NCBI RefSeq assembly: GCF_003334815.1 | Contig: NZ_QOWO01000131.1 | From: Escherichia coli | GTDB lineage: Bacteria; Pseudomonadota; Gammaproteobacteria; Enterobacterales; Enterobacteriaceae | DNA length: 391 nucleotides | Strand: one strand, 5' to 3' | Part shown: one piece after another, positions 1-391 of the stretch | Numbering within the stretch: the first letter of the stretch is position 1 | Layout: each line of letters opens with the position of its first letter | Position numbers and translations under genes: made by a program | The notes under the pieces: generated by a model | What the model was told of the DNA's origin: nothing | The model's input: only the letters and a program-made list of their open reading frames with translations | The model's database searches: none

Positions 1-75
1 CGCGAGGCATCGTCTTAACGAGGCACCGAGGCGTCGCATTCTTCAGATGGTTCAACCCTTAAGTTAGCGCTTATG
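1..75. mobile_element. Terminus of an IS186-like insertion sequence (IS4 family); element body extends beyond the window start
   Basis: + strand 53..75 reads CAACCCTTAAGTTAGCGCTTATG, whose reverse complement CATAAGCGCTAACTTAAGGGTTG matches the IS186 terminal inverted repeat as I recall it. The adjacent flank (minus strand GGGGGTAAAACC) fits the G-run/A-T core/C-run targets IS186 prefers. The boundary at 75 is approximate to about 1 bp. Identification is from memory and was not searched. Confidence 0.6.
53..75. repeat. 23-bp terminal inverted repeat of the IS186-like element
   Basis: Sequence CAACCCTTAAGTTAGCGCTTATG ends at the junction with the toxin-side flank. The second copy of the inverted repeat would lie at the other end of the element, outside the window. 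Confidence 0.55.
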
Positions 76-96
76 GGTTTTACCCCCGCGTGGTGG

Positions 97-249
97 CTAC
101 TTCTTCGATTCGTAAGCGAGAACTGCCTTAAACTCCATACCACGTTCTCTGATACTCAACTCACACAACGAGTCGCCTACCATCAGCGTGAATCCCAGTA
201 CTGTAAAACACAGCACTATGATTGCCACAAGGGCATATTTTGTCAGCAT
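97..249 (-). CDS. hokE: Hok/Gef family type I toxin (HokE-like small membrane toxin), 50 aa
   Basis: Minus-strand ATG at 249..247 is preceded by GGAGG (260..256) with a 6-nt spacer; 50 sense codons run to TAG (99..97). Translation: [50 protein letters not shown]. It has an N-terminal hydrophobic transmembrane stretch ([19 protein letters not shown]), then the conserved D-S-L-C-E block and C-terminal A-Y-E-S motif typical of Hok/Gef toxins. Closest to E. coli HokE by recollection, but not identical to the sequence I remember, so the paralogue and strain are unverified. Confidence 0.9.
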
Positions 250-252
250 GTC

Positions 253-281
253 TTGCCTCCCTGCAAAGAAGAGACTAACAT
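253..281 (+). promoter_or_regulatory. Candidate sigma70 promoter for an antisense Sok-like RNA (-35 TTGCCT 253..258, 17-bp spacer, -10 TAACAT 276..281)
   Basis: Both hexamers match consensus 4/6 with optimal 17-bp spacing. The -35 overlaps the toxin RBS on the opposite strand, which is the arrangement I recall for the plasmid R1 sok promoter relative to the hok RBS. Predicted transcription start is near 288..289. Confidence 0.35.
256..260 (-). promoter_or_regulatory. Shine-Dalgarno sequence (GGAGG) for the hok-like toxin
   Basis: Minus-strand GGAGG lies 6 nt upstream of the toxin ATG (sequence gcagGGAGGcaagacATG). Confidence 0.7.
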
Positions 282-287
282 TCGAAT

Positions 288-391
288 TGTTTGGGTTCGA
301 ACGTAAGCCTCAGGTTGTACTGACCCCAAAAAGTTGGACAGTTAAACACGAGGCATATAGGTCTGATTCCGATATTCAATTGGAGTCAGAC
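288..391 (+). ncRNA. sokE: Candidate Sok-like antisense RNA (antitoxin), complementary to the toxin mRNA leader; 3' end not defined
   Basis: Inferred from the candidate promoter and hok/sok locus architecture. The transcript would be antisense to the toxin leader and could end at the 361..391 stem-loop, but no U-tract is visible because the window ends there. Extent is speculative. Confidence 0.25.
361..391. repeat. Inverted repeat forming a 10-bp stem with 11-nt loop (GTCTGATTCC / GGAGTCAGAC)
   Basis: 361..370 pairs with 382..391. On the + strand RNA there is one G-U wobble; on the minus-strand RNA one A-C mismatch. It lies in the toxin mRNA leader and the candidate antisense RNA region. 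The window ends at the stem, so downstream context is unseen. Confidence 0.6.

Follow-up and report, generated by a model that had tools for sequence, protein, structure and literature searches.

A probable remnant of the hok/sokX toxin-antitoxin locus between IS186 and IS150 ends beside cysH in Escherichia coli

The window, that is, the whole 391-nt stretch of DNA analysed here, is 100% identical to positions 2774120-2774510 of the E. coli B REL606 chromosome (NC_012967.1), and it is found at full length and at least 99% identity in 22 complete E. coli chromosomes, ATCC 8739 among them. According to the REL606 annotation, the gene order in this region is iap, a CRISPR array, an IS186/IS421 transposase, a Hok/Gef family protein, an IS150 transposase and cysH. 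In K-12, as in many further strains, the type I-E cas operon occupies the iap-cysH interval, and the hok/sokX locus is normally placed between cas3 and cysH. The features located in the window are listed below, where L001 denotes the extract of the REL606 locus and L003 the intact allele.

1..75, plus strand: right (transposase-distal) end of IS186, composed of a non-coding tail (1..52) and the 23-bp terminal inverted repeat (53..75).
76..85, strand-neutral: hok-side copy of the 10-bp IS186 target duplication, GGTTTTACCC; the second copy is missing here.
76..96, minus strand: residual hok 3' UTR of 21 nt; of the first hairpin past the stop it holds the 5' arm CGCGGGGG (83..90) and the greater part of the loop, as judged from the intact allele L003 and its fold.
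97..249, minus strand: toxin gene hok with an intact reading frame for 50 aa (WP_000956460.1, 'Hok/Gef family protein'); the TAG occupies 97..99.
243..315, minus strand: 3' part of a mok-like leader ORF that ends, across the hok ATG, in a TGA at 243..245 and whose start codon lies beyond IS150.
253..315, plus strand: remnant of the Sok (SokX) antisense gene, with the promoter-like hexamers TTGCCT (253..258), 17 nt, TAACAT (276..281) and an inferred +1 at 289; K-12 sokX (b4701) was mapped by sequence.
256..260, minus strand: Shine-Dalgarno sequence GGAGG of hok.
313..315, strand-neutral: GGT, the 3-bp target duplication of IS150 in one of its two copies (L001 6313-6315 and 7759-7761).
316..391, minus strand: right end of IS150, equal to the final 76 nt of K-12 IS150 in reverse complement; the end of transposase orfB (TAA, 342..344) falls within it.

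The first 75 nt of the window equal the last 75 nt of K-12 IS186B without a mismatch, which bears out the first-pass annotation in its recognition of the IS186 terminal inverted repeat at 53..75. At E = 1e-30 this 75-mer was located at 8421 sites across 2144 E. coli genomes, so that a chance match is excluded. The complete element is located at L001 4737..6075 and comprises 1339 bp with 0 mismatches to K-12 IS186B, with perfect 23-bp terminal inverted repeats CATAAGCGCTAACTTAAGGGTTG at both ends and an IS186/IS421 (InsL) transposase CDS (WP_001300563.1) at L001 4792..5904; both the body of the element and its transposase are therefore present upstream of position 1. The minus strand reads GGGGGTAAAACC followed across the junction by CATAAG, which is the G5-TAAAA-C2/3 motif that had been proposed. 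Read from the hok stop, the same strand runs TAG CCACCACGCGGGGGTAAAACC up to the junction and CATAAGCGC beyond it, and the earlier statement that only 21 native nucleotides (76..96) separate the toxin stop from the IS end is exact. The extended context also supplied the rest of the IS186 that had been anticipated, whereas the expected 10-13 bp target duplication at its far end was absent. At its far end the IS now borders on a CRISPR spacer, and the cas operon has been lost; this later rearrangement explains the missing duplication and leaves the identity of the element unaffected.

Membership of the 97..249 ORF in the Hok/Gef family is indicated by Pfam PF01848 (E = 3.5e-11); the NCBIfam Hok models match it as well, with scores under their curated cut-offs. 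The native DNA of the window is 100% identical to that of IS-free strains, and the hok ORF displays no decay. The native part as a whole (76..315) occurs as a single copy per genome in approximately 4186 of the 5426 complete E. coli genomes, always beside cysH, while K-12-like strains retain only the segment annotated in K-12 as the small RNA gene sokX, b4701. A survey from 2025 likewise places a hok gene and sokX next to cysH in most uropathogenic strains (PMC12736100). In a recent survey preprint on Hok, cysH, CRISPR and IS150 are not mentioned in a relevant sense. As a separate observation, the codon for Tyr46 of Hok lies in a TACG motif (window 111..114, minus strand; codon 46 TAC and the G of the next codon), a context that another preprint ties to TadA A-to-I editing and Tyr to Cys recoding in hok mRNAs (10.1101/2025.08.07.668861).

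The 5' side of the locus is independently broken by a second element, IS150 at 316..391, which the first-pass annotation overlooked. The complete IS150 (L001 6316..7758, 1443 bp) has 0 mismatches to the K-12 copy, and it carries imperfect TGTACTG... terminal repeats and a two-ORF transposase whose CDS is annotated with a programmed frameshift. It is inserted 66 nt upstream of the hok ATG, and the hok locus resumes toward cysH on its far side. The hok mRNA is split after approximately nt 76-79, and 1443 bp now separate the toxin ORF from its promoter, from the 5' pairing element and from the mok-like start. In the intact allele, a putative 34-aa mok-like ORF is located at L003 3168..3272 with its stop overlapping the hok ATG; in its place the window retains only a chimeric 28-aa ORF (243..329). 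Regarding the antisense gene, only nt 1-27 of the 59-nt K-12 sokX remain in the window (289..315), its terminator hairpin being split by IS150. The promoter-like hexamers of Sok were read by eye and are below the threshold of the promoter scan. For the intact allele, the Rfam model RF01794 ('sok', here aligned with the leader in hok sense) gives 113 bits over the full model; with the leader split by IS150, its score in the window drops to 41.6 bits, under the 59-bit gathering score, and the 5' half of the alignment falls within IS150. The Rfam matches to mir-101 and Ocean-VII (E 0.5-0.7), and those to ctRNA_p42d and RalA in the intact locus, were rejected as chance or low-score matches; the ctRNA_p42d match overlaps a terminator-like hairpin just 3' of cysH.

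Two further observations concern the IS150 end. The orfB stop (TAA, 342..344, minus strand) lies in the reading frame of the mok-remnant ORF (243..329), the end of which overlaps the hok ATG. Moreover, a terminator-like hairpin of 15 pairs followed by TTTAATTT extends on the plus strand from window 359..391 to L001 6393. This hairpin (359..393) faces incoming transcripts, and a truncated Sok starting at 289 could possibly form a chimera of about 110 nt antisense to the transposase 3' end.

The comparison with an insertion-free strain that the first-pass annotation had proposed was made with strain 120899, in which cas3, hok and cysH lie side by side without an IS and the native sequence is 100% identical to the window. 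It yields the intact 3' UTR, which reads CCACCACGCGGGGGTAAAACCCCGCGTACTGAATTGTGATGGTTTGGTCTCCTGCACCCTTTTTT after the TAG on the sense strand. Judged against this allele, the insertion point of IS186 is the loop of the hairpin CGCGGGGG-UAAAA-CCCCGCG right after the hok stop; the GC-rich target hairpin begins 7 nt past the stop. The RNA that was folded comprised 360 nt and started at GGGUGCUUGAGG, the first position of RF01794 on the intact allele. Its fold has an energy of -132.8 kcal/mol and a z-score of -5.15, and a fold-back is predicted in which nt 1-6 pair with 349-354 and nt 9-14 with 341-346, at a probability of about 1.0 and unchanged across four 3' ends. The pairing is likewise predicted for the O157 allele, with one G-C changed to G-U, and for K-12 hokE rebuilt without IS186 it is predicted at assumed lengths of 370-400 nt but not at 420-440 nt. 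Covariation lends the pairing little support, and it is to be read as a thermodynamic prediction. As IS186 is inserted after RNA nt 316, the predicted fold-back partner (341-354) and the T-run are cut off. The proposal that the insertion removes the 3' fold-back element is thus supported at the level of the predicted structure, since the putative partner lies beyond the insertion point. In the genome of the window the 5' (tac) and 3' (fbi) elements no longer face each other, the former being 1443 bp off and the latter deleted. For gef/hokC, it has been proposed that the IS186 downstream of the gene interrupts fbi, the sequence for fold-back inhibition (PMC3562002). It can also be observed that in IS-free strains the hok 3' UTR and T-run are only about 130 bp from the divergent cas3 start, with a very AT-rich spacer between them (L003 2827..3021); an IS186 at the hok site is consequently also upstream of cas3.

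The arrangement in REL606 can be placed in a series of strains. The intact order cas3-hok-cysH is represented by IS-free alleles, and strains 53 and 17-07187 display cas3-IS186-hok-cysH with the 10-bp duplication GGTTTTACCC on both sides of the element and cas3 intact. PEC1009 has the REL606-type junction of CRISPR, IS186 and hok without IS150, and REL606 carries both IS. In REL606 the far flank of IS186, ...GGTGGGGAAAAACCC, comes from a CRISPR spacer. The flanks GGGGAAAAACCC on the far side and GGTTTTACCCCC on the hok side do not form direct repeats, the far end being preceded by ...CCTGAACGGTGGGGAAAAACCC, which is 22 nt of the spacer directly after a CRISPR repeat (L001 4442..4736). Beside it the array leader is missing along with the entire type I-E cas operon, so that this IS186 marks the cas deletion of the E. 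coli B lineage.

Three steps may be distinguished from this series. During the first step, as strain comparison shows, IS186 entered the loop of the post-stop hairpin and created the 10-bp duplication GGTTTTACCC, parting the toxin ORF from the T-run and from the 3' segment predicted to pair with the 5' end of the mRNA. During the second step, which the flanks suggest, recombination with a second co-oriented IS186 in the CRISPR array would have removed the array leader together with every cas-E gene and the distal part of the hok 3' UTR, leaving one hybrid IS186 with unlike flanks. During the third step, which the comparison of alleles again shows, IS150 landed 66 nt before the hok ATG, duplicating 3 bp and cutting Sok after 27 nt. 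The REL606 spacer CCTGAACGGTGGGGAAAAACCC had no match, at up to 3 mismatches, in the array of one cas+ strain, strain 53; this search did not recover the double-IS186 intermediate that the second step would need, which counts against that step. Almendros et al. 2014 (PMC3903273) have described this locus with its hok sok system and an insertion of IS186, and have proposed that cas-E1 was removed by IS-IS recombination. In keeping with such a history, one array of BL21-AI is without the conserved leader and acquires no spacers (PMC3384332); we infer that it is the iap-side array. The cas deletion at IS186 is the reason why BL21 and REL606 are without cas genes and a leader at this array. [quoted passage not shown]

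Taken together, the window is very probably a 240-bp remnant of a chromosomal hok/sokX type I toxin-antitoxin locus in an E. coli B-type chromosome, flanked by the right ends of IS186 and IS150, an assessment that covers the whole explanation, including insertion history and silencing. The first-pass annotation had referred to a K-12 IS186 about 22 bp downstream of hokE, and IS186B is indeed found 21 nt past the hokE stop. The distance from stop to IS (21 nt) and the IS itself are equal in the two cases, and the K-12 HokE and window Hok proteins are 78% identical. That the present segment is this K-12-type hokE locus with its IS186B insertion has, however, practically no chance of being correct. 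K-12 hokE is flanked by ybdK and entD, whereas the window locus is flanked by iap-CRISPR and cysH; the window DNA is only about 87% identical to hokE loci; IS186 has the opposite orientation relative to hok; and REL606 possesses a separate hokE locus. The identification as hokE was rejected on sequence identity and on the context, which is iap-CRISPR...cysH and not entD-ybdK. Within the hok/sokX explanation, it should also be considered how the cas genes were lost, since a single IS186 might have made an adjacent deletion by intramolecular transposition into the spacer, and not by recombination between two copies. The spacer flank GGGGAAAAACCC fits the IS186 target type, and a second IS186 in that spacer was not found in the one strain searched. 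Both models yield an identical sequence, so the data cannot separate them. Against the single-copy route, the cut-and-paste transposition of the IS4 family, to which IS186 is assigned, does not readily produce one-ended adjacent deletions. Almendros et al. also favoured IS-IS recombination (PMC3903273), and the single-copy route is regarded as unlikely.

Regarding the state of the toxin gene, the ORF is intact yet would lack its own promoter, the translation-coupling ORF and fold-back control. To judge from the sequence, the hok locus in the window is most likely a silent relic, like K-12 hokA, hokC and hokE. Several points count against inactivation: the hok ORF is undecayed, with 100% identity to IS-free alleles; K-12 gef with its IS186 is still transcribed and regulated by antisense RNA (PMC3562002); and the 'hokED' array signal is higher in REL606 than in MG1655 (PMC3446290). 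These same points agree with the possibility that the insertions deregulate the toxin, read-through from IS150 giving a hok mRNA without the fold-back lock that is opposed only by a Sok that is truncated or chimeric. The transposase genes orfAB of IS150 are co-oriented with hok, and the orfB TAA (342..344) shares its frame with the 243..329 ORF. The terminator scan of the minus strand identified no terminator-like site between the orfB stop and hok, which is weak evidence, as is the promoter scan, where no outward promoter toward hok was found and the sole minus-strand promoter-like site lay inside the hok ORF. A constitutively translatable Hok should, however, be toxic, yet the arrangement is stable in 22 complete genomes; furthermore, when the chimeric RNA is folded, part of the hok Shine-Dalgarno region remains paired, and cross-hybridisation of the array with hokE is likely. 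Transcription of the IS150 transposase is also normally very low. Deregulation therefore appears improbable, and the silent relic is retained as the preferred reading. Still further from the likely course lies a joint proposal in which the post-stop and Sok terminator hairpins are sequence- or structure-specific landing pads for IS186 and IS150, with the rewired hok read through from IS150 and the Sok promoter firing a chimeric antisense into the transposase 3' end that stops at 359..393. It draws on the independent recurrence of insertions in hokA, hokC, hokE and hokX in both orientations, and if true it would couple the expression of toxin, antitoxin and transposase; as a whole it is very improbable.

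Comparison with known systems indicates that neither the phenomenon nor the arrangement at this locus is new, both having been published before. Pedersen and Gerdes reportedly treated K-12 hokE/IS186B and hokC (gef)/IS186A in 1999. As in these two K-12 copies, a 100% identical IS186 lies in the first GC-rich hairpin loop, 21-22 nt past the stop and in a G4-N6-C4 target, and the ORF is presumed to be cut off from the 3' fold-back element. The window locus is distinguished from them as a cysH-adjacent paralog with sokX as partner, by the additional presence of IS150, and by the hybrid flanks of its IS186, whereas the K-12 copies keep the 10-bp duplications GGAGTAATCC (hokE) and GGATCACTCC (hokC). 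The orientation of its IS186 is that of K-12 hokC and opposite to that of K-12 hokE. With K-12 hokA it shares an IS150 in the leader and Sok gene, approximately 20-21 nt 3' of AAAAGCCCC, that splits mok and sok (annotated there as the pseudogenes mokA and sokA), but the hokA IS150 is oppositely oriented to hok, has no evident 3-bp duplication and is not accompanied by IS186. The hok mRNA of plasmid R1 hok/sok has a 5'-3' fold-back architecture. The intact allele resembles this system in its Hok/Gef toxin, a leader ORF ending at the hok start, an antisense Sok, a post-stop hairpin and predicted 5'-3' fold-back pairing; unlike it, the locus is chromosomal and has a far shorter leader ORF (34 aa), and what the window contains is a dismembered system.

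Further parallels are cases D-G of Almendros et al. 2014 (PMC3903273), where hok sok lies by cysH, IS186 marks a GC-rich boundary, another IS occupies the cysH side, and the missing leader and cas-E1 genes are ascribed to IS-IS recombination. The second element is named there 'ISu, uncharacterized', whereas the cysH-side element here is IS150; the two are probably the same element. A 2001 report on IS186 (saiSree) reportedly concerns recurrent insertion at a G-run/C-run target in both orientations in the E. coli B lineage; there the insertion affects a promoter, whereas in the window it affects the 3' end of an mRNA. The IS186/hok finding on its own matters little, being correct but ordinary, as this type of disruption has been documented before.

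The preferred target type of IS186, G4-N6-C4, in which a G-run and a C-run enclose a short AT-rich spacer, was read from five sites. The empty hokX site, as the hok site beside cysH is termed here, is GGGGTTTTACCCCC (plus strand, L003), the hokE and hokC targets are GGGGAGTAATCCCC and GGGGATCACTCCCC, and the target in the spacer flank is GGGGAAAAACCC. In K-12, IS186B is located 21 nt past the hokE stop with the duplication GGAGTAATCC, and IS186A 22 nt past the hokC stop with GGATCACTCC. Both orientations of IS186 occur at hokE (K-12 and REL606 vs RM9513) and at hokX (strain 53 vs ARL09/232). Of the 4223 genomes carrying this part of hok, 799 gave a match to a junction query for an IS186 end at the hokX site, and the IS150 junction at the hokX leader site was found in 115 genomes. 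IS150 occupies the homologous leader position in hokX (REL606), hokE (RM9513 and REL606) and hokA (K-12), approximately 20 nt 3' of the conserved AAAAGCCCC in K-12 hokA (L012 634), RM9513 hokE (L002 ~4323) and REL606 hokE (L014 3543..5446). The ranking of matches suggests that about 800 further genomes carry an IS186-hok-IS150 sandwich at hokE. In the literature on the long-term evolution experiment, hokB/sokB is listed as a recurrent target. That IS186 and IS150 recur at corresponding sites of four hok paralogs illustrates how a preference for certain targets shapes the decay of toxin-antitoxin loci; the elements of this picture have been published before. Two details of the hokE copies may be added. 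In RM9513 the two copies of the hokE duplication differ at one base, GGATTGCTCC vs GGATTACTCC (L002 2727..2736 and 4076..4085), which suggests a later mutation or an exchange between IS186 copies. In REL606, the IS150 of hokE is itself broken by an IS1.

Follow-up and report, generated by a model that had tools for sequence, protein, structure and literature searches.

Organization of the locus

The stretch of DNA analysed here (391 bases, called the window throughout) is 100% identical to a segment of E. coli B REL606 (NC_012967 2774120-2774510), and at least 80% of its length is matched in 830 other genomes. It contains, in this order, the end of an IS186 element, a hok gene and the end of an IS150 element, which is the arrangement of E. 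coli B. As annotated by RefSeq, the 6.4 kb around the window (locus L001, whose positions minus 3000 give those of the window) contain these features as part of the series iap, short CRISPR array, IS186, Hok/Gef toxin gene, IS150 and cysH (Table 1). The right terminal inverted repeat of IS186 is complementary at 23 of 23 positions to the left end of the element (L001 1737-1759).

The hok gene, whose best NCBIfam match is HokA at a score below the cutoff, is boxed between the two insertion sequences, with the end of IS186 located 21 nt past the hok stop codon. On the other side, the mok/sok control region upstream of hok is broken by IS150 at window position 317. The Rfam sok model matches positions 234-391 with 41.6 bits, under its gathering score of 59, and this match is only partly meaningful because it runs into IS150 sequence. 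Two inverted repeats are also found upstream of hok, one with 16-nt arms (271-286/296-311) around a TTCGAA palindrome and one with 23-nt arms (276-298/322-344) that reaches into the IS150 end.

IS186 transposes actively in K-12 and inserts at GGGG(N6/N7)CCCC with a target-site duplication (PMC5009759). The right flank of the present copy, GGGTTTTACCCCC, fits this motif and the left flank, GGGGAAAAACCC, differs. Comparison of the left flank with the right flank GGTTTTACCCCC (window 76-90) shows that this copy has no target-site duplication, which implies a later rearrangement. The left end of IS186 adjoins the last spacer of the CRISPR array, which has four to five repeats (L001 1442-1760), and the L001 annotation contains no cas genes between iap and cysH. 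An IS186-mediated deletion or recombination appears to have removed the cas operon in E. coli B.

Table 1 Coordinates of the features in the window, in locus L001 and in two further IS186 copies.
Feature	Position	Strand	Remarks
IS186	L001 1737-3075 (1339 bp)		RefSeq: 'IS4-like element IS421 family transposase'
Annotated IS186 transposase CDS insL (370 aa)	L001 1792-2904	+	stop 97 nt before the window
T3C7 tract of IS186	L001 2865-2874		126-135 nt upstream of the window, directly after the hairpin
Whole tail ORF	L001 2879-3067, open from 2849	+	stop codon TAG at 3065-3067 (window 65-67), within the right inverted repeat
3′ end of the +1-frame tail ORF of IS186	window 1-67	+	codons from 2, 5, 8 and so on; encodes …KNARHRLNEAPRRRILQMVQPLS, then stop
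CGAGGC copy 1, CGAGGCATCG	window 3-12 (hexamer 3-8)	+	gCG AGG CAT CGt = A404 R405 H406 R407 of the 424-aa fusion
CGAGGC copy 2, CGAGGCACCG	window 19-28 (hexamer 19-24)	+	aaC GAG GCA CCG = N409 E410 A411 P412
CGAGGC copy 3, CGAGGCGTCG	window 27-36 (hexamer 27-32)	+	cCG AGG CGT CGc = P412 R413 R414 R415
IS186 right terminal inverted repeat, CAACCCTTAAGTTAGCGCTTATG	window 53-75	+	element ends at 75
hok CDS	window 97-249	-	hok-family toxin
IS150 (complete, 1443 bp)	L001 3317-4759; window part 317-391		starts TGTACTGACCCC… / TGTACTGACCCCAAAAAGTTGGAC at 317
IS150 transposase CDS	from window 342	-	
Fourth CGAGGC	window 349-354	+	inside IS150, 33-38 nt from the IS150 end; over the last codons of the minus-strand transposase CDS
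C6 IS186 copy	L090 465-1576 (NZ_CP032667.1)		body and tail in one frame
C6 IS186 copy	L091 466-1576 (NZ_CP032237.1)		body and tail in one frame

The CGAGGC copies in the IS186 end lie in an open reading frame

A reading of the window from its letters alone (the sequence-only reading) had drawn attention to a cluster of near-identical CGAGGC copies just inside the IS terminus. The cluster is real: the three 10-mers are 90-100% alike, and the three hexamers sit 17-50 nt inside the inner edge of the right inverted repeat. The fourth copy had been placed outside the IS and called probably coincidental. It is not host DNA, being part of IS150, and as a single copy unrelated to IS186 it is indeed most likely a coincidence.

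The same reading had offered, as an alternative, that the repeats could reflect the coding sequence of the transposase C-terminus. The annotated insL frame does not cover the segment, having stopped 97 nt upstream of it; an open frame that is +1 relative to insL, reading …SLWRITKMVIWSLQVAIRGTVSLTAYKTQLKNARHRLNEAPRRRILQMVQPLS up to its stop codon, does. Residue numbers in this frame refer to a 424-aa query in which both frames were joined at the C run where they overlap. Copy 1 falls at the end of the last predicted helix of the fused transposase. Copy 2 is in a codon phase that differs from that of copies 1 and 3, and its AAC GAG is the only part kept as DNA in relatives. Copy 3 encodes R413, which is nearly invariant among 24 full-length family members, and R415, which is invariant. 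The only two AGG codons in the whole of IS186 are those within copies 1 and 3.

How unusual the cluster appears depends on the background. Shuffles of the whole window are expected to contain 0.12 CGAGGC copies, and none of 200 reached four. Synonymous resampling of the encoded peptide, NARHRLNEAPRRRI, produced at least three copies of any hexamer in 5e-4 of draws; the peptide alone therefore does not force the repeat. A hexamer triple is present, however, in 0.3% of 42-nt windows of 225 kb of fetched bacterial DNA, so that one case in a genome scan is unremarkable. The recurrence of CGAGGC in IS186 is thus most likely due to chance. An origin by tandem duplication was rejected, as the peptides of IS186 and of its relatives are equal in length here, with no indel. 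No RNA family was found over positions 1-76 in an Rfam scan of the window, and a promoter and terminator scan returned nothing near the CGAGGC copies.

Subterminal repeats of this kind had been put forward as transposase-binding or regulatory sites of the IS186 end. Three near-identical 10-mers within 34 nt, at a short distance from the inverted repeat and commoner than the peptide alone predicts, would suit that role, as would the presence of all three copies in a 96%-identical E. albertii element. The comparison of the two ends of IS186 points the other way, as the left 100 nt contain neither CGAGGC nor its reverse complement GCCTCG, and GCCTCG occurs nowhere in the 1339 bp of the element. 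Furthermore, the nearest diverged relatives have lost the copies while keeping the inverted repeat and the peptide. In a Candidatus Erwinia dacicola relative (83% amino acid identity), H-R-L-N-E-P-P-R-R-R is encoded as CAT CGC CTC AAC GAG CCG CCC AGA CGA CGT, with no CGAGGC; the homologous place in alphaproteobacterial relatives (60-71%) encodes the same peptide, likewise with no CGAGGC. The count is zero in the Erwinia dacicola, Pseudaminobacter, Labrenzia and Amaricoccus relatives, all with a conserved TTAAGTTAGCGC terminus and peptide. The copies also occupy two different codon phases of a conserved ORF, and in the IS4 family, transposases such as those of Tn5 and Tn10 bind to the terminal repeat itself. 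The repeats are thus part of a coding frame, with no more conservation than codon constraints would give, and we find a role as binding sites scarcely credible.

A lineage-specific role in translation, in which three Shine-Dalgarno-like GAGG motifs and two rare AGG codons would slow ribosomes at the end of the ORF and thereby favour action in cis, draws on the confinement of both AGG codons of the element to copies 1 and 3, on the improbability of the repeat given the peptide and on its position 17-50 nt from the inverted repeat. Such a role appears highly improbable to us, given that conservation of the repeats is limited to E. coli and E. albertii and that hexamer triples are as frequent in ordinary DNA as stated above. 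We consider it probable (at about 0.8) that codon choice over the last ~21 codons of the IS186 transposase gave rise to the three CGAGGC copies as a by-product; these codons would belong to a +1-frame tail reached by recoding.

The +1-frame tail resembles the C-terminus of in-frame homologs

The proteins closest to the 424-aa query (60-71% identity) end at about 364 aa, just where InsL does. More distant in-frame homologs (41-43% identity, 425-442 aa) align over 96-98% of the 424-aa fusion, and the alignment runs through the tail with the motifs S-L-W-R, A-I-x-G and R-x-L-x-E-P-P-R-R-R. The conserved tail consists of two helices, the first beginning with S-L-W-R, followed by a basic end, R-x-L-x-E-[PA]-P-R-[RK]-R. 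Four alphaproteobacterial relatives carry the same tail in their DNA, there too in the +1 frame, and scanning one genome per species added 80 further loci. When a tail HMM was compared with the three frames (E <= 1e-3), 58 of 71 loci had the match in the +1 frame and the remaining 13 in frame 0; E-values went down to 1e-29, and the +1-frame loci came from many phyla. When 24 full-length sequences (conceptual fusions together with proteins that are in frame by nature) are aligned, W374 and R415 never vary and R375 and R413 hardly do. Of the three codon positions, the third shows the most substitutions in the tail and the second the fewest.

The AlphaFold model of the 424-aa fusion has a mean pLDDT of 80 and shows tail helices at residues 373-389 and 394-408, followed by the basic end at low confidence. 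The only significant PDB fold match of the fusion in a Foldseek search is the Tn5 transposase, over its full length (E = 2e-8). The Y-(2)-R-(3)-E-(6)-K signature is present (YRLRWQIELAFKRLK) and, like the DDE motif, lies in the 370-aa product. The NCBIfam model transpos_IS4_1 matches with 132.7 bits (cutoff 115) and ends at residue 350.

The last two observations could also be accommodated by a relic, in which an ancestral longer transposase was frameshifted, the 370-aa InsL is complete and the repeats lie in decaying, untranslated DNA. RefSeq, which gives the 370-aa protein without a frameshift note, would be in line with this. A relic would gather stops, as the degenerate Erwinia dacicola copy L013 did; the tail is instead open and protein-like in the +1 frame at 58 loci from many phyla, with substitutions distributed over codon positions as described. 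A nucleotide signal is moreover kept at the junction of the frames (a C run, the T preceding it, and a hairpin with compensatory changes, see below). On this evidence, a relic is improbable, and the comparisons support the view that the segment with the repeats codes for the conserved arginine-rich C-terminus of the IS186 transposase.

Separate translation of the tail from a start codon of its own was rejected. Neither the GTG nor the ATG of IS186 is kept in relatives, where K-M becomes K-L, Q-I or K-A, and the invariant W374 and the near-invariant R375 are located upstream of the ATG.

The closest relatives from outside Escherichia are three Candidatus Erwinia dacicola copies (L013, L015 and L052, 74-83% amino acid identity), which seem to be degenerate in part. 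A stop interrupts the tail frame of L013. In L015, extra Cs in the run put the tail in frame, and there is a stop in the body.

A pyrimidine tract and a hairpin mark the frame junction

The IS186 subgroup comprises 28 distinct junction sequences. A pyrimidine tract of 8-11 nt (median 10) is found in all 28, and in all of them a T precedes the C run, which always ends on a 0-frame codon boundary. The base after the run is T in 26 loci; it is A in the two copies of IS186 itself, from E. coli and E. albertii. The codon after the run is UGA in 10 loci, AGA in two and an ordinary sense codon (TGT, TGG, TCT, TAT and others) in 16. IS186 thus has AGA and not TGA after the run, and its 0 frame continues for 10 codons further than that of such relatives.

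Immediately 5′ of the tract lies a hairpin (median -10.9 kcal/mol in the subgroup), the stem base of which is 7-12 nt from the end of the run. In IS186 it takes the form UCCAGC-cauc-GCUGGA, extendable by two A-U pairs (-10.8 kcal/mol, z = -3.4). The stems vary and yet stay complementary (CAG/CTG, CGG/CCG, CCG/CGG, GCC/GGC), with paired amino acid changes such as Q..L and R..P. RNAalifold returned no consensus structure for the 24-sequence junction alignment because the hairpins sit in several registers, and explicit pair counting was used instead. In a gap-free alignment, 69.6% of cells are paired, compared to 57.7% upon shuffling (a value of 69.6% was reached in 0 of 500 shuffles) and 30-43% when the partner was slid. 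The covariation score is 0.31 versus 0.15 in controls.

Loci with an in-frame tail provide a natural comparison. In these relatives the prolines are encoded by CCT or CCG and there is no run (longest C run 3.3 vs 5.25, p = 1.6e-5). Over the junction stretch compared, the in-frame protein P0067 is equivalent to the two-frame composite of L022 joined at the run. A single T separates the in-frame locus L047 (T4C5) from the +1 loci L048, L071 and L085 (T5C5). The best local hairpin energies of the +1 loci and the in-frame loci are not significantly different (p = 0.12), and the hairpin is retained at some in-frame loci.

The arms of the recoding hairpin read CGAGGC...GCCTCG in several alphaproteobacterial relatives (L017, L023, L025 and L045; for example, GACGAGGCCGTCGCCGACAGCCTCG). 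This is a different place from that of the repeats in the IS186 tail, and we treat the likeness as a coincidence.

A more distant subgroup (loci L053-L089, e.g. L057 at about 2060-2095, L065, L066 and L074), with members in Acidobacteria, Verrucomicrobia, Planctomycetes, Bacteroidota and other taxa, also has the tail in the +1 frame. Its 0-frame peptide S-P-W-G-Y (TCC CCC TGG GGN TAC) varies synonymously, which places the frame change beyond the C run, in a linker of 8-16 codons where a search for slippery motifs gave none.

Transcriptional slippage is the proposed route to a full-length transposase

We propose that recoding 126-135 nt upstream of the window would join the tail to the catalytic body and yield a protein of 424 aa. 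In the most likely mechanism, RNA polymerase would slip on the T3C7 tract next to the hairpin and drop one C. A transcript lacking one C would encode a 424-aa product (junction peptide …SLDFPPEVPDPK / …IIQPSLDFPPEVPDPK) that is collinear with the in-frame homologs, and the unslipped transcript would encode the 370-aa product, a DDE domain devoid of the tail, which may be an inactive or regulatory truncated form. Judging from the reading frames and the junction signal, production of the tail probably depends on a programmed slip of one base. We extend this, with a little better than even confidence, to a general proposal: IS186, which ranks among the most active insertion sequences of E. coli K-12, and a large multi-phylum clade of the IS4 family may make their full-length transposase only via programmed +1 recoding, most likely by hairpin-stimulated slippage of RNA polymerase on a T(n)C(m) tract of ~10 nt.

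The tail might instead be reached by the ribosome, through +1 frameshifting in which peptidyl-tRNA-Pro slips from CCC to CCA or CCU while a slow codon (the rare AGA in IS186, UGA in relatives) occupies the A site. Such re-pairing is possible in all 28 loci, the site is preceded by the motif F/S-P-P, and Pro-Pro and Pro-stop contexts stall ribosomes. The 10 loci with CCC TGA match a documented shift site, CCC_UGA, used in E. coli pheL (15%) and in Listeria phage tsh (PMC5009743), and IS186 has CCC AGA. The 16 loci with ordinary sense codons after the run are not readily explained in this way, and neither the 8-11-nt pyrimidine tract nor the invariant T in front of the C run would have a role. 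The hairpin, with its base only 7-12 nt upstream, would fall within the ribosome; no GGAG or AGGA that could act as a Shine-Dalgarno-like stimulator occurs in the 15 nt preceding the IS186 run, a stretch taken up by the hairpin; and, according to a 2016 recoding review, no IS that uses frameshifting of this type is known. Considering these points, we regard a ribosomal shift as a rival to be taken seriously, though an unlikely one, and polymerase slippage as the better account of the junction.

In-frame alleles and annotation of IS186

The two-frame form of IS186 with seven Cs (C7) is the best match in 2592 of the 2721 E. coli records that carry the element. An in-frame form with six Cs (C6) matches perfectly in 145 of the 2721 records (see Table 1 for examples), and some of these C6 calls may be long-read homopolymer errors, since one is in resequenced MG1655. 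RefSeq labels C6 copies as 'frameshifted' pseudogenes and the 370-aa protein as intact. The exact 424-aa protein has been deposited from 130 contigs, and the tail alone has been deposited hundreds of times as a 'hypothetical protein' or as 'IS4 family transposase, partial'.

The repeats themselves are ordinary, and the part of interest is the probable programmed +1 recoding in IS186. The transposase gene of this element would be annotated ~54 codons short in thousands of E. coli genomes. If our proposal is correct, the in-frame C6 'pseudogenes' are constitutive full-length alleles, the 370-aa InsL is the unslipped, tail-less product, and IS186 and IS421-like elements need a different annotation. 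Recoding would also mean a further level of regulation for an element behind many adaptive mutations in laboratory evolution, and it would offer an E. coli-native, genetically tractable case of hairpin-dependent polymerase slippage.

Comparison with known systems

The IS4 family is defined in part by the absence of a frameshift (De Palmenaer et al. 2008), and the 2016 recoding review lists frameshifting only in the IS1, IS3, IS5 and IS630 families. The IS186 clade is IS4-like by sequence and fold and yet departs from this hallmark, its tail being in the +1 frame at 58 of 71 loci. Should the recoding be genuine, the IS4 family would lose a defining criterion. The searchable literature yielded no description of recoding in IS186 or its clade, where an earlier mention, for instance in ISfinder notes, is possible, and the GeneTack supplements do not mention IS186.

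Several known systems share some of these properties. The closest is an IS630-family element of Roseiflexus, in which, as PMC5009743 describes the work of Penno et al. 2015, the polymerase makes transcripts minus one C at T5C5 only with an adjacent hairpin. In both elements a T(n)C(m) tract of ~10 nt, roughly the length of the RNA-DNA hybrid, directly follows a stable GC-rich hairpin, the loss of one C would bring the +1 downstream frame into register for the full transposase, and several Bacillota relatives of IS186 have the very tract of Roseiflexus, T5C5. IS186 differs from it in belonging to IS4/DDE_Tnp_1 with a Tn5-like fold, in its T3C7 tract and in that slippage is here proposed from sequence. 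The Roseiflexus shift fuses the DNA-binding OrfA to the catalytic OrfB, whereas that of IS186 would add a tail of ~60 aa after a complete catalytic domain. If slippage is genuine in IS186, its family would be the second one known to use heteropolymeric, hairpin-dependent slippage.

The CCC_UGA sites of pheL and tsh (PMC5009743) resemble 10 of the 28 junctions in having CCC followed by UGA, with +1 re-pairing as CCU, and pheL, like IS186 (UUC CCC CCC AGA), has Phe before Pro. Most relatives of IS186 differ from them in carrying sense codons after the run, and a long pyrimidine tract and an upstream hairpin are not features of the pheL and tsh sites.

In the IS3 and IS1 elements with OrfA/OrfAB organization, of which IS150 is one, the frames overlap as in IS186 and recoding sets the amount of full-length transposase. 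Unlike in IS186, the shift is -1, it occurs at A-rich heptamers with downstream structures, and the junction falls between the DNA-binding and catalytic domains.

The transposase of Tn5 (IS50) shares with that of IS186 its membership of the IS4 family and is its only significant full-length fold match in the PDB. It is made from one frame, and its regulator Inh is truncated at the N-terminus, whereas the short form of the IS186 transposase would be truncated at the C-terminus. In the Tn5 synaptic complex, the transposase dimerizes through its C-terminal helices, which suggests a reason for the IS186 transposase to need a tail.

Follow-up and report, generated by a model that had tools for sequence, protein, structure and literature searches.

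The window, by which we mean the whole 391-nucleotide stretch of Escherichia coli DNA analyzed here, carries an intact 50-codon open reading frame (ORF) on its minus strand, enclosed by the right ends of two insertion sequences (Table 1). The sequence is 100% identical to positions 2774120..2774510 of the genome of E. coli B REL606 (NC_012967.1), and likewise to ATCC 8739 and others. The gene order in REL606 is cysD, iap, a CRISPR array, an IS421-family (IS186-like) transposase, hok, the IS150 transposase, and cysH. Strain 1943 and the O157 strain AR-0430 have the same gene in the cas3-cysH intergenic region without any insertion sequence, and strain 602354 has only an IS186-like element at the hok locus. 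The K-12 annotation places the sokX small RNA in this same cas3-cysH interval; cysH and cas3 themselves are read from the other strand.

Position beside cysH, within the cysH-cas3/iap interval, and identity to the E. coli B allele assign the window to a locus that is already known and annotated: its gene is hokX of the chromosomal hokX/sokX type I toxin-antitoxin locus, which most E. coli have between cysH and cas3 (or iap). The original description of hokX is reportedly that of Pedersen and Gerdes in 1999. In the literature, the hok gene at the cysH site goes by the name “hokX”; E. coli B is where it was first identified, in a form that an insertion element had inactivated (PMC7232551). Of the strains in a uropathogenic collection, 90% have hok and sokX beside cysH, and K-12 has just the latter (PMC12736100). 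Furthermore, hokX/sokX has been given as a toxin-antitoxin pair (PMC11598369). A real gene, annotated in RefSeq and named in the literature, hokX belongs to the best-studied family of type I toxins. An earlier sequence-only reading of this DNA had called it a member of a known family and not a novel system, in line with the RefSeq product name and the published hokX/sokX module. Absent from that reading was the extent of the locus: by alignment and exact boundary searches, DNA of the hok locus occupies only positions 76..315 of the window.

Table 1. Features of the 391-nt window, in order of position
Feature	Position	Strand	Remarks
IS186/IS421 (IS4-family) right end	1..75	+	Boundary ambiguous by one base (74 or 75)
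Tracked 77-aa ORF	73..306	+	Longest ORF in the window
GC-rich hairpin remnant 3' of the hok stop	76..96	-	5' arm and loop only; from alignment with uninterrupted loci
hokX toxin ORF	97..249	-	ATG start, 50 codons plus TAG stop; intact
Remnant of mok-like overlapping frame	243..315	-	3' 73 nt of 105 nt; junction fixed by alignment
Putative sok promoter	253..281	+	-35 TTGCCT (253..258), 17-nt spacer, -10 TAACAT (276..281)
hok Shine-Dalgarno GGAGG	256..260	-	6 nt before the ATG; read directly; invariant in orthologs
Antisense-target stem-loop of the hok leader	271..311	-	Kept whole; Rfam RF01794 consensus structure and minimum free energy (MFE) fold of 225-315 (-)
SokX antisense RNA gene, first 27 of 59 nt	289..315	+	K-12 sokX annotation and sequence, fold, alignments
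IS150 target-site duplication GGT	313..315	.	3 bp; flanks both ends of the 1,443-bp element
IS150 right end	316..391	-	Terminal repeat from TGTACTG at 316; RefSeq annotation, alignment, boundary search

Reading frame and family of the toxin

The sequence-only reading had proposed a 50-codon minus-strand ORF with a GGAGG ribosome-binding site at good spacing, and both are in place: the ATG-initiated frame was found where it was described, and GGAGG (260..256) is separated from the ATG (249..247) by the 6-nt spacer CAAGAC. It had also held that the gene was missed by the ORF track, which is correct for the track shown, where the tracked ORF is indeed the 77-aa plus-strand frame, but not for RefSeq, which annotates the coding sequence as WP_000956460.1, “Hok/Gef family protein.”

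The peptide has the architecture of a Hok protein, with 50 aa, a single N-terminal transmembrane helix predicted from hydropathy, and a polar C-terminal half. Its highest Kyte-Doolittle 19-residue window covers hydrophobic residues 6 to 24 (mean, 2.78), in agreement with the single N-terminal helix claimed earlier, and the DSLCE and AYES motifs named with it were read directly at residues 26 to 30 and 45 to 48. Direct reading also gives Cys14 and Cys29, the latter within DSLCE. The sole amino-acid difference among the orthologs examined falls in the transmembrane helix, at residue 15 (codon 207-205, minus strand), which is Phe15 in the E. coli B allele and Cys15 in strain 1943 and O157. Strain 602354, in which IS186 is present and IS150 is absent, has an identical ORF.

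The earlier reading had named the Hok/Gef family and called for a profile check, which returned a full-length match to Pfam HOK_GEF (PF01848.21; E value, 3.5e-11; 43.0 bits), with residues 5 to 46 aligned to model positions 1 to 42 of 42. Two NCBIfam models scored under their curated cut-offs, namely, the HokA equivalog NF007290 (E value, 9e-16; 57.7 bits against a cut-off of 89) and the Hok subfamily NF007279 (E value, 1.3e-10; 41 bits against a cut-off of 73). These E values still indicate homology to Hok at the level of sequence. Because the scores lie under the cut-offs, we take the protein not to be a HokA ortholog and to fall beyond the trusted range of NF007279; we assigned it to no named Hok equivalog, and the family assignment therefore rests on the Pfam match, the comparison with paralogs, and the RefSeq name. 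Identity is 78% to the annotated HokE and 42 to 59%, over the full length, to plasmid Hok/Gef proteins.

Length alone carries no information on whether such a frame is a gene, since 32% of mononucleotide shuffles of the window hold an ATG ORF of at least 50 codons, so that the length of the minus-strand ORF is not beyond chance. What raises this ORF above chance is the combination of the full-length Pfam match, the identity to HokE, and the pattern of substitutions among orthologs. Two orthologs, those of strain 1943 and O157 AR-0430, served for comparison with the window, and we pooled the codon changes over the pairwise comparisons. Read in the hok frame, 14 changes were synonymous and 2 were non-synonymous; read as codons of the tracked 77-aa ORF, the same comparisons gave 0 synonymous and 16 non-synonymous changes. 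We see next to no chance that the 77-aa ORF is the real gene and the minus-strand ORF its fortuitous shadow. Its greater length is the point in its favor, against which stand the 16 of 16 pooled differences that alter the encoded residue, the outcome of the NCBIfam protein-family search, which gave no meaningful match (best E value, 0.048; 12 bits), and a start codon supplied by the IS186 terminus; in loci free of insertion sequences, the same antisense frame starts with GTG and has 88 aa. On these comparisons, the coding strand is the minus strand and the hok ORF is the gene, with the 77-aa frame as its shadow ORF. The identification of the minus-strand ORF as a Hok/Gef-family type I toxin gene is supported by the same sequence comparisons, and toxin activity is predicted from the family.

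Insertion sequences on either side of hokX

A 23-bp terminal inverted repeat of IS186/IS421, CATAAGCGCTAACTTAAGGGTTG, is found at 53..75 of the window as its reverse complement. The same repeat is exact at both ends of a 1,339-bp element in REL606 (L001 2737..4075) that holds an annotated IS421-family transposase, and in genomes without IS186 the match to the window begins only at 75. The last bases of the terminus (…CTTATG) make up the ATG of the 77-aa plus-strand ORF (73..75).

The insertion point of IS186 is inside a hairpin, 21 to 22 nt past the hok stop codon. In uninterrupted loci, this hairpin stands directly 3' of the stop codon and reads CGCGGGGG-TAAAA-CCCCGCG. The hairpin that was hit has the form GGGG-N6-CCCC, which is the preferred target of IS186. 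By flank comparison, positions 76..85 of the window (GGTTTTACCC) are the sequence that IS186 duplicated in strain 602354, where the target-site duplication measures 10 to 12 bp (L003 1697-1737) and cas3 is still there. For REL606, comparison of the IS186 flanks (L001 2697-2737 and 4075-4085) revealed no target-site duplication; at its far side, the element borders on a type I-E CRISPR repeat, after which comes GGGGAAAAACCC. Because no duplication is present and the far flank is a CRISPR repeat, we consider that REL606 underwent an IS-associated deletion. The flanking sequences point to an IS186-associated event that removed the cas operon, from cas3 to cas2, together with the hok 3' untranslated region (UTR) and its fbi end, from E. 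coli B.

On the other side of the gene, IS150 went in by simple insertion at a point 66 nt upstream of the hok ATG. Of its transposase gene, which runs in the same direction as hok, the window includes the 3' end, with the final 16 codons and a TAA stop (344..342). Inside this 3' end, and reaching the edge of the window, is a perfect 13-bp hairpin (361-391, plus strand; GTCTGATTCCGAT-ATTCA-ATTGGAGTCAGAC, with G-U pairs), which dominates the fold of 289..391 (z = -6.55). Recurrent IS150 insertions have been reported in the regulatory regions of other hok/sok loci in descendants of REL606 (PMC5419217).

RNA control elements, intact and interrupted

The uninterrupted ortholog, which in strain 1943 occupies L002 2958..3325, provides the reference against which the window can be read. 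It matches Rfam RF01794 over the full model (positions 1-157) with 113 bits, against a threshold of 59, and has a mok-like frame of 34 codons with an ATG preceded by GAGG (L002 3169..3273, minus strand, in strain 1943). In uninterrupted orthologs, this frame has its own start and a TGA stop that overlaps the hok ATG, and it is expected to be translationally coupled to hok; the 34-aa Mok peptide had no meaningful match in NCBIfam. In the MFE structure of the predicted 368-nt RNA (-130 kcal/mol, z = -3.4), the 5' segment GGGUGC..GAGGCU pairs with the 3' end, which consists of GGUCUCCUGCACCC and then a U-run, and this 5'-3' pairing is predicted to be a closure of the tac-fbi type. The complete SokX folds into a 5' region and a terminator hairpin with a U-tract. 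We infer both the sok promoter and the tac/fbi pairing from homology and folding. The promoter was placed by homology, with the annotated 5' end of K-12 sokX corresponding to G289 of the window; a consensus scan was silent on it because only 8 of 12 consensus positions are matched.

The Rfam model calls for care in the choice of strand. The match of RF01794, the “sok antitoxin,” is to the mRNA leader in the hok sense and runs as far as an AUG (L002 3160-3317, minus strand), and the annotated K-12 sokX is on the strand opposite to the RF01794 match (L006 854-912, plus strand). The strand of an RF01794 match is therefore not to be read as that of the antitoxin.

In the hok/sok paradigm of plasmid R1, the full-length mRNA is inert and is activated by 3' trimming, Sok blocks the translation of mok and hok, and Hok is lethal through damage to the inner membrane. 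Steps of the scheme that follows for which the orthologs offer no evidence of their own are drawn from this paradigm. At an intact hokX locus, a transcript of ~368 nt would begin ~160 nt upstream of hok, and its tac-like 5' end (GGGUGCUUGAGGC) would pair with the fbi-like 3' end described above, which would hold the mRNA inert. Trimming from the 3' end would then let the leader refold and the mRNA become active. Translation of Hok would depend on translation of the overlapping 34-codon mok frame, and the 59-nt antisense SokX would block translation of mok, and hence of hok, and would mark the mRNA for cleavage or degradation. Once made, the 50-aa Hok would place its single N-terminal helix in the inner membrane, and membrane integrity would collapse.

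In the present copy, IS150 parts hok from its promoter, from tac, and from the mok start with its Shine-Dalgarno sequence, and splits the sokX terminator; IS186/IS421 interrupts the 3' hairpin, and the deletion deduced for REL606 has taken the fbi end along with the cas operon. The alignments show in detail what is left. The mok remnant keeps its TGA stop (245..243), which overlaps the hok start (ATGCTGA). The mok ATG, the GAGG Shine-Dalgarno sequence, and the first ~10.7 codons lie beyond IS150, which cuts the frame in its 11th codon, so that the window holds no mok frame with a start of its own that is coupled to hok. The antisense-target stem-loop of the leader is complementary to the 5' part of SokX. 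SokX itself is cut by IS150 after nucleotide 27, between the two arms of its terminator hairpin, and the 3' arm and U-tract are pushed 1.44 kb away; of a complete Sok gene, the window retains the putative promoter and nucleotides 1-27 of 59. The hok promoter, tac, and fbi are absent from the window, as judged by alignment and flank comparison, and a consensus promoter and terminator scan of the window found no hok promoter-like site and no terminator-like site. The single minus-strand promoter match of that scan, at 246..218 inside the ORF, is no better than chance. Folding of the truncated leader, examined around the hok Shine-Dalgarno sequence, gave a z of -1.84.

The window scores 41.6 bits against RF01794, under the gathering threshold of 59, in a 5'-truncated match. 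This “sok” match spans 234..391, and comparison with the uninterrupted locus identifies its portion over 316..391 as IS150 sequence, a spurious extension that we rejected. Matches in the window to the Rfam families mir-101 (E value, 0.54) and Ocean-VII (E value, 0.66) were dismissed as chance. The TAA stop of the IS150 transposase (344..342) shares its reading frame with the mok remnant. A 28-codon ORF with a TTG start (329..243) extends from within the IS150 terminal repeat to the mok stop that overlaps the hok ATG.

The sequence-only reading had added that a cis-encoded antisense RNA normally restrains toxins of this kind. This stands as a general remark and fails for the present copy, given that SokX is severed by IS150 after 27 of its 59 nt. 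That the window is nonetheless a complete, working hok/sok module, with the toxin checked by an intact cis antisense RNA, strikes us as highly improbable. The hok ORF, its Shine-Dalgarno sequence, the antisense-target stem-loop, and the putative sok promoter are all present, and the uninterrupted ortholog has every canonical element; yet IS150 lies within the leader, mok, and the sok terminator, and IS186 lies within the 3' hairpin. The RF01794 score falls from 113 bits in the ortholog to a value under the threshold, part of it over IS150, and the hokX of E. coli B has been published as inactivated by an insertion element (PMC7232551).

We are confident that the window represents hokX of E. 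coli B, dismantled by IS150 and IS186/IS421, with an intact ORF that is most likely silent and has no toxin-antitoxin function. As no native promoter, translational coupling, or complete antitoxin is left, the module would most likely be silent and non-working. This reading agrees with the published account of hokX in E. coli B (PMC7232551) and with precedents from K-12 (PMC2654758).

Could the two insertion sequences have rewired the pair instead of silencing it? In such an arrangement, transcripts that read through from the IS150 transposase gene would express hok, and the surviving sok promoter would make a chimeric antisense RNA, longer than SokX, that extends into IS150 and can pair with those transcripts. 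The transposase gene shares its strand with hok and lies 92 nt from it, with no terminator-like site detected between them; the hok Shine-Dalgarno sequence and ORF are intact, the latter identical to that of strain 602354; the -35, -10, and +1 bases of sok are kept; and the predicted fold of the chimeric antisense RNA is stable (-40.6 kcal/mol, z = -6.55). We nevertheless regard this arrangement as unlikely. Most of the stability of that fold comes from the hairpin internal to IS150, and with the mok start the copy has lost the translational coupling that, under the R1 paradigm, hok normally needs. Moreover, transposase genes of the IS3 family are weakly expressed. A further proposal, that a single antisense RNA running from the sok promoter into the 3' end of IS150 damps both the toxin and the transposase, is one we would hold out little hope for; if true, it would tie the activity of IS150 to the toxin through a common antisense RNA.

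Under the preferred reading of a silent remnant, hokX shows that an intact toxin ORF is no guarantee that the toxin-antitoxin system around it is whole. IS186 and IS150 hem in the ORF of E. coli B (REL606 and ATCC 8739) on both sides, and the elements that control it at the RNA level are either divided or gone, so to score the present hokX copy as a functional hok/sok module would be wrong. The locus is a further case in which insertion sequences have hit the regulatory RNA elements of hok and spared the reading frame.

Distribution and related loci

We searched 5,426 complete E. coli genomes for the intact and interrupted forms of the locus. The uninterrupted 368-nt unit (at least 80% coverage in one place) is found in 4,147 of the 5,426, and the IS150 junction of the window is found in 120. 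An IS186 junction of the type seen in the window is present in at most 881 of the 5,426 genomes; the true number may be lower, since the IS186-hokC and IS186-hokE junctions of the paralogs can also reach 80% coverage and be counted.

The window does not differ from the E. coli B hokX allele. Compared with the common uninterrupted allele, it has IS150 in the leader, IS186 after the stop, and F15 in place of C15. The K-12 sokX (b4701) locus (L006 721-1078) is a mirror image of this decay: conservation extends through the promoter, leader, mok, and sokX as far as the hok ATG, beyond which the hok ORF and 3' UTR have been replaced or deleted.

With plasmid R1 hok/sok (parB), the window shares the protein family PF01848, and the uninterrupted hokX ortholog further shares the RNA architecture of R1, with an overlapping mok, an antisense Sok, an RF01794 leader, and 5'-3' closure. 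Unlike R1, the window copy is chromosomal and is without promoter, tac, mok start, Sok terminator, and fbi. We would not expect this copy to exert post-segregational killing, the activity that defines the R1 locus.

Pedersen and Gerdes are said to have described the IS-inactivated K-12 loci hokA, hokC, and hokE in 1999. The window shares their mode of decay, in which an insertion sequence lies near but outside the hok frame and destroys regulatory RNA elements (PMC2654758, PMC7232551). It is unlike them in being another paralog in another strain, in having two flanking insertion sequences, and in the additional deletion of downstream DNA. Positions 1..117 of the window, which cover the IS186 end and part of hok, are 90% identical to the K-12 hokC region.

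The closest named paralog is HokE, which is equal in length, identical at 39 of 50 residues, and similar in its layout of transmembrane helix, DSLCE, and AYE. The hokE gene differs in its chromosomal site, next to entD, and its DNA is ~85% identical to that of hokX. At the hokE locus of strain AR_0061 (L005 1400-1950), an IS186-like element and IS150 have landed at sites homologous to the ones occupied in the window: for IS186, the hairpin that follows the stop, and for IS150, to within ~1 nt, the sok terminator and leader. Given that hokX and hokE are only ~85% identical, the insertions in AR_0061 look like parallel events at equivalent sites.

Follow-up and report, generated by a model that had tools for sequence, protein, structure and literature searches.

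The window, a 391-nt stretch of Escherichia coli DNA, holds a hok-family toxin gene whose leader contains no long mok frame, a GAGG box with no start codon behind it, a 12-codon open reading frame (ORF) without a Shine-Dalgarno (SD) sequence, and a stop codon 1 nt past the toxin ATG. A preliminary description had offered decay of the coupling frame as one of two readings, which would make it a further sign of degeneration besides the insertion sequence (IS). When the leader was compared with those of related loci, the same traits proved common to intact loci of E. coli and of other genera. Because intact relatives share them, the comparison indicates that these traits are native to the hokE/hokX branch and do not reflect decay of the window copy. 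The coupling frame present in the uninterrupted allele (E. coli 55989 and K-12) was removed by the IS150 insertion itself. Taken together, the window probably represents a hok/sokX locus cut by IS150 with clade-native leader traits, in whose intact relatives translation of a leader frame enables hok expression, and whose own toxin ORF is silent.

Identity and genomic context of the locus

The 391-nt window was 100% identical to sequences in E. coli B REL606 and ~20 other complete genomes. In the REL606 annotation, the gene order is cysI, cysH, IS150, hok, IS421, a CRISPR array, and iap. In strains free of these elements, hok is located between cysH and cas3 (55989 and O55:H7) or between cysH and iap (NC101). 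The window is the cysH-adjacent hok/sokX locus, a chromosomal locus flanked in E. coli by cysH and the CRISPR-cas region. Among 5,426 complete E. coli genomes, 3,873 had the hok core of the window at ≥95% identity, 5,291 had an uninterrupted leader, and at least 2,287 carried the 55989-type leader allele (≥99% identity). A hok/sokX module beside cysH has been described in ~90% of uropathogenic strains (PMC12736100).

The toxin ORF matched Pfam PF01848 (HOK_GEF, 3.5e-11) as well as Hok family models of NCBIfam, the latter with scores under the equivalog cut-offs. "Hok/Gef family protein" is its product name in both the REL606 annotation and RefSeq, and the ORF belongs to the Hok/Gef family of small hydrophobic toxins. 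The dN/dS values of hok against relatives across genera were 0.07–0.32, indicating purifying selection. Since the toxin ORF is under such selection across genera, the hok loci of this clade are not generally dead. The region around the hok SD (GGAGGCAA) was invariant in 53 of 54 aligned loci, the exception reading GCAGGCAA. Rfam matches to mir-101 and Ocean-VII inside the hok coding sequence (CDS) were far under threshold and were set aside as chance.

IS elements and the parts of the locus that they removed

The features of the window are listed in Table 1. In the alignment, homology to uninterrupted loci ended at 314/315. The IS150 junctions in REL606 read TCTATCAACC/TGTACTG on the left and CAGTACA/ACCTGAGG on the right, with ACC at both, and the uninterrupted target sequence is TCTATCAACCTGAGG. 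The uninterrupted locus was seen in 55989, NC101, O55:H7, and K-12. The event at 314/315 is a simple insertion of IS150. The element was assigned to IS150 (IS3 family) by an end identical to other copies, the 3-bp duplication, and an annotated transposase, and an identical IS150 end adjoins hokE in strain RM9513. The insertion parts hok from its promoter, the 5'-terminal tac element, the ucb box, and the upstream SD with its ATG, and it also splits sokX from its terminator. A consensus promoter scan of the window found no outward promoter in the IS150 end.

On the 3' side, an element of the IS186/IS421 type (IS4 family) sits in a GC-rich hairpin, 22 nt past the hok stop codon, and the same kind of end occupies the same site beside hokC and hokE of K-12. 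Its terminal repeat is present. The far flank (GGGGTTTTTCCCC) is not hokX 3' UTR and no target duplication was seen, which is consistent with an adjacent deletion. The 3' end of hok in the window lacks the fbi element and the terminator (the intact 3' end is GGTCTCCTGCACCCTTTTTT), both of which were removed by the IS186/IS421-type element. The repeated, site-specific insertion of IS150 and IS186-type elements into the leaders and 3' hairpins of hok genes agrees with what was reported earlier and with data from experimental evolution (PMC5419217).

The hok gene in the window is left without a promoter, tac, ucb, fbi, terminator, or SD-linked leader frame, and sokX is left without a terminator. 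The locus is a known kind of object, namely, a chromosomal hok/sok locus disabled by IS elements. The hokA, hokC, and hokE loci of K-12 were reportedly described as IS-disabled by Pedersen and Gerdes in 1999. That study is cited for insertional variation in PMC11264685.

Table 1. Features of the 391-nt window
Feature	Coordinates	Strand	Details
End of IS186/IS421-family element, terminal repeat ATAAGCGCTAACTTAAGGGTTG	1..74	.	Inverted repeat; IS421 transposase annotation; boundary within 1 nt
hok 3' UTR remnant	75..96	-	Half of GC-rich hairpin GCGGGGGUAAAACCCCGC; from alignment with intact loci
hok-family toxin CDS ("hokX" paralog)	97..249	-	50 aa; stop TAG 99..97
Short leader ORF without SD	243..281	-	ATG 281..279, 12 codons; TGA 245..243 overlaps the toxin start as ATGCTGA
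sokX promoter candidate (TTGCCT, 17-nt spacer, TAACAT)	253..281	+	Read from the sequence; the SokX 5' end, as placed by the K-12 annotation, follows 7 nt downstream
hok SD, GGAGG	256..260	-	6 nt ahead of the toxin ATG
Sok-target hairpin	271..311	-	Outer stem GAGGCU/AGUCUC, inner stem ACGUUCGAA/UUCGAAUGU, loop CCCAAACAA; predicted in the 3'-shortened intact mRNA
TAG closing the third leader frame (frame used by R1 mok)	275..277	-	From the sequence
First 26 nt of SokX	289..314	+	Remaining ~33 nt, including the terminator hairpin, past IS150
GAGG with no start codon after it	308..311	-	From the Rfam alignment; predicted to pair with ucb in the full-length fold
ACC, 3-bp target-site duplication of IS150	312..314	.	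In REL606, repeated at the left junction
Right end of IS150 (…GGGGTCAGTACA)	315..391	-	From annotation; includes transposase stop TAA 344..342

We also searched the window for the antisense RNA gene. In K-12, sokX (b4701) is 59 nt long, and its complement in the leader covers exactly the stretch running from the upstream ATG to the hairpin loop. The ATG of the short leader ORF is complementary to the Sok −10 box, TAACAT (276..281). A strict promoter scan of the window missed the weak sokX promoter candidate, and a terminator scan of the window found no substitute Sok terminator. A complete Sok gene, comprising promoter, body, and terminator, is not present in the window.

Leader frames in the window

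The reading frames upstream of hok were then re-examined. Of the range first given for these frames, 243–329, positions 315..329 are IS150 DNA and not hok leader. As previously described, ATGCTGA at 249..243 places the TGA that closes the +1 frame 1 nt past the toxin ATG, the 12-codon ORF at 281..243 is the sole ATG-initiated leader ORF, with no SD in the sequence upstream of it (CAATTCGA), and no ATG, GTG, or TTG is found 4–12 nt downstream of the GAGG, where the sequence is CTTACGTTCGAACC. The TAG said to close the third leader frame is also present, at 277..275; the coordinates first given for it, 276..278, were off by one.

The view that this copy has no functional mok-type frame was borne out. 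Apart from the 12-codon ORF, only a TTG-initiated ORF (329..243, 28 codons) reaches hok. It starts in IS150 and is an IS150/leader chimera, because 315..329 belongs to that element. In the window there is no start codon ~7 nt past the leader GAGG and no SD-linked frame that could be translated up to the hok initiation region, and hok is not overlapped by any long out-of-frame ORF like the 70-codon mok of R1; the leader frame ends at +4. By chance alone, neither a 12-codon ORF nor a stop in an overlapping frame would be unusual; what they mean can come solely from the comparison of homologous loci.

The intact allele and its predicted RNA folding

The uninterrupted leader of 55989 begins near GGGTGCTTGAGGC, behind a TAGAAT box. 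In this allele, a 34-codon ORF starts at an ATG that follows a GAGG at a distance of 6 nt; it runs in the frame of the short ORF and ends at ATGCTGA. IS150 severs this 34-codon frame of the progenitor allele after codon 11. An NCBIfam search with the 34-aa leader peptide found no family. The 34-codon upstream ORF was also considered as a conserved mok and was rejected as a general rule, the frame being open in one allele class only: from approximately −98 to the hok start, the frame used in the 55989/K-12/REL606 allele is open in 1 of 52 distinct leaders. This lack of conservation is an observation that counts against an upstream-frame mechanism.

The intact 55989 allele scored 113 bits against the sok/hok-leader model of Rfam (RF01794) over the full model length. 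The score of the window was 41.6 bits, which is under the gathering threshold of 59, because the 5' part of the window is IS150. In predicted folds, the intact 55989 mRNA reproduces the R1 scheme. In the full-length molecule, the 5' GGGUGC is predicted to pair with the 3' GCACCC ahead of the terminator (tac/fbi), and the ucb box AGCCCCAGG with CCUGAGGCU. In the 3'-shortened molecule, a local 5' tac hairpin is predicted, and GAGGCU pairs with AGUCUC (dcb) to form a 41-nt hairpin. The fold z-scores were −3.8 and −3.4 for the full-length and 3'-shortened molecules, respectively. This Sok-target hairpin is the equivalent of the mok-SD/dcb stem of R1, and the Rfam alignment and the predicted pairings identify the GAGG at 311..308 as the positional and structural homolog of the mok SD of R1 and mokC. 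The tac/fbi pairing cannot be formed within the window, as both elements lie outside it, past IS150 and IS421. For the alternative pairing of the GAGG, the box itself and dcb (276..271) are present, and ucb lies beyond IS150.

Survey of intact leaders

To compare the window with its relatives, 56 related loci were fetched from species-representative genomes. We analyzed 54 loci with an intact leader, including those of 4 complete E. coli genomes fetched separately, which gave 52 distinct leaders. The survey covered more than 10 genera (Escherichia, Pseudocitrobacter, Citrobacter, Kluyvera, Klebsiella, Enterobacter, Lelliottia, Kosakonia, Phytobacter, Trabulsiella, Yokenella, and others). The longer mok frame that had been envisaged as possible for intact homologous loci did not appear in this leader alignment: a long, out-of-frame, SD-linked mok of the R1 type was found in 0 of the 52 leaders. 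The absence of a long mok frame is therefore unusable as a sign of decay in the hokE/hokX branch.

The G[AG]GG box and the hairpin were kept in all 52 leaders. When each sequence was folded separately, the hairpin formed at −11 to −25 kcal/mol in every leader, and in eight sequences GAGG/UCUC was replaced by GGGG/CCCC, a compensatory change. RNAalifold applied to 54 leaders yielded nothing beyond the outer GAGG/dcb pairs and one small invariant helix, located at the hok start; folding per sequence was adopted because indels in the arms and loop defeat its alignment. The loop of the hairpin varied in both sequence and length, often contained TAA or TAG, and is fast-evolving. Besides the 55989-type allele, common E. 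coli alleles have TAG, TAA, or a 1-nt indel in the loop, among them the loop-stop alleles CGTAGCAA and CCTAAGCAA (NC101, O55:H7).

Start codons were observed at three positions in the leader: an R1-like position after the GAGG, an upstream ATG, GTG, or TTG beside ucb, and an internal AUG without an SD. The first two are the SD-adjacent positions, that is, 7 nt past the conserved GAGG or upstream beside the ucb box. The R1/mokC-type ATG 7 nt past the GAGG was present in 8 leaders, from Klebsiella, Kluyvera, and Enterobacter loci, and the frames of all eight reach hok. A start codon beside ucb was found in 30 leaders at non-homologous positions, and 10 of these frames reach the hok initiation region. 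Only 18 of the 52 leaders had a start at either SD-adjacent position with a frame reaching the hok initiation region, and in 14 neither position held a start. The internal ATG, located at −32, −33, or −36 and without an SD, was present in 48 leaders. In 47 of the 52, the ORF from this ATG reached the hok start, with 30 stopping at +4 and 17 running in frame with hok. A stop at +4..+6 past the hok ATG was found in 49 leaders (TGA in 39 and TAA in 10).

The short leader ORF is thus present in homologs, and in this respect the outcome named beforehand as refuting decay was observed. Purifying selection on it is not demonstrable, because its bases double as Sok promoter, hok SD, and hok codons 2–3, and this overlap confounds the conservation seen for both the short ORF and the +4 stop. 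Two further tests of selection were set aside. A synonymous-site test for the +4 stop was uninformative: the third base of hok codon 2 had changed eight times on the tree, always between G and A (so that TGA or TAA was kept), and the other strictly four-fold sites showed 10 transitions to 1 transversion. Counts of stop codons by frame within the hairpin (11, 30, and 6) were non-uniform but were dropped, since by-products (TGA in ATGAAC and TAG in GATAGT) and shared ancestry dominate them.

Translation of hok in intact relatives and in the window

With modest confidence and by analogy with R1, we favor a mechanism in which translating ribosomes unfold the leader and terminate at the hok AUG or close to it. 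In intact relatives, ribosomes would enter the leader at whichever start an allele provides and would unfold both the GAGG/dcb hairpin and the structure that surrounds the hok SD. They would then stop at the UGA or UAA 1 nt past the hok AUG, or read in frame into hok, and thereby permit hok initiation. SokX, being complementary to the entire entry region, would block this. In R1, translation of mok is needed only up to the hok initiation region, a stop past the hok start is harmless, and the long mok overlap is dispensable (PMC9841398). In the window, the intact toxin ORF is most likely silent, because the leader entry route is gone, unless read-through from IS150 supplies a transcript and ribosomes.

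An alternative is that no leader ORF is needed. The hok gene would be translated directly from its strong GGAGG SD once 3' processing has refolded the mRNA, Sok would trigger duplex cleavage and decay, and the leader ORFs would be incidental. This would agree with the varying start positions, with the 14 leaders that have no start at either SD-adjacent position, and with a hairpin loop that tolerates stops and indels freely. In addition, E. coli hokX has TCG in place of the R1-like ATG and shows a change in the opposite arm that compensates for it, which suggests that structure, and not a start codon, is selected. However, the GAGG at the position of the R1 mok SD is retained in 52 of 52 leaders, together with the ucb and dcb pairings, and all eight R1-like starts lead into hok, two of them through a frame that just 13 of the 52 leaders keep open. 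Moreover, part of the hok SD and AUG pairs with the coding sequence in the predicted fold, and coupling is experimentally required in R1 (PMC9841398). We therefore consider direct initiation unlikely.

A broader conjecture, which we put forward as quite doubtful, is that the coupling frame in the hokE/hokX branch is set by its end and not by its start. Leader frames could begin at any of several interchangeable starts but would all end at a stop 1 nt past the hok AUG or continue in frame into hok, and alleles with loop stops would use a re-initiation relay. As a side possibility, read-through from IS150 might feed this relay in interrupted copies: downstream of the IS150 transposase stop (344..342), the leader frame of the window stays open for 33 codons, and the equivalent stretch is open at the IS150-interrupted hokE.

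The 12-codon ORF itself might instead be the coupling frame of the clade. It would open the hok SD region, terminate at the UGA, and permit re-initiation 4 nt upstream at the hok AUG, and the window would then hold a complete coupling device. It is indeed the most conserved of the leader ORFs (ATG in 48 of 52 leaders, 47 of which reach the hok start), and 49 of 52 leaders retain a stop at +4..+6, even where a CTG-to-CTA change has replaced TGA by TAA. In alleles with loop stops, its ATG lies ~9 nt past the stop of the upstream ORF, so that a re-initiation relay is conceivable. Yet the ORF has no SD, and its ATG is paired inside the hairpin stem in the predicted fold. No coding explanation is needed for its conservation, as the ATG complements the Sok −10 box and the body consists of the hok SD and the Sok −35 box. 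The all-transition pattern at codon 2 matches the other four-fold sites (10:1), and ATA replaces the ATG in the Klebsiella oxytoca group, in Enterobacter sp. JUb54, and in a Pseudocitrobacter paralog. These points make a coupling role for the 12-codon ORF very unlikely.

Decay of the window's coupling frame by point mutation, independent of the IS elements, is hardly credible: although the canonical start 7 nt past the GAGG is missing, with TCG where Klebsiella, Kluyvera, and Enterobacter loci have ATG, the leader part 314..250 aligned as identical to the IS-free 55989 locus, no window-specific substitutions against 55989 were found in 243..314, the 241-nt hok core (314..74) had 100% identical copies in several further E. 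coli genomes, and every Escherichia hokX locus fetched has the TCG (CTC in hokE), so that any loss of a canonical start would be old and clade-wide and not a lesion of the window copy.

Comparison with known hok loci

The intact hokX allele shares with hok/mok/sok (parB) of R1 a Hok/Gef toxin, a leader with tac, ucb, GAGG, and dcb, the fbi end pairing, and an antisense Sok RNA over the entry region; its fit to the Rfam sok model is that given above (113 bits). The two differ in the leader frame. The mok of R1, 70 codons long, starts 7 nt past the GAGG and crosses hok in another frame, whereas hokX has no start past the GAGG, and its leader frame, unlike that of R1, ends 1 nt past the hok ATG. 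Compared with R1, the window has in addition lost tac, ucb, fbi, the promoter, and the Sok terminator to IS elements.

The hokC/mokC/sokC locus of K-12 is likewise chromosomal and has an IS186-type element in the GC-rich hairpin ~20 nt past the stop codon. The mokC frame is a 19-codon in-frame extension of hokC and not a long out-of-frame ORF of the R1 type. In the K-12 annotation, mokC shares the frame of hokC and mokB lies out of frame, so that mok is known to vary in length and frame. Unlike hokX, mokC has a canonical ATG 8 nt past the same GAGG, and the hokC leader is without IS150.

The closest paralog is hokE/sokE (K-12 and RM9513), to which the 391-nt window aligned at 87% identity and which has the same leader layout. 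An element of the IS186/IS421 type occupies the same 3' site there, and many strains carry IS150 at the homologous leader site with the duplication CCC. The hokE locus differs in its chromosomal site (ybdK-entD) and in its box, which is GGGG and not GAGG. A 4-nt insertion before the ATG puts the upstream and internal ATGs in frame with hokE, giving an 83-codon ORF.

A recent survey of Hok diversity set the mok equivalent aside as "not trivial" (bioRxiv 10.1101/2025.08.07.668861). The reviews found contained nothing specific on a defined mokE or mokX. For E. coli B (REL606 and relatives, which are widely used in experimental evolution), the toxin gene has an intact ORF and should be annotated as a disabled hok locus and not as a working toxin-antitoxin pair.

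The K-12 sokX (b4701) belongs to the same locus as the window, with the same hairpin-loop allele and a leader nearly identical to that of the window up to the hok ATG. The two strains have lost different parts of it. In K-12, the hok CDS is deleted from right after the ATG and sokX is kept, whereas in REL606, hok is kept and the leader and sokX are split by IS150.

Recurrent IS150 insertion at hok leaders

In two diverged paralogs, hokX of REL606 and hokE of RM9513, the IS150 element occupies a homologous leader position that is flanked by the loop of the ucb hairpin on one side and the GAGG box on the other. At the homologous leader site of 'Enterobacteriaceae bacterium 89' (locus L056, ~60..120), an IS150-like end was found adjoining the leader, with the junction running from …CTGTCCAACTTTTTGGGGTCAGTACA to ACCTGAGGC. 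The 70-nt IS150-hokX junction was matched with a coverage of at least 80% in up to 615 genomes. Furthermore, fresh IS150 insertions adjoining hokC, hokE, and mokB have been reported in REL606-derived evolution lines (PMC5419217). The hok leader site looks like a strong hot spot for IS150 insertion.

IS150 insertions in hok leaders and their target duplications
Insertion	Position	Duplication
IS150 in hokX leader, REL606	window 312..315	ACC
IS150 in hokE leader, RM9513	L002 1620..1640 and 3070..3085	CCC

The stop codon of the IS150 transposase (TAA 344..342, minus strand) shares its frame with the leader ORF; from there 33 codons, with a TTG at 329, stay open up to TGA 245..243. In the IS150-interrupted hokE (locus L002, 3045..3160), the sequence beyond the transposase stop likewise stays open through the hok start, with a frame differing from that at hokX. 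These open stretches could be due to chance, at ~1 in 4-5 each.

Leader frames and Sok-target variation

In K-12 hokE (locus L006, 1454..1705), an 83-codon ORF starts at an ATG with GAGG 9 nt upstream and runs in frame into hokE. This ORF, unannotated in RefSeq, gives hokE a 33-codon N-terminal extension, and the extension frame is open in four of the five Escherichia hokE loci examined.

The fastest-changing part of the leader is the loop of the Sok-target hairpin (window 287..295; the aligned loop in L003-L061). Its variability is such that 42 different hairpin interiors occur in the set of 52 distinct leaders. In the aligned leaders, the loop shifts in length by 1 nt and commonly contains TAA or TAG, and the stem arms co-vary (e.g., TTCGAA/TTCGAA, ATGAAC/GTTCAA, and CTCCAAA/TTTGGATGG). 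The loop turnover with stem co-variation may represent a diversifying specificity of Sok-hok pairing.

Rearrangements around hokX

An IS421/IS186-type element is located in the GC-rich hairpin 3' of hok (window 1..96; locus L001, 4305..4339 and 5633..5680), and hokC and hokE of K-12 carry such an element in the corresponding place. On the far side, the element is flanked by GGGGTTTTTCCCC, which is not the hokX 3' UTR and is followed by the first CRISPR repeat. REL606 lacks the entire cas operon and the CRISPR leader, both of which are present in 55989 and O55:H7. The non-hokX far flank and the absence of these regions suggest an IS-associated deletion at this element in REL606.

In K-12 MG1655 (locus L007, 410..520, minus strand), the hokX leader is complete and sokX is kept. 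The hok coding sequence is deleted directly past the ATG, with …GGCAAGACATG joined to TGTATATCAC, and the 34-codon leader frame runs on into unrelated DNA. In Escherichia albertii NBRC 107761 (locus L012, 1..125), a hokX-type toxin gene was detected without any leader, and unrelated DNA lies immediately 5' of GACATG; this copy may be a further rearranged or IS-interrupted locus at a contig end.

Follow-up and report, generated by a model that had tools for sequence, protein, structure and literature searches.

The type member of the hok/sok family is the parB system of plasmid R1, a post-segregational killing system in which the -35 hexamer of the sok promoter lies over the Shine-Dalgarno (SD) region of hok and the -10 hexamer lies opposite the dcb arm, with a 17-nt spacer between them. 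The mechanism of R1 hok/sok and its tac/ucb and fbi elements are defined in PMC9841398, and according to Le Rhun et al. (PMC9841398) a mutation that inactivates the R1 Sok promoter maps to the dcb box of hok mRNA. Chromosomal relatives are also known. The annotation of Escherichia coli K-12 MG1655 contains the ncRNA gene sokX (59 nt), the +1 of which is a curated coordinate, and the SokX RNA has been detected in K-12 under all conditions tested, without differential expression (bioRxiv 10.1101/2024.06.20.599902). In a 2025 survey, hok together with sokX was found next to cysH in about 90% of uropathogenic strains, and K-12 was listed as having sokX only (PMC12736100). The closest paralogue of the locus considered here is hokE/sokE of K-12, whose curated sokE RNA (60 nt) begins at a G located 7 nt after TTGCCT-17-TACCAT. 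This hexamer pair is an in vitro binding site of the RpoD holoenzyme in the ybdK/sokE spacer (Shimada et al., PMC3946193); the main-text tables of the same study give no such site at the cysH/cas3 spacer. Loci of this family are also targets of the insertion sequence IS150: recurrent insertions adjoining hokC, hokE and mokB have been described in evolved derivatives of E. coli B REL606 (PMC5419217), and XL1-Blue as well as over 400 natural isolates are reported to carry sokE::IS150.

The window analysed here, that is, the whole stretch of 391 nt, is 100% identical to positions 2774120-2774510 of REL606 (NC_012967.1) and is composed of three parts, namely an IS421 end (1-77, +/-2), a hok/sok fragment (about 78-315) and an IS150 end (316-391). 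It is part of the chromosomal hokX/sokX type I toxin-antitoxin locus, located between cysH and the cas3/iap side. When IS150 was taken out in silico and a single GGT copy was retained, a continuous hok/sok sequence was restored, and a search with this IS150-free sequence retrieved the uninterrupted locus at 94-100% identity from 4147 of 5426 complete E. coli genomes; in the examples inspected, cysH adjoins it. A 100-nt query spanning the junction was covered at 80% or more in 868 genomes. In REL606 the hokX/sokX system is broken, IS150 interrupting the terminator hairpin of SokX in its 5' arm and IS421 truncating the 3' untranslated region (UTR) of hok. Within this broken locus, positions 253-281 are very probably the sigma-70 promoter of the SokX antisense antitoxin RNA (Table 1).

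Table 1. Features of the 391-nt window and the IS150 insertion sites compared with it. Positions are those of the window unless prefixed by L001 (REL606 locus) or by the handle of another locus.
Feature	Position	Strand	Basis or remark
IS421 right end (IS186-like)	1-77 (boundary +/-2 nt)		100% identity in unrelated plasmids; RefSeq; adjoins IS421 transposase
hokX toxin ORF, 50 aa	97-249	-	ORF; Pfam HOK_GEF; RefSeq WP_000956460.1 'Hok/Gef family protein', identical in intact loci
-35 hexamer TTGCCT, sokX promoter	253-258	+	Identical in K-12 upstream of curated sokX; invariant in 51/51 loci
hokX Shine-Dalgarno GGAGG	256-260	-	Read from sequence; 3-nt overlap with -35
Spacer, 17 nt	259-275	+	17 nt in 51/51 loci, also in sokE, the R1-type locus and R478
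hok-leader stem-loop (mok-SD/dcb stem; Sok target)	271-311, loop CCCAAACAA at 295-287	-	Rfam RF01794 structure; covariation in 51 loci
-10 hexamer TAACAT, sokX promoter	276-281	+	T1, A2, A5 and T6 invariant in 51 loci
Predicted SokX transcription start, G	289	+	7 nt after -10; aligned with first base of curated K-12 sokX
Remaining SokX 5' 27 nt: single-stranded recognition tail and start of terminator-hairpin 5' arm	289-315	+	Alignment with K-12 sokX and intact loci
GGT target-site duplication of IS150	313-315		Second copy at L001 5259-5261
IS150 right end (element of 1443 bp, L001 3816-5258)	316-391	-	Matches IS150 elsewhere; RefSeq; terminal inverted repeats; no Rfam signal
Terminator-like hairpin in IS150, 15-bp stem followed by UUUAAUUU	359-391, stem to window-equivalent 393; L001 3893-3903	+	Predicted
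IS150 site, hokX of REL606	313-316		GGT duplication
IS150 site, hok of plasmid R478	L002 2826-2831		GGT duplication
IS150 site, hokE of strain AVS0662	L065 1748-1753		GGA duplication
IS150 site, hokB of strain CRECJHTL34	L066 ~1744-1749		

A preliminary description of the window had drawn attention to TTGCCT and TAACAT on the + strand, separated by exactly 17 nt and matching the consensus at only 4 of 6 positions each. Both statements are accurate, the elements falling at 253-258, 259-275 and 276-281 and the matches being counted against the sigma-70 hexamers TTGACA and TATAAT; the total of 8/12 is weak, and the TG of an extended -10 is absent from the promoter. The distances are those of a sigma-70 promoter, with 17 nt between the hexamers (16-18 allowed) and 7 nt from the -10 to the aligned curated start (5-9 allowed). 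The motif itself carries little information. Sites with at least 4/6 matches in each hexamer and a 16-18-nt spacer numbered 4 in the window versus 3.55 +/- 1.9 in 500 dinucleotide-preserving shuffles; when TAnnnT was additionally required, 2 sites remained versus 0.77 expected, and a stricter scan of the window (at least 9/12) did not report TTGCCT-17-TAACAT. An expectation of 0 for the exact pattern is trivial, the pattern having been drawn from the window sequence itself. Motif statistics were therefore rejected as support, the bare hexamer pair being not above chance in the shuffles and in the 9/12 scan, and what significance the pair has must lie in homology and conservation only. The sole site returned by the 9/12 scan (expected 0.4 +/- 0.7) was a different promoter-like sequence, CTGACA-17-AATCAT (9/12), at 246-218 on the - strand, which is the hok strand, within the 5'-terminal part of the hok ORF.

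Homology is provided by K-12, in which identity with the window extends over positions 247-303, corresponding to 42 nt of sequence before sokX (247-288) and 15 nt at the 5' end of the RNA. The preliminary description had expected a start near 288, and the first base of curated K-12 sokX, at U00096.3 2887353 on the + strand, aligns with G289, which is position 2774408 of NC_012967.1. The alignment columns also coincide with the promoter positions of R1-type sok and of sokE. The proposal of a Sok-like antisense promoter is thus borne out by the identity with the region upstream of curated K-12 sokX and by the invariance of the sigma-70-critical positions in 51 loci, although what had been offered as a fresh prediction concerns an RNA that is already an annotated gene in K-12.

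The conservation data come from 51 distinct loci of about 15 enterobacterial genera, which were collected via the toxin protein only, the antisense region not being used for selection. TTGCCT and the spacer length of 17 nt were kept in every one of them, and so was a -10 of the form TA[AC][CT]AT (TAACAT in 38, TACCAT in 7 and TACTAT in 6 loci). A G is aligned to the sokX start in 49 of the 51 loci, and the distance from the -10 to the start position is 7 nt in 47 loci and 6 nt in 4. The flanks, in contrast, are variable: the frequency of the major base is 0.69-0.94 at 250-252, where indels also occur, 0.57-0.73 at 284, 286 and 287, and 0.37-0.69 at 290-293.

Two other explanations for the hexamers have to be set against these data. 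According to one, the pair is a chance match that has no biological role, which fits the 4 equal-or-better sites in the window (3.6 expected) and the failure of the 9/12 scan to return the site. However, the hexamers, the spacing and the start are fully conserved across genera, and the region is identical to that upstream of a curated and expressed RNA, K-12 SokX; we regard the probability of a chance match as practically nil. According to the other, the hexamers are kept solely because the toxin mRNA needs its SD, its dcb arm and the start codon of a leader ORF; their likeness to a promoter would be accidental, and the real Sok promoter would be located elsewhere. The two genes do share sequence here, with 3 nt of the -35 overlapping the SD and the -10 located within the 3' arm of a stem with real covariation, and a weak 8/12 motif is expected by chance. 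Since stem pairs outside the hexamer covary, the leader stem-loop is real and tolerant of change (298-284 is GC in 27 and AU in 20 of the 51 loci, 299-283 CG in 38 and UA in 8, 296-286 AU in 33 and CG in 8, and 310-272 AU in 40 and GC in 7). Yet while these neighbouring pairs covary freely, T276 and A277, which are unpaired in the Rfam structure, are kept in 51/51 loci, and T281 is invariant although its pairing partner at 301 varies and the pair is kept in just 29 of 51.

The remaining mRNA features do not account for the pattern either. TTG (253-255) is invariant, whereas the other positions of the SD-ATG spacer vary in both sequence and length; the conservation of CCT (256-258), which is shared with the toxin SD, is not attributable to the promoter alone. 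The AUG opposite the -10 shares the reading frame of hok in 16 loci and lies in another frame in 28, and 6 loci lack it; it was rejected as a conserved mok start, neither its frame nor its presence being conserved in the 51 loci. In addition, the curated +1 of sokX and that of sokE are both found 7 nt after the corresponding -10, and no other hexamer pair is present at a workable distance from the curated sokX start. Hence, we consider an origin of the hexamers in mRNA constraints alone very improbable, and the pattern of hexamer conservation is that of a promoter constraint acting on the DNA.

With 253-281 taken as the sokX promoter, a single DNA stretch would serve both genes, the promoter lying opposite the toxin SD with its -35 and opposite the dcb arm of the leader stem with its -10. 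The -35 had been described as directly opposite the toxin SD; this is correct for the 3-nt overlap at 256-258, but not for TTG at 253-255, which sits in the SD-ATG spacer. In intact loci, RNA polymerase would start at the G equivalent to position 289 and produce a SokX of about 59 nt, which is predicted to fold into a 5' tail, a GC-rich hairpin and the U-tract UUUUGU (-24.7 kcal/mol, z=-4.6). The 5' tail, GUUUGGGUUCG, would be able to pair with the complementary loop of the hok-leader stem-loop. By analogy with R1, we infer that this pairing would block translation of the leader, on which translation of hok depends, and that the duplex would be marked for cleavage by RNase III.

In REL606, a complete antisense RNA gene of about 60 nt, with tail, terminator hairpin and U-tract, is absent; it is present in the reconstituted or intact locus. 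The preliminary description had expected a transcript from about 288 to be fully complementary to the toxin leader and had implied a small RNA gene over 288-391. Neither expectation survives, as 316-391 is the right end of IS150 and not leader, and the promoter is followed by no more than the first 27 of the 59 nt of SokX (289-315). The remainder of SokX, TGATAGAAATATCGCCTGGGGCTTTTGTCCAT, is located at L001 5262-5293, on the far side of IS150.

The toxin ORF is intact in E. coli B, as seen in REL606. Its product matches Pfam PF01848 (HOK_GEF) over the full length of the model (1-42 of 42, E=3.5e-11). The NCBIfam scores are 57.7 bits for the HokA equivalog (cut-off 89) and 41 bits for the Hok subfamily (cut-off 73), and because both are below the cut-off, no named Hok subtype was assigned. 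A frame upstream of hokX (243-282, - strand) ends at a UGA that overlaps the hok AUG (AUGCUGA), and downstream of the GAGG at 311-308 the hokX leader has no canonical start codon. The dcb arm in the window contains the complement of TAACAT. The long-range fold-back elements are absent from the hokX fragment, the 5' tac/ucb elements having been displaced by IS150 and the 3' fbi element removed by IS421.

The Rfam family RF01794 scores 41.6 bits on the window, under its gathering score of 59 bits. Positions 234-315 alone reach 43.3 bits (model 80-157) and 316-391 alone give no signal; the score rises to 113 bits for the intact orthologue and to 103.7 bits for the remnant in K-12. A toxin leader running to position 391, as the full-window match (391-234) would have it, was rejected, since 316-391 is IS150 and adds no score, and weak Rfam matches to mir-101 and Ocean-VII (E=0.5-0.7) were dismissed as chance. 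At the K-12 locus (L005), the RF01794 'sok' match at 2800-2956 is on the - strand, opposite the curated sokX at 2854-2912 on the + strand, and spans 157 nt, with its limits about 165 nt upstream and a few nt downstream of the hok start codon. RF01794 therefore describes the toxin mRNA leader and not the antisense RNA of about 60 nt, and automatic annotation from this family would put 'sok' on the wrong strand.

The two insertions that disrupt the locus can be described precisely. Sequence 316-391 is found in many unrelated plasmids and chromosomes as IS150, the transposase gene of which (L001 3842-5211, - strand) ends at position 342 and is oriented toward hok. The element is inserted 27 nt past the SokX start and interrupts the 5' arm of the terminator hairpin; the 3' part of this hairpin with its U-tract, as well as the hok promoter and the 5' leader (tac/ucb), is thereby moved 1443 bp away, beyond IS150. 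On the other side, IS421 is inserted 21 nt past the hok stop codon and has removed the hok 3' UTR with fbi, which is cut at position ~77; an assignment of 1-96 to a hok 3' UTR with fbi was rejected, 1-77 being the IS421 end. IS421 (L001 2237-3578) lies in a GGGGG...CCC motif; IS186B after K-12 hokE and IS421 after hok of plasmid R478 occupy the corresponding site. In REL606 the two flanks of IS421 do not form a direct repeat. Strain 120899 has cas3 adjoining hokX, but this gene is absent in REL606, where a CRISPR repeat region and iap are found on the other side of IS421. These features suggest that the REL606 genome has lost the cas region through a deletion associated with IS421.

The position of IS150 is not peculiar to REL606. 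In four divergent hok/sok loci, the IS150 copies share their orientation and, within 1-2 nt, their position in the Sok terminator hairpin, namely in its 5' arm, which indicates an IS150 insertion hot spot. The identical flanks of the R478 plasmid locus and of hokX could be taken for one shared ancestral structure; this was rejected, because the flanks are no more than the pair of IS elements, the cores have diverged and each IS150 is bounded by a separate GGT duplication within the Sok hairpin of its own locus. In the literature on recurrent IS150 insertions in hok/sok loci, no explanation was found for the specificity of site and orientation. If true, orientation-specific targeting of the Sok stem by IS150 across at least four paralogues would point to a structure- or sequence-directed mechanism of insertion.

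What becomes of the promoter after these insertions is a separate question. As its sequence is intact, we infer that the sokX promoter most likely still fires in REL606. A transcript starting at G289 would become antisense to IS150 after 27 nt. The terminator scan reported a single terminator-like site in L001 3700-5400, the hairpin at 359-393 (1 found versus 1.6 expected in shuffles), and the predicted product would be a SokX'::IS150 chimeric RNA of about 105-112 nt, probably ending near position 393-400; this RNA and its 3' terminus are both predicted on the basis of a simple terminator scan. The hairpin is antisense to the 3' end of the IS150 transposase gene and would terminate transcription that enters IS150 from outside. 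The same scan found no terminator on the - strand between the transposase gene and the hokX ORF, and a read-through hok message lacking ucb and fbi is therefore possible. Taken furthest, REL606 and the genomes with the same junction might produce a stable RNA of about 105-112 nt, composed of 27 nt of SokX and antisense IS150 sequence, which still silences hokX on IS150 read-through and maybe acts as an antisense regulator of the 3' end of the transposase; we judge this improbable and put it forward as a conjecture.

It is possible, if on the unlikely side, that the promoter is instead a dead relic in REL606, from which no stable or functional RNA is made, and that hokX is silent for lack of its own promoter. 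The SokX terminator hairpin and the hok promoter have after all been displaced by 1443 bp and the hok 3' UTR has been lost to IS421; similar IS insertions in the hok loci of K-12 have been described as putatively inactivating, and K-12 sokA and mokA, split by IS150, are annotated as pseudogenes. On the other hand, the promoter sequence does not differ from that preceding the K-12 sokX gene, whose RNA has been detected, and initiation should therefore persist; a strong hairpin with a U-tract is present about 105 nt downstream on the same strand; and the transposase gene is oriented toward the intact hokX ORF, which makes read-through hok transcripts possible.

In E. coli B, as shown for REL606, the hokX ORF is intact, but IS150 and IS421 have removed the antitoxin RNA gene, the hok promoter and the fold-back elements or separated them from it; annotation of the locus should therefore record a disrupted module and not a working toxin-antitoxin pair. 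The element is the already known sokX, in an IS-disrupted state of a known kind, and the value of the analysis is mainly for annotation and little as a discovery: SokX is annotated, its promoter has the textbook layout of R1 hok/sok and disruption of sok by IS150 is documented.

Among the known systems, sokX of K-12 MG1655 (b4701) is the orthologous locus and is likewise located beside cysH, but in K-12 the hokX ORF is lost and sokX is complete, whereas in REL606 the hokX ORF is kept, IS150 interrupts sokX after nt 27 and IS421 takes the place of the 3' UTR. The paralogous sokE and SokX have the hairpin loop TTGATAGAAATATC in common, and the IS186-family element IS186B after the hok stop codon of K-12 hokE occupies a site equal to that of IS421 after hokX. 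In contrast to the locus described here, hokE/sokE is located between ybdK and entD, differs by many substitutions, has an intact sokE in MG1655 and carries a 4-nt insertion between SD and ATG, which in hokE-type loci puts the upstream AUG in frame with hok. The R1 system, which matches RF01794 at 87.2 bits, resembles hokX/sokX in its promoter layout and in an antisense RNA with a 5' tail and a terminator hairpin, as in SokX, and the R1-type locus has TTGCGC-17-TATCCT in the columns of TTGCCT-17-TAACAT. The hexamers differ, however, as does the R1 toxin (52 aa), which is divergent from the hokX product, and the R1 mok frame overlaps the hok coding sequence, whereas the frame upstream of hokX ends at the hok start codon; hokX/sokX is a chromosomal copy, unlike the plasmid-borne R1 killing system. 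The hok locus of plasmid R478 likewise has a spacer of 17 nt. As for the insertions, the IS150 of K-12 hokA is in the opposite orientation, nearer to the hok start and without a target duplication, unlike the IS150 of hokX, while in the one copy of sokE::IS150 examined the element has the same hairpin position and orientation as in REL606 sokX.

What the first reader, a model, noticed from the sequence alone, without database searches (positions are those of the whole stretch)
361..391. Strong stem-loop at the distal edge of the toxin leader
A 10-bp inverted repeat with an 11-nt loop sits about 110 nt upstream of the toxin start. On the + strand it could be the terminator or structured 3' domain of the antisense RNA. 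On the minus strand it could be one of the leader hairpins that control ribosome access in hok-type mRNAs. The window ends at the stem, so neither a downstream U-tract nor the toxin promoter can be seen.
Basis: seen in the sequence. Interest (0 to 1): 0.3.

Follow-up and report, generated by a model that had tools for sequence, protein, structure and literature searches.

The report
IS150 inward terminator, not toxin leader
The stem-loop is real, but it is not part of the hok toxin leader: it lies in the right end of an IS150 insertion sequence that has split the hokX/sokX locus, where it is an inward-facing transcription terminator conserved across IS150-type elements.

Summary
The inverted repeat at 361-391 is real and well beyond chance. 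In full context it is a 15-bp stem with a 5-nt loop (359-393).

Window 316-391 is the right end of a 1443-bp IS150. It has terminal inverted repeats and a 3-bp GGT target duplication, and it is inserted into the hokX leader / sokX gene of E. coli B. The hairpin lies in the last codons of the transposase orfB.

The true hok 5' leader hairpins and promoter lie 1.44 kb away. Loci without the IS match the Rfam hok-leader model at 113 bits.

On the + strand the stem is followed by TTTAATTT. In K-12, which has an identical IS150 copy, published Term-seq maps an RNA 3' end 6 nt after this stem in three conditions.

Across 67 IS150-group relatives the stem shows compensatory changes in 12 of 15 pairs. 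Some of these change amino acids. The strand antisense to the transposase folds better.

In this window the only recognisable promoter aimed at the hairpin is sokX. IS150 split sokX's own terminator. A chimeric SokX-IS150 RNA of about 111 nt ending at this hairpin is predicted but not shown.

Verdict: observation confirmed; interpretation partly right (a + strand terminator), wrong about origin.

The parts
97..249 (-). hok-family toxin gene (hokX-type, 50 aa, [50 protein letters not shown])
   Evidence: ORF; annotated Hok/Gef family protein WP_000956460.1 in REL606
234..315 (-). Retained 3' part of the hok mRNA leader (Sok-target hairpin, Shine-Dalgarno region, start of hok). Its 5' part is cut off by IS150.
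   Evidence: Rfam RF01794 positions about 85-157 align here with high posterior probability. The same bases are part of a full-length 113-bit match in the IS-free locus L002.
253..289 (+). sokX antisense promoter and start: -35 TTGCCT 253-258, 17-nt spacer, -10 TAACAT 276-281, start at 289
   Evidence: Bases identical to K-12 sokX. The annotated sokX 5' end (NC_000913.3 2,887,353) maps to window 289. A SokX 3' end is detected by Term-seq in K-12, so the promoter is active there. Hexamers read from the sequence; they fall below the threshold of the consensus scan.
289..315 (+). First 27 nt of SokX RNA: the target-recognition part and the first bases of the 5' arm of its native terminator, which IS150 interrupts
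   Evidence: Alignment with intact loci. Native terminator CCTCAGGTTGATAGAAATATCGCCTGGGGCTTTTGT, with a mapped 3' end in K-12.
313..315 (.). Target-site duplication GGT (second copy at L001 4759-4761)
   Evidence: The empty site has a single GGT and is contiguous in 5293 of 5426 E. coli genomes.
316..391 (-). Right end of IS150 (element nt 1443 back to 1368; whole element L001 3316-4758, 1443 bp), including the imperfect terminal inverted repeat at about 316-346
   Evidence: Annotated IS3-like element IS150 family transposase. Length, TGTACTG...CAGTACA ends and 22 of 31 terminal positions matching. The 76 nt are 100% identical to IS150 copies in 2828 genomes, including K-12.
342..391 (-). Last codons of IS150 orfB (...GLTPIEYRNQTYMPRV, stop TAA at 344-342)
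   Evidence: CDS end; translation
359..391 (+). Inward-facing terminator hairpin of IS150: 15-bp stem and 5-nt loop, 359-393. The last 2 stem bases and the tail TTTAATTT lie just beyond the window (L001 3392-3401).
   Evidence: Terminator scan; folds. Term-seq 3' end 6 nt after the stem in the identical K-12 copy. Covariation in 67 relatives.

Best explanation
The stem-loop belongs to IS150, not to hok/sok.

Origin. A 1443-bp IS150 inserted, with a GGT duplication, into the 5' arm of the SokX terminator. This position is also the hokX mRNA leader, just upstream of the Sok-target hairpin. Window 316-391 is the element's right end. The hairpin lies 43 nt inside that end, within the last 17 codons of transposase orfB, but its functional strand is the one antisense to the transposase.

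Mechanism. RNA polymerase entering the element through its right end transcribes a 15-bp hairpin followed by UUUAAUUU and terminates. The element is thereby insulated from outside transcription that would run antisense through the transposase gene.

What is shown and what is inferred. The IS150 identity and the hairpin's position are shown. RNA 3'-end formation at the hairpin is shown experimentally only for the identical K-12 copy. Selection on the structure across the IS150 group is shown by covariation. The insulating purpose is inferred.

Consequence in this locus. hokX is separated from its own promoter and 5' regulatory hairpins. The sokX promoter (start at 289) now fires into the IS150 right end. 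Its transcripts should end at the IS150 terminator as a SokX-IS150 chimera of about 111 nt (predicted 3' end at NC_012967 2,774,518, + strand). This last step is inferred.
For: IS150 identity:
- The annotation, 1443-bp length, terminal repeats, 3-bp duplication and frameshifted orfAB all fit.
- The 76 nt are identical to IS150 copies in 2828 genomes.
- The empty site is contiguous in 5293 of 5426 genomes. The exact junction occurs in 113 genomes.

The true leader is elsewhere:
- RF01794 scores 113 bits full-length on the IS-free locus.
- It splits into 75.8 bits (beyond the IS) and 41.6 bits (window, below the gathering score of 59) when IS150 is present.

Terminator form:
- 15 pairs, a 5-nt loop and the tail TTTAATTT; -22.9 kcal/mol, z = -6.3.
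- The + strand is much more stable than the - strand.

Terminator activity:
- Adams et al. 2021 (PMC7815308, Supplementary file 1) list a 3' end at MG1655 3,721,992 (-), antisense to insK.
- The flanking sequence they give, CGAGGCATATAGGTCTGATTCCGATATTCAATTGGAGTCAGACCTTTTAAT|TTCAGGCTAA, is identical to this window.
- The end appears in LB OD 0.4, LB OD 2.0 and M63, with 191,424, 365,502 and 282,496 reads.
- These counts are comparable to the dapD and can terminators on the same strand in the same sheet.
- In K-12 the hokA promoter points into that IS150 end.

Conservation:
- Data set: 67 distinct IS150-group relatives from several phyla.
- 87.4% of cells are paired. 12 of 15 pairs show double changes (143 cells). 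The covariation score is 0.436 against 0.189 in shuffles (0 of 500 reach it) and at most 0.149 in slid controls.
- Pairing exceeds a synonymous-codon null: 13.1 against 9.4 of 15.
- The antisense strand is better paired in 48 elements against 7 and more stable in 54 against 12, Wilcoxon p = 1e-9.
- 52 of 67 are terminator-like on the antisense strand against 2 on the sense strand.

sokX: the promoter is identical to that of K-12 sokX, whose RNA 3' end is mapped at its native terminator.
Against: - No transcript data exist for this locus in E. coli B. The SokX-IS150 chimera is a prediction.
- A Term-seq 3' end can also arise by exonuclease trimming back to a stable hairpin. Rho-independence was not tested.
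- The U-rich tail is encoded by conserved Lys-Leu-Lys codons. It is only slightly richer in T than a synonymous-codon null (5.2 against 4.7 of 8), so the tail itself shows no clear independent selection.
- The shuffle controls ignore phylogeny.
- A few relatives (L006, L008, L012, L024, L032, L090) have lost the stem.
- A strand-specific ssDNA role would fit the same wobble asymmetry.
- The benefit to the element (insulation) is inferred.
Confidence: 0.75

Rival explanations
1. The hairpin is a hok mRNA leader hairpin (tac or metastable type) that controls ribosome access.
For: Rfam RF01794 aligned the hairpin to the model's 5' hairpin (positions 15-47) on the - strand, E = 3.6e-8 for the whole match.
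Against: The match scores 41.6 bits, below the gathering score of 59, and all its well-aligned part lies at 311-234. In IS-free loci the model's 5' hairpin is filled by a different sequence (GUCUGGCGUUAAGCAUUCGCGAGGUUCCAGAU) at 113 bits. The hairpin is 100% identical to IS150 copies at unrelated sites. It lies in the orfB coding sequence and folds weakly on the - strand.
Confidence: 0.01
2. The hairpin is the native terminator or 3' domain of the Sok antisense RNA.
For: It lies downstream of the sokX promoter on the + strand and is followed by a T-run.
Against: The native SokX terminator is CCTCAGGTTGATAGAAATATCGCCTGGGG + CTTTTGT, with a mapped 3' end in K-12. In this window it is cut after CCTCAGGT by IS150, and the remainder lies at L001 4762 onward.
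Confidence: 0.02
3. The conserved stem is selected as a strand-specific single-stranded DNA structure used during copy-out-paste-in transposition of IS3-family elements, for example at replication of the figure-eight intermediate. On this reading, termination of RNA is incidental.
For: There is deep conservation with covariation next to the right inverted repeat. G.T wobble asymmetry would also fit ssDNA of one strand. The tail is not clearly selected beyond codon constraints.
Against: No known step of IS3-family transposition needs such a hairpin (established knowledge; no support found in the searches). A mapped RNA 3' end in the U-tract shows the RNA-level activity exists. 52 of 67 relatives keep stem plus T-rich tail together.
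Confidence: 0.12
4. The stem acts on the sense (transposase mRNA) strand, for example as a 3' stabiliser or a translational pause before the stop codon.
For: The sense strand still pairs 12.1 of 15 positions on average, above its null of 8.9. A minor sense-strand 3' end at MG1655 3,722,036 (+), 4 nt after the stem, appears in M63 only, with 899 reads, near the listing floor.
Against: Wobble asymmetry: pairs that are G.U only on the antisense strand are kept at 84% of the null level (1.76 against 2.09). Pairs that are G.U only on the sense strand fall to 45% (0.72 against 1.59). The mid-stem pair at columns 14-28 is U.G on the antisense strand, which is an A.C mismatch on the sense strand, in 41 of 67 relatives. 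Mean stability is -18.7 (antisense) against -15.1 kcal/mol (sense). There is no U-tract after the sense hairpin (2 of 67).
Confidence: 0.08

Closest known systems
IS150 of Escherichia coli (IS3 family, IS150 group)
   Same: Window 316-391 is identical to its right end. The whole 1443-bp element with inverted repeats, a 3-bp duplication and frameshifted orfA-orfB is present.
   Different: Nothing differs in the element itself. The hairpin's role as an inward terminator is not described in any paper I could search or open. The original IS150 papers were not held.
sok::IS150 alleles (sokE::IS150 in more than 400 natural isolates, sokA::IS150 in MG1655; PMC11551753, citing Pedersen and Gerdes 1999)
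   Same: The event is of the same kind: IS150 in the sok gene / hok leader of a chromosomal hok/sok locus. In the sokE copy I inspected, position and orientation match (L004, TSD GGG).
   Different: This is a different paralogue, the cysH-adjacent hokX/sokX locus, present in 113 of 5426 genomes. K-12 hokA has the opposite orientation and no target duplication.
Transcription terminators inside insertion sequences (IS1 internal terminator, Hubner, Iida and Arber 1987; polar IS2), as cited in PMC12095673
   Same: It is an IS-borne signal that stops transcription coming from outside the element.
   Different: Here the terminator is encoded on the strand antisense to the last codons of the transposase gene, directly inside the right inverted repeat. 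It is kept across phyla by compensatory changes that alter amino acids.
hok mRNA leader structure (tac, ucb/dcb, sokT; region covered by Rfam RF01794)
   Same: The window's 234-315 is the 3' part of such a leader, including the Sok-target hairpin.
   Different: The hairpin at 361-391 is not part of it. The true 5' hairpins lie beyond the IS.

Membership tests
hok mRNA leader (Rfam RF01794 region) | The hairpin is contiguous with the leader in loci without insertions | tested here: not met
   The empty site joins window 315 directly to L001 4762. The hairpin is absent from IS-free loci.
hok mRNA leader (Rfam RF01794 region) | Covariance-model match at or above the gathering score that includes the hairpin | tested here: not met
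   41.6 bits against a gathering score of 59 in the window. The IS-free locus scores 113 bits with another sequence in that model hairpin.
Native Sok antisense RNA terminator | Stem-loop plus U-tract directly following the Sok recognition domain, with the RNA 3' end there | tested here: not met
   The native terminator and its mapped 3' end (K-12 2,887,407) are a different sequence. In the window it is split after CCTCAGGT.
IS150 (IS3 family) | About 1.44 kb, TG...CA imperfect terminal inverted repeats, 3-bp target duplication | tested here: met
   1443 bp, TGTACTG...CAGTACA, GGT on both sides.
IS150 (IS3 family) | orfA-orfB with a -1 frameshift (A AAA AAG) encoding a DDE transposase; near-identity to reference copies | tested here: met
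   RefSeq annotation 'programmed frameshift'. AAAAAAG lies at element offset 529 and both frames are open. The right end is 100% identical to the K-12 copy. The DDE domain was not scanned separately.
Intrinsic (Rho-independent) terminator | Stable G+C-containing stem-loop immediately followed by a U-rich tract | tested here: met
   15 pairs (6 G-C), 5-nt loop, tail TTTAATTT; -22.9 kcal/mol.
Intrinsic (Rho-independent) terminator | RNA 3' ends map within the U-tract in vivo | tested here: met
   For the identical K-12 copy: 3' end 6 nt after the stem in three conditions (Adams et al. 2021). Not available for this E. coli B locus.
Intrinsic (Rho-independent) terminator | Termination by RNA polymerase alone, independent of Rho and of exonuclease trimming | not testable with these tools
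   Needs in vitro transcription or bicyclomycin and RNase-mutant data for this site.

The most novel reading that the evidence does not exclude
IS150-group insertion sequences carry a previously undescribed, family-wide intrinsic terminator. It is written on the strand antisense to the last codons of the transposase gene and is maintained by compensatory substitutions that dictate the protein's C-terminal residues: Leu/Gln swapping to Met/His or Lys/Leu, and the Gly wobble base setting the residue seven codons later.

When such an element lands in its recurrent hot spot in hok/sok loci, this terminator replaces the Sok terminator it destroys and yields a chimeric antitoxin RNA. That could explain why the same site and orientation recur in three independent loci.
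Probability: 0.35. Interest if true: 0.55.

Novelty: new member of a known kind. Interest (0 to 1): 0.38.

Why it matters
For annotating this window, the point is corrective. Nothing at 361-391 belongs to hok/sok regulation. hokX here is cut off from its promoter and 5' control hairpins, as in other IS-inactivated chromosomal hok loci.

More broadly, the hairpin is an example of a coding sequence whose amino acids covary to keep an RNA structure on the opposite strand. It gives IS150-type elements a built-in barrier to transcription entering at the right end.

That matters for reading the polar and regulatory effects of IS150 insertions, which are a major mutation class in E. coli B evolution experiments. 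It also matters for understanding what sok::IS150 alleles actually express.

Tried and rejected
- The Rfam match of the hairpin to the sok/hok-leader model is a chance substitution. It was rejected after scoring IS-free and IS-containing loci.
- The consensus promoter scan found no promoter in the IS150 right end or for sokX. The sokX promoter was instead placed by identity to the annotated K-12 sokX.
- An inward TTGGAC...TATAGG pair in the right inverted repeat was considered as a source of transcripts. It was set aside because the -10 is poor and the 150-bp IS150 right end has no detectable promoter activity on either strand (PMC12095673).
- Literature searches for an IS150 or IS3-family terminator or hairpin found no description. 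Haas and Rak 2002 is not held. The deep-mutational study of IS150 ends does not discuss a hairpin.
- A second Term-seq paper has no held supplements.
- Enrichment of T in the tail beyond codon constraints was tested and is weak (5.2 against 4.7). It is not claimed as evidence.
- L013 was dropped because its orfB carries an early stop.

Full report
**1. The observation**

The window carries a hok-family toxin gene on the - strand (249..97, 50 aa). It also carries the reported inverted repeat at 361-391.

- The repeat finder reports arms 361-373 and 379-391: 13 nt, 85% complementary, 5 nt apart.
- As RNA the + strand folds into 13 uninterrupted pairs, two of them G.U: -17.5 kcal/mol, z = -7.2, 0 of 200 shuffles as good.
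- The - strand has A.C mismatches at those two positions and reaches only -10.1 kcal/mol, z = -3.0.

So the repeat is real, more than chance, and markedly better on the + strand.

**2. Where the window comes from**

The window is 100% identical to E. coli B REL606 (NC_012967 2,774,120-2,774,510) and to other strains. The annotated features under the match are a Hok/Gef protein and an 'IS3-like element IS150 family transposase'.

In the REL606 locus (L001; window position = locus position - 3000), the transposase CDS runs on the - strand from 4711 to 3342. Its stop codon is therefore at window 344-342.

Reading the DNA on both sides gives these features:
- TGTACTGACCCC... starts at window 316.
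- ...GGGTGCAGTACA ends at L001 4758, so the element is exactly 1443 bp.
- 22 of the first 31 terminal positions match as inverted repeats.
- GGT is present on both sides (window 313-315 and L001 4759-4761).

The element has the two overlapping frames and the A AAA AAG slippery site. orfB ends ...KGLTPIEYRNQTYMPRV*. The hairpin is element nt 1366-1400.

The 76 nt at window 316-391 occur at 100% identity in IS150 copies of 2828 genomes, at many sites and on plasmids, including the single K-12 copy.

**3. The empty site and the true leader**

I joined window 1-315 to L001 4762 onward in silico. This gives a sequence that is contiguous in 5293 of 5426 complete E. coli genomes, many at 100% identity. 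The exact leader-IS150 junction of this window is present in 113 genomes.

| Locus | RF01794 result |
|---|---|
| IS-free (L002, strain W5-6) | 113 bits, full length (gathering score 59) |
| REL606, beyond the IS (L001 4837-4762) | 75.8 bits; the match then runs meaninglessly into the IS left end |
| Window | 41.6 bits |

In one search the IS150 hairpin had been aligned to the model's 5' hairpin. In the IS-free locus that model hairpin is filled by a different sequence, so the alignment in the window is a chance substitution.

The hok promoter region and the 5' end (GGGTGCTTGAGGC...) lie next to the cysH terminator, 1.44 kb from the toxin gene.

**4. Which hok/sok locus this is**

- In K-12 the same cysH-adjacent site carries the annotated small RNA sokX (NC_000913.3 2,887,353-2,887,411).
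- K-12 and the window are identical from the hok start codon through CATGTCTTGCCTCCCTGCAAAGAAGAGACTAACATTCGAATTGTTTGGGTTCGAACG.
- This places -35 TTGCCT at window 253-258, -10 TAACAT at 276-281 and the SokX start at 289.
- Term-seq in K-12 maps the SokX 3' end at 2,887,407 (+), after CCTCAGGTTGATAGAAATATCGCCTGGGGCTTTTGT (Adams et al. 2021, PMC7815308).

In the window IS150 sits after CCTCAGGT, inside the 5' arm of that terminator. Only 27 nt of SokX (289-315) remain joined to its promoter.

**5. What the hairpin is in IS150**

On the + strand, which is antisense to the transposase and reads into the element from its right end, the full stem is AGGTCTGATTCCGAT-ATTCA-ATTGGAGTCAGACCT. That is 15 pairs, followed by TTTAATTT. 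It is one of only two terminator-like sites in 2.1 kb; the other is the cysH terminator.

Experimental evidence exists for the identical K-12 copy. Supplementary file 1 of Adams et al. 2021 lists a curated Term-seq 3' end at 3,721,992 (-), classed as antisense to insJK/insK.
- The flanking sequence given is CGAGGCATATAGGTCTGATTCCGATATTCAATTGGAGTCAGACCTTTTAATTTCAGGCTAA.
- It appears in all three conditions, with 191,424, 365,502 and 282,496 mean reads.
- In the 61-nt strings of that table the 3' end is position 51. I checked this on sokC.
- The RNA therefore ends ...GACCUUUUAAU, 6 nt after the stem.
- The counts are similar to those of the dapD and can terminators on the same strand in the same sheet.

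In K-12 the transcript most likely comes from the hokA promoter. This promoter (-10 TAGAAT, leader start GGGTGCTTGAG at L003 1722) points into the IS150 right end 79 nt downstream. glyS has its own strong terminator upstream of it.

**6. Conservation**

I collected relatives of the OrfB C-terminus from plasmids and from one genome per species (54-64% amino-acid identity; Proteobacteria, Bacteroidota, Bacillota). I aligned them in codon register around the KLKGLSPVxYRxQx motif, without reference to structure.

Pairing in 67 distinct sequences (15 stem positions):

| Measure | Observed | Synonymous-codon null |
|---|---|---|
| Watson-Crick pairs | 11.3 | 7.3 |
| Standard pairs, sense strand | 12.1 | 8.9 |
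| Standard pairs, antisense strand | 13.1 | 9.4 |

- The null used each element's own codon usage. 64% of elements are individually at p < 0.01 on the antisense strand.
- On the antisense alignment (A2), 87.4% of cells pair.
- 12 of 15 pairs show changes on both sides (143 cells).
- The covariation score is 0.436, against 0.189 in shuffles (0 of 500 reach it) and at most 0.149 in slid controls.

Some compensations change the protein (read):
- Leu(CTG/TTG) with Gln(CAG/CAA) swaps to Met(ATG) with His(CAT), or to Lys with Leu.
- The wobble base of the Gly codon matches the residue seven codons on: GGT-Thr ACC, GGC-Ala GCC, GGA-Ser TCC, GGG-Pro CCC.
- Asp pairs with Val.

**7. Which strand**

- Pairs that are G.U only on the antisense strand stay near the null level (1.76 against 2.09 per element). 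Pairs that are G.U only on the sense strand are depleted (0.72 against 1.59).
- The mid-stem pair at columns 14-28 is U.G on the antisense strand in 41 of 67.
- The antisense strand is better paired in 48 elements, the sense strand in 7.
- The antisense strand is more stable in 54, the sense strand in 12: -18.7 against -15.1 kcal/mol, Wilcoxon p = 1e-9.
- Stem plus at least 5 T in the next 8 nt occurs in 52 of 67 on the antisense strand and in 2 of 67 on the sense strand.

Caveats:
- The T-rich tail is the complement of conserved Lys-Leu-Lys codons. It is only slightly above the codon null (5.2 against 4.7).
- The shuffles do not model phylogeny.
- Six relatives have lost the stem.

**8. Mechanism proposed**

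- Shown: the hairpin is IS150's, in orfB's last codons. It is a conserved, strand-biased structure. An RNA 3' end forms in its U-tract in vivo in K-12.
- Inferred: it is a Rho-independent terminator that stops transcription entering at the right end, keeping antisense transcription out of the transposase gene.
- Inferred for this window: SokX transcripts from 289 cross the junction and end at the hairpin, giving an RNA of about 111 nt. Its 5' 17 nt are predicted to be open. The IS150 hairpin forms as the 3' domain (-42.9 kcal/mol, z = -6.5).

hokX keeps its coding sequence and the Sok-target hairpin but has lost its promoter and 5' control elements. The IS150 right end has no detectable outward promoter activity (PMC12095673). 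Any hokX transcription would therefore have to come from read-through of the transposase gene.

**9. Comparison with what is known**

- IS150 insertions in sok genes are documented: sokE::IS150 in more than 400 isolates, and sokA::IS150 in MG1655 (PMC11551753).
- Repeated new IS150 insertions next to hokC, hokE and mokB occur in REL606-derived evolution lines (PMC5419217).
- Terminators inside IS elements are a known kind (IS1 and IS2, cited in PMC12095673).
- I found no description of this IS150 hairpin as a terminator or as a conserved structure. The original IS150 papers could not be opened, so prior mention cannot be excluded.
- The K-12 3' end sits unremarked in a published table.

**10. 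Verdict**

It is right in form for the + strand, where the hairpin is a terminator.

As an annotation of hok/sok the finding is ordinary: an IS-disrupted chromosomal hok locus. The family-wide antisense terminator embedded in orfB is a modestly interesting by-product that deserves a direct test.

Noticed in passing
window 313-316; L004 1845-1850 and 3291-3296; L005 about 915-990: IS150-type elements sit at the same spot (5' arm of the Sok terminator, just upstream of the Sok-target hairpin) and in the same orientation in three different hok/sok loci. These are hokX here (TSD GGT), a hokE copy in strain CFSAN061769 (TSD GGG), and ISKpn8 in a plasmid hok/sok of K. pneumoniae pC51_002. This suggests an insertion hot spot, and possibly an orientation bias in which the IS terminator faces the Sok promoter.
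   Followed up: partly
L003 1700-1900 and 3240-3280 (K-12 hokA locus): In K-12 hokA, IS150 lies in the opposite orientation and has no target duplication (GTT on one side, TAC on the other). Only 33 nt separate its left end from the hokA start codon. An adjacent deletion probably removed the Sok-target region. The hokA promoter now fires into the IS150 right end and is probably the source of the Term-seq 3' end at 3,721,992.
   Followed up: partly
IS150 orfB C-terminus (window 342-391 and L001 3392-3420); relatives L005-L093: Amino-acid pairs in the transposase C-terminus covary because their codons base-pair: Leu/Gln, Met/His, Lys/Leu and Asp/Val. The Gly wobble base also matches Thr, Ala, Ser or Pro seven codons later. 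Here a nucleic-acid structure shapes the protein sequence.
   Followed up: yes
window 3-36 and 349-356: Three direct copies of CGAGGCA(T/C)CG lie at 3-12, 19-28 and 27-36, in the 3' region of the hok transcript where the fold-back element would be expected. The 8-mer CGAGGCAT recurs inside the IS150 right end (349-356). I did not work out whether the 3' copies pair with the distant 5' end (GGGTGCTTGAGGC).
   Followed up: no
L094 321-455 compared with window 180-250: K-12 keeps sokX but not the hok coding sequence. Homology with the window starts exactly at the hok start codon, and cas3 follows in K-12. In REL606 the space between the CRISPR array and cysH holds IS421, hokX and IS150 instead of cas genes.
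   Followed up: partly
L001 1792-2904; L002 60-1172: An IS421 (IS4-like) transposase gene lies about 100 bp downstream of the hok transcript end, both in REL606 and in the IS150-free strain W5-6. The locus is therefore flanked or cut by two different IS elements in E. coli B.
   Followed up: no
MG1655 3,722,036 (+), equivalent to window about 357 (- strand): A weak sense-strand Term-seq 3' end lies 4 nt after the hairpin inside insK. It is seen only in M63 medium, with 899 reads, near the listing floor. It may be a pause or a processing stop at the weaker sense-strand hairpin.
   Followed up: no
window 234-391 (- strand); L002 1502-1659: Rfam family RF01794, named 'sok antitoxin', matches on the toxin (hok mRNA) strand and ends at the hok ATG. 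As modelled it describes the hok leader rather than the strand of the Sok RNA.
   Followed up: no
MG1655 3,720,745 (+), inside insJ: Supplementary file 2 of Adams et al. 2021 lists a Rho termination region inside IS150 orfA (insJ) on the sense strand. This hints at premature Rho-dependent termination of the transposase transcript.
   Followed up: no
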